Of a stretch of 64,000 bases of DNA, positions 1 through 64,000 are shown one piece after another. The stretch spans positions 1,088,001-1,152,000 of the forward strand of contig OZ219747.1 of assembly GCA_964291265.2 (NCBI GenBank), in the 5' to 3' direction. Numbering within the stretch: position 1 is the stretch's first letter; the number at the start of each line of letters is the position of its first letter. The position numbers and the translations under genes are program-made. The DNA is from Alphaproteobacteria bacterium (GTDB lineage: Bacteria > Pseudomonadota > Alphaproteobacteria > SP197). A model generated the notes under the pieces. The model was given only the letters and a program-made list of their open reading frames with translations. It did not search any database and was not told where the DNA came from.

Positions 1-1169
1 GATGCCGCCGGAGGCTCCGCCTGCGGCAGCTCGATGCCTGCGGCCTCGCAATGCTCCCAGAGTTCGCTGAGCGTGGTCCCGTAGCCTTGCCCGCGCGACG
101 CGGCAACGAGGCGGAGCACGAACAGCATGATCAGCAGGCTGTTGAAGACCCGCCGACGTTTCTGCCAGCGCGCGTCCTCGCGTTCCGCAATCGCAACGGC
201 GGCCGCAACAAGCGCCTCCCAGCGCTTCGAGAACCGCCGGTCGGCGATGGCGGACCGTCCCCGTTCAGCACGCGTCGCAGGCTTCTTCCTCGCCGCGCCG
301 CTCTCCGAGCGCAGGATCTCGCGAGCACCCCGCTCAAGCGCCAGTACGTAGACCCCTTTGCGCGACTTGCCCCGGCCCGCGGTATCACCGATGCGTTGCC
401 AGTTGGCCGCACGGTAGCACGAGGCCTTGAACCGGGTCTCGTCGACGAAGGTCTCGATGAGGACGGGACGCCAGCCGTGAAGACGCTCCCAGTCGTCGGC
501 GAGGCGGCGCGTCGCCATGGCCAGGGCCGAGGACGCAAGGTTCTTCGAGACGACCCAGGGAAACACCAGGTACCTTGAATTGACCGTCATCAGGTGCCGC
601 TTGCTGTCACGCCTGCGGTTCGTCCAGCCGATCCAGCGGTCCCGGCAGGGAAGTGTCTTCGTTGTCGCCTCGAACAGGATGCAGCCCAGCTTGCGCCCCT
701 GCCTGTCGGTGACGAAGTAGCGGACATGCGCCCCGTAGGGGCGCTTGTAGCCGAGGTAATGATACCGGTCGACGAAGGCGTTCCACAGCTGCCGCCCCTC
801 GGTGTCGGTGACGGGCTCGACGCGAAGCGGGCACAGTTCCGACAGCGGCGCCACGATCTCCGGCTGCGGGTCCGAGGCCGAGGTCCAGGCAGGGGGGCAG
901 GTCATGTCGCGGACGTGGTCCTCGCGCAAGGGCGGCAAGGTCAGGATGCCGCAGCGCTCCAGGGTCTCCAGCATCCCGAGGCAGGCCCCGACCTTGTAGG
1001 CGCCCTTCGCCGTCTTCCAGTGCAGATGCTCGCAGATGGTCTTCGCCAGCTCGTTGCGGCTGTCATGGGGAAACATCTCCACGGTCTCCTGGGCATCCGC
1101 GATCTGCTGGCGGGTCAGGCGGCGGCCCGAGAAGGTGGTCGACGGCAGGGCGACGATTCGCTGGTCCAT
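1..1169 (-). CDS. DUF4338 (DruA-like) domain fused to IS4-type transposase, runs off left edge
   Basis: Manual translation from ATG 1169: MDQRIVALPSTTFSGRRLT...LWNAFVDRYHYLGY...RDRWIGW...NSRYLVFPWV..KNLAS...PVLIETFVD...CYRAANWQRIG (DUF4338 motifs), then RWQKRRRVFNSLLIMLFVLRL. No stop in window, so absent from the ORF track. Confidence 0.8.
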   Translation of the reverse strand, partial: MDQRIVALPSTTFSGRRLTRQQIADAQETVEMFPHDSRNELAKTICEHLHWKTAKGAYKVGACLGMLETLERCGILTLPPLREDHVRDMTCPPAWTSASDPQPEIVAPLSELCPLRVEPVTDTEGRQLWNAFVDRYHYLGYKRPYGAHVRYFVTDRQGRKLGCILFEATTKTLPCRDRWIGWTNRRRDSKRHLMTVNSRYLVFPWVVSKNLASSALAMATRRLADDWERLHGWRPVLIETFVDETRFKASCYRAANWQRIGDTAGRGKSRKGVYVLALERGAREILRSESGAARKKPATRAERGRSAIADRRFSKRWEALVAAAVAIAEREDARWQKRRRVFNSLLIMLFVLRLVAASRGQGYGTTLSELWEHCEAAGIELPQAEPPAA

Positions 1170-1292
1170 GAGTGCTTCCGCATCACCGATTCGGGGACAT
1201 CTTGCAAATCAGCGAATGCTTGTCAAGCAATGCGTGTGGAAAAACGTCCGAGAAAAGTAAAGTCCTTTATGTCAATGGGTTGACGGCGTAGG
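1..1292 (-). mobile_element. IS4-family-like insertion sequence, partial (other end outside window)
   Basis: Transposase ORF plus an AT-richer leader ending in a candidate terminus (minus strand CCTACGCCGTCAACCCATTGACAT) at ~1292. No target duplication can be checked. Confidence 0.7.
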
Positions 1293-2624
1293 ACAAGCCG
1301 CCGTTACATCGGCAGACATGCCCGAATACCATTGGGCCGCGAGGTGGCGGCGCAGGAGGTCCCAGCGGTAGGCGGCGCGCGGGGCGATGCCGTCGACGGC
1401 GAGGACGAGGCGCCCGCGCGAGACCAGCCAGGAGCCGCCGACATCGTGGTTGACGCCGCGTACCGTGAGGGCGCCGCCCTCGGCGAAGCGGAAGATGGCG
1501 TCGCGGCCCATGTAGGGGAGGACGACATCGTCGTTCGCCGCCACCAGCCAGTCGGTCACGGCAAAGAGCGGATGGCGCTCGTCGGTGGCGAAGACCGGCA
1601 GGGCGTCGCCCGGGCGGTGGGCGTAGTCCCGGGTCGCCGGGAAGGTCTCCCAGTCCAGTTCGACACGGCGGGTGGCGGCATTCCACGCCAGGTGCCCGAT
1701 GTCGAGGATCTCGCCTGCCTCATCGACCGCCCACAGCTCGTCGCCCTCGGCGTGGAGCGCCAGGACGTACTCCCGGCCCAGGGCGTCGGTGACGATCGTG
1801 CCGTTGTTCTCCTTCAGCAGCGCGGCGAAGCGCAGCCGCGCCGCGTGCTCCGGATCGTCCGACAGCGCCGCTGTCGGTTCGGTCTCCTCGCCGGGGTGGT
1901 CGGCGCCGCGGAGCCGGTCGTGAATGTCGAACGGGCAGTGGGCCGGGAGTTCGGGGCGACCGGGAGCCTTGAAGCACCAATACCAGATGTCCCAGGGGTG
2001 CGCAGCGGCAACGCCGGTGTGGGTCGCCGGGAGCGACGTGTGGCGGTAGGGAGCATTCGGATCCTGGTCGAGGAGTTTCCAGATCGTCGGGTGGGTCTGC
2101 TTATTGTTGATGGGTACATGGTCCGGGATCGGCAGTTCCGGGCAGGCGTCCGCCATGAACCGCGGCCAGCTCTCCTGGACCCATCCGTCGGAGGAGAAAG
2201 ACCAGTAATCACCGCGTCCGGCGCGCCACTCCTCGACATGGAGACGCCCGGTGTCCGGGTTGTAGAACACCGGGGCGAGCGTGCCGTCGCGGTATTCCAC
2301 CGCTGCGGTCCAGCCCTCGCCTGATCGTGTGAACGGGCTGTGCGTCTGGTGAACTTCCGCCCGGTAGCGCCGCTTCTCACCCGTGCACTCCAGAATGTGA
2401 CCGTCCGGGTGGTGGTAGGTCGCGGAGGTAACGAGCCAGTGGCTCCAGTCTCCGGTCCATGCCTCGAACTGGATCGCAACCCGCCCGGCGAGGACCTCGC
2501 TGTAGAGTGCGGACGGCAGATGAGACCCCGGGTTCGGCGTGCGTTCGGCCACGCCGGTGGTCTTGCATCCGGCGAGGGCCATGAGGGCGGCGGCGAGCGG
2601 GGCGGCGAGAACGTGTCGAACCAT
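1272..2624 (-). CDS. Hypothetical Trp-rich lipoprotein
   Basis: GAAGGAG RBS before ATG 2624; signal peptide with lipobox LAG-C; no family recognised. Confidence 0.7.
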   Translation of the reverse strand: MVRHVLAAPLAAALMALAGCKTTGVAERTPNPGSHLPSALYSEVLAGRVAIQFEAWTGDWSHWLVTSATYHHPDGHILECTGEKRRYRAEVHQTHSPFTRSGEGWTAAVEYRDGTLAPVFYNPDTGRLHVEEWRAGRGDYWSFSSDGWVQESWPRFMADACPELPIPDHVPINNKQTHPTIWKLLDQDPNAPYRHTSLPATHTGVAAAHPWDIWYWCFKAPGRPELPAHCPFDIHDRLRGADHPGEETEPTAALSDDPEHAARLRFAALLKENNGTIVTDALGREYVLALHAEGDELWAVDEAGEILDIGHLAWNAATRRVELDWETFPATRDYAHRPGDALPVFATDERHPLFAVTDWLVAANDDVVLPYMGRDAIFRFAEGGALTVRGVNHDVGGSWLVSRGRLVLAVDGIAPRAAYRWDLLRRHLAAQWYSGMSADVTAACPTPSTH

Positions 2625-2719
2625 GGTTTTTCTCCTTCGGGTTCCAGACGGCGGGATCACTATTTGTTCCCCTATTGTACCACCTTCCGGGAACCCCTCT
2701 TGGCGCGGGGTGTAAGCGG

Positions 2720-4204
2720 TCATCCGCGGCCCCGGTCGCTGTCGCCGCGGCCGATACCGCCGGCTGGCCCTTTGCCCCTGTCGCCTGGGCCCCCACCGCC
2801 GCCTCCCGTTGGGGAGTTGTTGACCGACCGGGCGTTGCGGAGGTCCTTGGCCGGCACCTGCCCCATGGTGTGGTAGTCGGCGCGGCCGTCGAAGTTGACG
2901 TCGATTCCCGAGTCCGGGTCGTTGCCGCCGCGGTCATTGCCGCCGTTGCCGCTGCTGGGGCAGCCGCCGCCCTTGTCGCGGTCGACGCACGGGGTCGGCG
3001 TGCGTGGCGGCGGTGGTGTCGGCGTCCGTGTCGGCGTCACGGTGGTCGTGTCGCCGCCGCCGCTGTTGCCGGTCGTCGTCACGCTCACCGTCACGACCGG
3101 TGGTGGAGGCGGCGGCGGTGGAGGCGGCGGCAGGCGGCAGCTGGTGGCGGTGGTGGTCCACGACCCGGTCGACACCAGGCGCGTCGTCGGCGCGGCGTCC
3201 CACGGCCACTGGCGGTTGAACCAGGTCAGCGTGCGCCTCTGGGTGCGGCTGCCGATGAACCCCGCCGCGCAGCCGACCGTGCGGCTGCTCGTGGTGGTGG
3301 AGGACCAGTCCCGCGGCACGGGCGGGGTCGGGTTCGGATCCGTCCAGCAGCTCGTCGAGACGAACTGCGGCGGCGTGCGCCAGGACTGGCCAGCGGCGGT
3401 GACGGCGCGCTGGCGCCGCCACACGGTCTCGCCGGTGAGGGTTCCCTGGTGCGGCGGTCCGGGCGTGAAGGTGCAGGGCTGGCGGAAGTGCACCCACTCC
3501 GTGTAGTCGGGCACGCAGTGATCGACGAGCAGGCGCCAGGCGCCGGGCACGGGGTTGCCGACGGCGGCGCCGCGGCCGTTGACCTCCTGGACGAGGTCGC
3601 GCACCCAGGCCTGGCCGGTGCCGTGGGTGGCGGCCGGGCAGGGCCGGTTCTGGCGCTCCGGCGTCAGCACCTGGCTGCGCACCGTGAGGGGATCGATCAC
3701 TTCTCCGGCCAGGGCGACGCGGCCCTCCGGCAGGGCGCCGGCCATGCAGGCCGGCAGGGTGACGCTGGCGCGGCCGAGGATGCCGCGGGCGGCGCCGGCC
3801 TCGAGCCAGTGGAGCGGCGGGACCGCGTCGTGGGTGCGCGCGGCCTCGATGTGGGGCGCGAGGCGGACCGCGCGCTGATCGGCGCCGACGCCCTTGAGGT
3901 CGGTGGCCGCGGCGAAGACGACGAGGACCTGGCCGCAGTAGAGCGCGCCGAGGCCGCGCTCCGTCCAGTCGGCCTGCCAGCCGGTGGCCGCGGGCGGCGT
4001 GGCGCCCGGCCACGCCGTCGGCGCGCTGGAGCGCAGGCGGATGTGATCCTCGAGGCGCTGCCAGGCGGCCTCGATGGTCTGCGCGTGGTTGAGGGCTTCA
4101 GCCGTGGCGGCCAGGGCTGTCGGCGCTCCTCCCAGGAAGCCTGCCAGGGCGGCGGCGAGGGCGGCGAGGCGGAGAGGCTTTGCGTAACCGTCAGGGGTCG
4201 GCAT
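2720..4204 (-). CDS. Secreted PilV-like/adhesin-like protein with Cys-bounded repeats and Pro/Thr/Gly-rich tail
   Basis: Hydrophobic N-terminal signal, three C...C modules, 11-Pro run, DVNFDGRAD motif; overlaps the end of the pilO-like gene. Confidence 0.6.
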   Translation of the reverse strand: MPTPDGYAKPLRLAALAAALAGFLGGAPTALAATAEALNHAQTIEAAWQRLEDHIRLRSSAPTAWPGATPPAATGWQADWTERGLGALYCGQVLVVFAAATDLKGVGADQRAVRLAPHIEAARTHDAVPPLHWLEAGAARGILGRASVTLPACMAGALPEGRVALAGEVIDPLTVRSQVLTPERQNRPCPAATHGTGQAWVRDLVQEVNGRGAAVGNPVPGAWRLLVDHCVPDYTEWVHFRQPCTFTPGPPHQGTLTGETVWRRQRAVTAAGQSWRTPPQFVSTSCWTDPNPTPPVPRDWSSTTTSSRTVGCAAGFIGSRTQRRTLTWFNRQWPWDAAPTTRLVSTGSWTTTATSCRLPPPPPPPPPPPVVTVSVTTTGNSGGGDTTTVTPTRTPTPPPPRTPTPCVDRDKGGGCPSSGNGGNDRGGNDPDSGIDVNFDGRADYHTMGQVPAKDLRNARSVNNSPTGGGGGGPGDRGKGPAGGIGRGDSDRGRG

Positions 4205-5441
4205 GGGTGATCTCCGTCAGCGGCGCCAGGGGTCGGGTCAATGCCTCGAAGACGCTCTCCAGGACGACGATCGGCGCCAGGGGCTGCGCCGAGAGGCGCC
4301 AGGTCCCGTCGGGCGAACGGGAGACTGCCGTCACCTCGAGTTCGGGGACCGCGGCTGCCGCCTGGCGCAGGCGGGCGAGCGATCCCGCGCCGGTCGCCGC
4401 GATGCGCCAGGCGCCGCCGTCGAGGGAGTAGGAGAGTTCCGAGGCCCAGGCGCCCACGTGGCGGTCGACCGCGGCGCGGAGCTCGCGGAAGACCGGCGTA
4501 TCCTCGCGCCATGTCTCGACGATGACGGGGTCGAGGGCCGTCACGGCCCAGGCCCGGGCCCCCTGGACCTGGCCGGCTCCCCGGCCGGGGAGGTGCACCT
4601 CCTCCATCAGCCGGCGGTTGATCGCGGGGTGGTGGCCGGCCTCCAGGGACCAGCGCAGCACCAGGGCCGGCCTCCCGGCGAGGCCGGGGAGCTGGTCAAG
4701 GACTGGCGTATCGGCAAGGCGGGCCTGGCACGCCGCCTCGTCGAGACGCCACCCCGGAAATCCTGGCGGGTGGGCCTGGATCGCCTCGTCGCAGAGGGCG
4801 AGGAACGCCGTGGTGTCCGTCACCGTCATCACCTGGCGCTCCTCGACCTCCGCCACTGGCGGAGGCTCCGGCGGAAAGAACATCTCCCACACCCGCGGAC
4901 CGAACTGCCAGGCGGCGATGCCGATCCCTCCCAGCACGGCGGCCGAGGCGATGATGCGCAGGGCGCCGCGAAGGCGGCTCGCCGTGGGCGCCGACTCCAG
5001 GCGCATCTCGTCGGTGATCTGCACCACGGAGAGATCGAGGGGCCGGGCGGTGTCGATGTTCAGCGGGCCGGACGCATGGCGCGGCTTCTCCGACTGCAGC
5101 AGGATGGAGGCTGCGTCCTCCGTCTCGAGACGGGACTCGGCCGGCCTTTCCTCCAGACGACTGGAGCCGCAGCGCACCACGGCGACCTTGCCGTCGTCGT
5201 CGGCGATCGCGGTGATCCAGTCCGGGCTGCCGATGGCGGCATGGACAGCCACGGCCAGGCTGATGGTCGCCGAGGGGTCGCCTTCGTCGGCGGCGGCGAA
5301 CCCCGTCTGGTGTGCGGTGTGGACGAAGGCCGCCGCGCCGAGTTCGCGCGCCGAGGCGGCGAGATCGCTCTCGCCGACGCGGGGCCGCCAGGCGAGGCCC
5401 GCGGCGAAGGTCGCGCCGCGAATGGTCAGCAGGCTGCTCAC
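4191..5441 (-). CDS. Type IVb pilus PilO-like accessory protein
   Basis: N-terminal FAAGLAWRP motif, single central TM helix, GTGA overlap with the secretin gene. Confidence 0.65.
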   Translation of the reverse strand: MSSLLTIRGATFAAGLAWRPRVGESDLAASARELGAAAFVHTAHQTGFAAADEGDPSATISLAVAVHAAIGSPDWITAIADDDGKVAVVRCGSSRLEERPAESRLETEDAASILLQSEKPRHASGPLNIDTARPLDLSVVQITDEMRLESAPTASRLRGALRIIASAAVLGGIGIAAWQFGPRVWEMFFPPEPPPVAEVEERQVMTVTDTTAFLALCDEAIQAHPPGFPGWRLDEAACQARLADTPVLDQLPGLAGRPALVLRWSLEAGHHPAINRRLMEEVHLPGRGAGQVQGARAWAVTALDPVIVETWREDTPVFRELRAAVDRHVGAWASELSYSLDGGAWRIAATGAGSLARLRQAAAAVPELEVTAVSRSPDGTWRLSAQPLAPIVVLESVFEALTRPLAPLTEITHADP

Positions 5442-7069
5442 AGGACCTCCCCCGGGCGCTCGAGGATGCCCATGGGCGCCCCGGCCTCGGCGCGGATCAG
5501 GAGCACCTGCTCGGTGAGGACATCCTCGGAGGCCGTGCCGCCGAAAGGCAGGGGAACGTCGGCGTCGAAGGTGCCCGACCGGTCGCCGCTCGTGGCCCGG
5601 TCCCGGAAGCCGGTGATGACAAGGGTCTCGCCGCGCCCCACGCGCTGGGTGATCTGCACCGCGCGGTTGCCGAAGGATGGAAGCTGCAGGCGGAGAGCGC
5701 CGCCGGCGCCGCCGGCGGCGAAGACCTCGAAGGCCGGGCGGTCGACGATGGAGGCGAAGAGCCGCACCAGGACCTCGCCCGGCGCGACGATCTGGGCGGT
5801 GTAGGTCAGCGAGAAGCCCGAGGCGATGTTCCCGGGGATGAGGTTGGTCTGCAGCAGTCCGTCCTGCAGCGTGGTGCGGATCTCCTTGAGGTAGGCCCGC
5901 GAGAAGAGCTCGGTGAACTGGGCTGGCTGGGCGTTCAGCGACGGCAGGGTGGCGGTCAGCTCCCGCGACACCGTTCCCGCTTCCTGGAGGGCTTTAACCG
6001 CGGCGTCGAGGGTGTCGGCAGCAGGTCCGGGCTGGATGACGCTGATGTCGTTGCTGACGACGCTGATGCCGGCTGACGTGCCGAATACGCTCTCGAGGGC
6101 GCCGGCGATGCCGAGGTCGAAGGACCTCTGGTCGGTGAAGCGCACGGTGTAGACCGCGACGGTCAGCGTGACGGGCCGCAGGACCGTGCGGTTGAGCCAG
6201 TCCATGTAGCGGCGGGCGCGGTCGATGTCGCGAGGCAGGCCCGCGACGGTCATCGACGCCGTCGCCGGTGCGGCGGCGACCGTCGTGGAGGGATGGAGGA
6301 CGGCGACCAGCTGCTCCGTGATGTCGGTCCACGGGTCGTAGGTCGCCTCCGTCGTGATCGCCTGATCGGCGGTGTTGCCGGCCTCGCTCTCTCCGGCGGC
6401 GTCCGAGGCGGCAGTGGACCCGGACGCGGTCTGCACGCCGGCGAGGGCGTTCAGCCGGAAGACGACCGCCTCGGCGCGAACGACCATGATCTCGCCCTCG
6501 TCAGGGTCCCAGTGCCAGCGATAGCCCCGGGTCGCGGTCCAGGCATCGAGGAGAGCGTCGAGCGGTCCAGTCCAGATGCCTCCTTCCGGGAGGGCGGTCG
6601 GTGCGCTCTGGAAGGGATCCTCCGGCGCCTCGACCGGACGGGTGCCGGTGAAGCGCACGGGGACACCGGTGGCGGCCTCGATGGTGGCGGCGAGGTTGAC
6701 GTCGTCCGTGAGTCCGGCGAGCGAGAGCGACACCGCGTCCTCGGCCACGAGCTCGTCCGGGAGGGTCGGTGCCTCGTCCTCGATGACGGTGAGGCCCGTC
6801 CAGGGGCGCTCGGGGTCGACGGTCAGCACCGAGTATCCCGGTGTGGCGGATGGCGCCAGCTCCTCGATGATTCCGCTGACGTCCTCGGTGTGCTGGCGGA
6901 CACTTTCCGATCCGCCGGGGTCGAATGCGCTGCAGGCGGTCAGGGTCGCCGGCAAAGTGAAAATGAGGAGAAGGCGGACCGGGGAAACCGACATGATGCG
7001 CCGCCGCAGCCGATCGGGGTTGACGGCAGCCGCCAAGTGGCGGATACTGACCATATCCAGCGTCGCCAT
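5438..7069 (-). CDS. pilN: PilN/BfpB-type lipoprotein secretin
   Basis: Lipobox LTAC; WTGPLDALLD N-domain; C-terminal secretin motifs (LNAQPA, GETLVITGF). Confidence 0.75.
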   Translation of the reverse strand: MATLDMVSIRHLAAAVNPDRLRRRIMSVSPVRLLLIFTLPATLTACSAFDPGGSESVRQHTEDVSGIIEELAPSATPGYSVLTVDPERPWTGLTVIEDEAPTLPDELVAEDAVSLSLAGLTDDVNLAATIEAATGVPVRFTGTRPVEAPEDPFQSAPTALPEGGIWTGPLDALLDAWTATRGYRWHWDPDEGEIMVVRAEAVVFRLNALAGVQTASGSTAASDAAGESEAGNTADQAITTEATYDPWTDITEQLVAVLHPSTTVAAAPATASMTVAGLPRDIDRARRYMDWLNRTVLRPVTLTVAVYTVRFTDQRSFDLGIAGALESVFGTSAGISVVSNDISVIQPGPAADTLDAAVKALQEAGTVSRELTATLPSLNAQPAQFTELFSRAYLKEIRTTLQDGLLQTNLIPGNIASGFSLTYTAQIVAPGEVLVRLFASIVDRPAFEVFAAGGAGGALRLQLPSFGNRAVQITQRVGRGETLVITGFRDRATSGDRSGTFDADVPLPFGGTASEDVLTEQVLLIRAEAGAPMGILERPGEVL

Positions 7070-7129
7070 TGGCTATGGCGTGGGGTTATGGGAGGCCGCT
7101 GATTGTTCGCGCCCTGCGGCCTGATGTCG

Positions 7130-7858
7130 TCAGCGGACCACTAGGGCGAGGGCAACGAGGACAAGCAGTACGGCGACGAGCCTGCGGAAGAATTGCTCCG
7201 GCACGCGTCCCGCGATCACCTGACCCAGGAAGGTCCCGGCGACAACGGGTGCTGCCAGCCGCAGGCATTCGTCGACGACCCGGTACGGGACGCCTTCCGT
7301 GATGCCCTGCAGGGCCAGGGCGGCCGGGTAGCAGACAAGAGCGACGACAAGCAGGGTGGTGCGTGTTTGCGCCTTCTTAAGTCCGGCAGCCGAGGCCCAG
7401 GCGGCAACCGGTGGGCCGGGCATGGCGAGTGTCACGGTCATGGCGCCGCTCGTCAGACCGGTCAGCATGCGACCCGTGATGCTGTTCCGACCGACGACGA
7501 TCCGGCGCTCGTGGACCCCTGTCGAAAGGGCGGCCATGGCCAGCACCGCCGCGGCGGCCCACCACTTGAGATCGGCCACCGTCGCTGTGGCGAAGGCGAG
7601 GGTGCCCACGATCAGCCCGGCAGCGGCGCCGCCAAGGAGGTGCTTGAGAAGGATCGGGTCAACTGCGTCGAGGGACCTGCGGACCAGGATCAGCGAAGGA
7701 ATGGTGGAAAGCACGATGGTCACCTGGATCGCTGCCGTATCGCCCATGGCGATCAGCAGGACCGGTCCGGCGATGATGCCGAACCCCATGCCTGTCGCGG
7801 CCTGGAGTAGCGCCGCCAGAAACACTACAGCGATGACGGCGAGCGCAACGGCCGTCAT
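7130..7858 (-). CDS. TauE/SafE family sulfite/sulfonate exporter
   Basis: ATGMGFGII and MPGPP motifs, multiple TM helices. Confidence 0.8.
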   Translation of the reverse strand: MTAVALAVIAVVFLAALLQAATGMGFGIIAGPVLLIAMGDTAAIQVTIVLSTIPSLILVRRSLDAVDPILLKHLLGGAAAGLIVGTLAFATATVADLKWWAAAAVLAMAALSTGVHERRIVVGRNSITGRMLTGLTSGAMTVTLAMPGPPVAAWASAAGLKKAQTRTTLLVVALVCYPAALALQGITEGVPYRVVDECLRLAAPVVAGTFLGQVIAGRVPEQFFRRLVAVLLVLVALALVVR

Positions 7859-7874
7859 ACGGTTCTTCGGCGTG

Positions 7875-9500
7875 TCACCGGGATGCGGCCCGTTCCCTCA
7901 GGACGAACTTCTGTATCTTGCCGGTGGAGGTCTTGGGGAGTTCGCCGAACACCACGTGCTTCGGACACTTGAAGTGCGCCAGGTTGTCCCGGCAGAAGGC
8001 GATCAGATCGTCAGCCGTGGCCGTCATGTCGGGCTTGAGCGTGACAAAGGCGCACGGCGTTTCACCCCACATGTCGTCAGGACACGCGACCACCGCCGCT
8101 TCGGCCACAGCCGGATGGCGATAGAGAACACCCTCGACCTCGATGGTCGATATGTTCTCTCCTCCGGAGATGATGATGTCCTTGCTGCGATCCCTGATCT
8201 CGACATAGCCGTCCGGGTGGATGACCGCCAGATCGCCGGTGTGGAACCATCCGCCGCGGAAGGCCTCGGCGCTTGCCCGGGGGTTCTTGAGATAGCCGGA
8301 CATGGTGATGTTGCCGCGCATCATGATCTCGCCCATGGTCTCGCCATCCGACGGTACGGATTCCATGGTCTCCGGCTCGGCGACCATCATGGCCTCCTGA
8401 ACGGCATAGGTCACACCCTGGCGGGCCTTCCGGTCAGCCTGTCCGGAGGCAGGCAGGTCTTGCCATTCGGGGTGCCATGCACACACGGTCGCCGGTCCAT
8501 AGGTTTCGGTCAGGCCGTAGACATGGGTGACTTCGATGCCGCGGGCCGCCATGCGTTCAAGGACGGCGGCCGGGGGCGCGGCGCCCGCGGTCATCATCTT
8601 CACATGATGACGAATGCCCTGCCAAAGTGCCTCGGAGCCGGCCAGCATCATGTTCATGACGACAGGCGCGCCGCAGAGATGCGTAACCCCATGCGCTCCG
8701 ATGGCGCCCAGGATCGCCTCGGCGGAGAGTGTGCGCAGGCAGACGTGTGTTCCCGCCATGGCGGTCACGGTCCACGGGAAACACCAGCCGTTGCAGTGGA
8801 ACATCGGCAGGGTCCACAGATAGACAGGATGGTGCGGCATCGACCAGGTGATGGCGTTGCCGAGAGCGTTCAGATAGGCGCCGCGGTGGTGGTAGACGAC
8901 ACCCTTGGGGTTGCCGGTGGTGCCTGACGTGTAGTTCAGCGCAATCGGCTGCCACTCGTCGTCGGGCCCCGTCCAGTGACCTGTTTCCTCTCCCTCGGAG
9001 AGCAATTCCTCGTAGGTCAACTCACCGAGAAGCCGCCCTGCGCCGTGGGCTTGGGGATCGTCGATATCGACGACGAGCAGTCGGCGCCCGAGTCCGGCCA
9101 GGGCCTCGCTCACCGTTGGCGACAAGGTCCTGTCGGTGATGAGAACGCTGGCTTCACCGTGTTCAAGGATGAAGCGAATGGCGTCGGCGTCGAGACGGAT
9201 GTTGAGGGAATTGAGCACGGCGCCCGTCATCGGCACGGCAAGGCTCGCTTCGACGAACTCCGGCAGATTGGGCGCCATGATGGCCACGGTGTCGCCCCTG
9301 GCCACGCCACGCTTTTGCAACGCCGAGGCAAGTCTGCGACAGCGCCTGGCCGTGTCGCGCCATGTCCTCCTCAGCAGGCCATGGATCACGGCGATCCGGT
9401 CCGGCCATACCGCCGCCGTCCGGTCGAGGAACGACACGGGAGACAGTGGCACGTGGTTGGCGTCGTTGCGCCCTAGTCCTTCGGTCCAGATGTCAGCCAT
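7875..9500 (-). CDS. Acyl-CoA synthetase (possible DmdB-like methylmercaptopropionate-CoA ligase)
   Basis: NYTSGTTGNPKG, YGLTE, GWFHTGD, PKTSTGK AMP-binding motifs; substrate is inference. Confidence 0.85.
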   Translation of the reverse strand: MADIWTEGLGRNDANHVPLSPVSFLDRTAAVWPDRIAVIHGLLRRTWRDTARRCRRLASALQKRGVARGDTVAIMAPNLPEFVEASLAVPMTGAVLNSLNIRLDADAIRFILEHGEASVLITDRTLSPTVSEALAGLGRRLLVVDIDDPQAHGAGRLLGELTYEELLSEGEETGHWTGPDDEWQPIALNYTSGTTGNPKGVVYHHRGAYLNALGNAITWSMPHHPVYLWTLPMFHCNGWCFPWTVTAMAGTHVCLRTLSAEAILGAIGAHGVTHLCGAPVVMNMMLAGSEALWQGIRHHVKMMTAGAAPPAAVLERMAARGIEVTHVYGLTETYGPATVCAWHPEWQDLPASGQADRKARQGVTYAVQEAMMVAEPETMESVPSDGETMGEIMMRGNITMSGYLKNPRASAEAFRGGWFHTGDLAVIHPDGYVEIRDRSKDIIISGGENISTIEVEGVLYRHPAVAEAAVVACPDDMWGETPCAFVTLKPDMTATADDLIAFCRDNLAHFKCPKHVVFGELPKTSTGKIQKFVLRERAASR

Positions 9501-9578
9501 TGTGCGCACCTCTCGCCTAGCCCGTCCGATTTATCGCCGTCATCGGGATCATTGCAAGCGGGTGACGGACGCGGCACC

Positions 9579-11192
9579 ATGACGGTCATGCAGGTGCCAC
9601 GCACGACAAGACGGCCTCGCCACATCGTCGATACGTGGTACGACTCGGCGAGTGACGATCCGTCCGTCCTGCAGATCTGGGCCTATACGTCACGCCTTTC
9701 CTGTCGCGTGGGCGAGGTCATTGAACTCCATGTGTCGACGAATGCCGACACCTTTGACCTTGACATAGCGAGGGACGGTCTCGAAACCGTCCGGGTTCAC
9801 CGCGAACCGGACCTTGCCGGCGGCTGGCACGCGACTCCACGTGACGCCTCCGCCATCGGATGTGGCTGGCCGGTTGCCTGGCGCATGACCGTTCCCGCCA
9901 CCTGGAGGCCTGGCGGCTACATCATCACCCTCACGGCACGGCGCGGTGACGAGATGGTGACGTGCGATCACGTCGTTCTTGTCGGGCGATCACGTCATGG
10001 AGCGGCTGCGCCGCTGCTCTTGCTGGCGGCGACGCCGACCTGGGTTGCCTACAACGAGTGGGGTGGTTCGAATGCCTACGAGGGAGTCTCCGGCGCCTCC
10101 GGCGACCGGTTCTCGACACGTCTGAGTCTTCAGCGGCCGTGGTCGCGCGGCTTTGCGAGGTTGCCTGCCGGGGCGCCGCGAATCCTTCCCGCGATACCTC
10201 TGCCGCAAGGAACCACAGCGCGTTATCCCTGCATGGAATGGGCATGGTCGCACGGCTATTCCAAGAAGTACGCGTCCACCGGATGGGCAAGCTATGAGCG
10301 CCACATGGCGCGCTGGCTCGAGGCGGAGGGTCACGAGGTGGACGTGGCGGCGCTCCACGACATTCATGATGCGCCGGACCTGCTGGACCGCTACCGTTGC
10401 GCCGTTGTTGTCGGGCATGACGAATACTGGAGTCGGCCCATGCGGGATGCCATCGACCGGTATGTCGAGGCAGGTGGCAGGGTGGCCCGCTTTGGCGGAA
10501 ACTTCTTCTGGCAGATCAGGCTGGAGGACGAAGGCCGAACCCAGGTCTGCTACAAGTACGTCGCGACCGAGGAAGATCCCGTCATGGGGACGGCCCGGGA
10601 ACATCTTGCCACCACGTCATGGGAATCGCCCGCGGTGAACTGGCCCGGGTCCCGCACCTTCGGGGTCAACGGTTCGCAGGGAATCTATGCCGGTCTCGGC
10701 CACTGTGCCGGCCGCGGAGCCGGTGGGTTCACGGTCTATCGTCCGGACCACTGGGCTTTTGACGATTGCTGTGTTGGCTACGGCGATATCCTCGGCGGCG
10801 ACAGCAGGATCTTCGGTTACGAGGTCGATGGACTCGACCACGTGATCCGGGATGGACTTCCCCGGCCGGTTCCGGGGGAGGACGTACCCGATGATCTCGA
10901 GATCCTCGCCTTGGGTCCCGCCACCACCGTCGAGGCCGATTTCGGGCTGTGGGGAGAGGATCTCTACATCGCCGACCATGACAGGCGGTTCCTTGCCCGC
11001 ATGTTCCACGGTGCGGAAACACCCGAGGCGCTGGAGAAGGTGACACGAGGCAGTGGCATGATCGTCACGTTCTCCAGGGGGGCAGGCGAAGTCTTCACCG
11101 CCGCCACCTGCGAGTGGGTCAATGGTCTGCGCCTTGCCGACCCCGCCGTCTGCCAGGTCACCCGCAACGTCCTCAACCGCTTTCTCGCCTGA
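9579..11192 (+). CDS. N,N-dimethylformamidase large-subunit family protein
   Basis: PTWVAYNEWGG, GHDEYWS, GYEVD motifs. Confidence 0.8.
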   Translation: MTVMQVPRTTRRPRHIVDTWYDSASDDPSVLQIWAYTSRLSCRVGEVIELHVSTNADTFDLDIARDGLETVRVHREPDLAGGWHATPRDASAIGCGWPVAWRMTVPATWRPGGYIITLTARRGDEMVTCDHVVLVGRSRHGAAAPLLLLAATPTWVAYNEWGGSNAYEGVSGASGDRFSTRLSLQRPWSRGFARLPAGAPRILPAIPLPQGTTARYPCMEWAWSHGYSKKYASTGWASYERHMARWLEAEGHEVDVAALHDIHDAPDLLDRYRCAVVVGHDEYWSRPMRDAIDRYVEAGGRVARFGGNFFWQIRLEDEGRTQVCYKYVATEEDPVMGTAREHLATTSWESPAVNWPGSRTFGVNGSQGIYAGLGHCAGRGAGGFTVYRPDHWAFDDCCVGYGDILGGDSRIFGYEVDGLDHVIRDGLPRPVPGEDVPDDLEILALGPATTVEADFGLWGEDLYIADHDRRFLARMFHGAETPEALEKVTRGSGMIVTFSRGAGEVFTAATCEWVNGLRLADPAVCQVTRNVLNRFLA

Positions 11193-11239
11193 CAGTGGTG
11201 GCCCGGGATCCTGCCGTCGGGGCGGAACCGGAACCGCTC

Positions 11240-11596
11240 GCATATCGAGATCTTCGAAACGACATACCCCCGGGTCTTTCGACGATCTCTCGATCAAGTC
11301 CGGCAAGCTTCTGCGGGCCAGAGCTTCCCGCAGTCTGGGAACCCCGTAGTCGCCGTCGGCAAACACCCGCAAGACCTCCGGGGCCTTGCGCAGAAGATCC
11401 ACCAGAACATCCGCAGCCGCATCCCGATCCCTTATGTCGGCCGTATGAACCCCTCAGGTCAATCGGTGACCCCTCGGTGTCCACCGTCAGATGACGCTTG
11501 GGACCCTTGATCTTCTTGCCCGCATCAAGACCAGCGAGGACCGCCGCATTCCGTCGTCTTGCACACCCAGTGTGTGTCGATCACCGCTGCCATGGG
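11240..11596 (-). pseudogene. IS5-family transposase remnant
   Basis: Frameshifted fragments AAVIDT..KTTECGGPR / DAGKKIKG.KRHLTVDTEG / DRDAA / VFADGDY. Confidence 0.75.
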
Positions 11597-11606
11597 TCCC
11601 GTGTCT

Positions 11607-13115
11607 TCACAGCATCCCGCTGAGCCTGATGCGCTGGACCTTGCCGGAGGGGCCCCTGGGCAGGTCGGCGAGGACATGGATGCGCTCGGGAGCCCGGAAC
11701 GAGCCGAGCCTGGCACGGCAGTGGGCGATGAGGTCATCGGTGGTCACCGTCGCGCCCTTCACCAGGCAGACGGCGGCTTCGACGCGCTGGCCGTAGTCCG
11801 GGCAGGGTCTGGCGAACGCCGCTGCTTCGACGACAGCGGGGTGGGCGTGAAGTGCGTCATCGACCTCCTGGGGCGCGATGTTCTCGCCGCCCTTGATGAT
11901 GAGTTCCTTCTGCCTGCCGATGACATGAAAGTAGCCGTTTCGGTCCATGGAGCCGACATCGCCGGTTTTCAGCCAACCATCCTTTGTGAAGATGTCGCGG
12001 GTCGCTTCTCCGTCATCGAGATAGCCCAGCATGACATTGGGGCCCTTCACGGCGATTTCGCCCGTCTGGCCGGGTCTCCGCACGTGCCCCTCGCCATCGA
12101 TGATGGCCACCTCGTTACCGAAGGCCACGCCTGGCGAGCCGATCTTGCGCTTTCCGGGCGGAAGGGGGTTGGCGAGAATCTGGGCCGCGGTTTCGGTGAG
12201 TCCCATGGTCTCGACGAGCGCGATCGCGAAGCGAGCCTCGAAGGCCCTGTGGACTTCGGGAGGAAGCGCCGACGAAGCGGACCTCGCGAACCGCAGACGG
12301 CGCAACACCTCTTCATGCGGTTCGCTGTCGTGATGGAGAAGGCGCGAGACAATGGTCGGAACACAGGAAAACCAGGTGGCGCCATACCGGTGGCAGTCCT
12401 CCCAGAAGCGCTGCACGGAAAACCGCCGGCAGACAATCACGGAGCCGCCGGAAACGAGCGGTCCCATCAGCGTTACGCAGAGCCCGTTGATATGGTAGTG
12501 GGGGAGAACGCACAAACCCCGGTCGTCCGGTCCGAGCCGGTGGGCGCAGGCCGTGGTCCATCCGCCCGCAAGCAGGCTTCGATGGCTGTGCAGCACGCCC
12601 TTGGGCCGGCCCGTCGTCCCGCTGGTGTACATCAAAAGGGCCTCGTCATCGGGGGAGGGCGGCGCGTTGCGGGACGTTGGTGAATTGCCAAGCCCGTCGG
12701 CATCGACAACCGTGAGACCGGCCACTCCCGCGTCGTCGAAATCCGGCTCCGTTTCATGGTCGACAACGGCGAAGCGCGCGCCGCTGTGGCGCAGCGCGTG
12801 GTGGTGGGCGTCGGCACCGGCTGCAAGGTTCAAGGGCGTGGCGCGAAAGCCGCCGAAGAACAGTCCGAACAGGACGAGAATGGCCGCCCGCCCGTTGTGA
12901 AGGAACGTGACGACACTCTCGCCCCTGGTGGCGCCGGCAGCTGTCAGGGAACCGGCGACCGACTCCGCTCCCTCGAGCAGACCGCTCCATGTGAGATCGG
13001 GTGTTTCGTCTGGAAAGAGGTGGCTGACCTTGTCGGGTGTCCTGTGGGCGTGCCGTTCGATCCAGCCGCGGATCGTGCCGGACGGCGATTCATTTCCCGC
13101 AGTCATCGGGCGCAC
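11607..13115 (-). CDS. sauT: Acyl-CoA ligase, probable sulfoacetate-CoA ligase
   Basis: MYTSGTTGRPKG and ETMGLTETA motifs; directly downstream of sauS. Confidence 0.7.
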   Translation of the reverse strand: MRPMTAGNESPSGTIRGWIERHAHRTPDKVSHLFPDETPDLTWSGLLEGAESVAGSLTAAGATRGESVVTFLHNGRAAILVLFGLFFGGFRATPLNLAAGADAHHHALRHSGARFAVVDHETEPDFDDAGVAGLTVVDADGLGNSPTSRNAPPSPDDEALLMYTSGTTGRPKGVLHSHRSLLAGGWTTACAHRLGPDDRGLCVLPHYHINGLCVTLMGPLVSGGSVIVCRRFSVQRFWEDCHRYGATWFSCVPTIVSRLLHHDSEPHEEVLRRLRFARSASSALPPEVHRAFEARFAIALVETMGLTETAAQILANPLPPGKRKIGSPGVAFGNEVAIIDGEGHVRRPGQTGEIAVKGPNVMLGYLDDGEATRDIFTKDGWLKTGDVGSMDRNGYFHVIGRQKELIIKGGENIAPQEVDDALHAHPAVVEAAAFARPCPDYGQRVEAAVCLVKGATVTTDDLIAHCRARLGSFRAPERIHVLADLPRGPSGKVQRIRLSGML

Positions 13116-14512
13116 CCGGCCCAGTAATCCGCGAACAGGTCCTCGAGCGAGGGCTCGTCCGGAGGAATGGTCCGGACCACCCTAGTGATGTTGAGGAAAT
13201 GTTTCCAGTGCAGGTTTTCGTCGATGGAGTTGCCGCCCCAACTGCCGCAGCCCATCGAGAGCGAGAAGGGAAGACCGTTGTCGAAGGAGCCGCCGGTGGC
13301 GATGGCGTGGGCCTGGTTGACGATGATGCGGCAGACCGGAAGCACACGTCCCAGTTCGACGGCGCGTTCATCGTGCGAAGTATGGAGTCCCACCGAGTGC
13401 CCGGCGCCCGCATGTGCCAGGATTCGCATGACGATGGCCCTGGCGTCGGCGAAGTCCCTGGCCCGGTAGAGTGCGGTGACGAGGGAGATCTTCTCGCCCG
13501 ATATCCGGTGCCGAGGCCCGGCATTCGCTGTTTCGACGGCGATGAATCGCGAATCGTCCGGAACCTCGTCTGCGAGTTCCAGAACATCGATCAGCACGCG
13601 GACGTCCCGTGCGATCGCTCGCGGATTCAGGCGGCCGCCAGGCCACAGGCGCTCGATGACATGGCACTCCTTCGTGGAATCCAGGATGGCGCATCCCTCG
13701 TTCCGGAGTGCCGCCGAAAAGACGTCGTAGAGGTCATCGACCACCACCAGGGCATTCTCCGAGGAACAGGAGGTGGCGTTATCAAAGGTCTTGGAGCGCG
13801 CGATCAGCCTCGCCGCTGTTTCGACATCGGCTGTCTCGTCGACAATGACCGGCACGTTGCCCGCGCCGACACCGATGGCCGGTGTTCCGGAGGTGTAGGC
13901 GCGTCTCACGTTGTCTTGTGAGCCCGTTGCCAGGGCGAGATCCACGGACTCGAGAAGTCTCCCGGTCCGTGCCTTGGTGGCGGGTGCCGGGATCATCTGG
14001 ACGAGATCGGGGTCGACGCGGGCCTTCGAGAACTGGTCGTGGATGTAGTCCAGCAGACGGCGGCACGCTTCGGTTCCCTTCGGCGATGGCGACAGGACGA
14101 TCGCATTGCCGCACTTGAGGGCATTGATGATGTTGTTGGCCGGAGTCGCGACCGGGTTGGTCGACGGGACAACGGCGCCGATCACGCCGATCGGCCGCGC
14201 GATCTCGGTGATTCCCCTCGCGGGGTCGTCGGCAATCACGCCGCATGTCGCGACATGTGCGATGTCGCGCATCAGACCGAGTGTCTTGCGGTGATTCTTG
14301 GTGACCTTGTCGGCGACATGGCCAAGTCCGGTCGAGCTGACTGCAAGTTCCGACAGGATCCGGTTGCGTTCCGGCTCCAGGAGCGCCCAGGCAGCCGCCT
14401 TGGCGGCCCTGTCGTAGCGCGCCTGTGTGGCGCCCGATTCGTAGCGCGCCTGGGCTGCCCGGGCCCGGGCCAGGAGATCGTCGACCAGAACGATGTCATC
14501 TTGATGGATCAT
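13103..14512 (-). CDS. sauS: Acylating sulfoacetaldehyde dehydrogenase
   Basis: KNHRKTLGLMRD, PSTNP, SKTFDNATSCSSEN, FDNGLPFSLSMGCG; start trimmed to ATG 14512. Confidence 0.8.
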   Translation of the reverse strand: MIHQDDIVLVDDLLARARAAQARYESGATQARYDRAAKAAAWALLEPERNRILSELAVSSTGLGHVADKVTKNHRKTLGLMRDIAHVATCGVIADDPARGITEIARPIGVIGAVVPSTNPVATPANNIINALKCGNAIVLSPSPKGTEACRRLLDYIHDQFSKARVDPDLVQMIPAPATKARTGRLLESVDLALATGSQDNVRRAYTSGTPAIGVGAGNVPVIVDETADVETAARLIARSKTFDNATSCSSENALVVVDDLYDVFSAALRNEGCAILDSTKECHVIERLWPGGRLNPRAIARDVRVLIDVLELADEVPDDSRFIAVETANAGPRHRISGEKISLVTALYRARDFADARAIVMRILAHAGAGHSVGLHTSHDERAVELGRVLPVCRIIVNQAHAIATGGSFDNGLPFSLSMGCGSWGGNSIDENLHWKHFLNITRVVRTIPPDEPSLEDLFADYWAGCAR

Positions 14513-14917
14513 GGTCTTTGCCCGCCCGCAAACGGGAACGGTAAGTGACCAGGACAGCGATGCAAACGTCTTCACTACGAGGACCCTGGGCTGAGACTTG
14601 GCGGTGTGATGGCCGGGCGGCATGTCGACGTCGTTCACGTTGCAGGGCTGGCAGGCGTCTCGCCGGCCACCATGTCGCGCCCTCAACCACTCCTCACTCG
14701 TGAGAGCCGACACCCGGGCGAGGGTCAAGGCGACGGTAAGCGAATTGGGCTGCATCCGCAACCGCGCGGCGTGGTCCATCCATGGCAGGAGAAGCGGAGC
14801 CATCGGTTTCGTTGTTCCGATCGTTACCGTGCGGTTGCCGGCAGCCGGGATCGGCGAGGCGGGGGCGGATGTCCTTCGCGAACTCGTGGCGTGCGATTCC
14901 AGGTGGCACCATCTGCC

Positions 14918-16249
14918 CTATAGAAGACGCCTGACGGTGCGCGACGCGACGACGTGGTGGTTCTTCACGTAGTCCTCATGGTTGCGCTCGATCGACCTGG
15001 GATCGTAGACATAGTTGACGAGAAAGCCTGCCGACTGGCGCAGGCGCTCGGTGGAGCGGTCGCCGAGCCAGTTGATCTGCTCGAGCCGCGCGCCGTTGCG
15101 CAGGTGGAATCGCGCCACGGCATCCAGGGGGTCGCTGCCGCGCTTGGCCTTCAGGAGATAGTACGCGATCATGCGTTCCAGAACGGGCCTGAGTTGACCC
15201 GCAATGGCCGCATCGTCCTGCCATCCTTCGTGGTCGAGGGCCTTGACGAGAGCCTGCTCGTCACCAGTCATGAGTCCGGCAGCGGTTCCCCCGGCCCTCT
15301 CCAACCATCCGCGGAACCCCGGTACGGGCGAGAGCGTCGCATAGGTATCAAGCCCGGGAAACTCGCGCGCCATGTCGAGCACGACCTGCTTGAGCAGGAA
15401 GTTGCCGAAGGAGATTCCCTTCAGTCCGGCGTGGCAGTTGTTGATCGAATAGAAGATCGCCGTGTCCGCATCCGCGGGGTCGATTTCCGTCCGGTCGGGA
15501 CCGATGATCGCGTCGATGTCCGTTGCGAGTCCTTGCGTCAGGGCGATCTCGACGAAGACCAGGGGATCGTCCGGCAAGGCGCCGTGGAAGAACGCGAAGC
15601 ATCTCCGGTCGCGAGCCAGGCGGCGCCTGAGATCGCCCCAGCCACGCATCTCGTGAACCGATTCGTTCTCGATGAGTTTCTCGAGCACGGCCGCGGGTGT
15701 CTGCCAGTCGATGCGGCGAAGTGTCAGAAAACCGCGATTGAACCAGGAAGCGAGGAGGTGGTGAAGGTCGAACTCCACAGCTTTCAGCGTAGGATCCCGG
15801 CGGACATCTTCCAGCAGATTGCTGCGCATGCGCACGAGCGCCTCGGTACCGTCCGGCGCCATGTTGAGACGACGGAAAAGCTCCTGGCGGGGCGGTTCCG
15901 CCGCTGCGACGAGACGCGCGTAGGTCTTGTCGTCACGCTGCAGGACATGGTCACGGGCACGATCGAGCACGGTATCGGGATCGACATGGTAGTTGTCGCG
16001 CAGTACGCGGAAGAAACCTCTCCTGGCACCGCGGTCCATGGCCTCGTAGGCGTCGAGCAGACGGCGCGCGAGCGCCGTGCCCGAGGCTTCGCCCCGTGTC
16101 GACAGCAACTCGCGGCACATGTCGTCCGGATTGCCGCCGATACCCCGTCCTTCCGCACCCACCCGCCGCAACAGCCAGTCGAGCCCGGCATCGGCCACGG
16201 AGTGAAGGAAGCTGTTGAATCCCGGCTTGTCCGGACTGGAGTTGCTCAC
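14918..16249 (-). CDS. matA: Malonyl-CoA decarboxylase
   Basis: WFNRGFL, FYSINNC..GL.GISFGNFL, TLSPVPGF, VARFHL.NGA; GTG start after GAAGGAG. Confidence 0.9.
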   Translation of the reverse strand: MSNSSPDKPGFNSFLHSVADAGLDWLLRRVGAEGRGIGGNPDDMCRELLSTRGEASGTALARRLLDAYEAMDRGARRGFFRVLRDNYHVDPDTVLDRARDHVLQRDDKTYARLVAAAEPPRQELFRRLNMAPDGTEALVRMRSNLLEDVRRDPTLKAVEFDLHHLLASWFNRGFLTLRRIDWQTPAAVLEKLIENESVHEMRGWGDLRRRLARDRRCFAFFHGALPDDPLVFVEIALTQGLATDIDAIIGPDRTEIDPADADTAIFYSINNCHAGLKGISFGNFLLKQVVLDMAREFPGLDTYATLSPVPGFRGWLERAGGTAAGLMTGDEQALVKALDHEGWQDDAAIAGQLRPVLERMIAYYLLKAKRGSDPLDAVARFHLRNGARLEQINWLGDRSTERLRQSAGFLVNYVYDPRSIERNHEDYVKNHHVVASRTVRRLL

Positions 16250-16437
16250 GGCTGGACACTCCTTCGCTCCCCTCCACCTTGGCACGCAGATCCCCGGGCG
16301 CAAGACCGCACGCTCCGGATTCGCAGCCGCGACAGCGCGAATTTCCGCGCCTTGGCGTCGACGGCTGCCGTGGGCGCCCTTTTGTGATTCACCGGCGAAC
16401 GAAGTCGGATGACTCTGTCGGACAGGGACCGGTCCAT

Positions 16438-16953
16438 TCAACCCGATAGGTCCGGCTCACGTTTCATCATGGCTCCCGAGAGTCGGTTTTCCGCCATCCT
16501 GCTGAAGGCTGCCTCCACTGCCGGCGGCAGCATGCCTGCGTCGAGGGCTGAAGGAATTGTGCGAACGCGAGAGCCTCGGGATTCCCTGTTGTGCCGCCAT
16601 TCTTCGAGTGCCGTGCACTGAAGAGTGGCCTGTTCGTCCCGAACACGGAGCCCGAACCTTCTGTCGATCTCGACCCGCGCTCCGGTGACCTTGGCGGCAA
16701 AGCGAGCCTGGCAGCCGGCAGTCGCGGCGTCGTTCCTGACCGCCCGGACCTTGCGACGCGAACCTGACGTTCTCAACTGGACGCCCGCCGCGCCACCCTG
16801 CCAGTTCTCCCGCATGTCCTGTCGTCTCCGCATCGGATCGTCGAACGGTGTTTCCCGGTGCGTGGTGGCGCCCGGGAACAGCAGCACCACCCGGTCCGGC
16901 CCGCCATCGACCCAGGCGCGGCCATAGGCATCCGGCCAGTTCTGTTTCGTCAT
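16438..16953 (-). pseudogene. Degenerate SnoaL/NTF2-like protein with read-through tail
   Basis: YGRAW...LF....RETPFDDP and LEEW.H resemble SnoaL-like proteins, with many apparent substitutions. Confidence 0.45.
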
Positions 16954-17033
16954 CGATTCATCCCTCCTCCCCGGAGGGCCTGAGCACAAGAGGGAAGGGG
17001 TGGGCCTCCAGGAACCCTCCTCGCTTTTCTGCC

Positions 17034-18344
17034 TCAGCCGGCGCCGCCGAAGGAATTGGGCATGCCGTCGGCGAAGCGGCGAAAGCGGAAGGGCGTCAGG
17101 TCCACGGAGGGGGTCTGGCCTGTCGCGAGTTCGGCCGTCACGCGGCCTGCTCCCGGACCGATGCCGAATCCGTGGCCGCTGAACCCGGTCGAGAGATGGA
17201 ACCCGGGAACGCCGTCCACCGCGGAAATCACGGGAATGGCGTCGGGGGTGACGTCGATCAGGCCGGCCCAGGTTTCCTCGATCCCGACGTCAGAAAGGGC
17301 GGGAAAGGTCCGCAACAGGTTTGAGAAGGTCTCGATGATCACGTTCCTGTAGGGCTTCGGATTCATCACGCGGGTGGCCTCGAAGGGACTCGTGTCGTCG
17401 AGGGACCATCGCCTGCGGGTCATCATGTCACGCAGGCCTTGTCTCGACAGACGGAGTTTCAGGGCATTCTTCTCCTGGCGCCACGCGGGCATGAAGTCGC
17501 TCATCCAGCGAAGGGCATCGGGACCGAGATGGAAGTCGGCCTGGTAGCCGTGAGCCACCGTGTAACCGCCATCTTCCCTGCGTCTCAATGCAAGGTCGTC
17601 GGCCCAGATCGCCCCCTCGAACACGGACGGTGCTGGCGTGGTCCGCATCACGTTGTTCTGGATGCGAAGCTGGGGAAGGGCAATGTCGTGATTGCCACAG
17701 AAAAGCGATGACCAGATGCCTCCGGCGAGCACCACGGTCGAGGTGGCGGTGATGCCATGTTCCGTCACCACGCCGGCCACCCGGCCGCGCTTGAGATCAA
17801 GGCCCCGGACCGCGCATCCGGTGATGATGTGTCCACCGAGGCGTTCCGTCGCCCGCGCCAGTGCGGGAACCGCAAGGCGTGGTTCCGCACGGCCGTCTGT
17901 CGGCGTGTGGAGGGCTGCCCTGAACGGCCCCTTCATGTCGGGAACCAGCGCGTTCAGTTCCGCCTGCGACAGCAGCTTCGAACCCAGTTGGAACTCCCTG
18001 GCATGATCGACAAAAGCCTCGAAGGCAGCGATGTCATCATCATCCCTGGCGGTGTAGAGAACACCGTTCTGGTGAAACCCGACATGATCACCGATGTCGG
18101 CCTCCATTCCCCGCCAGATTCGCAAGGACTCGACAATGAGCGGAAGTTCCTCGGGCGCCCGTCCCTGCTGGCGAACGAAACCCCAGTTGCGACTCGACTG
18201 TTCTCCGGCAATCCGGCCCTTCTCGAAGAGGACGACCGGGATGTTCCGCTTGGCCAGGAAATAGGCCGTCGAAACGCCGATGATTCCTCCACCGATGACC
18301 ACGACCTCAGCCGATTTCGGTATCCGGTCGACTCCATCGGTCAT
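17034..18344 (-). CDS. FAD-dependent oxidoreductase, D-amino acid/sarcosine oxidase family
   Basis: GGGIIG, EQSSRNWG, TPDAIP, GFSGHGFGIGP. Confidence 0.9.
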   Translation of the reverse strand: MTDGVDRIPKSAEVVVIGGGIIGVSTAYFLAKRNIPVVLFEKGRIAGEQSSRNWGFVRQQGRAPEELPLIVESLRIWRGMEADIGDHVGFHQNGVLYTARDDDDIAAFEAFVDHAREFQLGSKLLSQAELNALVPDMKGPFRAALHTPTDGRAEPRLAVPALARATERLGGHIITGCAVRGLDLKRGRVAGVVTEHGITATSTVVLAGGIWSSLFCGNHDIALPQLRIQNNVMRTTPAPSVFEGAIWADDLALRRREDGGYTVAHGYQADFHLGPDALRWMSDFMPAWRQEKNALKLRLSRQGLRDMMTRRRWSLDDTSPFEATRVMNPKPYRNVIIETFSNLLRTFPALSDVGIEETWAGLIDVTPDAIPVISAVDGVPGFHLSTGFSGHGFGIGPGAGRVTAELATGQTPSVDLTPFRFRRFADGMPNSFGGAG

Positions 18345-18383
18345 GAAGCGGACATCTTCGGCGTTTCTGCCGCGGCGGCGTCT

Positions 18384-18605
18384 TCAGGCCACGAGCGCGG
18401 GAATCTCCTCATCTTCGGGGAAGCGGCCGAGATCGAGTTTCGAGAACAGGACCTCATCTCCTCTGGTGATCTCGAAGGATCCGGTTCGTCCTCCAAAGAT
18501 CTCGACATCGCCGGCACCTGCACCGATGAGCTGATCCCTCGCACGGAGCGCTCGTGGCTCATAGTTTCAGGAACGGCAGTATTCAATTCTGATCGCTTCA
18601 CTCAT
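18384..18605 (-). CDS. SelW/SelT/SelH (Rdx) family selenoprotein, in-frame UGA at codon 13
   Basis: MSEAIRIEYCRS-U-NYEPRA...GGRTGSFEI...LFSK...RFP..EI: CxxU plus Rdx motifs, 73 aa. Not in the ORF track. Confidence 0.85.
18526..18563 (-). promoter_or_regulatory. Candidate bacterial SECIS hairpin
   Basis: Just 3' of the UGA: ATGAGC-CACG...CGTG...GCTCAT complementary arms. Confidence 0.45.
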
Positions 18606-18663
18606 GGATCTTTCCCGTTCCGACGACGTCATTCTAGATCACTGTCTCCCGATGATCCAGGGG

Positions 18664-21081
18664 TCAGCCGAGAAGGCGCGTGTTGTCGGGATCGAACGGC
18701 GCTTCAGGGGCGATGCGCGCCCGTCGCGGTTCCCCGAGAATCTCGACATGGAGCGAGGAGGACGCAAGGTCGATGCCAGGGTCGAGGTAGGCCAGCGCAA
18801 TCGACTGTCCCACATGGTGACCGAAGCCGCCCGAGGACACCGTACCCACCACCTCGCCGTTCATCAGGACGGGTTCGTTTCCCCAGGCGTCGGCATCATC
18901 GGCGTCGACGAGGAGGGTGCAAAGCCGGTAGCGGAGTCCCTGGTTGTGGGCCTTGAGAAGCGCATCACGGCCGATGAAGCCACCCTTGTCCATGGCGACG
19001 AAGCGCCCCAGCCGCGCTTCGAAGGGGGTCGTGTCTGCGGTGAATTCCGCGCCCCAGCGCCCGTAACCTTTCTCGAGCCGCAGGGAATCGAGGGCCCTTG
19101 CTCCGCAGGCGACGAGATCGAGGTCCGCGCCTGCCGCCGTCAGGGCGCAGTAGAGTGCCTTCAGGTTGTCCCGCCTCACATGGATCTCGTACCCGAGATC
19201 GCCCGTGAAGGAGATGCGCATGACGAAGGCCGGCATGCCGTCGATCTCCATGCGGCGCGCAGTCAGGAAGGGGAATGCGGCGTTCGAGACATCGTCAAGC
19301 GCGACTTTCCCAAGGAGTGTCCGGGCCCTGGGCCCGGCAATGGCAAAGCCGCCATAGTGTCTGGTTTCGCTCCGCAACCAGACATCATAGCGTGGCAGGA
19401 ACTGCGCGAAGTGGCGCATGTGGAAGGCCTCGGCGGCACCGGAGCCGATCAGCCAGAACGCCGCATCCGAGAGACGTGTCACGGTGAAGTCACCGATGAT
19501 CCCGCCGGCGGCATTGAGCATGGGCGCCAGGACCGTGCGTCCGAGTTTTCGGGGAAGCCGACAGGCCAGCAGATGGTCGAGGAAGGCGGCTGCGTCCGGA
19601 CCGTCGATCACGTAGCGGGCGAAGCCGGTGATCTCGATCATGCCGACGGTTCGGCGCAGAGCACGGCACTCGCGCCCGACGGCGGTGAACCAGTTGGGCC
19701 GGCGGAAGGAAGGAACGTCGCGCGCCTCCTCTCCTGGATGGGCAAACCACAGGGGACGCTCGAGACCGAAGGCGGCGCCGAAGACCGCGCCCTTGTCTGC
19801 CATGATGTCATGCACCGGAGATGTCCTCACCGGTCTTCCCGACTCGTGTTCCTCTTCCGGCCAGCCGATGGCGAACCGCTTCGAGTAGGTCTCCGCCGAA
19901 CGCGCCAGGACATAGGTCCGGTCCGCCCAGTTGCCGAAGCGGGTGACGTCGAGCGGCATCACGTCAAGCGGCGGCACGCCTTCGAGAATCCAGTCCGCCA
20001 GCGCCCAGCCCACTCCGGCACTCTGGGAGAATCCGGGAATCATGCCGGCGGCGACGAAGTGGCCCCGCTTGCCGGGGACGGGACCGACGAGGGCCGCGCC
20101 GTCGGGTGACCACATCATCGGCCCATTGACGACCCTCTTCACCCCGGCGGACCCGAGGCAGGGCACGATGGAGATGGCGGCCTCCATGTTAGCGGAGATG
20201 CGATCGAGGTCGTCCGGCAGGAGTTCCATGCCGAAGTCGTCCGGCGTGCCGTCAACGGCCCAGTGGACGCCTTCGCGCTCATAGCACCCAAGCAGCATGC
20301 CGGCGCCTTCCTGGCGCAGGTAGAATTCGCTGTCCTGGTCGCGGGTCAGGGGGAGTTCACCCTCCAGTGCGGCAACCTCGGCGATGTCGTCGGTGACGAC
20401 ATATTGATGTTCCATGGGGACGAGCGGCAGAGTGTAGTCGGCCATGGCCGCCACTTCCCTTGCCCAGAGCCCCGCGGCGTTGACGACCGTTTCGGCGACG
20501 ACCGTGCCCGCGGGCGTGGCAATGTCCCAGTCGCCGTCGCCGCGTCGGATGAAGCCGGTCACGGGCGTGTTCCTGGCGATGGCTCCGCCGGCCTGGCGCA
20601 CGCCCGCGGCGAAGGCTTGGGTCACTCCGGAAGGATCGACGTGGCCGTCCGTCGCTCCCCACATGCCGCCCAGAATCCGGCTGGTGTCGACGAGCGGGTT
20701 GAGCCGACGGATGTCATTCGGGCCGATGATCTCGAACTCCTGGCCGAGATAGCGCGCCCGCGCCCGCTGGATCTTCAGTTCGTCGAGGCGGTCAATGCTG
20801 GTGGCGAGGTAGAGTCCGCCGCAGCGATGCAGGCCGCAGGATTGGCCGGTCTCCTCCTCGAGGCTGTCGTAGAGCCTCAGTGAATAGTCCTGCAGGCGGG
20901 CAAGACTGGTGTTGGTGTGCATGGCGTGGACGTTGGCGGCGGCATGCCATGTCGACCCCGACGTCAGGTCGGCACGCTCGAGCAGCAGCACGTCCGAACA
21001 TCCGGCGCGGATCAGGTGCCATGCAATGGCGCAACCGACAACGCCGCCGCCGACGATCACGACACGGGCCTGGGACTTCAT
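18664..21081 (-). CDS. Dimethylglycine/sarcosine dehydrogenase family (FAD + GcvT domains)
   Basis: VVIVGGG, LTSGSTWHAA, GDLGYEIH, LRLEKGY. Confidence 0.88.
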   Translation of the reverse strand: MKSQARVVIVGGGVVGCAIAWHLIRAGCSDVLLLERADLTSGSTWHAAANVHAMHTNTSLARLQDYSLRLYDSLEEETGQSCGLHRCGGLYLATSIDRLDELKIQRARARYLGQEFEIIGPNDIRRLNPLVDTSRILGGMWGATDGHVDPSGVTQAFAAGVRQAGGAIARNTPVTGFIRRGDGDWDIATPAGTVVAETVVNAAGLWAREVAAMADYTLPLVPMEHQYVVTDDIAEVAALEGELPLTRDQDSEFYLRQEGAGMLLGCYEREGVHWAVDGTPDDFGMELLPDDLDRISANMEAAISIVPCLGSAGVKRVVNGPMMWSPDGAALVGPVPGKRGHFVAAGMIPGFSQSAGVGWALADWILEGVPPLDVMPLDVTRFGNWADRTYVLARSAETYSKRFAIGWPEEEHESGRPVRTSPVHDIMADKGAVFGAAFGLERPLWFAHPGEEARDVPSFRRPNWFTAVGRECRALRRTVGMIEITGFARYVIDGPDAAAFLDHLLACRLPRKLGRTVLAPMLNAAGGIIGDFTVTRLSDAAFWLIGSGAAEAFHMRHFAQFLPRYDVWLRSETRHYGGFAIAGPRARTLLGKVALDDVSNAAFPFLTARRMEIDGMPAFVMRISFTGDLGYEIHVRRDNLKALYCALTAAGADLDLVACGARALDSLRLEKGYGRWGAEFTADTTPFEARLGRFVAMDKGGFIGRDALLKAHNQGLRYRLCTLLVDADDADAWGNEPVLMNGEVVGTVSSGGFGHHVGQSIALAYLDPGIDLASSSLHVEILGEPRRARIAPEAPFDPDNTRLLG

Positions 21082-21268
21082 GGAGACACTTCCGCAGAAG
21101 GAGACATTCGGGCCTTCACAAACCGGCTCACGAGGACCGCGTTCCGGCCATGCGCCAACAGGGCGTACAGTACAGAAGATCAGGACCCCGGCAACTCCCG
21201 TACCCTTGGACCGCGGCGGCCGGCCATCCGGCACGGTGCGGGGAACAGGTCAGGGCGAGCGGGGCAGA

Positions 21269-21997
21269 TCATGATCCTGGCGGGACATACGATACAGCGT
21301 CGGCGAGTGCGTCCACCAGGCGGGCGCGACTGGCCCCGTCACGGTCGTGGGGCGAGAAGGGTGGAACGATGGCATCGTACTCCCTCATGGCGAGGCGAAC
21401 CTCGCGGGCTTCCGCCGACGAATAGGATGTCCTCGTTCCGTCGCGCGTGAGCCATTTCAGACGCTCGACGGCGACAGTCTTGCGGGCAATGTTCCGGATG
21501 TCCCAGGAGTCATGGACGCAGATGCCCCATGTCCCGGCACGCCAGTTGGTCCAGACATATGTCTCGAAGTGAATGTCGAAACCCTGCTGGTGGATGGAGC
21601 CGTCATCAGCCATGAAACCCCCGTACGCGATGGCGGCGGCGCCATGGTGAACGAGACCCTCGAGAAAACCGTTGCGAAGCTCCTCCTTGAGCACCGGAGC
21701 GAGCTGTTGGGGGGAACTCTTGCTGAGGCGTGGCGCAATCGACAGGATCCAGGTGACGATGTCCGCTGCGAAGTACCGAGAGACGGTCCTCAGGGAGATC
21801 GTGTCGGCATCGCCGTTGATGTGGGCCCACATCTCCTTGCGGTGGCGACGTTGATAGCTGGCGCCAGGCATGCATCCGGCGGTGATCAGGTCCTCGAGGC
21901 GATCGGTTGTCAGTCCTGTCCTTTCCGCGATCTCCCGGAGCGACACGTAGCGCTCTTCAAGATAGGATTCGAGTTCGTCGGTAGTCCAGTTCGCCAT
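21269..21997 (-). CDS. DUF6058-like protein
   Basis: GCMPGASY, GTWGICV, IARK, PFSPHDR..SR..LV motifs. Confidence 0.6.
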   Translation of the reverse strand: MANWTTDELESYLEERYVSLREIAERTGLTTDRLEDLITAGCMPGASYQRRHRKEMWAHINGDADTISLRTVSRYFAADIVTWILSIAPRLSKSSPQQLAPVLKEELRNGFLEGLVHHGAAAIAYGGFMADDGSIHQQGFDIHFETYVWTNWRAGTWGICVHDSWDIRNIARKTVAVERLKWLTRDGTRTSYSSAEAREVRLAMREYDAIVPPFSPHDRDGASRARLVDALADAVSYVPPGS

Positions 21998-22045
21998 TTT
22001 TCAATCCGGATGGCTTGACATGTATATTTTATTGGATGGTGAAGT

Positions 22046-22741
22046 ATGAATGTCAAGGCGACGATGATGACGGTCGGGTCGATGATCGGATCGCCGGCCC
22101 GGGCGGCGATGCTTGTCGCCCTTCTGGACCGGCGGGCGCTGACGGCTACCGAACTGGCGCGCCGGGCATCAGTTTCATCGGCTTCGGCAAGTCAGCACCT
22201 GGCGAAGCTCGTCGCATCGGGACTGCTGGTCGTCGAAAGGCACGGACGGCATCGCTACTATGCCATGGCCTCCGCTGACATCGCCTCGGCCCTCTCGACG
22301 CTCGAGAGCCTCGGCGCTCCTCTCCCCGAACCTCCGGCACCCAGGAAGTCGGCCGCGATTCACCGGGCGCGTCTGTGTTACGACCATGTTGCCGGCGGTC
22401 TCGGCGTCGGCATCACCGACGCCATGCTGAAAAACGGCTGGCTCGAATCGTCAGGCCGTGACTATCGGCTGACAGAATCGGGTGACACCTTCATGCGGCA
22501 CCTCGGCGTCGATGTCGATGGCGCCCGGGCGAGGCGGCGCCTCTTTGCCCGCGTATGTCTCGACTGGAGCGAACGCCGCGCACACCTGTCGGGGGCTCTC
22601 GGCGCCGCCCTCGCCACCCGGCTGTTCGAACTGGACTGGCTGGAGAGTTCCGGGCGCGGGCGCGAGCTCCGCGTGACCGCCGGCGGCGAGACGGAGTTCA
22701 CCCGCCTGTTCGGCATGACGATCGCGAGAGAGGGTGAGTGA
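22046..22741 (+). CDS. ArsR/SmtB family transcriptional regulator
   Basis: ASQHLAKL...GRHRYY; ARLCYDHVAG and CLDWSERR.HL.G. Confidence 0.9.
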   Translation: MNVKATMMTVGSMIGSPARAAMLVALLDRRALTATELARRASVSSASASQHLAKLVASGLLVVERHGRHRYYAMASADIASALSTLESLGAPLPEPPAPRKSAAIHRARLCYDHVAGGLGVGITDAMLKNGWLESSGRDYRLTESGDTFMRHLGVDVDGARARRRLFARVCLDWSERRAHLSGALGAALATRLFELDWLESSGRGRELRVTAGGETEFTRLFGMTIAREGE

Positions 22742-23029
22742 CCGCTGACGCCCCAAACGACAGGACCATTCTGTTGTCGTGATCGGCGCTGGACAACCGC
22801 GTCAGAGTGGCCGTTCTTGAATCTGGTGGCACCTTCTCGAGGTCGAAACCGGCATATCGACAACGAAATCCGGTCCCGAATGGACCTCCAGATCTGCCTG
22901 CAACGCCCCTCGTCGGACGAAGGAAGAGCCCTGCCCCAAACGGTTGTTCGAAAACGACGGAGCCTGTGCCATGGTACGAGGAGCGTCGCGGCAAACCCCT
23001 CCCACAGGAAACAGGACACGGATTGAACG

Positions 23030-24217
23030 ATGCGCCAGCCTCCTGTGCGCAGGCCGTCCCTGCCTGTCCTGGTGATGATCTCGTCGATCGGCCCCCTGGC
23101 GCTGCAGGTTCTGGTCCCGGCGATGCCCGGCCTGACCAGCGACTTCCACGCGGACTTCTCCATCACGCAGATGTCTCTCTCGGTCTACCTCGTCGGCATG
23201 GTGGCGGGACAGCTCGTCTACGGTTCGCTCTCCGACAGGTTCGGCCGCCGTCCGGTCCTCATGGCGGGACTGGTGGTCTATGTCGGCGGCACTCTCTTCT
23301 GCCTGGTGGCGTGGGACATCGTCGCGCTCATCATCGGCCGGGCGTTCCAGGCGCTCGGTGGCAGCGCCGGGATCGTGCTGGCGCGGGCCATCATCAGGGA
23401 CATCCACGATCGCGAAGGATCGGCGCAGCTGCTCGCCTATGTCACGGCGGGCATGATTCTCGCTCCGATGATCGGCGCCATCGCCGGCGGTTACCTCTAC
23501 GAGTGGTATGGCTGGCAATCGGTCATGCTGCTGGTACTGATCATCGGCGTTATCGTCACGGGTGTCTGCATCGTTGCCCTGAGCGAGACCAACACGAGGC
23601 GGACCTCTCGAACCTCGTTTCCGGACATGGCGAGGGATTGCGCGAGCCTCCTGCGCAAGCGCCAATTCCGGGGCTATGCCCTTCAGGTGGCCTTCACCAC
23701 GGCGTCGTTCTTCACGTTCCTGGGAGGCGCGTCGGCAGTGGCCGTGGTGGTCTACGGCCGCAGTCCGTCGGAGTACGCCCTGTGGTTCGTGTTGGTTTCG
23801 GGCAGCTACATGACCGGCAACTTCATCTCCGGGCGCATCAGCCGTCGAGTCGGCATCGACCGGATGATCACCATCGGGACCGCGTTTTCGTCCACGGCCG
23901 CTCTCGTCATGGTGGTGCTCTTCGTGTCCGGCTGGTTCGGGCTGGTGCACTTCTTCGTGCTGGCCGGCATGATGTCCCTGGGCAACGGTTTCAGCATGCC
24001 CAACGGCTTCGCCGGGATCGTCAGCATCGATCCCGGCCGCGTCGGCACGGCATCAGGGCTCTCCGGGGCCCTGCAGATGGGTCTGGGCGCCATCGCCATG
24101 ACCGTCGTCGGCCACACCCTGGCGGAAGACCCGATGCCGGTGATCGTCATCATGTTCGTCCTTGCGCTGCTGGCCCTGATCGCCCATTGGCATGGCACGA
24201 GAGGGGACGTACCTTGA
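23030..24217 (+). CDS. Bcr/CflA family MFS efflux transporter
   Basis: GSLSDRFGRRPV motif A, many TM segments. Confidence 0.9.
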   Translation: MRQPPVRRPSLPVLVMISSIGPLALQVLVPAMPGLTSDFHADFSITQMSLSVYLVGMVAGQLVYGSLSDRFGRRPVLMAGLVVYVGGTLFCLVAWDIVALIIGRAFQALGGSAGIVLARAIIRDIHDREGSAQLLAYVTAGMILAPMIGAIAGGYLYEWYGWQSVMLLVLIIGVIVTGVCIVALSETNTRRTSRTSFPDMARDCASLLRKRQFRGYALQVAFTTASFFTFLGGASAVAVVVYGRSPSEYALWFVLVSGSYMTGNFISGRISRRVGIDRMITIGTAFSSTAALVMVVLFVSGWFGLVHFFVLAGMMSLGNGFSMPNGFAGIVSIDPGRVGTASGLSGALQMGLGAIAMTVVGHTLAEDPMPVIVIMFVLALLALIAHWHGTRGDVP

Positions 24218-24245
24218 AGGCGACGACGAACCGGGAGATGCGACC

Positions 24246-25217
24246 TTGAGAGCCTTGCTGTGTCACGCCTGGGGGGGCCCTGAAGACCTCGTCGTGAGCA
24301 ACGTGCCCGAACCCGAGCCCGGTCCCGGTGAAGTCGTCATCCGCGTCGAGGGCTGCGGGATCAACTTCGCCGATACCCTCATCATCCAGGGCACGTACCA
24401 GGTGAGACCCGAACACCCCTTCACGCCGGGCATGGAAGTGGCCGGCACGGTCCTGCAAACCGGGCCCGGGGTGGAGGACTTCAGTCCCGGAGATGCGGTC
24501 ATCGGCATGCCCGGTATCGGTGGCTTCGCCGAGCAGGTGGTATGCGAGGTTTCCCAGGTGATGCGACGCCCCGCGGGCATCGATGCCGTGACGGCCGCCG
24601 CCATTCCCATCGTCTACGGCACGGCGCATATCGGTCTTGCGCACCGGGGCATGCTTCGGCCAGGCGAGAGTCTCCTCGTGCACGGAGCGTCGGGCGGCGT
24701 TGGCCTTGCCGCGGTCGAGGTGGGCAAGGCCATGGGCGCCTTCGTCATCGCCACGGCGAGCAGCGCCGACAAGCTGGAGACGGCCCGCCGTCACGGCGCG
24801 GACCATGTCATCGACTATGGCGCAGGTGAATTCCGCAACGAAGTCAAGGAGATCACGAAAGGCGGTGCAGACGTCATCTTCGATCCCGTGGGGGGTGACG
24901 TCTTCGACCAGTCATTGCGCTGCATTGCCTGGGAGGGACGGTTGCTCACGATTGGATTTGCCTCGGGACGCATTCCCCAGGCGCCTGCCAACATCCTGCT
25001 GGTCAAGAACATCGCCGTCATCGGCGTTCACTGGTCCAATTACCGCGAAAGCCAACCCGAACTCCTCAACCGATCCTTCGACCGGATCTTCACGTGGATA
25101 TCCGACGGGACGCTGCGCCCGCTGGTCTCGAGGACCTGTACTCTCGGTGAGGCGCCGCAGGCGCTCGCCGACCTCGCCGGCCGCCGGGCCCGCGGCAAGA
25201 TCGTGGTCGCTCCCTGA
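24246..25217 (+). CDS. NADPH:quinone oxidoreductase (MDR family)
   Basis: GINFAD, PFTPG.E, GASGGVG, GKIV; probable TTG start. Confidence 0.88.
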   Translation: MRALLCHAWGGPEDLVVSNVPEPEPGPGEVVIRVEGCGINFADTLIIQGTYQVRPEHPFTPGMEVAGTVLQTGPGVEDFSPGDAVIGMPGIGGFAEQVVCEVSQVMRRPAGIDAVTAAAIPIVYGTAHIGLAHRGMLRPGESLLVHGASGGVGLAAVEVGKAMGAFVIATASSADKLETARRHGADHVIDYGAGEFRNEVKEITKGGADVIFDPVGGDVFDQSLRCIAWEGRLLTIGFASGRIPQAPANILLVKNIAVIGVHWSNYRESQPELLNRSFDRIFTWISDGTLRPLVSRTCTLGEAPQALADLAGRRARGKIVVAP

Positions 25218-25232
25218 CATGGCGAGGGAAAC

Positions 25233-26015
25233 GTGATGAAACATGAAGGCAAGGTTGCGGTGGTGACCGGAGCGGCCCAGGGAATCGGCCTCGCCTGCGC
25301 TGGACGGCTCGCGGGTGAAGGCGCTCTGGTCGTCATGGGAGACATCCAGGGGGAGAAGGTGGCCGGGGAGGCAGAGGCGCTGGGCGCCGTCGCCATGGCT
25401 ACCGATGTGTCGCGTCGCGACGACGTCGACGCCCTCGTCCGGTGTGCCGTGGACACGCACGGCAGGCTCGATATCATGGTCAACAATGCCGGTGTCGGTT
25501 TCAACGCCGGTGTTCTGGACATCGGAGAAGAGGATTTTGACCGCATCCTCGGTGTCAACCTCAAGGGTGTGCTGTTCGGATCCCAAGCAGCGGCGCGCGT
25601 CATGGTGGAGCAGGCATCCGGCGGCGCCATCGTCAACATGACCTCGGTCCAGGCCGAGCTCGCGATACCCAACAGTGTTGCCTATGGCGTCTCGAAGGCG
25701 GGGATCAATCAGCTGACCAGGATCTTCTCTGTCGCCCTGGCGCGCCACAATGTCAGGTGCAACGCCGTGGGTCCCGGTACCATCCTCACCGACATGGCGC
25801 GAGGCGCCGTCCTCTCCAGCGACGAGGCCTACCGGATGATCCTGTCGCGCACGCCTCTGGGTCGCCTGGGCGGGGCGGACGAGGTCGCCTCCGTCGTCTC
25901 ATTCCTGGCAAGCGACGATGCCTCCTATGTCACGGGCCAGATCATCTATCCCGACGGCGGCCGCATGCCGGTGAACTACACCGTGCCGGTGGAGGCTCTG
26001 CCCGCCCTCGACTGA
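25233..26015 (+). CDS. Short-chain dehydrogenase/reductase
   Basis: TGAAQGIG, NNAG, YGVSK. Confidence 0.9.
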   Translation: MMKHEGKVAVVTGAAQGIGLACAGRLAGEGALVVMGDIQGEKVAGEAEALGAVAMATDVSRRDDVDALVRCAVDTHGRLDIMVNNAGVGFNAGVLDIGEEDFDRILGVNLKGVLFGSQAAARVMVEQASGGAIVNMTSVQAELAIPNSVAYGVSKAGINQLTRIFSVALARHNVRCNAVGPGTILTDMARGAVLSSDEAYRMILSRTPLGRLGGADEVASVVSFLASDDASYVTGQIIYPDGGRMPVNYTVPVEALPALD

Positions 26016-26021
26016 GGCTCG

Positions 26022-26560
26022 GTCCCGGCGTTCCTCGACCCCGACACGGATCATGACGATGCCATGGCCCCCTCGTGGCCGGATGCTGCCTCGACCTGCG
26101 GGGAATGACCACGGTCTTCGGCAACGCGACCGTCGCCGCGGCCAACATATGCAGGATTCCGGAACTCGCCGGACTCGCTTGCGTTCCCGTCGTCGCCAGC
26201 GTGGCCGCACCACTTGACGGTGCCTTCGTGCATGAAGCCGGAGGCCATGACCCGCCGCTACCGGCCAGTGGGCCCGTCGATGAACCGGCCGTGGACTTCA
26301 TGGTCCGCAACGTTGCTGCCACCACGGGACTCCTTCTCGTCGCCGCCGGCCCGCTCACCAGCATCGCCCGGGTCCTGACGTCCTTTCCGGGACCACGATG
26401 AGCGTCGGCATAGTCAACATCGTTCCGATTGAATGCCGTGTCGAGGTTCCAGCGGCCCCTCCCACCTGCGAGACCGTCGATGTCCTTGCCGCGTTCATGT
26501 TCTCCCCGAAGCCTGTCAACGTGGATGTCACGATCACCAAGGGGTCCGGACCCTCTTCGA
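26022..26560 (+). pseudogene. Nucleoside hydrolase remnant
   Basis: Fragments D.DHDDAMA, TTVFGNA, AVDF, GPLT.IA, KPVNVDV spread across frames. Confidence 0.65.
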
Positions 26561-26816
26561 GCCGGGAGCGGGATTGTTCGCTCTCCATTCCCGCGCCGGG
26601 GAGATTGCGAGATCGACCGGTTTCGCAGCGGGCCGCGGCAGTTTCGGCTTGAGGGAGTGACGGCCATTTCACCGGTGCGCTCCACATTCCCGCACTCGAC
26701 TGCCTCGGACTCCGCGCTGATGCCGCCCACGCACGACGAGCCCATCTTCGCTTCCTCCCCGGTGTCCAGGGGGTGCCTTCTGGCCGGCCTCCTTGAGAAT
26801 CTCCGGGATGCGGAGT

Positions 26817-27935
26817 TCAACGCCCCGTGAACGGCAGGTCCGTGACCTCTCCGTCTCGCATGCCGTCGGGTGTGGCGACCGTGACAGGCGTTCCCGGATC
26901 CCAGGCGCTGCGCTCCATCATGGCAAGGGCGATGTTGGTGGCAAGGTCAGGTGAGAAGGCTGCCGATGTCACCTGTCCGGCCGTCGCGCCGGAGTGGAGG
27001 ACGGGCCAGGGCTCGACACAGCCCGGCGCTGCTCTTCCATCGAACCTGACGCCGCGGATGATCCTCACCGGTCCGCCCGAATCGCGGATGCGCTCGAGGG
27101 TGTCACGGGCGATGAATTCCACGGGTGATTCGAGATTCACGAATCGGTCGAGACCGCACTCGAAGGGATTGTTCTCCTGCGTCATGTCGTTGCCGTGCGA
27201 GAGCAGGGCTCCCTCGATGCGCTCGATGAGATTCGGACAGCCCGGTCCCACGCAGAGATCCTCGCCTGCGGCGAACAGGGCGTCCCAAAGGGCCTGTCCG
27301 CTGGCAGCATCGTCGATGTAGATCTCGAATCCGCCCTGCCTGGACCATCCCGAACGCGCCACCACGAATGCATGGCCGGCAAAGGGCAGTTGTGCAAAGC
27401 CGAAGAAGCGGATGTCGCGCACCTGCTCGCCGAGCACCCTCGACAGGAGGTCGTCGGCCCTGGGCCCCTGGACGGCGATGGGTCCGACACCCGGCTCGAA
27501 GACACGCGCGTCGAGACCCAGACCAAGCGCGAGCCCCTTGCCCCAAAGCGCGACGTCGGAATCGGCGAGGGAAATCCAGAAACGGTTTTCCGCCAGACGC
27601 AGGATGACCGGGTCATTGATCATGCCCCCCGTCTCGTCCACCAGGGGCGCATAGGCACACCGGCCCGGAGCCAGCCGGGAGATGTCGCGCGGCGTCATCA
27701 TCTGCACGAGGTGGGCCGCGTCCGGACCCACCACCTCGACTTGCTGTTCACAGCTGACGTCCCAGACCTGAACATGCCGTTTGAGGTGATGGTAGTCCTC
27801 CTCAAGCCCGCGGAAGAACGTCGGCAAGAGCATGTGGTTGTAGACAGTGAAACCGCCGACGCCCTGTGCCTCGATTCGTGACGAGAATGGTGTACGGCGG
27901 GTGCGGCGCGATATGGAGATCGCGGGTTCTTTCAT
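26817..27935 (-). CDS. dmdA: Dimethylsulfoniopropionate demethylase
   Basis: SRR.RRTPF, TVYNHMLLP, DYHHLK.HVQVWDV, GPGCPNLIERIE. Confidence 0.85.
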   Translation of the reverse strand: MKEPAISISRRTRRTPFSSRIEAQGVGGFTVYNHMLLPTFFRGLEEDYHHLKRHVQVWDVSCEQQVEVVGPDAAHLVQMMTPRDISRLAPGRCAYAPLVDETGGMINDPVILRLAENRFWISLADSDVALWGKGLALGLGLDARVFEPGVGPIAVQGPRADDLLSRVLGEQVRDIRFFGFAQLPFAGHAFVVARSGWSRQGGFEIYIDDAASGQALWDALFAAGEDLCVGPGCPNLIERIEGALLSHGNDMTQENNPFECGLDRFVNLESPVEFIARDTLERIRDSGGPVRIIRGVRFDGRAAPGCVEPWPVLHSGATAGQVTSAAFSPDLATNIALAMMERSAWDPGTPVTVATPDGMRDGEVTDLPFTGR

Positions 27936-28020
27936 GGTCCGGTTCCCGGAGGCGGAAAATGCAGGGCGATCGTGCTACGGTCGGTGATCGATGTATAGTG
28001 TTTCGCGAGTGGGACAGGAC

Positions 28021-28650
28021 ATGGTGAAGCTCGACATTCTCCAGAGGATCTACGAGTGCGGGAATCTCGACGAACTTCGGGAAATTTATGATTCCTGGGC
28101 CAACACCTACGATTCGACGATATCCGGGACGCTGAACTACCGCGGTCACGAATTCATTGTCGACGCAGTACGTCCCCATCTTGGCGACGACGCGAGAATT
28201 CTCGATGCCGGAGCCGGCAGCGGCATGGTCGGGCTGATGGCGTCACGGGCGGGATTTACCCGCGTCGACGCGATGGATCTCTCGATGGGCATGCTGGAGA
28301 TCGCGAGAGAGCGCGGTGTCTACCACGAGGTGCGCACCGGCGTTCTCGGCGAAACGCTGGACTATCCCGACAACACCTACGATGCCGTGCTCAGTTCGGG
28401 TGTTTTCACGCCTGGCCATGCGCCACCGACATCGTTCGACGAGATCATCCGCATCGTCAAGCCGGGAAGGCTTGTCTGCTTCACGCTGCGCCACGACCAG
28501 ACACCACTGGGGTTCATCGAGAAGTTCGATGAACTCACCGCGGCCGGATCGTGGCAGCGGGTGTGGGTGAGCGAGCCATTCCAGTCCATGCCCGGAGGTG
28601 AACCGGAGATCCGCCACCGGACCTGGCTCTTCCGGGTGGCGTCGGCGTGA
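28021..28650 (+). CDS. Class I SAM-dependent methyltransferase
   Basis: YDSWA.TYD, ILDAGAGSG, GVFTPGH. Confidence 0.85.
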   Translation: MVKLDILQRIYECGNLDELREIYDSWANTYDSTISGTLNYRGHEFIVDAVRPHLGDDARILDAGAGSGMVGLMASRAGFTRVDAMDLSMGMLEIARERGVYHEVRTGVLGETLDYPDNTYDAVLSSGVFTPGHAPPTSFDEIIRIVKPGRLVCFTLRHDQTPLGFIEKFDELTAAGSWQRVWVSEPFQSMPGGEPEIRHRTWLFRVASA

Positions 28651-29327
28651 CGGGCGCGAACCCTGAGAGCGGATGCCCGGTTCGCATCTGGGATCGTCCG
28701 ACGCGGGTGTTCCACTGGATGCTCGTCGTCCTCTTCATCGTCTGCTATGTCAGCGGTGACCGTGGCCGGTTCGACATCCATGTCCTGGCTGGCCAGGCTT
28801 TGCTGATCCTTGTCGTAGCGCGGATCATCTGGGGGTTCGTGGGCAGTGATACCGCCCTGTTTCGCAGCTTCCTGCGACCCCCGGGGGAGGTCGTGGCCCA
28901 AGTCCGGTCCCTTGGCGAGCGCCGTCCCGGCCATGATGCCGGCCATAATCCCCTTGGCGGACTGTCAGTCGTCCTGATGCTGTTCGTTCTCGTCATCCAC
29001 ACGGCATCCGGGCTCTTCGCGGCGGATGTCGACGGATGGAACGAGGGACCGCTTTCGCATGCCGTCAGCTACGATGCGGCACGCAGCGCCTCGGGCGTTC
29101 ACGCCGTCACGGTCGACATCCTGCTCGTGCTTGTCGCCCTTCATGTCGCTGCAGTCGGATTCCACTGGCTCTACAAGCGTGACAACCTCGTCTTTCCCAT
29201 GATGACCGGTCGCAAGCACCTTCCTCCGGGTCACGATGTGCCGCGCCTCGCTCCGGATCTCCTGGCCCTTGTCACGCTCGCCGTTGCCGCATCAATCGTG
29301 ATCGGAGTGCTGAAAGCCGCCGGATAG
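28647..29327 (+). CDS. Cytochrome b (hydrogenase-cytochrome-b/b561 type)
   Basis: WD.PTRVFHW, GHNPLGG, His-bearing TM helices. Confidence 0.85.
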   Translation: MTGANPESGCPVRIWDRPTRVFHWMLVVLFIVCYVSGDRGRFDIHVLAGQALLILVVARIIWGFVGSDTALFRSFLRPPGEVVAQVRSLGERRPGHDAGHNPLGGLSVVLMLFVLVIHTASGLFAADVDGWNEGPLSHAVSYDAARSASGVHAVTVDILLVLVALHVAAVGFHWLYKRDNLVFPMMTGRKHLPPGHDVPRLAPDLLALVTLAVAASIVIGVLKAAG

Positions 29328-29331
29328 ACGT

Positions 29332-29805
29332 TCAGTGGTCCTTGGCGCGGAAGACCGAGTGACACCCGCCACACCCGTCGCGTCCAAGGGCCTCGAAGGC
29401 TGCAGACTGCGAGGCGTCATCTCCCGAAGCCAGCGCCGTCTCGAGCATGGCCGCCCGCTCTCCCAGGAGCTGCGACGCCATCTCGAAGTCCGACCAGTTT
29501 TCCCAGATGGCATCGAGAGCGCCGGTTCGGGGAAGGGCATCGATGCCGGTCCCCGGAGGAAAGAGTGGTGGAATGGCCGTTGCGGCCTCCTTCAGGACAA
29601 CGGTTGCGGCCAGCGCCTCGCCGGCATCGTTGCGGCCGGACAGGAAGCCCTTGATGGTCCGCATGGACATTCCGAGCTCCTTCATGAGCACATGGCGTTC
29701 CTCGCTCAGTCTCCCGGCCTCCCCGAGGCTGACGGTGTCCTCTCCTGACCAGGCCGCGGAGCCCAGCATGATACTGACAACCATCGCCAGGATGATCGTA
29801 CGCAT
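29332..29805 (-). CDS. Cytochrome c' (class II)
   Basis: Signal peptide, LFPPGT, IWENW.DF, C-terminal CGGCH. Confidence 0.88.
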   Translation of the reverse strand: MRTIILAMVVSIMLGSAAWSGEDTVSLGEAGRLSEERHVLMKELGMSMRTIKGFLSGRNDAGEALAATVVLKEAATAIPPLFPPGTGIDALPRTGALDAIWENWSDFEMASQLLGERAAMLETALASGDDASQSAAFEALGRDGCGGCHSVFRAKDH

Positions 29806-30082
29806 GTCCGGTTCCTCCTTGTCGTGGATGCGCAAGAGACTGGAACAGGTTGCCCGGGCCCTGCAAGTCCCGAACTTGTGGTGGACCCGAATCCGACCTC
29901 CAGCGGTGCGACACGGACGTCACGAGCCCGGGTCCGGGACCAGGGCGGGACTTGACCCGGTATCCCGATTGCGTGAATCGTGAGGCTTGTCAGGGCCACG
30001 GAGTCATGAACAAGACGGCCGACACGACCCCGGGCCATGGGCCCCGGCCAGCGGTGATTCGACAGGGCAGGGAGGTGCAGCA

Positions 30083-31543
30083 ATGAGCAGAGGCAGCACT
30101 GTCTTCGCTCTGATCGTTTCCGTGTCGCTCATCGTTGCGGCAGGCGTGCTCAACATGCTGGCAAGGCAGGGCGGCGAAGCGCTGCTCGCCGATGCGGTGG
30201 TGATGGCAACCGAGATTCGCGATGGCATGGAGGAGTCGGGGCCGTCGGCTGTCGACGGATCCCTCGAAACGATGTCTCGGTTGGTGGCAACCCTCGAGTC
30301 CGTTCCTGACCTTGCCGCCGAAATCGCGGGTGGCGTCGTTGCGTTGAGGGAGGGATTGCAACAGAGAGTTCTCGCGGCCGCTGACCTCCTTGATGCGGAA
30401 GCGGTGCTCATGCAGGCGATCGATGCCTGGACGTCGGCGGTTGAATTGGCGGCCGGCGAATCCGGAAGCAGGGCGGCGGAACTGGCCGGGCTCGTGGAGG
30501 GTATGGACCGGTATCTTGCCGGGACCGGATCCGCTCCGCCCCTTGATGCCGTACGTTCCCATGGCGATGTGACTCTTGTCGCGGCAGCTCGCAGGCTGAT
30601 GGCCGACAAGCGCACTCTTGATGAGCTGCATCGGGGGCTGACTGTCGACAGGCTGGTCGATGTTGCCGAGCAGCTTGTCATGTCCCTGGAGAACGAGCGT
30701 GCCAGCCGTGCGCTTGCCGTGCGCAGCTATGACGATGGTACGGTTGCTGCCCTCGGTGCTCTGGTGCTCTTCTGGGTTCTGCTTGGCATCCGCGGACGCC
30801 GCTGCAGCGAGCCAGTGCAACAGGCCGCGGATCCGGGAAGGGAAAGGCTGTTTTTCCGCGGTACGGCGGCGGCGGTGACGGTGCGGGCCCAACGCCTCGC
30901 TTCGCACACCAATGCTCTCAGACAGTCCCGCCAGAGACTTGGCAACGCCATCGCGGAGGCAGGACTCGACCGGTCGCTCCATGACGATGCTCCCCTTCAT
31001 CGGGAGGTCGAGGCGATGGACGATCATCTCGCCATGCTGCGCAACGAAGCAGGTGAGCTGTCGGCCTTGGGCAAGCGCCTGTGGACTCTCGTCGGGGAGG
31101 CGGAGCCACCAGCGCCGGCGGTCAGTATCAACGCGTGCATCGGAGAAGCTCTCGAGGCGATCAGTGCAGGCCACCGGACTCCCGTCGTGACGGAACTTGC
31201 CGATGTCGGAGATGTCAGGGGTGTGGCATCCGATATTGTCCTCGCCCTGACCGCCATTCTCGAAGGTATCCTCACCGCCCCCAGGGAATCGGGACCTGGA
31301 CACGGCGCCGTTCGCGTCTTCACCACGGCCGGTGATGATCAGGTGCATGTCACCATCACCGGAGGTGCTCCCCTTCCGCGGTTCTCGGAACATACGTTCA
31401 GGCCATGCGGCGCCTCCCACGAACTGGCGCTGGCCGTCGCTCTTCTCAGGCGCCATGGCGGACGTGTGACCCTGGGTTCATCCACCGCCGGAGAAGCCCC
31501 GGTACGCATATCCCTTGCCGCGGCATCGGGAGATCAGACATGA
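30083..31543 (+). CDS. Membrane sensor with degenerate histidine-kinase-like C-terminus
   Basis: Two TM helices around a helical domain; HATPase-like pattern (INACI..AL, V.VTIT, LRRHGG.V) without H-, N- or G-boxes. Confidence 0.55.
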   Translation: MSRGSTVFALIVSVSLIVAAGVLNMLARQGGEALLADAVVMATEIRDGMEESGPSAVDGSLETMSRLVATLESVPDLAAEIAGGVVALREGLQQRVLAAADLLDAEAVLMQAIDAWTSAVELAAGESGSRAAELAGLVEGMDRYLAGTGSAPPLDAVRSHGDVTLVAAARRLMADKRTLDELHRGLTVDRLVDVAEQLVMSLENERASRALAVRSYDDGTVAALGALVLFWVLLGIRGRRCSEPVQQAADPGRERLFFRGTAAAVTVRAQRLASHTNALRQSRQRLGNAIAEAGLDRSLHDDAPLHREVEAMDDHLAMLRNEAGELSALGKRLWTLVGEAEPPAPAVSINACIGEALEAISAGHRTPVVTELADVGDVRGVASDIVLALTAILEGILTAPRESGPGHGAVRVFTTAGDDQVHVTITGGAPLPRFSEHTFRPCGASHELALAVALLRRHGGRVTLGSSTAGEAPVRISLAAASGDQT

Positions 31544-33531
31544 AGGCGTTGCGCTTTCGGGTTCGCAACTATCGCAACATCGGGGACAGCGGCTGGGTGA
31601 CGCTCGACCCGGTCACGGTCCTTGTCGGACGCAACGAGTCGGGCAAGACCTCCCTTCTCAAGGCACTCAACAAGTTCAATCCCGGCACGGCGGAAGCCTA
31701 TGACGCTCAGCGCGAGTTTCCGCGAGACCGCTATACGCGCGACTACGTCCTGGCTGGTTCAACGGGTGCGGAGTGGCCGGTCTGTTCCATCGAGTTCGAG
31801 ATTCCGGTACAGCAGAAGAACGATATCGCGATCCTCCTGGGTCCGGACCGGGCAGCGCCCGAGACAGTTACCGTCACGCGCCACTACGACGGCTCTCTTG
31901 GTTTTTCCTACATGCCGCAGATCGGAGCCAAGCCGGCACAGCCAGTTCCCCTGATGGAGGTCCTTGAGGGCTTGACACTTGCGGACGACTCGCCACGCCT
32001 GAGTGCATGGACCAGCGAGTGGCACGACCGGTTCGCCGGGCTTGATGACGTCACGAGCGCCACCGGCCGGGCCCTGCTCACCGAAATCGACGAAGAGATT
32101 TCGGGGTTCGATGATGAACGGCTGAGCGCTCTTGGTGCTGTCGTTGCCGCCATGCTGCGGATGCCCTTCGGGAACAGGGTGATCGATCATGTCAACGCCC
32201 TGGTCGAACGCGAACTGCCACGTTTCCTCTACTTCGAGAACTACGGCGTACTCGACAGCGCCATCTGGCTGCCGGAGATGTTCAGGAACCTTGAACGCGA
32301 AGAACCGGAGCCACGTTCCAGAACGGCGCTTGCCCTCTTCCGCCATGCGGGCCTGGACCCCCGGGAAATCGTGGCACTCGGCGTCACGGACAACAGGGTA
32401 TCGGGCGAGGCGATGCAGCGCCAGATGGAGGAGCGGGCCATCCGGCTCAATGCCGCATCGGTCGACATCAGCCGCCGCTGTGCCGAACTGTGGTCGCAGC
32501 GGCGCCATCGCATCCGCTATCACGTGGACGGAGACTATTTCCGCATCAAGGTCGCTGACGATTCACTGGAGGATGTGGAGATCGAACTGGAGTCCCGCGG
32601 CAAGGGCTTCCAGTGGTTCCTCTCCTTCTTCCTCGTCTTTGCCGCGGAGTCCGGGGGCCGCATGGGTGATACCATCGTCCTCCTGGACGAGCCCGGTCTC
32701 AGCCTTCACCCGACGGCACAGCGTGAACTGCTGGTGTTCTTCGAGCGTCTGTCCGCACAGAACCAGGTCATCTACACGACACATTCGCCGTTCCTTATCG
32801 ACGGTGATCACCTTGAACGAGTGCGTCCGGTGTTCGAGGACGACACGGGACATGCCCGCATCCTCAGGGGTTCATGGCCCGCCCATCCGGAAACGGTCTT
32901 CGCACTCAAGGCGGCCGCCGGGTATGCAATGTTCGATTCCCTGACGGAACAGGGCCGATCACTGCTTGTCGAACATGTCAGCGATGCCTGCTACCTGGAG
33001 GCGTTGCTGCAGCATTGCGCCCGGACCGGGAGGAGTGCGCTTGACGCATCCTTCGACGTGGTGCCCTGCGGCGGTGCGGCTGTGTGCGGCTACCTGGCAT
33101 CGCTTCTCATGGCCGAGAACCGTCGTCCCCTGATTCTCTTCGACGGCACCGACACCGCGCGTCTTCGCCGACATGGGCTGGTGCGGGAACTTCTTGACGA
33201 GGGAGACAGTTCGATCGTTCTTCTCGACGAGGCCCTTGGCTGGTCCGGGCATGACGTGTGTCTCGAGGACCTGTTCGGAGAGCGCATCATTCTCGAAGGC
33301 CTCGGAAGCGCGATCGGCATCCGCCTGTCGCTCGGTGAAGACGGACATCAGGCCAGCCTCGTCGGTCGCATCGAGAGCGCGGCGGCGGCAGCGAATGTCG
33401 CGCTGCCCCGTTCCTGGCGGCTGTCGACGGCCCTGGCGGTAACGTCTTCACAGGACTGCCTGCCGGACGACGTCCTCGATTCGGCCTCGCTTCTGTTCAC
33501 GAAGCTTGCCGGTGACGGCACGGGGCGGTGA
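31540..33531 (+). CDS. OLD-family-like ABC ATPase with TOPRIM-like C-terminus
   Basis: GRNESGKT (Walker A), GFQWFLSF, LLDEPG (Walker B), TTHSPF, LLVE..SD; ATGA overlap with upstream gene. Confidence 0.8.
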   Translation: MKALRFRVRNYRNIGDSGWVTLDPVTVLVGRNESGKTSLLKALNKFNPGTAEAYDAQREFPRDRYTRDYVLAGSTGAEWPVCSIEFEIPVQQKNDIAILLGPDRAAPETVTVTRHYDGSLGFSYMPQIGAKPAQPVPLMEVLEGLTLADDSPRLSAWTSEWHDRFAGLDDVTSATGRALLTEIDEEISGFDDERLSALGAVVAAMLRMPFGNRVIDHVNALVERELPRFLYFENYGVLDSAIWLPEMFRNLEREEPEPRSRTALALFRHAGLDPREIVALGVTDNRVSGEAMQRQMEERAIRLNAASVDISRRCAELWSQRRHRIRYHVDGDYFRIKVADDSLEDVEIELESRGKGFQWFLSFFLVFAAESGGRMGDTIVLLDEPGLSLHPTAQRELLVFFERLSAQNQVIYTTHSPFLIDGDHLERVRPVFEDDTGHARILRGSWPAHPETVFALKAAAGYAMFDSLTEQGRSLLVEHVSDACYLEALLQHCARTGRSALDASFDVVPCGGAAVCGYLASLLMAENRRPLILFDGTDTARLRRHGLVRELLDEGDSSIVLLDEALGWSGHDVCLEDLFGERIILEGLGSAIGIRLSLGEDGHQASLVGRIESAAAAANVALPRSWRLSTALAVTSSQDCLPDDVLDSASLLFTKLAGDGTGR

Positions 33532-34160
33532 ACGGCAGATTCGCCGTCACATAGGCACCTGCGGCCACTTCGGAACTGGCCCGATTCGCCGCCAGCTGGC
33601 TGGGAGAGGAGGCCGCTTGTGTTCCCGGCCTCCCGCAGGCTCTCCACCGTGACATCGTCCGCATTCCCCGCGCTGATGGATTTCATGCCACGCTGAAGGC
33701 CTCGCTCATTCCCGCCCCGGGCACCACCGCAGATGCCCCGCCTCGGCGACGCTTCCCTGGCGGCGGACTTCACCGCATTCCGGGCACCGTCGCTGAACCT
33801 CGCCAGTGTCGGCGGGTTCCTCGTCCTGGTGCTGCGTGGGTCCTGCCTGGCCATGAGTGATCTGGCGAAGGCGTGCGTGCCGGAACTCGACCACTTCCGC
33901 GCGCCGCTGGCCGACAGCGAACGGAAACGCCGTCGACCGCAAGGCCTGACAGCGCGCCGGGTCTATCCCTTTGTCCTCGACGAACTCCGCTTTCACATGA
34001 CGCTGATCCGGCGTCTCGATGAGGACCTGCGCGCCCGCATCGCCGGCCTGCTGGGATAGCGGATGGCAGGCGTCGTCGGGCAGGATTGGTGTTGTCGACT
34101 GAGTCTCCTCTTCCACCAGGCATCGCGCGACGAGCCCTTCACCATGAAGGCACGCTTTCA
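33528..34160 (+). pseudogene. DUF1045 (phosphonate-associated) remnant
   Basis: RFAV.*AP...ASWLG, GFHATLK, LDHFRAP, YPFVLDE.RFHMTL with stop and frameshifts. Confidence 0.7.
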
Positions 34161-34829
34161 CCTTGGACAGCCCGGGAGGTGACGAGTCGCTCAGGTTGCA
34201 GCATCGTCGTCACGCTCAGTGTGTGGTCAGCCTTCAGTGCAGGGCAGCGGGAAGAACCCGAGCAACATCAGACAGCGTTGCGGGACTGTCTTGTTGCTCC
34301 GTCGATTCCTGATGACGGGAAGCCGGAATTGAATCCACTCCCGGTTGAAAATCGGCAGTTTGACGACTGCCTATCTGACAAGAGATCGGAGACGCTGTCC
34401 CATGCAAGGCCTCCCCATGCGCAACATGAGGCACGCCGAAACCCTTCCGGAGTCCGCGCCGTCATCAGGCAGGTCGACGGAAGGCTCCACTCCTCGTGGC
34501 GGTGAACGCGGCGCATGTCAGCCAGGCGTTATGCGGAGTGCAACAACGGCGGATGCCGCCCCGCGTCCGTCGCAGACGACTTTCACATGCGTGGCCTCTT
34601 GGCCATGCGGCCCGCAACATCAGGTGTCGGGGAGAGGCGCCTGCACGGGACAAGGAGCGTTGCGGTCAGGCACCCCGATGATCCGCGAAACGGATCGGAT
34701 CCTGGCGGCATGAGCCTTTCAGTCAAGGACAAGTCCCATAACCCGGGTCTCATCCGCCGATACCGCGAGCATTTCGACCCGGTCGGTCTCGGAGCGGACC
34801 TTGTCGATCAGGTGATCCGGCGAGGCCGT

Positions 34830-34858
34830 TTGCATTGACTCCGTGAAACGGCTATAAG
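34830..34858 (+). promoter_or_regulatory. Candidate sigma70 promoter
   Basis: TTGCAT-N17-TATAAG upstream of ATG 34901; GAAAC-TTC-GTTTC palindrome just downstream. Confidence 0.4.
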
Positions 34859-34900
34859 CATCAACGGCAGGAAACTTCGTTTCATCAGAGGAAACAAGCC

Positions 34901-35812
34901 ATGTGTGGAATTGCCGGTATCCTGTTGAAGAATGAGGCCAGTGGAATCGATGCCGGCACGGCGCTGATCGACATGCTCGACGGCTGTCAGCACCGGGGCC
35001 CGGACTCCACGGGTTTCGCCCTCTACGAGAGCGGCGAGCAGGGCCAGCTGAAACTGCGGTTTCATGTCGGTTCCGACAACGAGGCGGGAGACGCCATCGC
35101 CGCCCTGAAGGAGGTCTTCGACGAACACGGCGCCAGGGTGATCGAGGAAGGGCGCATCGCCGGCAGCTATCGCGTCGTGGTGCGTTTCAGCGGTGATCTG
35201 CAGAAGTTCTCATACGCCGTGGAACACGCTGCCAAGGTGGTGTCGATCGGAGAGAGCCTGGAGATCGTCAAGGATGTCGGCGGCGCCCATGACGTCGATG
35301 ACACCTATGACGTCCACCAGTTCAGGGGCTCGCACGGTCTCGGACATGTGCGCCTTGCCACCGAATCGGATGTCAAGCCGGAGGCCTCGCACCCGTTCTG
35401 GGCCACCGGGTTTGCCGATGTCGCGATTGTCCACAACGGGCAGATCACGAACTACTGGAAGATGCGCCGGCGCCTCGAGCGCCGCGGCTTCGCTTTCGCG
35501 ACGGACAACGACAGTGAACTCATCGCCGTCTATCTCGCCGACAAGCTGAACCAGGGGGTTCCCCTGAAGGACTCGCTCGCCTCGACCATCGACGACATGG
35601 ACGGGACGTTCTCGTTCCTCGTGTCGACCCGTGACGAGATTGGCTATGCGAAGGACCGGCTTGCCGCAAAGCCGATGATCATGTTCGAGAACGACGATCT
35701 CATTGCCATTGCCTCGGAAGAGGTCTCGCTCAACCGCCTGTTCCCGGGCCGCGCGCTTGATACCCGTGAACCGCCTCCGGGAAGCTACAGCACATGGTCA
35801 CGATCGATCTGA
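34901..35812 (+). CDS. Class II glutamine amidotransferase (GlxB/MgsA-like)
   Basis: MCGIAG, HRGPDS.G, GHVRLATES, HNGQITN, DNDSE. Confidence 0.85.
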   Translation: MCGIAGILLKNEASGIDAGTALIDMLDGCQHRGPDSTGFALYESGEQGQLKLRFHVGSDNEAGDAIAALKEVFDEHGARVIEEGRIAGSYRVVVRFSGDLQKFSYAVEHAAKVVSIGESLEIVKDVGGAHDVDDTYDVHQFRGSHGLGHVRLATESDVKPEASHPFWATGFADVAIVHNGQITNYWKMRRRLERRGFAFATDNDSELIAVYLADKLNQGVPLKDSLASTIDDMDGTFSFLVSTRDEIGYAKDRLAAKPMIMFENDDLIAIASEEVSLNRLFPGRALDTREPPPGSYSTWSRSI

Positions 35813-37767
35813 AGGACCTGTCGACCCGCGAAGCCAACGAGGGCATTCGCGAGGCGGCGGCCAGGGGCTCCGCCATCGAGGTTCTCAACCCCGATGCACG
35901 CCATCATATCGGTGTCGGTGTCATCCATGCGGTTGACATTCATGTCCGTGGCTCGGCCGGATACTTCTGCGCCGGACTGACAGACACCCCCCGCTTTCAC
36001 ATCGAACGAAACGCCGGCTGGGGACTGGCCGACAACATGTACCGGGGATCTGTCGTCGTCGGCGGCAACGCCGGCGCCATAGCCGGAGTGGCGATTCGCG
36101 GCGCCGAGGTTGTGATCAAGGGCAACATGGGATCACGGGCCGGGCAGGTCATGAAGAAGGGAACGTTGCTGTGCTGCGGCAACGCCAGTTTCATGGCCGG
36201 TTACATGATGTATGGCGGGCGCATGATCATTCTCGGTAAATCGGGCGAGCGCCTCGGTGAGGACATGACGGGAGGAGAGATCTTCCTTGGCGGTGACCTG
36301 GTGTCACTGGGATCCGATGCCATGGTCACCGATATCGCGGAAGACGAGATCGACGACATCAGGGCCTTCCTCGACCGCCATGAAGTTCCCTTCCGGGGCC
36401 GTTTCCGCAAGATCGTGAATGCCGGAAAGAAGTTGCGCTACGGTACGCCGGAACAACAGGTGCGTTCGATTCCCTACTTTCATTTTTCCGGCGACAGCGA
36501 CTACTGGAATCACAAGGTCCAGGAAGACGTCTACATCAAGTCCCAGATCGGCCGCTACCGGGTGAGGGGATACGGTGGCGCCCGCGAACTGCCGCACCTG
36601 GCGGATCTCGCCTTCGCCAGGGACATCGTTCCTGGTGCCGTCGGCGACGATCCGGTCTCCAGGGTCAGGATGCACACGCTGGTCGGCGGCAAGAACGGCG
36701 CCAGACCCCTTGATCTGACGATGCCCGTTCTCATCGCTCCCATGAGCTACGGTGCCCTCTCCCGGTCCGCCAAGCAAGCGGTCGCCATCGCCTCGGGCAT
36801 GGCGGGAATCGCGGAGAACACCGGGGAAGGCGGCATGAGCGATGCCCAGCGCGATGCGGCAGGCCAGCTCATCTTCCAGATGCTCGGTGGCCGTCTTGGC
36901 TGGAACATCCACGACATGAACCGGGCGGATGGCCTGGAGATCTATATTTCCCAGGGCGCCAAGCCGGGGTTCGGCGGTCAGCTCATGGCCAAGAAGGTGA
37001 CGAAGGAGCTGGCCGAGATCCGCGGCATTCCGGCTGGCATCGACCTTCGCTCACCGTCTCGCCATCCCGACATCCTGGGTGCCGACGATCTTGTCATCAA
37101 GGTCGAGGAATTGCGCGAGGCGACGGGCTACCGCCTGCCGGTCAGCGTCAAGCTGGGGGCAGGGCGGATTCACGACGACATCAAGATTGCCGTCAAGGAC
37201 GGCTTCGATTTTGTCGAGCTCGACGGCATGCAGGGCTCCACCGGAGCCGGGGGTGCCGAGGTGATGGAGTATGTCGGCATCCCGACCATTTCTGCCATCT
37301 GCGAGGCGGAACGCGCCCTTGCGTCCATAGGGCGCCGCCAGGACATCGAGATCGTCCTCATGGGTGGGCTGAGAGACGGGGTCGACGCCGTCAAGGCGAT
37401 GTGTCTGGGGGCCGACGCCGTGGCGCTGGGGACTGCCGCCATCATCGCCGGTGGCTGCATCGCCTGCATGCAGTGTCATGTCGGCCAGTGTGTCACCGGT
37501 ATCGCCACCCAGGATCCGGACCACGAGAAGCGCTACAAGCCCGAGGTCGAGGCGCAGCACATCTACACCTTCCTGGAAAGCGTGCGCTGGCAGATTGCGG
37601 CCGTCACCCATGGTCTGGGATATGATGATGTACGCGGTCCCTGCCGCGATGATCTCGTGGCTCTCACGCCCGAGGCGGCCGAGATCACCGGCCTTCCTCT
37701 GCGTCCCGAACGCCGGAATGCGGGGTTCCCCGAAATCGATGCCGCGATGGAACGGGCTCTTCGATGA
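35794..37767 (+). CDS. GXGXG (GlxC/MgsB-like) fused to FMN-binding glutamate synthase domain (GlxD/MgsC-like)
   Basis: GSAGYF/GNAG repeats, then MSYGALS, TGEGG, SQGAKPG.GG, RSPSRHPD, CIACMQCHVGQC. Confidence 0.85.
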   Translation: MVTIDLKDLSTREANEGIREAAARGSAIEVLNPDARHHIGVGVIHAVDIHVRGSAGYFCAGLTDTPRFHIERNAGWGLADNMYRGSVVVGGNAGAIAGVAIRGAEVVIKGNMGSRAGQVMKKGTLLCCGNASFMAGYMMYGGRMIILGKSGERLGEDMTGGEIFLGGDLVSLGSDAMVTDIAEDEIDDIRAFLDRHEVPFRGRFRKIVNAGKKLRYGTPEQQVRSIPYFHFSGDSDYWNHKVQEDVYIKSQIGRYRVRGYGGARELPHLADLAFARDIVPGAVGDDPVSRVRMHTLVGGKNGARPLDLTMPVLIAPMSYGALSRSAKQAVAIASGMAGIAENTGEGGMSDAQRDAAGQLIFQMLGGRLGWNIHDMNRADGLEIYISQGAKPGFGGQLMAKKVTKELAEIRGIPAGIDLRSPSRHPDILGADDLVIKVEELREATGYRLPVSVKLGAGRIHDDIKIAVKDGFDFVELDGMQGSTGAGGAEVMEYVGIPTISAICEAERALASIGRRQDIEIVLMGGLRDGVDAVKAMCLGADAVALGTAAIIAGGCIACMQCHVGQCVTGIATQDPDHEKRYKPEVEAQHIYTFLESVRWQIAAVTHGLGYDDVRGPCRDDLVALTPEAAEITGLPLRPERRNAGFPEIDAAMERALR

Positions 37768-40280
37768 TCGACGCCAGTCCTGTGCCGGAACAGCTCGCGG
37801 ACGATACTGCCGACCGGCATTTCGTACCCGCTCCCTGCCAGATCGCCTGCCCGGTCGGCACGGATGCACCATCCTACATCGCCCACATCTGGGAGGGCAG
37901 GTTTGCCGAGGCCTTCGAGGCCATCACGGCGACCAACCCCTTCAGTTCGATCTGCGGGCGCGTCTGCGATGCACCCTGTGAACCGGCGTGCCGGCGTGCC
38001 GCAAGCGACGGTCCCTTGCAGATCCGCAATCTCAAGCGCTTCGTCATGGAAAAGCTCGGCGCCGAGTGGGTGCCGGCGGCGGCGGAGGTCACCCGTGAAG
38101 AGAGTATCGGCATCGTTGGAGCCGGACCCGCCGGACTGGTGGCGGCCCACGATCTTGCCGTCGCCGGGTTCAGGGTTGATGTCTACGAGATGACCGACCG
38201 TCCCGGCGGCATGATGATCTGGGGCATTCCCGCGTTTCGCCTGCCTGCCGGCACCCTGCGCGAGGACATGGAGAGGCTGAAGGCCCGCTGTCCTGGTCTC
38301 ACCATCCACACGAACGTTGCCCTGGGCCGGGACATCACGCTGTCCGGGCTCAAGGACCGCCACGATGCAGTGGGGCTGACCATCGGTTCCTGGTGGGGCA
38401 AGACCATGGGGATCCCGGGCGAGGATGACGACCGCGTGATTGATGGCGTCGAGTTCCTGCGCCGGGTCAACGCGGGAGAACGCCCCGAAATGCCCGCAAC
38501 GGTCGTCGTCATTGGCGGCGGTGATGTCGCCATGGACGCCTGTCGTGCCGCCCTGCGCCTGCCGGGATGCGAGGAGGTCAAGGTCATCTACCGCCGTGGT
38601 CCGGAAGACATCCCGGCACGAAAGATCGAACTCGAGGGCGCCATCGAGGAAGGCATCGAGTTCATCTACAACACGCAGCAGGTCAGGGTTCTCTCCGACA
38701 ACGAGGATCACCTGAGATTGCGCTGTGTCCGCACCAGAGCCGGTGAACCGGATGCAGATGGCCGCCGGCGACCGGTGACGATCGAGGGGGCCGAGCATGA
38801 CGTCATCTGCGGCATGGTCATCGCTGCGGTCGGGCAGTACGGCGCCTGCGAAGATCCCGCCACGCGGGACCTCATGTCCGGCGATCGCGTGCGGACCGAC
38901 TGGGAGACCATGCGGACCGATGATCCGCAGGTCTTTGCCGCCGGTGACGGCGCCTTCGGGGGCTCGACCATCGTCATGGCCATGAGCCATGGCCAGCGGC
39001 TTGCCTACTACATCAAGGCATGGCTCGAAGGCATCGATGATCCTGTTCCCTATCGTACGCCATGGAGGACGCGGCGCGTGCCGGTGGCCCAGGACCTCAA
39101 GTGGGAACTCCTGGGCCTGCACCATCCGCCGTTCCACGGTGTGGGTGACAATCCGGTTGCGTTCCCGGAAATCGAGTCGACCTACACCTGGGAGGAGGCG
39201 CGCAACGAGGCGGCGAGATGCTATCGCTGTGACGCCGAGACAGGCTCGGCCGACTACTCCGTCGCCAACCGCGAAGACATCTTCCTGATGGCGCGGACGA
39301 AGCGCGAAGACACAGAGCGTCAAGTTGGCATGCTGGCCAAGCGCCTGCGGTCGCGTGACAATCCGTTTCCCGGGGATCGTCCGGCCACGGTCGACGACCT
39401 CGTTTTCCTGCCGGCCAATCTGTCGAGGCTGGTGATCGACCCCTATCGCGAGGCCTGCAGGGTGGCGACGAACCTCGGTGCCGGACGGATGGAGGTGGCG
39501 CAGCCCTTCTTCGTGTCAGGCTTTGACAACGCACCGGCGGATGTGAGGCGCGGGGTTGGCCTGGGAATCTCGCAGGCGGCGGCAGGCTACATCGGCATGC
39601 GGCCGATCGCCGAGGACGTGCCGTGGTTCCAGCTGGTGGTGGAGGGACAGATTCCACCGCGGCACGAAGCCCGTGGCCTCATTCACGTCATCGGTCCACG
39701 CTTCGAGGCGCCAGCGCAGATCCGGCGGTTGCGCGAGAACCAGATCCTCGGGCTTGCGGTATCCCACAGGAGCGCTCTCGAGGATGCCATCCGTTTCGCA
39801 CTCGATCAGGGTCTCGATGTCCTGTTGGTCAACGGCAACACCGCCACCGGGTGCGACTGGCCGGAACTCACTGGCGCTCCCGACCTCTCGCTCATGCGCG
39901 ACACCATTGCCTGCCTGCGTCGGCTCGACATGGAAGAGGAAATCGACATCCTCTGGTTCGGCGGCCTGCGTTCCGGGACGGATGCCGCCAAGTTCATCGC
40001 CATGGGAGCGAAGTCGCTGGTCTTCGGCATGACGGTGGCCCTGGCCGCCGGAGCCGAGTTCGACGAATCCCACCGGCTTCGGTTCGCCCCGGACATCACG
40101 GTCGACGAGTGCTCTCGGGCGGTCGCCAACATCCTCAAGTCGGCGGCGGGAGAGGCCTCGATGATGGCCCGCTGCACCGGCAAGACCAATCTCCACAACC
40201 TGGAGCCCGAGGACCTGCGCGCCCTCACGCTCGCCACCGCCGAGGCCACCGGACTGGTCCTTGCCGGACACACGCACTGA
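37764..40280 (+). CDS. GltD-like FAD/Fe-S oxidoreductase fused to a degenerate GlxD-like barrel
   Basis: CQIACP, CGRVCDAPCE, GAGPAG, GGGDVAMD; C-terminal DDLVFLPANLSR and GKTNLHNLEPEDL. Confidence 0.8.
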   Translation: MIDASPVPEQLADDTADRHFVPAPCQIACPVGTDAPSYIAHIWEGRFAEAFEAITATNPFSSICGRVCDAPCEPACRRAASDGPLQIRNLKRFVMEKLGAEWVPAAAEVTREESIGIVGAGPAGLVAAHDLAVAGFRVDVYEMTDRPGGMMIWGIPAFRLPAGTLREDMERLKARCPGLTIHTNVALGRDITLSGLKDRHDAVGLTIGSWWGKTMGIPGEDDDRVIDGVEFLRRVNAGERPEMPATVVVIGGGDVAMDACRAALRLPGCEEVKVIYRRGPEDIPARKIELEGAIEEGIEFIYNTQQVRVLSDNEDHLRLRCVRTRAGEPDADGRRRPVTIEGAEHDVICGMVIAAVGQYGACEDPATRDLMSGDRVRTDWETMRTDDPQVFAAGDGAFGGSTIVMAMSHGQRLAYYIKAWLEGIDDPVPYRTPWRTRRVPVAQDLKWELLGLHHPPFHGVGDNPVAFPEIESTYTWEEARNEAARCYRCDAETGSADYSVANREDIFLMARTKREDTERQVGMLAKRLRSRDNPFPGDRPATVDDLVFLPANLSRLVIDPYREACRVATNLGAGRMEVAQPFFVSGFDNAPADVRRGVGLGISQAAAGYIGMRPIAEDVPWFQLVVEGQIPPRHEARGLIHVIGPRFEAPAQIRRLRENQILGLAVSHRSALEDAIRFALDQGLDVLLVNGNTATGCDWPELTGAPDLSLMRDTIACLRRLDMEEEIDILWFGGLRSGTDAAKFIAMGAKSLVFGMTVALAAGAEFDESHRLRFAPDITVDECSRAVANILKSAAGEASMMARCTGKTNLHNLEPEDLRALTLATAEATGLVLAGHTH

Positions 40281-40339
40281 CGACCGCTATCAGGTTCTTC
40301 CTGCGCGACCCTCGAATGGTTCGGCGCTGAATGCCGTCT

Positions 40340-40909
40340 TCAGGATCGTGTGGCGGAGGCAAGATCGACGACCCTCGGGTCGTATCCGCAGGCCGCAAGA
40401 AAGCGCCGGAGATCGTGCGGAAGGAGAGCTGTCGTCCGATTGTTGACGAGCGGATGCAGGTTGACGAGGTCCGCTTCCATGATGGCGTGATCGATGACGA
40501 CACCGATCTGCTCGCCGGTGTCATTGATCAGGGCGAGGGGAGTCACGGCCCCGGGCTCGACGCCGAGTATGTCACGCACCCGTTCGGGGCGGGCGAAACT
40601 CAGGCGCGCCGAGCCGATCAGTCCGGCAAGGGCCTTGAGGTCGAGTTCGCGCGATTCCTCGACCACGGTGAGCCAAAGCCGTGCCTTCCTGTCCTTGAAG
40701 AACAGTGTCTTGCAGTGAATTCCCGGGAGGCTGCCAGCCGTGCCTTCCTGTCCTTGAAGAACAGTGTCGCAGTGAATTCCCGGGAGGCTGCCACGCAGCG
40801 CGCGGTTGTCGGCCACCGTGTGCACGGGTTGATGTTCATGGGTCGTGCACGGGATGCCGAGCTCGCCGAGTCTGGCCAGCAGGTCGCCGGGTGTTGCCTT
40901 GCCTGGCAT
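40340..40909 (-). CDS. YbaK/ProX family aminoacyl-tRNA editing protein with internal duplication
   Basis: HEH.PVHTV, KTLFFKD, LSFA, LGVEPGAVTP, HPLVN..T. Confidence 0.85.
   Translation of the reverse strand: MPGKATPGDLLARLGELGIPCTTHEHQPVHTVADNRALRGSLPGIHCDTVLQGQEGTAGSLPGIHCKTLFFKDRKARLWLTVVEESRELDLKALAGLIGSARLSFARPERVRDILGVEPGAVTPLALINDTGEQIGVVIDHAIMEADLVNLHPLVNNRTTALLPHDLRRFLAACGYDPRVVDLASATRS
40677..40792. repeat. Tandem direct repeat, 59 bp + 57 bp
   Basis: 40677-40735 and 40736-40792 are identical except for a TT missing in the second copy. Confidence 0.95.
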
Positions 40910-41062
40910 CGTCGTCGTCGGTCGGTTCATGGGACATGTCATCCACTCAGGGGGGCAATCAGGTGGCGGCTTTCCGGCCATCGACAAATGTCCTACACTT
41001 CCGGAGACCTGCCGCAAGGGTCCCTGAACACTCGTCGATCATACTTGGGAGGATCCAGGGAG

Positions 41063-42511
41063 ATGACTGATCAATTGAGTTCGCTGACGATCATCTTCAC
41101 GGAATTCTACTACTGGGTCACAGTCGTCATCATGTTCCTGATCCATGTAGGATTCTGTGTCTACGAGGTCGGCGCGTCGCGCCGCAAGAATCTGCAGCAC
41201 ACGTTGATGAAGAACACGATGCTGATCCCTCTGGTCACCATCACGTTCTTCTATTTTGGCTGGTGGATCTATTTCGCCTTCCCCCACTTCCCGATGATGG
41301 GCGGATTTCTCGATGCACCCTTCGCCGTGCCGTGGTCCGAGGTCATGGGCACCCACATGGGTGGTGCGGTCACCGTTCAGACCTCGAGTCTGACGGCGGA
41401 CGACACCATGTACTGGTCACGCATCAACGGGGTCTTCTGGGCAGCGTTCCTGCTGTTCTCGTGGACCACCGCGTCCATTGTCTCCGGCGCCGTCATCGAA
41501 CGCATCAAGACCCAGGCGTTCCTGCTGGCGGTGGTTCTTGTCGGTTCGGTGACATGGATCATCGATGCCGCCTGGGGCTGGAGCTGGAATGGCTGGATGG
41601 TGCAGCTGTGGGGCTATCACGATGCCTACGCATCCTCGGTGGTGCACGGCATTGCCGGTGGCTCGGCGCTGGGCATCCTGGTCGTACTGGGTCCCAGACT
41701 CGGCAAGTTCGCGGCCGATGGTACGCCTCGCGACATACCTCAGAACAACCCCTGGCTCGTCACGGTCGGGCTGTTCCTGATCTACACCGGGTTCTGGGGG
41801 TTCTATGCCGCATGCAACATTCCCATCCTCGACTACACCGCTGATGTCATGGGAGCCGAAGGCGACCCCTTCTTCACGGCGACCAACATCTATCTGACAC
41901 CGACATCGCTTTCCGCCATTACCTTCAACTTCCTGATGTCGCTCTCTGGCGGCCTCCTGGCGGGCTATCTGGTCTCGCGGGGCCAGCCGTTCTGGAGCTA
42001 TTCTGGCGGTCTTGCGGGCGTCATCTGTGCGTCCGCGGGCAACGACCTCTACCATCCGATCGAGTCGATGATCATCGCCATGATCGGTGTGTGGATCGCC
42101 TACAGGATGCACCACTGGGTGGAGCGGAAGTTCAAGATCGACGATGCGGTGGGGGCCGTTGCCGTGCACGGTTATGCCGGTTTCGCGGGAACAGTGATCG
42201 CCGGCTTCATGCTCTGGGGCTATCCCTCCAACGTCGCCTACGAAGCAGGGGGCTGGTTCGGCAACACCGACGGTGTGGCATCCATCAATCCGCTCGGCAA
42301 TTTCCTCGGCGCCATGTTGATGTTCTGGCTCCTTGGCTTCCTGCCCTGCTGGGCGCTGGCCAAGGTCCTCGATGGCCTGGGCTGGCTGCGTGTGCCGCGC
42401 GAAGTCGAGCTTGCCGGTCTCGACACCCATGACTACGGGGATGCCTTCCCGTATCACGCCTATCGGGACACGGCGATGGAAGACATTGACCGCGATCTCG
42501 CGAAGAACTGA
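41063..42511 (+). CDS. amt: Ammonium/methylammonium transporter (Amt family)
   Basis: SIVSGAVIER, VVHG, GPRLGKF, DDAVGAVAVHG; start trimmed to ATG 41063 after GGGAG. Confidence 0.9.
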   Translation: MTDQLSSLTIIFTEFYYWVTVVIMFLIHVGFCVYEVGASRRKNLQHTLMKNTMLIPLVTITFFYFGWWIYFAFPHFPMMGGFLDAPFAVPWSEVMGTHMGGAVTVQTSSLTADDTMYWSRINGVFWAAFLLFSWTTASIVSGAVIERIKTQAFLLAVVLVGSVTWIIDAAWGWSWNGWMVQLWGYHDAYASSVVHGIAGGSALGILVVLGPRLGKFAADGTPRDIPQNNPWLVTVGLFLIYTGFWGFYAACNIPILDYTADVMGAEGDPFFTATNIYLTPTSLSAITFNFLMSLSGGLLAGYLVSRGQPFWSYSGGLAGVICASAGNDLYHPIESMIIAMIGVWIAYRMHHWVERKFKIDDAVGAVAVHGYAGFAGTVIAGFMLWGYPSNVAYEAGGWFGNTDGVASINPLGNFLGAMLMFWLLGFLPCWALAKVLDGLGWLRVPREVELAGLDTHDYGDAFPYHAYRDTAMEDIDRDLAKN

Positions 42512-42538
42512 GCGGTCCCGGAAAGGAGACAGGAAACC

Positions 42539-42772
42539 ATGTCTACCAATGTTGAAAGCTGGTCCGATGTTGCGTCTCTGGGCGCCATCTATCCCTTCCC
42601 GGGAATTGAATGGCTCCTCGTCCTGGCTGGCGTCGCCATCTGGGTGATCTGGCACGTCTGGCAGATCCGTTCGGAGGATTCCGAATACGATGCCGCCGTC
42701 AGGCACTACAAGGACATCGGCCTCGACAAGGCCCTCGATCATCGAGGGCGCCACGACGCCATGCTCGACTGA
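42539..42772 (+). CDS. Small single-TM protein downstream of amt
   Basis: Strong RBS; GAIYPFPG.E then a TM helix ending WHVWQ. Confidence 0.7.
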   Translation: MSTNVESWSDVASLGAIYPFPGIEWLLVLAGVAIWVIWHVWQIRSEDSEYDAAVRHYKDIGLDKALDHRGRHDAMLD

Positions 42773-42789
42773 CGGGCAGTGACACGAGC

Positions 42790-42853
42790 CAGGGGGCGAT
42801 GACCCACTGCCCCCTGTGCCACGCGACCGGGGGATGGCATGCGCCATCCCCCG
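42790..42853 (+). terminator. Two tandem GC-rich hairpins after the amt operon
   Basis: CAGGGGGC/GCCCCCTG and CGGGGGATGGC-ATGC-GCCATCCCCCG; no U-tract. Confidence 0.35.
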
Positions 42854-43254
42854 ATTGCATTCCAGGGAATCCGGTCCAGGCGACGGCACCGGAATCCGGT
42901 TTCCCTGCGACGCCTGTGTCGAGATCCCCGATTGGCCACGGCCGATACCGCGTGACAGCGGGCTGTGCCGAGCGGAACTCTCAGGCAGGGCCAAGCGTCA
43001 GCGTGACGACACCTTCGTGCGGCGCCGCATCTCACCCTTGGCGATGCAGCAAGACTTCTTCTGCGGTCCGCTGACGTCGGGCGCGCGACACCCGGCAGCC
43101 TGCCGGGTGGCGGGGTGCCGATCCTGAACGCCACCGGTCACCGCAGGTCGTGCCGGGCCGTATCCCCGGAAGGGTGGCGGACTGTCATCATGCGTGCTGC
43201 AGAGCGGCCATCCGGGACTGGAGAAGCGGGGGCCCGGCGGGTATCGTTGCGGCC

Positions 43255-43476
43255 ATGAAGCAGGAACTCGACGTGCGGGGGCTCGCCTGTCCCCTGCCGG
43301 TTCTCAAGGCGCGCAAACGCCTCAAGGAGATGGCGAGCGGGGATGTTCTCGTCGTTCATGCCACGGATCCCGGTTCGCAGAAGGACTTCAGGGCCTTTGC
43401 CGAAACCACCGGCCATCTTCTGGTCGCCACGTCGACGGATGCCGGGGTCTACACGTTCGAGATCCGTCGCCGATGA
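43255..43476 (+). CDS. tusA: TusA family sulfurtransferase
   Basis: LDVRGLACPLP, ATDP...D. Confidence 0.85.
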   Translation: MKQELDVRGLACPLPVLKARKRLKEMASGDVLVVHATDPGSQKDFRAFAETTGHLLVATSTDAGVYTFEIRRR

Positions 43477-43522
43477 TCCCTGTCTTGCTGATTGTCGCGT
43501 CATGGTCTAGGTTCATCCCGGT

Positions 43523-43612
43523 CACTCACGGGGAGCTCCTTGGGAGCTGAGAGATGCCGGAAGGCATCGACCCGCTGAACCTGATCCGGATCATGCCGGC
43601 GTAGGGATTGAG
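43523..43612 (+). ncRNA. TPP riboswitch
   Basis: GGGG...GCTGAGA...ACCCG.TGAACCTGATCCGG.TCATGCCGGCGTAGGGA upstream of thiB. Confidence 0.95.
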
Positions 43613-43673
43613 GCGACGGTCTTTTCTCAAGAGGACGATCCCCTCCCCCGGCGCCGGCGCCAAAGGAGGAACC

Positions 43674-44669
43674 ATGTCAAGGACAGCGTCCTTTCTGTCG
43701 GCTGCCCTGCTGACCATCCTGTCAGCGCGTGCCGACACGCTTGATGTCTACACCTACGAGTCCTTCGTCAGCGAGTGGGGCCCGGGACCGCAGGTCGAGG
43801 AGGCCTTCGAGGCCCGTTGCGACTGCACCATTCGCTGGACGGCGGTCGATGACGCCGCGATCCTGCTGTCGAGATTGCGTCTCGAGGGCTCAGGCGGAGA
43901 CGCGGACGTGGTGCTCGGGCTCGACACCAACCTCATGGCCGAAACCCTCGATCACGGACTTGTCCGCCGGCATGGCCTCGGCGACCTGGAGTTCGATCTC
44001 CCCGTTCCATGGGACGATCCCGTCTTCGTTCCCTTCGACTACGGGTACCTCGCCGTCATCTACGACAACCAGGCGCTGCCTCAGCCACCGGCATCACTCG
44101 GTGACCTGGTGGCGGGGGGCAACGGCGCCGATCTCATCATCCAGGATCCCCGCACCAGCACCCCGGGGCTGGGCCTCATGCTGTGGATGAAAGCCGTCTA
44201 CGGTGATGCCGCCGCTGATGCCTGGCGCTCACTGTCATCACGTGTCCTCACGGTCACTGCAGGCTGGAGTGAGGCCTACGGACTGTTCCTGGAGGGCGAG
44301 GCGCCGATGGTGCTGAGCTACACCACTTCTCCTGCCTATCATCAGCTCGTCGAGGACGAGACGCGTTACCGTGCCGCCATGTTCGAGGAGGGCCACTATA
44401 TGCAGATCGAGGTGGCGGCCATGGTCGAGGGTACGGACCAGGAGAACCTCGCCCGCGATTTTCTGCGCTTCATCGCCACGCCGGGGTTCCAGGGCGCCAT
44501 CCCCACCGGGAACTGGATGTACCCGGTCATCGATCTTGGTGACGATCTTCCGGACGTCTTCCGGGAACTGCCCCTGCCTGACGTGTCGCTGCTGTTGTCG
44601 CCGGAAGACGTTGGCGCCATGCGCAGACAATGGATCGACGAATGGCTGGAGGCAGCCATCGGAGAGTGA
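43674..44669 (+). CDS. thiB: Thiamine ABC transporter substrate-binding protein
   Basis: YTYESF.SEWGPGP, QDPRTSTPG, SYTTSPAYH. Confidence 0.93.
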   Translation: MSRTASFLSAALLTILSARADTLDVYTYESFVSEWGPGPQVEEAFEARCDCTIRWTAVDDAAILLSRLRLEGSGGDADVVLGLDTNLMAETLDHGLVRRHGLGDLEFDLPVPWDDPVFVPFDYGYLAVIYDNQALPQPPASLGDLVAGGNGADLIIQDPRTSTPGLGLMLWMKAVYGDAAADAWRSLSSRVLTVTAGWSEAYGLFLEGEAPMVLSYTTSPAYHQLVEDETRYRAAMFEEGHYMQIEVAAMVEGTDQENLARDFLRFIATPGFQGAIPTGNWMYPVIDLGDDLPDVFRELPLPDVSLLLSPEDVGAMRRQWIDEWLEAAIGE

Positions 44670-46267
44670 TGGTCGGTCTGCGGCGCCTGCTTTGGCCCGG
44701 AGTAGCGGCGCTCGTCGCTTCTCCGGGCCTGGCGGTGCTGGCGCTCTTGGCGCTTCTCGATGCCGCGCCCCCCGGAGAATCGGGACGCCTGCTTGACCGC
44801 TATGCGCTTCACGTACTTGCCTTCACGGTCCTCCAGGCAACGCTCTCGACGGTGCTTTCCCTCGTGTTCGCCATACCCCTTGCCCGAGCACTGGCGCGCC
44901 GTCCGGACTTTCCGGGGCGCGGCATCGTCATCCGTCTCTTCGGCATCCCATTGGTTCTGCCGGCCATCGTCGCCGTGTTCGGGGTGGTGGCCGTGTGGGG
45001 ACGGAACGGCGCCGTCAATACCGCGCTGGGAACGGCCGGAATGCCGGGCCTTGGTCCGATCTACGGCCTCGAGGGCATTCTCATTGCCCACACCTTCTTC
45101 AACATACCGCTTGCCGTGCGCCTCATGCTGCCGGCCTGGGAGTCCATTCCCGGGGAGACGTGGAGGCTGGCAGCGCAGCTGGGCATGACCTCCTGGCCGA
45201 TCTTCCAGCTGATCGAGTGGCCCCGCCTCGCGGAGGTTCTGCCCGGCATTGCCATGCTGGCCTTTCTTCTCACGTTCTCGAGCTTCACCGTCGTTCTGGC
45301 ACTGGGCGGCGGCCCGGGCGCAGCAACCCTCGAGGTGGCGATCTACCAGGCGCTGAGACTGGACTTCGACATCGTCCGTGCCGTGTTCCTCGCCCTGCTC
45401 CAGGTGGTGATCTGCGCCACCGTCGCCACTGTTCTCTTCCGCCTTGCCCACTTTTCCTGGAGCGAGGCAGGCGTGGGCCGGATCACCAGGCGCCCTGATT
45501 CCCTTGGCCGGCCTGGCCGCATCGGCGATGCCCTCTTGATCGCCGCCGGCATCTTCTGGGTGGGCGCGCCTCTGGCCGGAGTGGCGATTGCCGGTCTGAC
45601 CGGCCCACTGGCTGACGTTCTCGCCCGCCAGGATGTCTGGCTTGCCGCGTTGCGCAGTGTCCTGGTGGGTCTTGGCGCCGGTGTCTTTGCCGTCACCGTC
45701 GGTCTCCTGCTCGCCGCTACCTCCTGCGACCTGGCGATGCGCCGACACCGCCGCCGTCTGGCGGATGTTCTCGAGATTGCCGGCAGCCAGACCCTCATCG
45801 TGTCACCGGTGGTGCTGGGTGCCGGCCTCTTCGTTCTTCTTCTGGGGCATGTCCGGGTGTTCGACTGGGCCCTGCCGCTTGCTGCCCTGGTCAATGGCCT
45901 GGTCTCCGTCCCCTACGTGCTGCGGCTCGTTTCTCCGGTCCTGCGTCGCACCGCGGCCCACCATGACCGGCTGTGCGCCAGCCTCGGTCTTGCGGGCATG
46001 CGCCGGATCGTCTGGCTCGAGGGGCCTCTCGTGCTTCGCCCGCTGGCGACGGCGCTGGCCCTGGCAACGGCACTGGCCGCAGGGGACCTCACGGCCATCG
46101 CGCTGTTCGGGACCGCGCGCGAGGCGACCCTTGCCCTGCTTCTCTACCGGGCGCTGGGCAGCTATCGCATGGATGAGGCTGCCGTGATCGCACTGCTCCT
46201 GGTCGTGGTGTGCCTTGCCATATTCGTTGCCATCGAGGGTCTTGGCCGTGTCGCCGCCCGGGCTTGA
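44669..46267 (+). CDS. thiP: Thiamine ABC transporter permease
   Basis: FTV.QA.LST, AH.FFN.PL, LGGGP...TLE. Confidence 0.9.
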   Translation: MVGLRRLLWPGVAALVASPGLAVLALLALLDAAPPGESGRLLDRYALHVLAFTVLQATLSTVLSLVFAIPLARALARRPDFPGRGIVIRLFGIPLVLPAIVAVFGVVAVWGRNGAVNTALGTAGMPGLGPIYGLEGILIAHTFFNIPLAVRLMLPAWESIPGETWRLAAQLGMTSWPIFQLIEWPRLAEVLPGIAMLAFLLTFSSFTVVLALGGGPGAATLEVAIYQALRLDFDIVRAVFLALLQVVICATVATVLFRLAHFSWSEAGVGRITRRPDSLGRPGRIGDALLIAAGIFWVGAPLAGVAIAGLTGPLADVLARQDVWLAALRSVLVGLGAGVFAVTVGLLLAATSCDLAMRRHRRRLADVLEIAGSQTLIVSPVVLGAGLFVLLLGHVRVFDWALPLAALVNGLVSVPYVLRLVSPVLRRTAAHHDRLCASLGLAGMRRIVWLEGPLVLRPLATALALATALAAGDLTAIALFGTAREATLALLLYRALGSYRMDEAAVIALLLVVVCLAIFVAIEGLGRVAARA

Positions 46268-46979
46268 ACTCGACGGCATAGCCTTTCGCCGGGGCGGCTG
46301 GACGCTTGCCGCCGACCTTGCGGTACGCCGCGGCGAGTTGCTGGCGCTCATCGGTGCCAGCGGTGCAGGCAAGAGTACGCTGTTGTCGCTGGCCGCCGGG
46401 TTCGAAAGGCCGCTCTCGGGGCGTGTTCTCGTTCATGGGAGGGTGGTGACGGATCGTCCCCCGGCATCGCGACTGATCACGACGCTCTTTCAGGAGCACA
46501 ACCTCTTTGCCCATCTCCCGGCTCTCGACAACGTCGCCCTTGGTCTTGACCCCGGTCTGAGACTGACGGCAGCCGATCGGCGAACGGCCCACGAGGCCCT
46601 CTCCCGCGTGGAACTCGAGACCATGGCGCATCGGAGGCCCGGCGAGTTGTCCGGTGGCGAGCGCCAGCGGGTCGCCATTGCAAGGGCGCTGGTCATGAAA
46701 CGTCCCGTGTTGCTTCTCGACGAACCGTTCGCGGCGCTCGGACCGGCGTTGCGGCGCACCATGCTCGATCTCGTGTCGGGGCTGGCAAGCGAGTCCGGCC
46801 TGACTGTCGTGATGGTCTCCCATGATCCCGCGGACGCCCGGCGCATTGCCGACTCGGTGGCGTTCATGGACAGTGGACGCATTCTCCTCACCGGACCCGT
46901 GGACTCCGTTCTTGAAACCCCGGTGCTGCCGGAACTGGTGCGCTATCTCGATCCCGACTGCGATCCGGGATCGTCATGA
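46248..46979 (+). CDS. thiQ: Thiamine ABC transporter ATPase
   Basis: GASGAGKS, FQEHNLF.HL, LSGGERQR, LLDEPF. Confidence 0.9.
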   Translation: MSPPGLELDGIAFRRGGWTLAADLAVRRGELLALIGASGAGKSTLLSLAAGFERPLSGRVLVHGRVVTDRPPASRLITTLFQEHNLFAHLPALDNVALGLDPGLRLTAADRRTAHEALSRVELETMAHRRPGELSGGERQRVAIARALVMKRPVLLLDEPFAALGPALRRTMLDLVSGLASESGLTVVMVSHDPADARRIADSVAFMDSGRILLTGPVDSVLETPVLPELVRYLDPDCDPGSS

Positions 46980-47377
46980 ATCGCCAGGGCGGCGGCAAGG
47001 GCTGACCTTTCAGGTCCGGCGACGAGGGTACTGGCGAACACTTCGCCAGGTTCCATGAACCGCATGTCGATCTCCTCGCCCGCGGGCACACACGGAGAAT
47101 CGTCCGACTCGACGAGGTAGTAGACCGGCGTGTAGGGCGCCAGCGTCCACGGGCTGATCAGGGTTCCCGGGTCGTGGAGTTCCCGCACGATCCGGATTTC
47201 CATTCCGGCCTCTTCCCGGAACTCCCTCCTCAGTGCCTCTCTCGCCGTTTCGGCATCGCCCACTCCTCCGCCCGGATACTTCCACACGAAGAGTTCCTCG
47301 ACGTACTCGGCGGCAATGAGGACATGGCGGTTGCGCAGGAGGACGCCGTAGACACGATAGTTCTGGGGATGGGTCAT
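46943..47377 (-). CDS. NUDIX hydrolase
   Basis: Nudix box GG...AE....ALRREFREEAG. Confidence 0.85.
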   Translation of the reverse strand: MTHPQNYRVYGVLLRNRHVLIAAEYVEELFVWKYPGGGVGDAETAREALRREFREEAGMEIRIVRELHDPGTLISPWTLAPYTPVYYLVESDDSPCVPAGEEIDMRFMEPGEVFASTLVAGPERSALAAALAIHDDPGSQSGSR

Positions 47378-47460
47378 GAGGCGGGCACCGAGCACTTTCG
47401 TGTCATGAGGGATTGTCTGTTGTAGAAACAGTGATCGTCGTCTCTACTGGAAGACCTGCC

Positions 47461-48843
47461 ATGGCAGCCAGCACGAACATTCTCGAGACCATCGGCAACA
47501 CGCCGATGGTCGAGGTGAGATCCTTCGATACCGGTCCCTGCCGCCTGTTCCTGAAGCTGGAAAACCAGAATCCCGGGGGGTCGATCAAGGATCGTCCGGC
47601 GCTTTCCATGGTAGAGACCGCGGAGCGGTCGGGGGCCATCGGGCCCGGCGGTGTGTTGATCGAAGCGACGGCCGGGAACACAGGCATCGGCCTTGCCCTC
47701 GTGGCGCGCCAGAAGGGCTACCGCCTGCTTCTCGTGATACCCGACAAGATGAGCCAGGAAAAGATCTTCAACCTGCAGGCGATGGGAGCGGAAATCCGCC
47801 TGACGCGGTCGGATGTCACGCGGGGGCACCCTGAGTACTATCAGGATCTCGCCAGCCGTTTGGCCGACGAGACTCCCAACAGCTTTTTCGTCAACCAGTT
47901 CGGCAATCCGGCGAATCCGCTGGCTCACGAACAGGGGACGGGGCCGGAGATCTGGGAGCAGATGGAGCACAGGGTGGATGCCGTTGTCTGCGGCGTGGGT
48001 TCGGGCGGCACCATAACGGGGGTTGGCCGCTTCTTTGGCCGACAGGCGCCGCATGTCGAGATGATACTGGCCGATCCCGTCGGATCGGTGCTGGCCGACC
48101 AGGTCAACACGGGCACCCCGGGCCCGTTGGGATCCTGGCTTGTCGAGGGCATCGGCGAGGATTTCATTCCCGAGGTGAGCGATCTTTCCCTTGTCTCGAA
48201 GGCCTACAAGGTGGCGGATGCCGAGGCCTTTGCCGCGGCGCGCAAGCTCCTCGTGGACGAAGGCATCCTGGCAGGTTCGTCGTCCGGCACCCTGCTTGCG
48301 GGCGCGCTGGCCTTCTGCCGTGAACAGGATGAGGAGAAGAATGTGGTGACGCTGGTCTGTGACAGCGGCAACAAGTACCTCTCCAAGATGTACAACGACT
48401 ACTGGATGCTGGATCAGGGATTCCTCGAGCGCGAGAATCACGGCGACCTGCGCGATCTCATCGCCCGGCCCCATACCGACAGGGCCTCCGTCACGACGTC
48501 ACCGGACGACACGCTCGCCATCGCGCTGTCGCGCATGAAACTCTATGACATCAGCCAGTTGCCGGTCCTGGTGGACGACAACGTGGTCGGCATCATTGAT
48601 GAATCCGACATTCTGTGGGCCATTCACCGCCGTCATGGCGCCTTCACGGACAAGGTGGCATCGGCGATGTCGGTGAGTCCTGAAACCGTCGAGGCGTCCT
48701 CGGACATCGACACTCTGATGACCATCTTCCGCCGTGACCTGACGGCGATCGTCGTCGACGGTGACGCCTTCCTTGGAGTCATCACCCGTATCGACCTCCT
48801 CAACTGGTTGCGCAGGGAGCGCCGCCCCGGGGCTCCTGTGTGA
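47461..48843 (+). CDS. cbs: Cystathionine beta-synthase (PLP domain + CBS pair)
   Basis: NPGGSIKDR, GVGSGGT, VEGIGED, C-terminal CBS domains. Confidence 0.85.
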   Translation: MAASTNILETIGNTPMVEVRSFDTGPCRLFLKLENQNPGGSIKDRPALSMVETAERSGAIGPGGVLIEATAGNTGIGLALVARQKGYRLLLVIPDKMSQEKIFNLQAMGAEIRLTRSDVTRGHPEYYQDLASRLADETPNSFFVNQFGNPANPLAHEQGTGPEIWEQMEHRVDAVVCGVGSGGTITGVGRFFGRQAPHVEMILADPVGSVLADQVNTGTPGPLGSWLVEGIGEDFIPEVSDLSLVSKAYKVADAEAFAAARKLLVDEGILAGSSSGTLLAGALAFCREQDEEKNVVTLVCDSGNKYLSKMYNDYWMLDQGFLERENHGDLRDLIARPHTDRASVTTSPDDTLAIALSRMKLYDISQLPVLVDDNVVGIIDESDILWAIHRRHGAFTDKVASAMSVSPETVEASSDIDTLMTIFRRDLTAIVVDGDAFLGVITRIDLLNWLRRERRPGAPV

Positions 48844-48847
48844 ACCA

Positions 48848-49342
48848 TCAGGCGGGTAAGGTCCGGTATATGTGATAGCGGCCCCGAGCGACGCCCGCGG
48901 GGAGATCGAGAGTGGTCCAGGCGGTGCTGGGAAGGGGTTGATCTCCCATGACGACGGCGCCGCCGGCGAGAAGGGGCGGCAAGGCTACGGCGAGCCGGCA
49001 GGCGAGTTCGAGACTCGCCTGGCGATCACCCGAACCGATATCGGCATGGGCAAGGATGGCCGACGGTCCGAGACGGTGCGCCGCAAGGGGCAGCGTGACT
49101 GCCAGGTCGCCCAGGAACATGTGGCCGTCATCGGGGATGCAGTCGGGATGGGCAGCGATCCTGCGGTCGAAGCAGTAGATGTTCCGTTCCGGAAAGAGAC
49201 AGCGCAGGTGGTCGTACGTGCGGCCGTTGCCGAGCCCGATTTCGAGGATGTGTCCGGGCCGGCCATCGACAAGGACGGCGGCCTCGTCGAGACACAGACG
49301 CTGGGCCTCGAGGCGGCGGATGGCGCTGTCGAGCCGGCTCAC
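48848..49342 (-). CDS. Small SAM-dependent methyltransferase
   Basis: SRLDS.IRRL.AQ, E.GLGNGRTYDHLR. Confidence 0.75.
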   Translation of the reverse strand: MSRLDSAIRRLEAQRLCLDEAAVLVDGRPGHILEIGLGNGRTYDHLRCLFPERNIYCFDRRIAAHPDCIPDDGHMFLGDLAVTLPLAAHRLGPSAILAHADIGSGDRQASLELACRLAVALPPLLAGGAVVMGDQPLPSTAWTTLDLPAGVARGRYHIYRTLPA

Positions 49343-49347
49343 GCGAT

Positions 49348-49806
49348 TCAGGTGCCGGCCCGGGTGGCCATGGCGTCGCGCAGCATCGTCGTCGTCTTCT
49401 CCACCCGGCGGGCAAGTTCGCGCATGATCTCGATCGAGATCGACGGGAACTGGTTGATCAACTGGAAGAAGAGCTCCTTGGAGATCATCAGGGTCTCCAC
49501 CTTCGTCACCGCCTTCACCGTCGCCGTGCGCGGCACGTCGCACAGGATCGCGTTCTCTCCCAAGAGGTCGTTGGGGCCGAGGGTCGCCACCTTCACGGCG
49601 CCGGACTCCGATTCGACAAGGACATCGGCATCGCCGGTGATGATGATGTAGGCGGCGTCACCCTCGTCACCCTGGCGGCACAGGAGGTCCCCCGGGGCGA
49701 AGGTCAGGCGTTGGGCCGTGAAGGCAAGGAGCTTGAGCCGGCTCGGCTCGATCCTCGAAAACAGCGGAATGGTGCGCAACAGGTCGACTTCTTCCTGCAG
49801 ACTCAT
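49348..49806 (-). CDS. Stand-alone cyclic nucleotide-binding protein
   Basis: QGDEGD.AY, GE.AILCDVPRTATV. Confidence 0.88.
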   Translation of the reverse strand: MSLQEEVDLLRTIPLFSRIEPSRLKLLAFTAQRLTFAPGDLLCRQGDEGDAAYIIITGDADVLVESESGAVKVATLGPNDLLGENAILCDVPRTATVKAVTKVETLMISKELFFQLINQFPSISIEIMRELARRVEKTTTMLRDAMATRAGT

Positions 49807-49824
49807 GATCCACGTTCTCCCATG

Positions 49825-52503
49825 TCACTCACGTTCCATCAGGCCGGCAAGAACCGAGCTGTCGCGGTCCATCAGTTCCGCGAAGGCGCCGCTCTCGACG
49901 AGCTTGCCGTCCTTCATCACGAGGACCTGGTCGAAGCGGGCCGCGTCGCTCGGCCTGTGCAGGACCCAGATCAGGGCCCTGTCTTGAAACTCCTCGCGAA
50001 GATTGTCCATGACAGCGGCCTGGGAAGCTCCGTCGAGCATGGCGGTCGCCTCGGAGAGCACCATGATGGCCGGGCGCTTGAGGACGGCCCGGGCGATGGC
50101 CGTTTTCTGGCGTTGTGCCGGCGTGAGCCGGGCGCCGCCGATGCCGACCCCGGTCTCGAGACCGAGTTCGATCACCAGCGGTCGAAGATCTAGGTCGCGG
50201 ATGACCTCGGCCATCAGCTGTCCCACCTTTTCCCGGGACCCGGCCATGCCCCAGGCAATCTTGCCGAAGAGGATGTTGTCCTGGAGTGACAGGGCGGGAT
50301 TGTACTCTGTCCGGTCGAAGAACGAGATGGCATCCCCGAGGTCATCGGGCAGACTCCCGGAAAAGGCATGACGCACCTCGACAAGCCGGGCCTGCATGGC
50401 GTCGTCGATCAGGCCGAGGCGGTGGCGCGCAGGGGCGAGTCGGAAGGGAAGTGCGAGGAATCGCTGGCGTTCCTCTTCTTCGAGACTCGTCTCCCCGCTG
50501 CGTTCCAGCCTTGTGAGCAGCCTGCGGTACTCGGGAAGATCGTCCGGTGAAATGAAGGAGAACTGGAGAAAGAACTCGTGATCCGCCGGCAGGTCGGCAA
50601 AGAGCTCGACCATGGTGCGGGCCACTTCGCATCCCATGGCCAGGAACTCGTCAATCAGCCCGGCCCCGGCGAGGAGAGACATGACGTGGTCGTTTTCCGG
50701 CAGGCGGTCAGGATCGAAGGTGTCACCGACAGGGGTGCCGAAAAGAAGGTTCTCGCCGACTGTCGCATTGGTGTTGTAGGTGTCGCGGTCAAAGGGTTCG
50801 ACCAGGCCTGTGAAGGTGTCGGACGCGAGGCGCCCCTCGAGAATGCGCCGCGCCTCAAGGAGCCTTTCCGCTTCCCGGGGCCGACTTGCCGGATCAAGCT
50901 GGCGCCTCAGTCCCATGCGGTAGACATCATCCTCGAAATCGGCGACGGCCAGGGCGCGACGCACCGCATCGATCAGCCCGGACCGACCGTCCACACCTGC
51001 GAGACCGAGGTTCACCCAGTCATCCTCGATGTCATCGGGACTGTTGGCGGTCAACTGACGTTCCCGTGCCTGACGGACCACAGCATTCTCCATCCCCTGC
51101 GGGACGCTCCGCGGCGCCTGCGGAGTCTGGCGCAGTCCGTAAAGAAGATTGTCGAGGAGCGTTGCGGAAAACAGCGACGTCGAGGCCCCGACATAGCCAA
51201 TTCTGCGTCCCAGGGTGGCTTCCGGGAGGTTGCCGGCGTCCTCGTTGCCGTAGACGAGACGGCCCTGGCCGGCGTCAACGAGACGGGCCAGCAGCGGTGC
51301 GACCCTGTCCCGTCCGCTTGCCGCATCGCCTGTGACAGCGACATGGCTGTCGAGGGGAATGTCGAGATTGAGACCATCGATGAGGGTGTCGTCGTCCTCG
51401 ATGTACTTCACGCCGGTTGCCGCCAGACTCCCCGTGAACGGCGCGATTTCGCGGTCGTCGAAGACAACCGCATCGCTTCTCATGCCGGCCGGCGCGAACT
51501 GGGTGACGACCTGATCGTACTTGATCCTGGCGTCCTCTCGAATCTGGTAGTGGTTGAGCAGCTCCTTCCAGGGAGGCGGCAGGTCCTTGTAGGCGGCGAG
51601 GACGGCAACGAGGCCACCGAGGGTGAGCGAGCCATCGATCACGAACCAGCCGCCGATGGCGTAGAAGAAGAAGGGCGTGATCTGCGCCAGGAAGTTGTTG
51701 AGGAACTTGATGAAGAACTTCTTGCGGTAGATCCGGTAGCGGATGTCGAAGATCCGTCCCATGCGTGCGGCAAACTCTGCCGCCTCCCGGCGCGCCATGC
51801 CGTTGGCGTGCAGCTCCTCGATTCCCTGAACGGTTTCCGCGATGCGCTCCGAGACCTTGCGCACTTCCCGCACCCGCTCCTTGGCAAGGAGATTCACCTG
51901 ACGCTGGAGTTTCGGGATGATCCAGCCTTGCATGGGGTAGAGCGCCACCGAGGCCAGGCCCATCAGGGGATCCTGCATGAAGATGAAGAGGAGAGCCGTG
52001 ATCAGGAGTCCGCCCTGGTACATGGGCAGGGCAAGGGCATCGCCGATGAAGCCGCCGAGGGGTTCGACTTCCTGTGTCACCATGGGGATCAGTTCACCGG
52101 AGCTGACATGCCGGAAGTGAGGCGAGGGAAAACGCAGGATCCGGCTGTAGAGCTGGTAGCGCAGCCGCCGCAGCATGCGCTCTCCCAGAAGGCCCTTGTA
52201 GACATTGATGACGTACTTGAAGCCGCCGTTGGCGAGCACGAGCGCAAGGAAGAGACCGCAGTAGAGGGCCAGCAGATCCAGGCGCTCCATCTCGCCCAGG
52301 GGAATGCCGAGGACGACGAGTGTGCGCAGGTCGACCGAACCGGGAGCAGGGGAGGCCGGGTCCGCCAGCACGTTGTTGACGATGAGCTTTGGAATGTCGA
52401 GGGAGGCGTAATAGAAGGGCAGGGACAGCAGCGTGAAGAGCAGGATGGACACCTGCTCCTTGCGCGAATACCGGAATATGAACTTGTAGACGGTGGATTC
52501 CAT
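49825..52503 (-). CDS. ABC exporter (TMD-NBD) with degenerate, insert-split NBD
   Basis: Six-TM domain; Walker A GDAASGRD, signature LTPAQRQK, Walker B VLSEAT. Confidence 0.8.
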   Translation of the reverse strand: MESTVYKFIFRYSRKEQVSILLFTLLSLPFYYASLDIPKLIVNNVLADPASPAPGSVDLRTLVVLGIPLGEMERLDLLALYCGLFLALVLANGGFKYVINVYKGLLGERMLRRLRYQLYSRILRFPSPHFRHVSSGELIPMVTQEVEPLGGFIGDALALPMYQGGLLITALLFIFMQDPLMGLASVALYPMQGWIIPKLQRQVNLLAKERVREVRKVSERIAETVQGIEELHANGMARREAAEFAARMGRIFDIRYRIYRKKFFIKFLNNFLAQITPFFFYAIGGWFVIDGSLTLGGLVAVLAAYKDLPPPWKELLNHYQIREDARIKYDQVVTQFAPAGMRSDAVVFDDREIAPFTGSLAATGVKYIEDDDTLIDGLNLDIPLDSHVAVTGDAASGRDRVAPLLARLVDAGQGRLVYGNEDAGNLPEATLGRRIGYVGASTSLFSATLLDNLLYGLRQTPQAPRSVPQGMENAVVRQARERQLTANSPDDIEDDWVNLGLAGVDGRSGLIDAVRRALAVADFEDDVYRMGLRRQLDPASRPREAERLLEARRILEGRLASDTFTGLVEPFDRDTYNTNATVGENLLFGTPVGDTFDPDRLPENDHVMSLLAGAGLIDEFLAMGCEVARTMVELFADLPADHEFFLQFSFISPDDLPEYRRLLTRLERSGETSLEEEERQRFLALPFRLAPARHRLGLIDDAMQARLVEVRHAFSGSLPDDLGDAISFFDRTEYNPALSLQDNILFGKIAWGMAGSREKVGQLMAEVIRDLDLRPLVIELGLETGVGIGGARLTPAQRQKTAIARAVLKRPAIMVLSEATAMLDGASQAAVMDNLREEFQDRALIWVLHRPSDAARFDQVLVMKDGKLVESGAFAELMDRDSSVLAGLMERE

Positions 52504-52652
52504 GGGTCCCGGTCGGCCATCCGTTCTCGAGGATACTAGGTTTGCATGGCCTCGGATCAAGGTTCTGCGAATGTGCTGGCGTTCATCCGGTGACGGCAGG
52601 ACGGCGAGTGTGTCAGGATGCGCGCCGTCCCTTGGACGGAGACGGGTGTGTC

Positions 52653-53882
52653 ATGAGCAAGGTGCCGGAGCGCCCTCGCGTCCTGATCTACAGTCATGAC
52701 AGTTTCGGACTGGGGCATCTGCGCCGATGCCGGGCCATTGCCCATGCCATGGTGGGGGCCGTCGACAACCTGACCGTCCTCATTCTCTCGGGCCTTCCCA
52801 TCATCGGCAGCTTCGATTTTCGTGCCCGGGTGGATTTCGTGCGTGTTCCCGGTGTCATCAAGCTGCGCAACGGGGAGTACTCGCCGCTCAATCCGATGCT
52901 CGACATCGAACAGACTATGGCGCTGCGCGCTTCCATCATGCGGCACACAGCCGAGATCTTCGATCCCGACATTCTCCTCGTCGACAAGGAGCCCCTCGGA
53001 CTGCGTGGCGAGGTTCGCGATACGATCGACATGCTCAAGGAGCGCGGCACCAGGATCATCCTCGGTCTGCGTGACGTCATGGATGATCCTGAGCTCCTCA
53101 AGCCGGAGTGGGAGCGCAAGAACGCCGTGCCGGCCCTCAGCGATCTCTACGACGAGATCTGGGTTTATGGCCTGCCCCAGATTCACGACCCGCTTGCCGA
53201 GATCGAGGTGCCCGATTCGGTGCGCCGCAAGGTGATCTACACCGGATATCTCAGGCGTACGGTGCCCTTGCTGGGCCCTGAAGCCGAACTCCCGGACGGC
53301 ATTGAGGAGCCCTTTGTTCTCGTCACCACGGGCGGTGGAGGCGATGGAGACCTCCTGGTCGATCGGGTCCTGATGGCCTACGAATGCACCATGGCGCCAG
53401 AACTGCCGGCTCTCGTCGTGTTCGGGCCGTTCATGCAGCCCGAGGTCAAGAGCGACTTCCAGGCCAGGATCGACCGCCTGGACCGGGTATCGGCCATCAC
53501 CTTCGAGACCCATCTCGAATCGCTGATGGCGCGGGCGGCGGGCGTGGTGGCCATGGGGGGTTACAACACGTTCTGCGAGATCCTGTCATTCGACAAGCCG
53601 GCGCTCATCGTTCCAAGGCAGGCGCCGCGCCGCGAGCAGGTCATCCGGGCCAGCCGCGCCCGCGAACTCGGTCTGGTCTCCATGCTGACCGAAGAGGCCT
53701 CTGCGCGGGCCGATGCGATGGCGACGGCCATTCACCAACTCCCGCAGCAGCGCCGTCCAGGCCAGGTTGTGGTTCCGGGACTTCTCGATGGTCTGGAGAA
53801 TGTCAACAGGCTGGTCGGGATGCACCTCGCCGAAAGCCGCACAAGCTCGTCCCGGCGCCACGCCCTGCGCCAGCAGGGTTGA
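52653..53882 (+). CDS. Glycosyltransferase (COG4671-like)
   Basis: YSHDSFGLGHLRR, GGGGDG, MGGYNT, PR...R.EQ. Confidence 0.85.
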   Translation: MSKVPERPRVLIYSHDSFGLGHLRRCRAIAHAMVGAVDNLTVLILSGLPIIGSFDFRARVDFVRVPGVIKLRNGEYSPLNPMLDIEQTMALRASIMRHTAEIFDPDILLVDKEPLGLRGEVRDTIDMLKERGTRIILGLRDVMDDPELLKPEWERKNAVPALSDLYDEIWVYGLPQIHDPLAEIEVPDSVRRKVIYTGYLRRTVPLLGPEAELPDGIEEPFVLVTTGGGGDGDLLVDRVLMAYECTMAPELPALVVFGPFMQPEVKSDFQARIDRLDRVSAITFETHLESLMARAAGVVAMGGYNTFCEILSFDKPALIVPRQAPRREQVIRASRARELGLVSMLTEEASARADAMATAIHQLPQQRRPGQVVVPGLLDGLENVNRLVGMHLAESRTSSSRRHALRQQG

Positions 53883-55019
53883 TCGTCAGGCAACGCGACG
53901 GTGAACGAGCACACTTCGCGCCAGCCACAGCGCCGGCAGGAGGAAGAGCGGTATCGAGGTGAGGATGAATGTCGACCAGCCCAGGGTCACGGTCAAGGCG
54001 CCTGAGCCAAAGGATGCAACGGCAGCCCCGAGTGCGATGAGAGTCTCGTTGAGCCCCTGCACCCGGGACTGATCCTCCGGCCGGACGTGTTCGGCAAGGA
54101 GGCTTGTCGATCCGATGAAACCGAAGTTCCAGCCGACTCCGAGCAGGACAAGGGCCAGATAGAAGTTCTCCAGGGCAACGCCGGACCAGGCGACGAGGGC
54201 CGCCGCCGCCAGCAGCGCAAGACCGATGGCCATGACGCACCGCGATCCCCAGCGCTCGATCAGCGATCCGGTGAAGAAGCTCGGGCCGAACATGGCGACG
54301 ACGTGCCAGCGCACCACATCGGCGGACTGATCGGTCGACAGCCCGCAGTCAGCCATCGCGAGGGCTGTGGGCGTCATCACGAACACCATCATGGCGTGGG
54401 CGGAGGCAGCGCAGATGATGGCGGTCACCACCGGCGGGCTGCCAAGGATCCGACCGAGCGGCTGAGCCGCTGTCCGTGACCGCGGTGGAGGCTTGGCAAG
54501 ATCGAGAAAGAGGACCGGCAGGCATCCGGCAAGGCAGATGAGCACGATGGCCGCATAGGCGCCGGCAAAGGGCACGGGGAAGAAGTAGTCCCGTGTGTGG
54601 ATCAGGATCTCCGGGCCGAGCAGCGCGGCAATCAGGCCCGAGCCGGTGATGATGGCGATCGCCTTGGGTTTCCAGGGCCCGTGGACGGCATCGGCGGCGG
54701 CGAAGCGGAAGTACCACAGGCTGCTCTGCATGGCGCCAAAGCACACGTGGGCGAGGCAGAGGTAGATGAAGTCCCTCTCGAAGAGCGCCACGGCGCCCAG
54801 CCAGCCTCCCACCATGGCGCATCCGGCGCCGCCGAGAAACCCGGCGCGGCGGCCAAATCGTCCCATGAGCAGGGAAACAGGAGTGGCCGTCACCATGGCG
54901 CTCAGCATCTGCAGGGAAATGGTGAAGGTGGCAAGACTCGGCACCGGCGCCGCATAGGCCCCGGCGAGGCCTCCGTAAGCGTTCGGCCACGCGGTGATTG
55001 TTGGTGATATTCACCGGTT

Positions 55020-55318
55020 GAGGATGCGTTTGGGAGGCGCACCACGTGGCGGTTCGCTGTTGGGTCCGAAGACGATGGGTCCGGGTCGGGTTGCTCGTCG
55101 TTGGGGTGGCGGCAGGGTGATGAGGCCGTCGCGGTGCATGGCCAGAAAGGCGACATTCGCCATCATGTTCTTGAGGCCCCGTCGGGCTTGTATCAGCCGG
55201 TCTCGCGGCAGAAGGCGCGGGCGATGGCCGCACGGGTGGGGTGCTGGGTGATCAGGGAGCGCAACAGCGCCATCTCGTGCGCGGTGAAGTCACGGCCGTC
55301 GTAACGGCACTCGATCAC
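55020..55318 (-). pseudogene. Truncated DUF4338 N-terminal fragment inside IS66
   Basis: GTG start overlapping the transposase stop; RYDGRDFT..E..LLRSLI...FCRETG*YKPDG / LKNM...AMHRDGLITLPPP. Confidence 0.65.
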
Positions 55319-56143
55319 CCCGGTTCCATGAGGTCCCTTCGACGCTCCGGGGGCATCGACCATGGCAGCCACGGGTCGAGGTCATCCGGCGGCTTGCCGC
55401 CGTTCTGCGCGCAGGCCTCAAGCCACTCATGAAGCCAGCGCCGAACATTGATGTTGTTCATGGCAAGGGTGCCGATGACCGAGTACATGATGGCGGTGAA
55501 GGCGGCGCCTTCCTCGCTGTCGGAGCCGAAGCTCAGCTTTCTCGCGGTCACCGCACCCCGGAGGGCTCTCTCGGCAAAGTTGTTGTCCATGGGCACCTGG
55601 GGATGGTCGACAAAGACGCACAGTCCCTCGCGGTGACGGATCAGGGAACGCAAGGGCTTCGCTTCGCGTGCACCCTCGGGCAAGGCGTCGAGTTCCTCCT
55701 GAGCCTGCCTGAACAGCGCCTCGACAGCCGCACGAAGGTCCTTCTGCAGGGCATTGAACCTCGCTGACTGACGCTTGCGTGCGGGATCGTAGTGCTTCAG
55801 CCGTTGCCCATTCAGTGTGTAGATCAGCGCGATCCTGTCGAGCCACTTGTCGCACCACTCTTCCAGCCCCTCCTGGCCTGCCGCAGCCTCGATCACATCG
55901 CGCCTGGAGTGCGCCCAGCAAAGGCAGAGGATCACCTTGCCATCAAGCTCACGCTCCAGTTTCCTGTAGACCACGTAGCGGTCGCAAACAAGGAAGACGA
56001 CACCTTCGGTGGAGGCGAACAGCACCATGGCCACCCGGGCGCTGCGTGACGGGTCGATAAGGAAGAAGACGGAGTCGGCGCTGACCGCGGTCCACAGCCA
56101 GGCCTTCTGCGAGCGCCCCGAGGCCTTGAGGGAGGGGGATGCG

Positions 56144-58062
56144 GTGTGCCAGGCGAACTGGCGGAAGGTAGGGGGGGAAAGTCCCCTGAAACGAAGGAGT
56201 AACCAAACCACGTTTCTCCGCGAGCCGTGCGTCGGTTCCCGCGAGGGGGCAGGCGAAGCGTCGGTAGCGGTACGGATGGGCAGGGCTAATGAGCACCGAA
56301 AAGTCCGTTGTTCGGGGTGCCGAGGCTTTCGCATCGGTCGAAGGCAACATCGCAGGCATCGATTTGGTGAGATGTCGGCGAGCCCCGCGGTGTCGGAGAA
56401 CCCATGCACGTCCGCACGCCTTCTGTTGGGACCCTGGGAGGTCTTCGAACTATCCCGCCTGTCGTGGCGGGACCGTGTAGGGAAAGGAGAAAGCCGAAGC
56501 CTATGAGGAACGGTTTGAAGAAGTCGGATGGGGCCGTAAGACCGGTGAAGGCGGCGAACAAGGGAGCGTCAGCTTCTGCGGAGTCGCTGGAGGAAAGGGC
56601 CTCAACCAAGGGGAATCCGGGACGCCAAAGCACGCACCGAACGCAGTGTCGGGCAAGTGTGCCACAGGCGGCGGACCGGATACGGGAAGCTGCAGAGAGG
56701 AACCCGAAGGAGCGTCTCACTGCACTCTTCCATCACATTACGCCGGACGCGCTCCGGGCGGCCTACTTCGGTTTGAAGAAGGAAGCCTCGGCAGGTGTCG
56801 ACGGCGTGACGTGGGCGGCGTATGGCGAGGGTCTGGACGAGCGCTTGCTTGATCTGCACTCGCGCCTGCATCGTGGGGGAGCGTACCGGGCGCCGCCGGT
56901 TCGGCGGGTTGAGATACCCAAGCCGGACGGCGGGACACGACCGCTCGGGATTGCCGCACTGGAGGACAAGATCGTCCAGAAGGCGGTTGTGGATGTGATC
57001 CTGACACCGATTTATGAGGTGGAGTTCCTTGGCTTCAGCTACGGGTTCCGACCGGGCCGAGGGGCGCATGACGCTCTCGACGCCCTGGCGTTCGGGATCG
57101 AGCGGCGCAAGGTCAACTGGATAGTCGACGCGGACATTCAGGGGTACTTCGACACAATCCCGAGGGATTGGTTGATCAAGTTCCTGGAGCATCGCATTGG
57201 CGACAGGCGGGTGATCCGTCTGATCCGCAAGTGGCTGAACGCTGGCGTCATGACCGACGGATCATGGAGCGACACCGGTGCGGGCACGCCTCAGGGCGCC
57301 ATTGTCAGCCCCTGCCTGGCGAACGTGTTTCTGCACTACGTGCTCGATCTGTGGTTTCACAAGGCATGGCGTCCGAAGGTTCCGAACGGTAAAGCGATCA
57401 TTGTCCGCTACGCGGACGATATTGTGGTCGGGTTCCAGCATAAGCGGGATGCGGAGACATACCTTCGCGACGTTCGGGAGAGGCTGGACCGCTTTGGTCT
57501 CACCCTTCACCCGGACAAGACCCGTCTCGTTGAGTTTGGACGGTTTGCCAAGGCGAACCGGCGATCTCGCGGGGCGGGCAGGCCGGAGACGTTCGACTTC
57601 CTGGGCTTCACGCACTTCTGCACGGAGACCCGGAGAGGACGCTTCAGGCTTGGTCGCAAGCCGGTCGCAAAACGGGTCGCAAGGACCCTGGCGCGCATCG
57701 AGGAGGTGCTTCGCAATCGACGGCATCACGACATATGGGAGGTCGGCATGTGGCTTGGGCGAGTTGTCAATGGCTGGTCCAACTACTTCGCCGTTCCGGG
57801 GTCGACCCGATGGCTGCGCACGTTCCGCCAAAGGCTGCAACGCCTATGGCTGCGAGCGATCCGCCGCCGCTCCCAGCGCCACTGCTTTGACTGGAAGCGA
57901 TTGGAGCGCATGACCGAGCTTCTTTGGCCGCGCGTCTCCATCCGCCACCCATGGCCGGACCAGCGGTTTACCGTCAAGCACCCGAGGTAGGAGCCGGATG
58001 GATTAACGTCCATGTCCGGATCTGTGCGGGGGGTGCGCAGCAATGCGCATCCCTACCGCGAC
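56144..58062 (+). mobile_element. Group II intron, antisense to the IS66 transposase
   Basis: 5' GTGTG; domain V GAGCCGGATG...GTCCGGATCTGTGCGGGGG; domain VI ending CCTACCGCGAC; EBS1 CGCATC (56330-56335) pairs with exon end GATGCG. Confidence 0.92.
56503..57990 (+). CDS. ltrA: Group II intron reverse transcriptase/maturase, no endonuclease domain
   Basis: GVDG, IPKPDG..RPLGI, SYGFRP, GTPQG, RYADD, FDFLGF; ends HPWP..RF. Confidence 0.95.
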   Translation: MRNGLKKSDGAVRPVKAANKGASASAESLEERASTKGNPGRQSTHRTQCRASVPQAADRIREAAERNPKERLTALFHHITPDALRAAYFGLKKEASAGVDGVTWAAYGEGLDERLLDLHSRLHRGGAYRAPPVRRVEIPKPDGGTRPLGIAALEDKIVQKAVVDVILTPIYEVEFLGFSYGFRPGRGAHDALDALAFGIERRKVNWIVDADIQGYFDTIPRDWLIKFLEHRIGDRRVIRLIRKWLNAGVMTDGSWSDTGAGTPQGAIVSPCLANVFLHYVLDLWFHKAWRPKVPNGKAIIVRYADDIVVGFQHKRDAETYLRDVRERLDRFGLTLHPDKTRLVEFGRFAKANRRSRGAGRPETFDFLGFTHFCTETRRGRFRLGRKPVAKRVARTLARIEEVLRNRRHHDIWEVGMWLGRVVNGWSNYFAVPGSTRWLRTFRQRLQRLWLRAIRRRSQRHCFDWKRLERMTELLWPRVSIRHPWPDQRFTVKHPR

Positions 58063-59342
58063 CCAGCTGGTCTCGTCGCCGTGGCGCACCGTCAGCCGGT
58101 TCTGATGATCGAGGATGGCCTGAGCGAGAGGCGCGAACATCGGCGTCATCTTCTTCATGCCGCCAGCGATCGTTCCCGGCGCCATCGGCAGTCCCTGGTC
58201 TTCCAGCCATCGCGAGACCCGGCGCAGGGGACGCAAGCAGGCGAAGCGCTCATAGAGCACGCATTCCCAGACACTGATGCCGAAGGGGGTATTCGCAAGC
58301 AAGCGCAAAGGTGGCGGCGCGATGATCTCCGCAGGCGCCGACGAACACTGACAACCACGGCGCCAACGCCCACGTTCAATCCGCCGGATATGAGCCTTGA
58401 CATGGACCTCCATGATCGAGGTCTCGTGGCTGCCGTTGGCCACATAGGGCTCGCCGCAACACGGGCACGTGCGCTGCGATGCCGGTGGATCATGGCGTTC
58501 GTGCTTCTCCTTGAGCTTCGGACGCGGAGTGCGCCCGTGGCCGCTCTTGCCGGGTTGCTGACCCCGCTTGTTCCCTGTGCCTTCCTTCTTCTTCCGCTTC
58601 TCGCTCTTCGACCCGAAGCGCGCCGTCGCGTGCTTGGCACGCGTCCCGCGGAGATTCCTCAGCTCGCTCGCCTGTTCAGCGTTCTTGAGCTTCAGAGCGT
58701 CCCTTTCCTGCTCCAGCGCCTCCGCTCGGGCCTGTCCACGCTTCACCTCCCGGCGAGCCTCCTTGAGCTGATCACGAGTGCGGTCGAGATGAAACTTGAA
58801 TGTGCCCGCACGGGCACGGGCAGAATTCTTCGCACGGCGCAGGTCACGCATACGCGCTTCCGCCGCATCCGCACGAACCCGCTCCGCCTCATAGAGCGCA
58901 CGCCAGTCAGGCGCCTCGCATGACAAGGCCACTGACGCCCGACATAGGCCGTCACCACCTCCCGTCAGCTGCTGTGTCGCTCCGCGCGTCTCGGCAAAAG
59001 TCTTCATGGCCTCGACCATAATCGAGACCAAACGAGTTTACCAGCTCTTTCTCAGACGATAGTCAGCAAGACCCAAACCAACCAAAATCAGCCATCACCG
59101 AACGGCCGAACGCTTACAGGCCTCCCATGATGATGAGCATGGGCATCTGGGCGCCAAGCAAGGCGTTGCCCGCGAACAGCGCCACGAGATTGCGTATGAT
59201 GGTGCGCCGTCCGGGGGCGTTCCCGGGTGACGAAGGGGAATCTCTGTTCATGACGGAACTGTCCAGATATCCGGTGTCCGGGACAGACTATCTCGCCGTC
59301 GCCGCGCCCGATACCGGCGCTCCGGCCCGGTGCTGCTGACGC

Positions 59343-60581
59343 GTGCCCGGTCACGTCGCCTTCGTGTTGAAGGGCTGGCCCCGCCTCTCCGAGACCTTCA
59401 TCGCTCAGGAGATCCTGGCCCTGGAGCAGCGCGGGCTCAAGATCCGCATCGTCTCCCTGCGCCGTCCGACGACGGGGGACCGCCATGCGATCCACGATGC
59501 CGTGCGGGCGCCGGTCACCTGGCTTCCGGAGTACCTTCGCGAGGAGCCCGGGCGAACCTGGCGGGCCTGGCGGAGAGCCCGGAAACTGCCCGGCTACGCC
59601 TCGGCGAGGTGGCACTGGCTTGCCGATCTCCGGCGGGACCCGACCCGCAACCGGGTGCGGCGCTTCGGTCAGGCCTGTGTGGTCGCCACGGAGGTCGTGC
59701 CTGTCGTGGACCATCTTCATGCCCATTTTCTCCACACTCCGGCATCCGTCACCCGCTACGCGGCCATGATGACCGGGCTCGCCTGGTCTGCGTCGGCCCA
59801 CGCGAAGGACATCTACACCACACCTCGCCGCGATCTCGCGGACAAGATCTCCGACTGCCGCTGGCTTGTGACCTGTACGGCAACGAACCGTGACTGGCTC
59901 GAGTCGCTGGTTCCGGGGCGACGTGTCTCGCTCGCCTATCATGGGATCGATCAGACGCGGTGGCCGTCACCGGATCGCCTCCCGTCGCACCGTGACGGCA
60001 GAAACCCGGATGATCCCGTGCGCCTTGTCACGGTGGGACGGGCCGTCGAGAAGAAGGGCCATGCCACGCTCCTTGCCGCACTGGCCCTGCTGCCTGACGA
60101 TCTCCACTGGCACCTCACCCATGCCGGTGAAGGACCGCTGCTCCCGTCCCTCGTCGAAACGGCCGCCCGGTCAGGTCTGGACAGGCGAGTCACATGGCTT
60201 GGCGCCAGGCGCCAGGACGAGATCCTGGACGTTCTCCAGGACAGCGATCTTTTTGTCCTGGTGCCTGTCATCGCCCGTGACGGGGATCGTGACGGACTTC
60301 CCAACGTCCTCCTTGAAGCGCAGAGTCAGGCCCTGGCTGTGGTCACAACGGACGTCTCGGCGGTCGGTGAACTGGTGAGCGACGGTGTCAACGGCTGCCT
60401 GGTTCCCCCGGGCGATGCTTCGGCACTGGCCTCAAGGCTGTGCCATCTTGTCCGCAATCCGCAACTGCGCGATCGCATGGGACGCGCCGGGGAGAGTCGC
60501 GTGAGAACGGATTTTTCCATGGACCGTGGCATTGACAGGCTTGTCGATCTCTTCGCGTCGAGCGGGGTCGCATGCGAGTAG
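59343..60581 (+). CDS. Glycosyltransferase family 4
   Basis: KGWPRLSETFI, HAHFLHTP, GRAVEKKG, DRDGLPNVL.EA. Confidence 0.88.
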   Translation: MPGHVAFVLKGWPRLSETFIAQEILALEQRGLKIRIVSLRRPTTGDRHAIHDAVRAPVTWLPEYLREEPGRTWRAWRRARKLPGYASARWHWLADLRRDPTRNRVRRFGQACVVATEVVPVVDHLHAHFLHTPASVTRYAAMMTGLAWSASAHAKDIYTTPRRDLADKISDCRWLVTCTATNRDWLESLVPGRRVSLAYHGIDQTRWPSPDRLPSHRDGRNPDDPVRLVTVGRAVEKKGHATLLAALALLPDDLHWHLTHAGEGPLLPSLVETAARSGLDRRVTWLGARRQDEILDVLQDSDLFVLVPVIARDGDRDGLPNVLLEAQSQALAVVTTDVSAVGELVSDGVNGCLVPPGDASALASRLCHLVRNPQLRDRMGRAGESRVRTDFSMDRGIDRLVDLFASSGVACE

Positions 60582-61675
60582 CCTTCTACGCGCCCATGAA
60601 GGCGCCGGACCACGTGCGGCCCTCAGGCGATCGAACGATGGCGCGCCAGTTCCTGCGCCTTCTCGATGAACTTGGACACGACGTGGAGATCGCCTCGGCG
60701 CTGCGCACGTGGGAGGCCGGCGACGAGGAACGCCAGGCGGCGATCCTGGAGGCATCGATCCGGGAAAGGGAGTGCCTTCTCATCCGCTGGCAGGAGCATC
60801 CGCCTCAGGCCTGGTTTACCTATCATCTCTACCACAAGGCGCCTGATCATCTCGGACCGGCCATCGCCGATGTCCTCGACATTCCCTATGTCGTAGCCGA
60901 ACCGTCGATATCCCCTGCCCAGGCCAACGGCCGCTGGCGGCGCCCCTGGGCTCATGCCCGGGCGGCCATCGAGCGCGCCGATGCCCTGCTCGCCATGACG
61001 CTCAAGGACGAAAGGGGCCTCCTTGCCGCCGGTCTGCCGCGCCGGAAGATCGTGCGTCTGCCCCCCTTCATCGACGCCACGTTGGTGTCCACCGGGAGGG
61101 AGGAAGCACGCCTCGCCCTTGTCCGGGACCTCGGTCTCGACGGGGACCGCGTCATCGCCGTCACCGTGGCCATGATGCGCCCCGGCGACAAGCTCGAATC
61201 CTACCGGATGCTGGCCCGGACCCTCTCCAAGCTGGATCGCGAGGACATGCAGCTGCTCGTCATCGGCGACGGCCCGTCCCGGAGCGAGGTCGAACACCTC
61301 CTGGCCGGACGCGCCGTCCTCGCCGGGGTCCTCGACGAGAAGTCGATCCGCGGGATCATGGCCGGATGCGACCTCTTCGTGTGGCCCGCCATCAACGAGG
61401 CCTACGGCATGGCGATCCTGCTGGCCCAGGCCTGCGGATGCCCGGTGGCTGCCGGTGACGCGCCGGGGGTGGGCGAGATCGTCGACCATGGCTGCACCGG
61501 TCTCCTGGCGCCGTCAGGTGATGCGGCATTGCTGGCGCTTGCTGTTTCCCGCCTGCTCGACGATCCCGTTCTGCGCCGCTCCATGGGTGATGCCGGGCGC
61601 CGCCATGTCTTTCGGCACCATTCCTGCGATGCCGCCCGGCGGGTTCTCGCCGGGGCGCTGGAGATGCTGTGGTGA
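60572..61675 (+). CDS. Glycosyltransferase family 4
   Basis: FYAPMK.PDH..PSGDR, EAYGMA.L.AQA. Confidence 0.85.
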   Translation: MRVAFYAPMKAPDHVRPSGDRTMARQFLRLLDELGHDVEIASALRTWEAGDEERQAAILEASIRERECLLIRWQEHPPQAWFTYHLYHKAPDHLGPAIADVLDIPYVVAEPSISPAQANGRWRRPWAHARAAIERADALLAMTLKDERGLLAAGLPRRKIVRLPPFIDATLVSTGREEARLALVRDLGLDGDRVIAVTVAMMRPGDKLESYRMLARTLSKLDREDMQLLVIGDGPSRSEVEHLLAGRAVLAGVLDEKSIRGIMAGCDLFVWPAINEAYGMAILLAQACGCPVAAGDAPGVGEIVDHGCTGLLAPSGDAALLALAVSRLLDDPVLRRSMGDAGRRHVFRHHSCDAARRVLAGALEMLW

Positions 61676-62262
61676 GGCTCGCTCTCCTGAGACACGCGCC
61701 GACAGCGTGGAACGAGGCGGGCCGGATCCAGGGGTTGAGCGACATTCACCTCTCGAGGACCGGCAGGGCCGCGGCCAGAGCCTGGCGCCTGCCGGACCGT
61801 CTCTATGGCTGGCGGCGGCTTTCGAGTCCCATGCCGAGAGCGCTGGAAACCGCCGCGCTGGCGGGTTTTCGAGACCCGGACATCGACCCGCGACTGCGCG
61901 AAATGGACTGGGGGAACTGGGAAGGCGAGACACTCGACAGTCTGCGCCATGCCGATCCATCGGCCATGGCCACAAACGAGGCAGCGGGTCTCGACTTCCG
62001 TCCGCCTGGCGGCGAAAGCCCTCGGGAGGTCCGCGACCGACTCCTCGACCTTGTCCGGGATCTGGCGGCTGATGGCCGCAACACCGTCGCCGTGACGCAC
62101 CGTGGTGTCATGCGCGCTGCTCTCTCGGCGGCCACGAGCTGGGACTTCTCCGGCGCGCCGCCCGTCAGGATGCCGCGCTATGGACTGCTGATGCTCATCG
62201 TGGACGTTCATGCGGCGCTGTCTCTCGCCGATCCTCCTGTCATCGCGACAGGAGGCGCATGA
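61669..62262 (+). CDS. Histidine phosphatase family protein
   Basis: LLRHA.T.WN...R.QG, EMDWG.WEG, VTH.G. Confidence 0.88.
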   Translation: MVRLALLRHAPTAWNEAGRIQGLSDIHLSRTGRAAARAWRLPDRLYGWRRLSSPMPRALETAALAGFRDPDIDPRLREMDWGNWEGETLDSLRHADPSAMATNEAAGLDFRPPGGESPREVRDRLLDLVRDLAADGRNTVAVTHRGVMRAALSAATSWDFSGAPPVRMPRYGLLMLIVDVHAALSLADPPVIATGGA

Positions 62263-63392
62263 TGAAGGGGCCGGTGCTCTTCTGGGTTCAGCATCTTCTT
62301 GGAAGCGGTCATCTCAAGCGTGTGGCGCGCATCGCGTCGGTCCTGGCCGAGAGCGGAACGGTCTCGGTGATCGCGTCGGGAGGCATGCCTGTGGCGGCTC
62401 TCGATACAGGAAGGGCCTGTCTTGTCCAGTTGCCTGCGATCCGTGCAGGTGATGAGGGGTTCTCGACGCTGGTTGACGGCGCCGGGCGGCGGGTGGATGC
62501 GGCCTGTCTCGATGAGCGCCGCCGCTGTCTCGAAGACCTGGCCCGCCGTCTGGAAGCGCGTCTTGTCGTGACCGAGACCTGGCCGTTTGGCCGTCGCGCG
62601 TTCACACGGGAAGTGCTGGCCCTCATTGATGCCGCCCGTCGGGTTCGCCCCGACACGGTGGTGGTGAGTTCGGTGCGGGACATTCTTCAGCGCCCGTCAA
62701 GTCCCGATCGCCACGACACCATGCGTGACCTGGCGCTGCGGCACTGCCATCACGTGATGGTTCACGGAGTCGAGAGCTTCGTGCCGTTCGGGGAGACATT
62801 CCTCCGCGCCGGTGCGCTGAGCCACCGGCTTGTCTACACGGGATACGTTGCCGACGTGCCGCCGATCGTCAACGAACGCGGTCCCGGTGAGGGGGAAATC
62901 GTGGTGTCTGCCGGCGGCGGGGCGGTCGGAAGAAAGCTCTTCGATGCAGCCATGGCGGCGCCACCCCATTCGAGGCGGGCGTGCGGGAAACGATGGCGTC
63001 TGCTCGTCGGCGACAGCGGCGTTGCTCCATGCGAGCGCCATGACATGGTCACCGAAGCCAACCGTCCCGACTTTCCCGAACTTCTCCGCCGCTGTGCCGT
63101 TTCGGTGTCGCAGGGTGGCTACAACACGGTGGCGGAACTCCTTGGCGCCCGCGCCCGGGCCGTCGTGGCGCCATGGGCCGGAGCCGGTGAAACCGAACAG
63201 CGGGATCGCGCGAAGCACCTGCAGCGCCGCCGTCTGGCCGTGGTTCTCGATGTCGCGGGGCTCACACCCCAAGGCATTGCCAGGGCCGTCGATGAGGCCT
63301 TCGACCTCCCGCCCGGCGACATCGACGACATCAGCCTCGACGGCGCTTGCGAGAGTGCCAGGCTCATCGACGAGTGGCTGCGTCATGGCTGA
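62259..63392 (+). CDS. Glycosyltransferase (GT28 C-terminal-like)
   Basis: VQHLLG.GHL.R, PFGRR, SAGGGAVG, SQGGYNT. Confidence 0.85.
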   Translation: MMKGPVLFWVQHLLGSGHLKRVARIASVLAESGTVSVIASGGMPVAALDTGRACLVQLPAIRAGDEGFSTLVDGAGRRVDAACLDERRRCLEDLARRLEARLVVTETWPFGRRAFTREVLALIDAARRVRPDTVVVSSVRDILQRPSSPDRHDTMRDLALRHCHHVMVHGVESFVPFGETFLRAGALSHRLVYTGYVADVPPIVNERGPGEGEIVVSAGGGAVGRKLFDAAMAAPPHSRRACGKRWRLLVGDSGVAPCERHDMVTEANRPDFPELLRRCAVSVSQGGYNTVAELLGARARAVVAPWAGAGETEQRDRAKHLQRRRLAVVLDVAGLTPQGIARAVDEAFDLPPGDIDDISLDGACESARLIDEWLRHG

Positions 63393-64000
63393 CTGGAGGG
63401 CGCTGACACGGGAACTCGACACGTGGGCGCGATCGGGACAAGCGGCGACTTTCTGGTGGCGTGATGACGATGCCGGCGCCGATGCCGCGAGACTGGAAGG
63501 GCTTCTTCGTCTGCGGCAGGGTCTGGGAGTCCCTCTCGCCCTGGCTGTGGTGCCGGACTGGCTGATGCCGGACGTCACGGCGCTCATCGCCGGGGCGGAC
63601 GACATCCATGTGTTGCAGCACGGCGTTGCCCATGCCGACCACAGCGCCGGCAGGGGGCGCAGAATGGAACTCGGCGCCGGGGCCCTGGCTTCCGGTCTCG
63701 AGCAAGCCCTGATACGGTCGTGCGGCGTGCTGCGCACGACCTTCCCGTCGTCTGTGATCGAGGTCATGGTGCCCCCGTGGAACAGGATCGATGAGGTTGT
63801 TCTCTCCGTCCTTGCCGGGAGCGGTTTCCTTGGACTGTCGACACTCGGTCCACGGTGCGCGGCGCGTCGGCACGGTCTCGTCGTCAACAACGTTCACATC
63901 GATATCATCGACTGGAAAGCCGGAAGGAACTTTGCCGGTGTCGAGTGCTGCCTGGAGGCGTCTCTGCGACATCTCGAGAACCGCCGTCACGGTGTCGTTG
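63385..64000 (+). CDS. Polysaccharide deacetylase-like protein, partial
   Basis: Manual translation MADWRAL..ELD.W...FWWRDDDA...LAVVP...QHG.AH...VPPWNRI; runs off right edge. Confidence 0.75.
   Translation, partial: MADWRALTRELDTWARSGQAATFWWRDDDAGADAARLEGLLRLRQGLGVPLALAVVPDWLMPDVTALIAGADDIHVLQHGVAHADHSAGRGRRMELGAGALASGLEQALIRSCGVLRTTFPSSVIEVMVPPWNRIDEVVLSVLAGSGFLGLSTLGPRCAARRHGLVVNNVHIDIIDWKAGRNFAGVECCLEASLRHLENRRHGVV

Follow-up and report, generated by a model that had tools for sequence, protein, structure and literature searches.

The 64,000-nucleotide stretch of alphaproteobacterial DNA analyzed here (the window) contains a short minus-strand frame, interrupted by a single TGA and wedged between the genes for two flavin-dependent enzymes, which raises two questions: whether this frame specifies a genuine selenoprotein and, if so, whether its product is dedicated to the oxidation chemistry of either neighbor. 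The TGA is codon 13 and occupies the second redox position of a CxxU motif (C10-R-S-U13); it is followed by 60 open codons in which the GSFEI, FSK and RFP motifs are intact (Table 1). The open reading frame list made with translation table 11 and a minimum of 90 aa has no gene in this frame. In these respects our analysis agrees with a first-pass annotation of the sequence, which had picked out a 73-codon frame missing from the ORF track, a TGA at the second CxxC/U position and the three motifs beyond it. A further in-frame ATG lies nine codons upstream of position 18605, but we favor 18605 as the start because a stop codon cuts off the upstream extension in four closely related sequences. In public protein sets, 14 of 20 homologs are C-terminal pieces of 44-54 aa. 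The practical outcome is a correction of annotation, as a real gene is dropped or shortened by callers that use table 11.

Table 1. Coordinates of the Rdx/SelW-like locus within the window
Feature	Position	Strand	Basis or remark
DAO-family FAD oxidoreductase (PF01266), 436 aa	17034..18344	minus	profile; structure match
Rdx/SelW-like selenoprotein gene, 73 aa, C10-R-S-U13	18384..18605	minus	frame, profiles, model
Start codon (ATG) of the Rdx gene	18605-18603	minus	
Cys10 codon (TGC)	18578-18576	minus	
In-frame UGA, inferred selenocysteine codon 13	18567..18569	minus	TGA kept across orthologs
Stop codon of the Rdx gene	18386-18384	minus	
Bacterial SECIS-like stem-loop	18526..18562	minus	folding, covariation in listed loci, synonymous constraint
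Apical stem of the SECIS	18548-18546 / 18540-18538	minus	three pairs
5-nt loop of the SECIS	18545-18541	minus	G at 18544 is conserved; loop lies 21 nt past UGA
Dimethylglycine-dehydrogenase (DMGDH)-like flavoprotein, 805 aa from the ATG common to relatives	18664..21081	minus	PF01266+PF16350+PF01571+PF08669

Translated with a cysteine in place of selenocysteine, the protein scores above the cut-offs of both PF10262 (53.7 bits against 22.6) and TIGR02174 (49.9 bits against 34.2), which bears out its proposed assignment to the Rdx/SelW-like family, and it is the sole PF10262 match in the genome. An AlphaFold model built from a 19-sequence alignment (pLDDT 88, pTM 0.72) predicts a compact thioredoxin-like Rdx fold for the 73 residues, with the CxxU motif coming after strand 1 (E5-10) and ahead of a helix (H16-28). 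The top Foldseek matches of this model are all SelW-related: the Cys-type Rdx structures 2p0g (Vibrio), 2fa8 (Agrobacterium Atu0228) and 2ojl (Bordetella) share the predicted fold with TM scores of 0.86-0.91, while mouse SelW (2npb) and human MIEN1 (2ljk) reach 0.71 and 0.66; the Pseudomonas structures 2obk and 2oka are likewise Cys-type Rdx proteins of this fold. The CxxU aligns with the CxxC of 2ljk, 3dex and 2fa8, and the aligned bacterial Rdx structures, at 24-30% identity, carry CxxC where the window protein has CxxU. Judging from this motif and the predicted fold, the protein would be a thiol/selenol oxidoreductase.

SelW-like proteins are a long-known family of prokaryotic selenoproteins (PMC1794560), which is described as "predicted with high confidence", characterized by PF10262 and CxxU, and largely uncharacterized in function (PMC13188914); it is also the top family in the marine table of the GOS survey, with 427 sequences from 40 samples (PMC2398784). 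The window gene is a further member of this family, which is among the most common ones known for prokaryotic selenoproteins, and it shares with other bacterial SelW-like genes the N-terminal CxxU, the Rdx fold, a length of about 70-80 aa and a UGA with a downstream bacterial SECIS. It differs from them only in its neighborhood, namely the fixed position ahead of a DAO gene in one family. Like it, the Campylobacter SelW (CJnc60) was missed by annotation, and read-through of the UGA of that gene is reported from Ribo-seq and proteomics (PMC11955535). However, the window protein is not a member of the corresponding equivalog, NF041051 (SelTWH_Campy), against which it scores 74.2 bits, under the 88-bit cut-off.

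The objection that the genome might lack the means to decode UGA as selenocysteine fails. The source genome (G000; 100% complete, two contigs) has selA (524 bits) and selB (380 bits) side by side at C2:1887184-1890404, both above cut-off, selD at C1:147687 (274 bits in the genome search, above cut-off) and a tRNA-Sec(UCA), i.e. selC, at C1:146424. SelA is further encoded in all 22 same-genus genomes, in G023 and in G041-G045; no selA turned up in G024, which has an Rdx of the Cys type (CTQC), or in G035 (77% complete), although the latter carries the TGA form. The Rdx sequence is matched in 24 of the 41 genomes searched, the source genome included, and 22 of these have one TGA, always at codon 13 (L016-L037); the other two matches, both distant and weak, are the Cys-type protein of G024 and a copy with an internal TAA in G023. 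The latter (G023:C179:1227-1448, L181; PF10262 100 bits) is possibly a broken Cys-type version, and a database relative with 69% identity (P0002) has a serine at the Sec position (CRAS), which may reflect a true substitution or an error of sequencing or gene calling. When the whole order was searched (33 genomes, all of one family) with a query lacking Met1 and with the terminal stop read as C, 24 genomes matched, every one with a single TGA, and the hits within the genus were those already obtained from the 41 genomes; G043 and G046-G048 were searched by protein query only. The TGA is thus kept in 24/24 family orthologs, and G024 has Cys instead. When the window sequence is aligned with 17 of 19 same-genus orthologs (18 sequences), pN/pS comes to 0.26 ahead of the UGA and to 0.27 across codons 27-70, and none of the 18 has another stop in the frame. 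The decay beyond the UGA that would mark a dying gene is therefore not seen in these relatives; as judged from the substitution ratios, this part of the frame is under purifying selection.

The hairpin proposed just 3' of the UGA is present, conserved and covarying, but its folding energy (-12.1 kcal/mol) is no better than that of shuffled sequences (z -0.56 in one test, -0.28 to +2.0 in another), and a loose apical-hairpin rule is satisfied by 15% of the 133,999 TGA triplets genome-wide. By itself, then, the hairpin is at chance level, and it is conservation and covariation that make the case. The bacterial SECIS consensus, as given in one figure legend (PMC13188914, Fig. 2), has an apical loop of 3-9 nt whose first two positions include a G, a distance of 16-37 nt from the UGA, a minimum free energy of at most -7.5 kcal/mol and an upper stem of 4-16 bp. 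The Rdx hairpin fits in its 5-nt loop with a G at position 2 followed by a U, in its 21-nt distance and in its energy. Its upper stem consists of three contiguous pairs, beyond which come a G-G mismatch and then more pairs with interruptions, and is of borderline length in the host clade, where the optional closing pair of the loop does not form either (C/C); in the 80 wider loci discussed next, 94% have a base pair at the position of the mismatch.

These loci come from a scan of a genome collection with a pattern that stops short of the apical hairpin, which lists 80 loci of at least 120 stretches; by their record titles they span Gemmatimonadota, Desulfobacterota, Acidobacteriota, Myxococcota and Alphaproteobacteria, among other groups. 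All three apical pairs form in 74 of the 80, against a mean of 39.5 and a maximum of 49 in 5,000 shuffles, the significance of which is raised somewhat by kinship among the loci, and in 29 of the 33 distinct 11-mers (9.9 when shuffled). Many different letter pairs make up this stem across the listed loci, and of the 1,224 helices of 3 bp that the first 60 nt allow, the apical one ranks best. The loop G is found in 80/80, though the codon there specifies Gly, Ser or Arg. Within the genus, 92.6% of cells are paired as opposed to 27-45% when the structure is slid along, but there is little true covariation, with five of the six upper pairs invariant and 63 of 500 shuffles matching the paired percentage; the argument from covariation hence rests on the 80 listed loci, as the pairs within the genus barely vary. 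Synonymous divergence in the 18 aligned sequences halves at codons 14-26 (pS 0.225 versus 0.47), and the only invariant degenerate codons of the 16 listed, Leu20 CTC and Arg21 CGT (18/18), are those that build the apical stem and loop. The covariation across the listed loci offers a clean case of a bacterial SECIS constraining a protein sequence. We regard it as virtually certain that the Rdx gene is a true selenoprotein gene, in which Sec would be inserted at UGA codon 13 by a SelB-GTP-Sec-tRNA complex binding the apical GU loop.

The second question concerns the neighbors. As first described, the Rdx gene lies co-oriented between the two flavoenzyme genes, 58 nt past the end of the DMGDH-like gene and 39 nt ahead of the DAO gene. 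The upstream product combines DAO, FAO_M, GCV_T and GCV_T_C domains. The closest solved structure to the downstream product is the L-amino acid deaminase 5fjm (E 1.4e-62), none of the best 25 NCBIfam matches listed for it is above cut-off, and the names of its plasmid and Atlas matches are generic. A scan for promoters and terminators between the three genes, which performs at chance level, showed nothing. The Rdx gene is likely co-transcribed with the downstream DAO gene.

Could the selenoprotein then specifically serve the DAO flavoenzyme, either keeping it reduced or clearing peroxide and oxidized thiols arising from amino-acid oxidation? Such a role would explain the pattern within the host family and, if true, would define a client for a bacterial Rdx selenoprotein. 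A DAO ortholog (at least 57% identity) is found in 23 of the 33 genomes of the order, each no more than 1.3 kb downstream of Rdx, and in another (G041) the DAO gene is cut by a contig end next to Rdx, so that the two are adjacent and co-oriented in 24/24 genomes with Rdx, across three genera. With the queries used, 24 genomes have both genes and nine have neither; they are never apart among the 33, and genomes with and without the pair occur inside each of the three genera. Three genomes with no PF10262 match (G003, G006 and G007) nonetheless keep selA. The pair outlives the loss or relocation of the DMGDH-like gene in seven genomes and, in four, the arrival of a PhyH dioxygenase gene between its members (G044 and G045 have a similar-looking gene after the DAO gene), and the short gap between its members in the window likewise favors a DAO partnership. 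In a near-identical locus (L107) the DAO is 93.8% identical.

Nevertheless, several lines of evidence lead us to consider a specific service to the DAO unlikely. Adjacent genes are expected to be lost together in any case, and the genomes compared are kin. To gauge this, genes were called by a simple procedure on 200 kb each of G022 and G008 and on 400 kb of G045, and the background gene order in each was compared with the source genome. Co-oriented neighbors with orthologs in the source genome are still within 2 kb of each other in 56/68 (G022), 39/41 (G008) and 44/54 (G045) cases, i.e. 81-95%; if pairs with only one ortholog are counted, 58%, 81% and 34%, respectively, are intact, and even neighbors that are not operon-like stay close in 12/20 and 17/24 cases. 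Since only 34-81% of background pairs are intact by the second count, the Rdx-DAO pair falls on the stable side, yet it is comparable to many other pairs. Outside the family the link disappears. In a survey of DAO loci for which the upstream sequence extends 700 bp or more (flanks of 1.5-3 kb), an Rdx gene accompanies the DAO gene in 11 of 12 loci at 60% identity or more, family genomes included, in one of six at 55-60%, this one having the gene order of the host family, and in none of 67 under 55%. Conversely, no DAO or DMGDH homolog occurs within 3.5 kb of the Sec-type Rdx gene in 79 of the 80 listed loci, the sole exception being in-family, and seven inspected relatives from outside the family with the same SECIS type have unrelated or uncalled neighbors. 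The Rdx-DAO link thus ends at the boundary of the host family. No cysteine column is specific to the Rdx-linked DAOs (25 linked and 22 unlinked loci compared). DAO-family enzymes, moreover, are not known to depend on a thiol oxidoreductase, which counts against a DAO-specific role.

A different pairing recurs elsewhere: in 29 of the 80 listed loci (L060-L138) a phosphofructokinase-like gene lies directly downstream of the Sec-type Rdx gene, and the 25 of these that are visible are all titled Gemmatimonadota. Together with the DAO linkage this indicates that the Rdx family forms stable, lineage-specific pairings without an obvious redox link. The suggestion that the selenoprotein is a redox partner or protectant of the DAO accordingly gains a little support from the unbroken linkage in the family and loses ground to the background-level retention and to the absence of the link beyond it. 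Synteny is similarly divided, with the DAO gene adjacent in 24/24 family genomes and the DMGDH-like gene in 16/24. Were the pairing functional, a case that the comparative data make unlikely, it would name a testable client.

Still less probable, and in our view quite improbable, is that Rdx belongs to a three-gene methylamine- or amine-oxidation unit with the DMGDH-like enzyme. The order DMGDH-Rdx-DAO, with the DMGDH-like gene no more than 2.3 kb upstream of Rdx, is seen in 16 of the 24 Sec-type genomes, including genus g20, and is probably old in the family; the short DMGDH-Rdx gap in the window would also suit such a unit. However, this gap widens to 1.5 and 2.2 kb in G014 and G018, and the DMGDH-like gene is elsewhere in four genomes (at a distance of 0.5 Mb in G020 and of 9 kb in G041, and on a different contig in both G021 and G042); in G016 it is split by a contig end. 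Its ortholog was not found in G017, G022 and G008, all of which keep Rdx, whereas five genomes that lack this Rdx (G003, G006, G007, G023 and G043) do have it, with an identity of at least 64%. The DMGDH-like and Rdx genes are hence not coupled, and the proposal that the selenoprotein is a partner or protectant in DMGDH-like amine oxidation finds no support. That the gene is a pseudogene with TGC turned to TGA, or that a short C-terminal piece alone is translated, is hardly credible: the 44-54 aa database entries and the ordinary hairpin energy would suit it, but against it stand the conservation of the TGA over many phyla with a covarying SECIS in the 80 listed loci, the purifying selection acting before as well as after the UGA, the intact Sec machinery and the reported translation of the Campylobacter SelW homolog through its UGA (PMC11955535).

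Of the readings considered, we find it reasonably probable that the gene specifies a SECIS-recoded general CxxU oxidoreductase, likely co-transcribed with the DAO gene and probably not its dedicated partner. A general function without a specific partner is preferred because 79/80 listed loci are without DAO or DMGDH genes, 0/67 distant DAOs are accompanied by Rdx and background adjacency is similar. For this general oxidoreductase, Cys10 and Sec13, located in the loop that joins strand 1 to helix 1 of the model, would cycle between a selenolate/thiol pair and a selenenylsulfide, and the protein may thereby reduce or reshuffle oxidized cysteines on client proteins. The adjacency to the DAO gene probably reflects shared inheritance and not a working partnership: the Rdx gene was likely placed ahead of the DAO gene once, in the ancestor of the family, with the pair then inherited or lost as a block. 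In the literature covered, mostly at the level of titles and abstract openings, no SelW-like gene is described as a neighbor of a DAO or DMGDH gene.

Beyond this locus, a 2006 survey names a single selenoprotein, FdhA, for those Alphaproteobacteria that decode Sec (PMC1794560). Taken as an in-genome control for the SECIS, FdhA finds its best match at G000:C2:3635678-3637729 (L346), which has no internal stop, and this formate dehydrogenase alpha match is apparently not a selenoprotein. The host lineage thus seems to use Sec for proteins other than FdhA. A de novo scan of the genome for selenoproteins was very noisy: of 11 of its candidates that went on to family searches, one belongs to the UGSC family; the others were ordinary intergenic stops, transposase fragments or had no match. 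The UGSC candidate (G000:C2, TGA at 3712682, plus strand; L351) scores 136 bits against PF24696 and 120 against NF041046 (cut-off 125), and has a SECIS-like hairpin. A second candidate, a PrdB/GrdB-like gene whose in-frame UGA is part of a UxxC motif (G000:C1, TGA at 149389, minus strand; L011 at about 2430-3370, and L359), reaches 37.5 bits against PF07355 and 77 bits, below cut-off, against TIGR04483, and adjoins selD and the tRNA-Sec gene. SelD itself seems to form the rear part of one long frame (L011; the ORF in G000:C1 ending at 148721), just downstream of the tRNA-Sec gene, in which it is apparently fused to an oxidoreductase-like region at the N-terminus. In the window, the stretches 9552-16441 and 26817-27935 hold a dimethylformamidase beta-like gene and genes for an acyl-CoA ligase and a malonyl-CoA decarboxylase, along with the acylating sulfoacetaldehyde dehydrogenase SauS and the DMSP demethylase DmdA, both of which score above cut-off.
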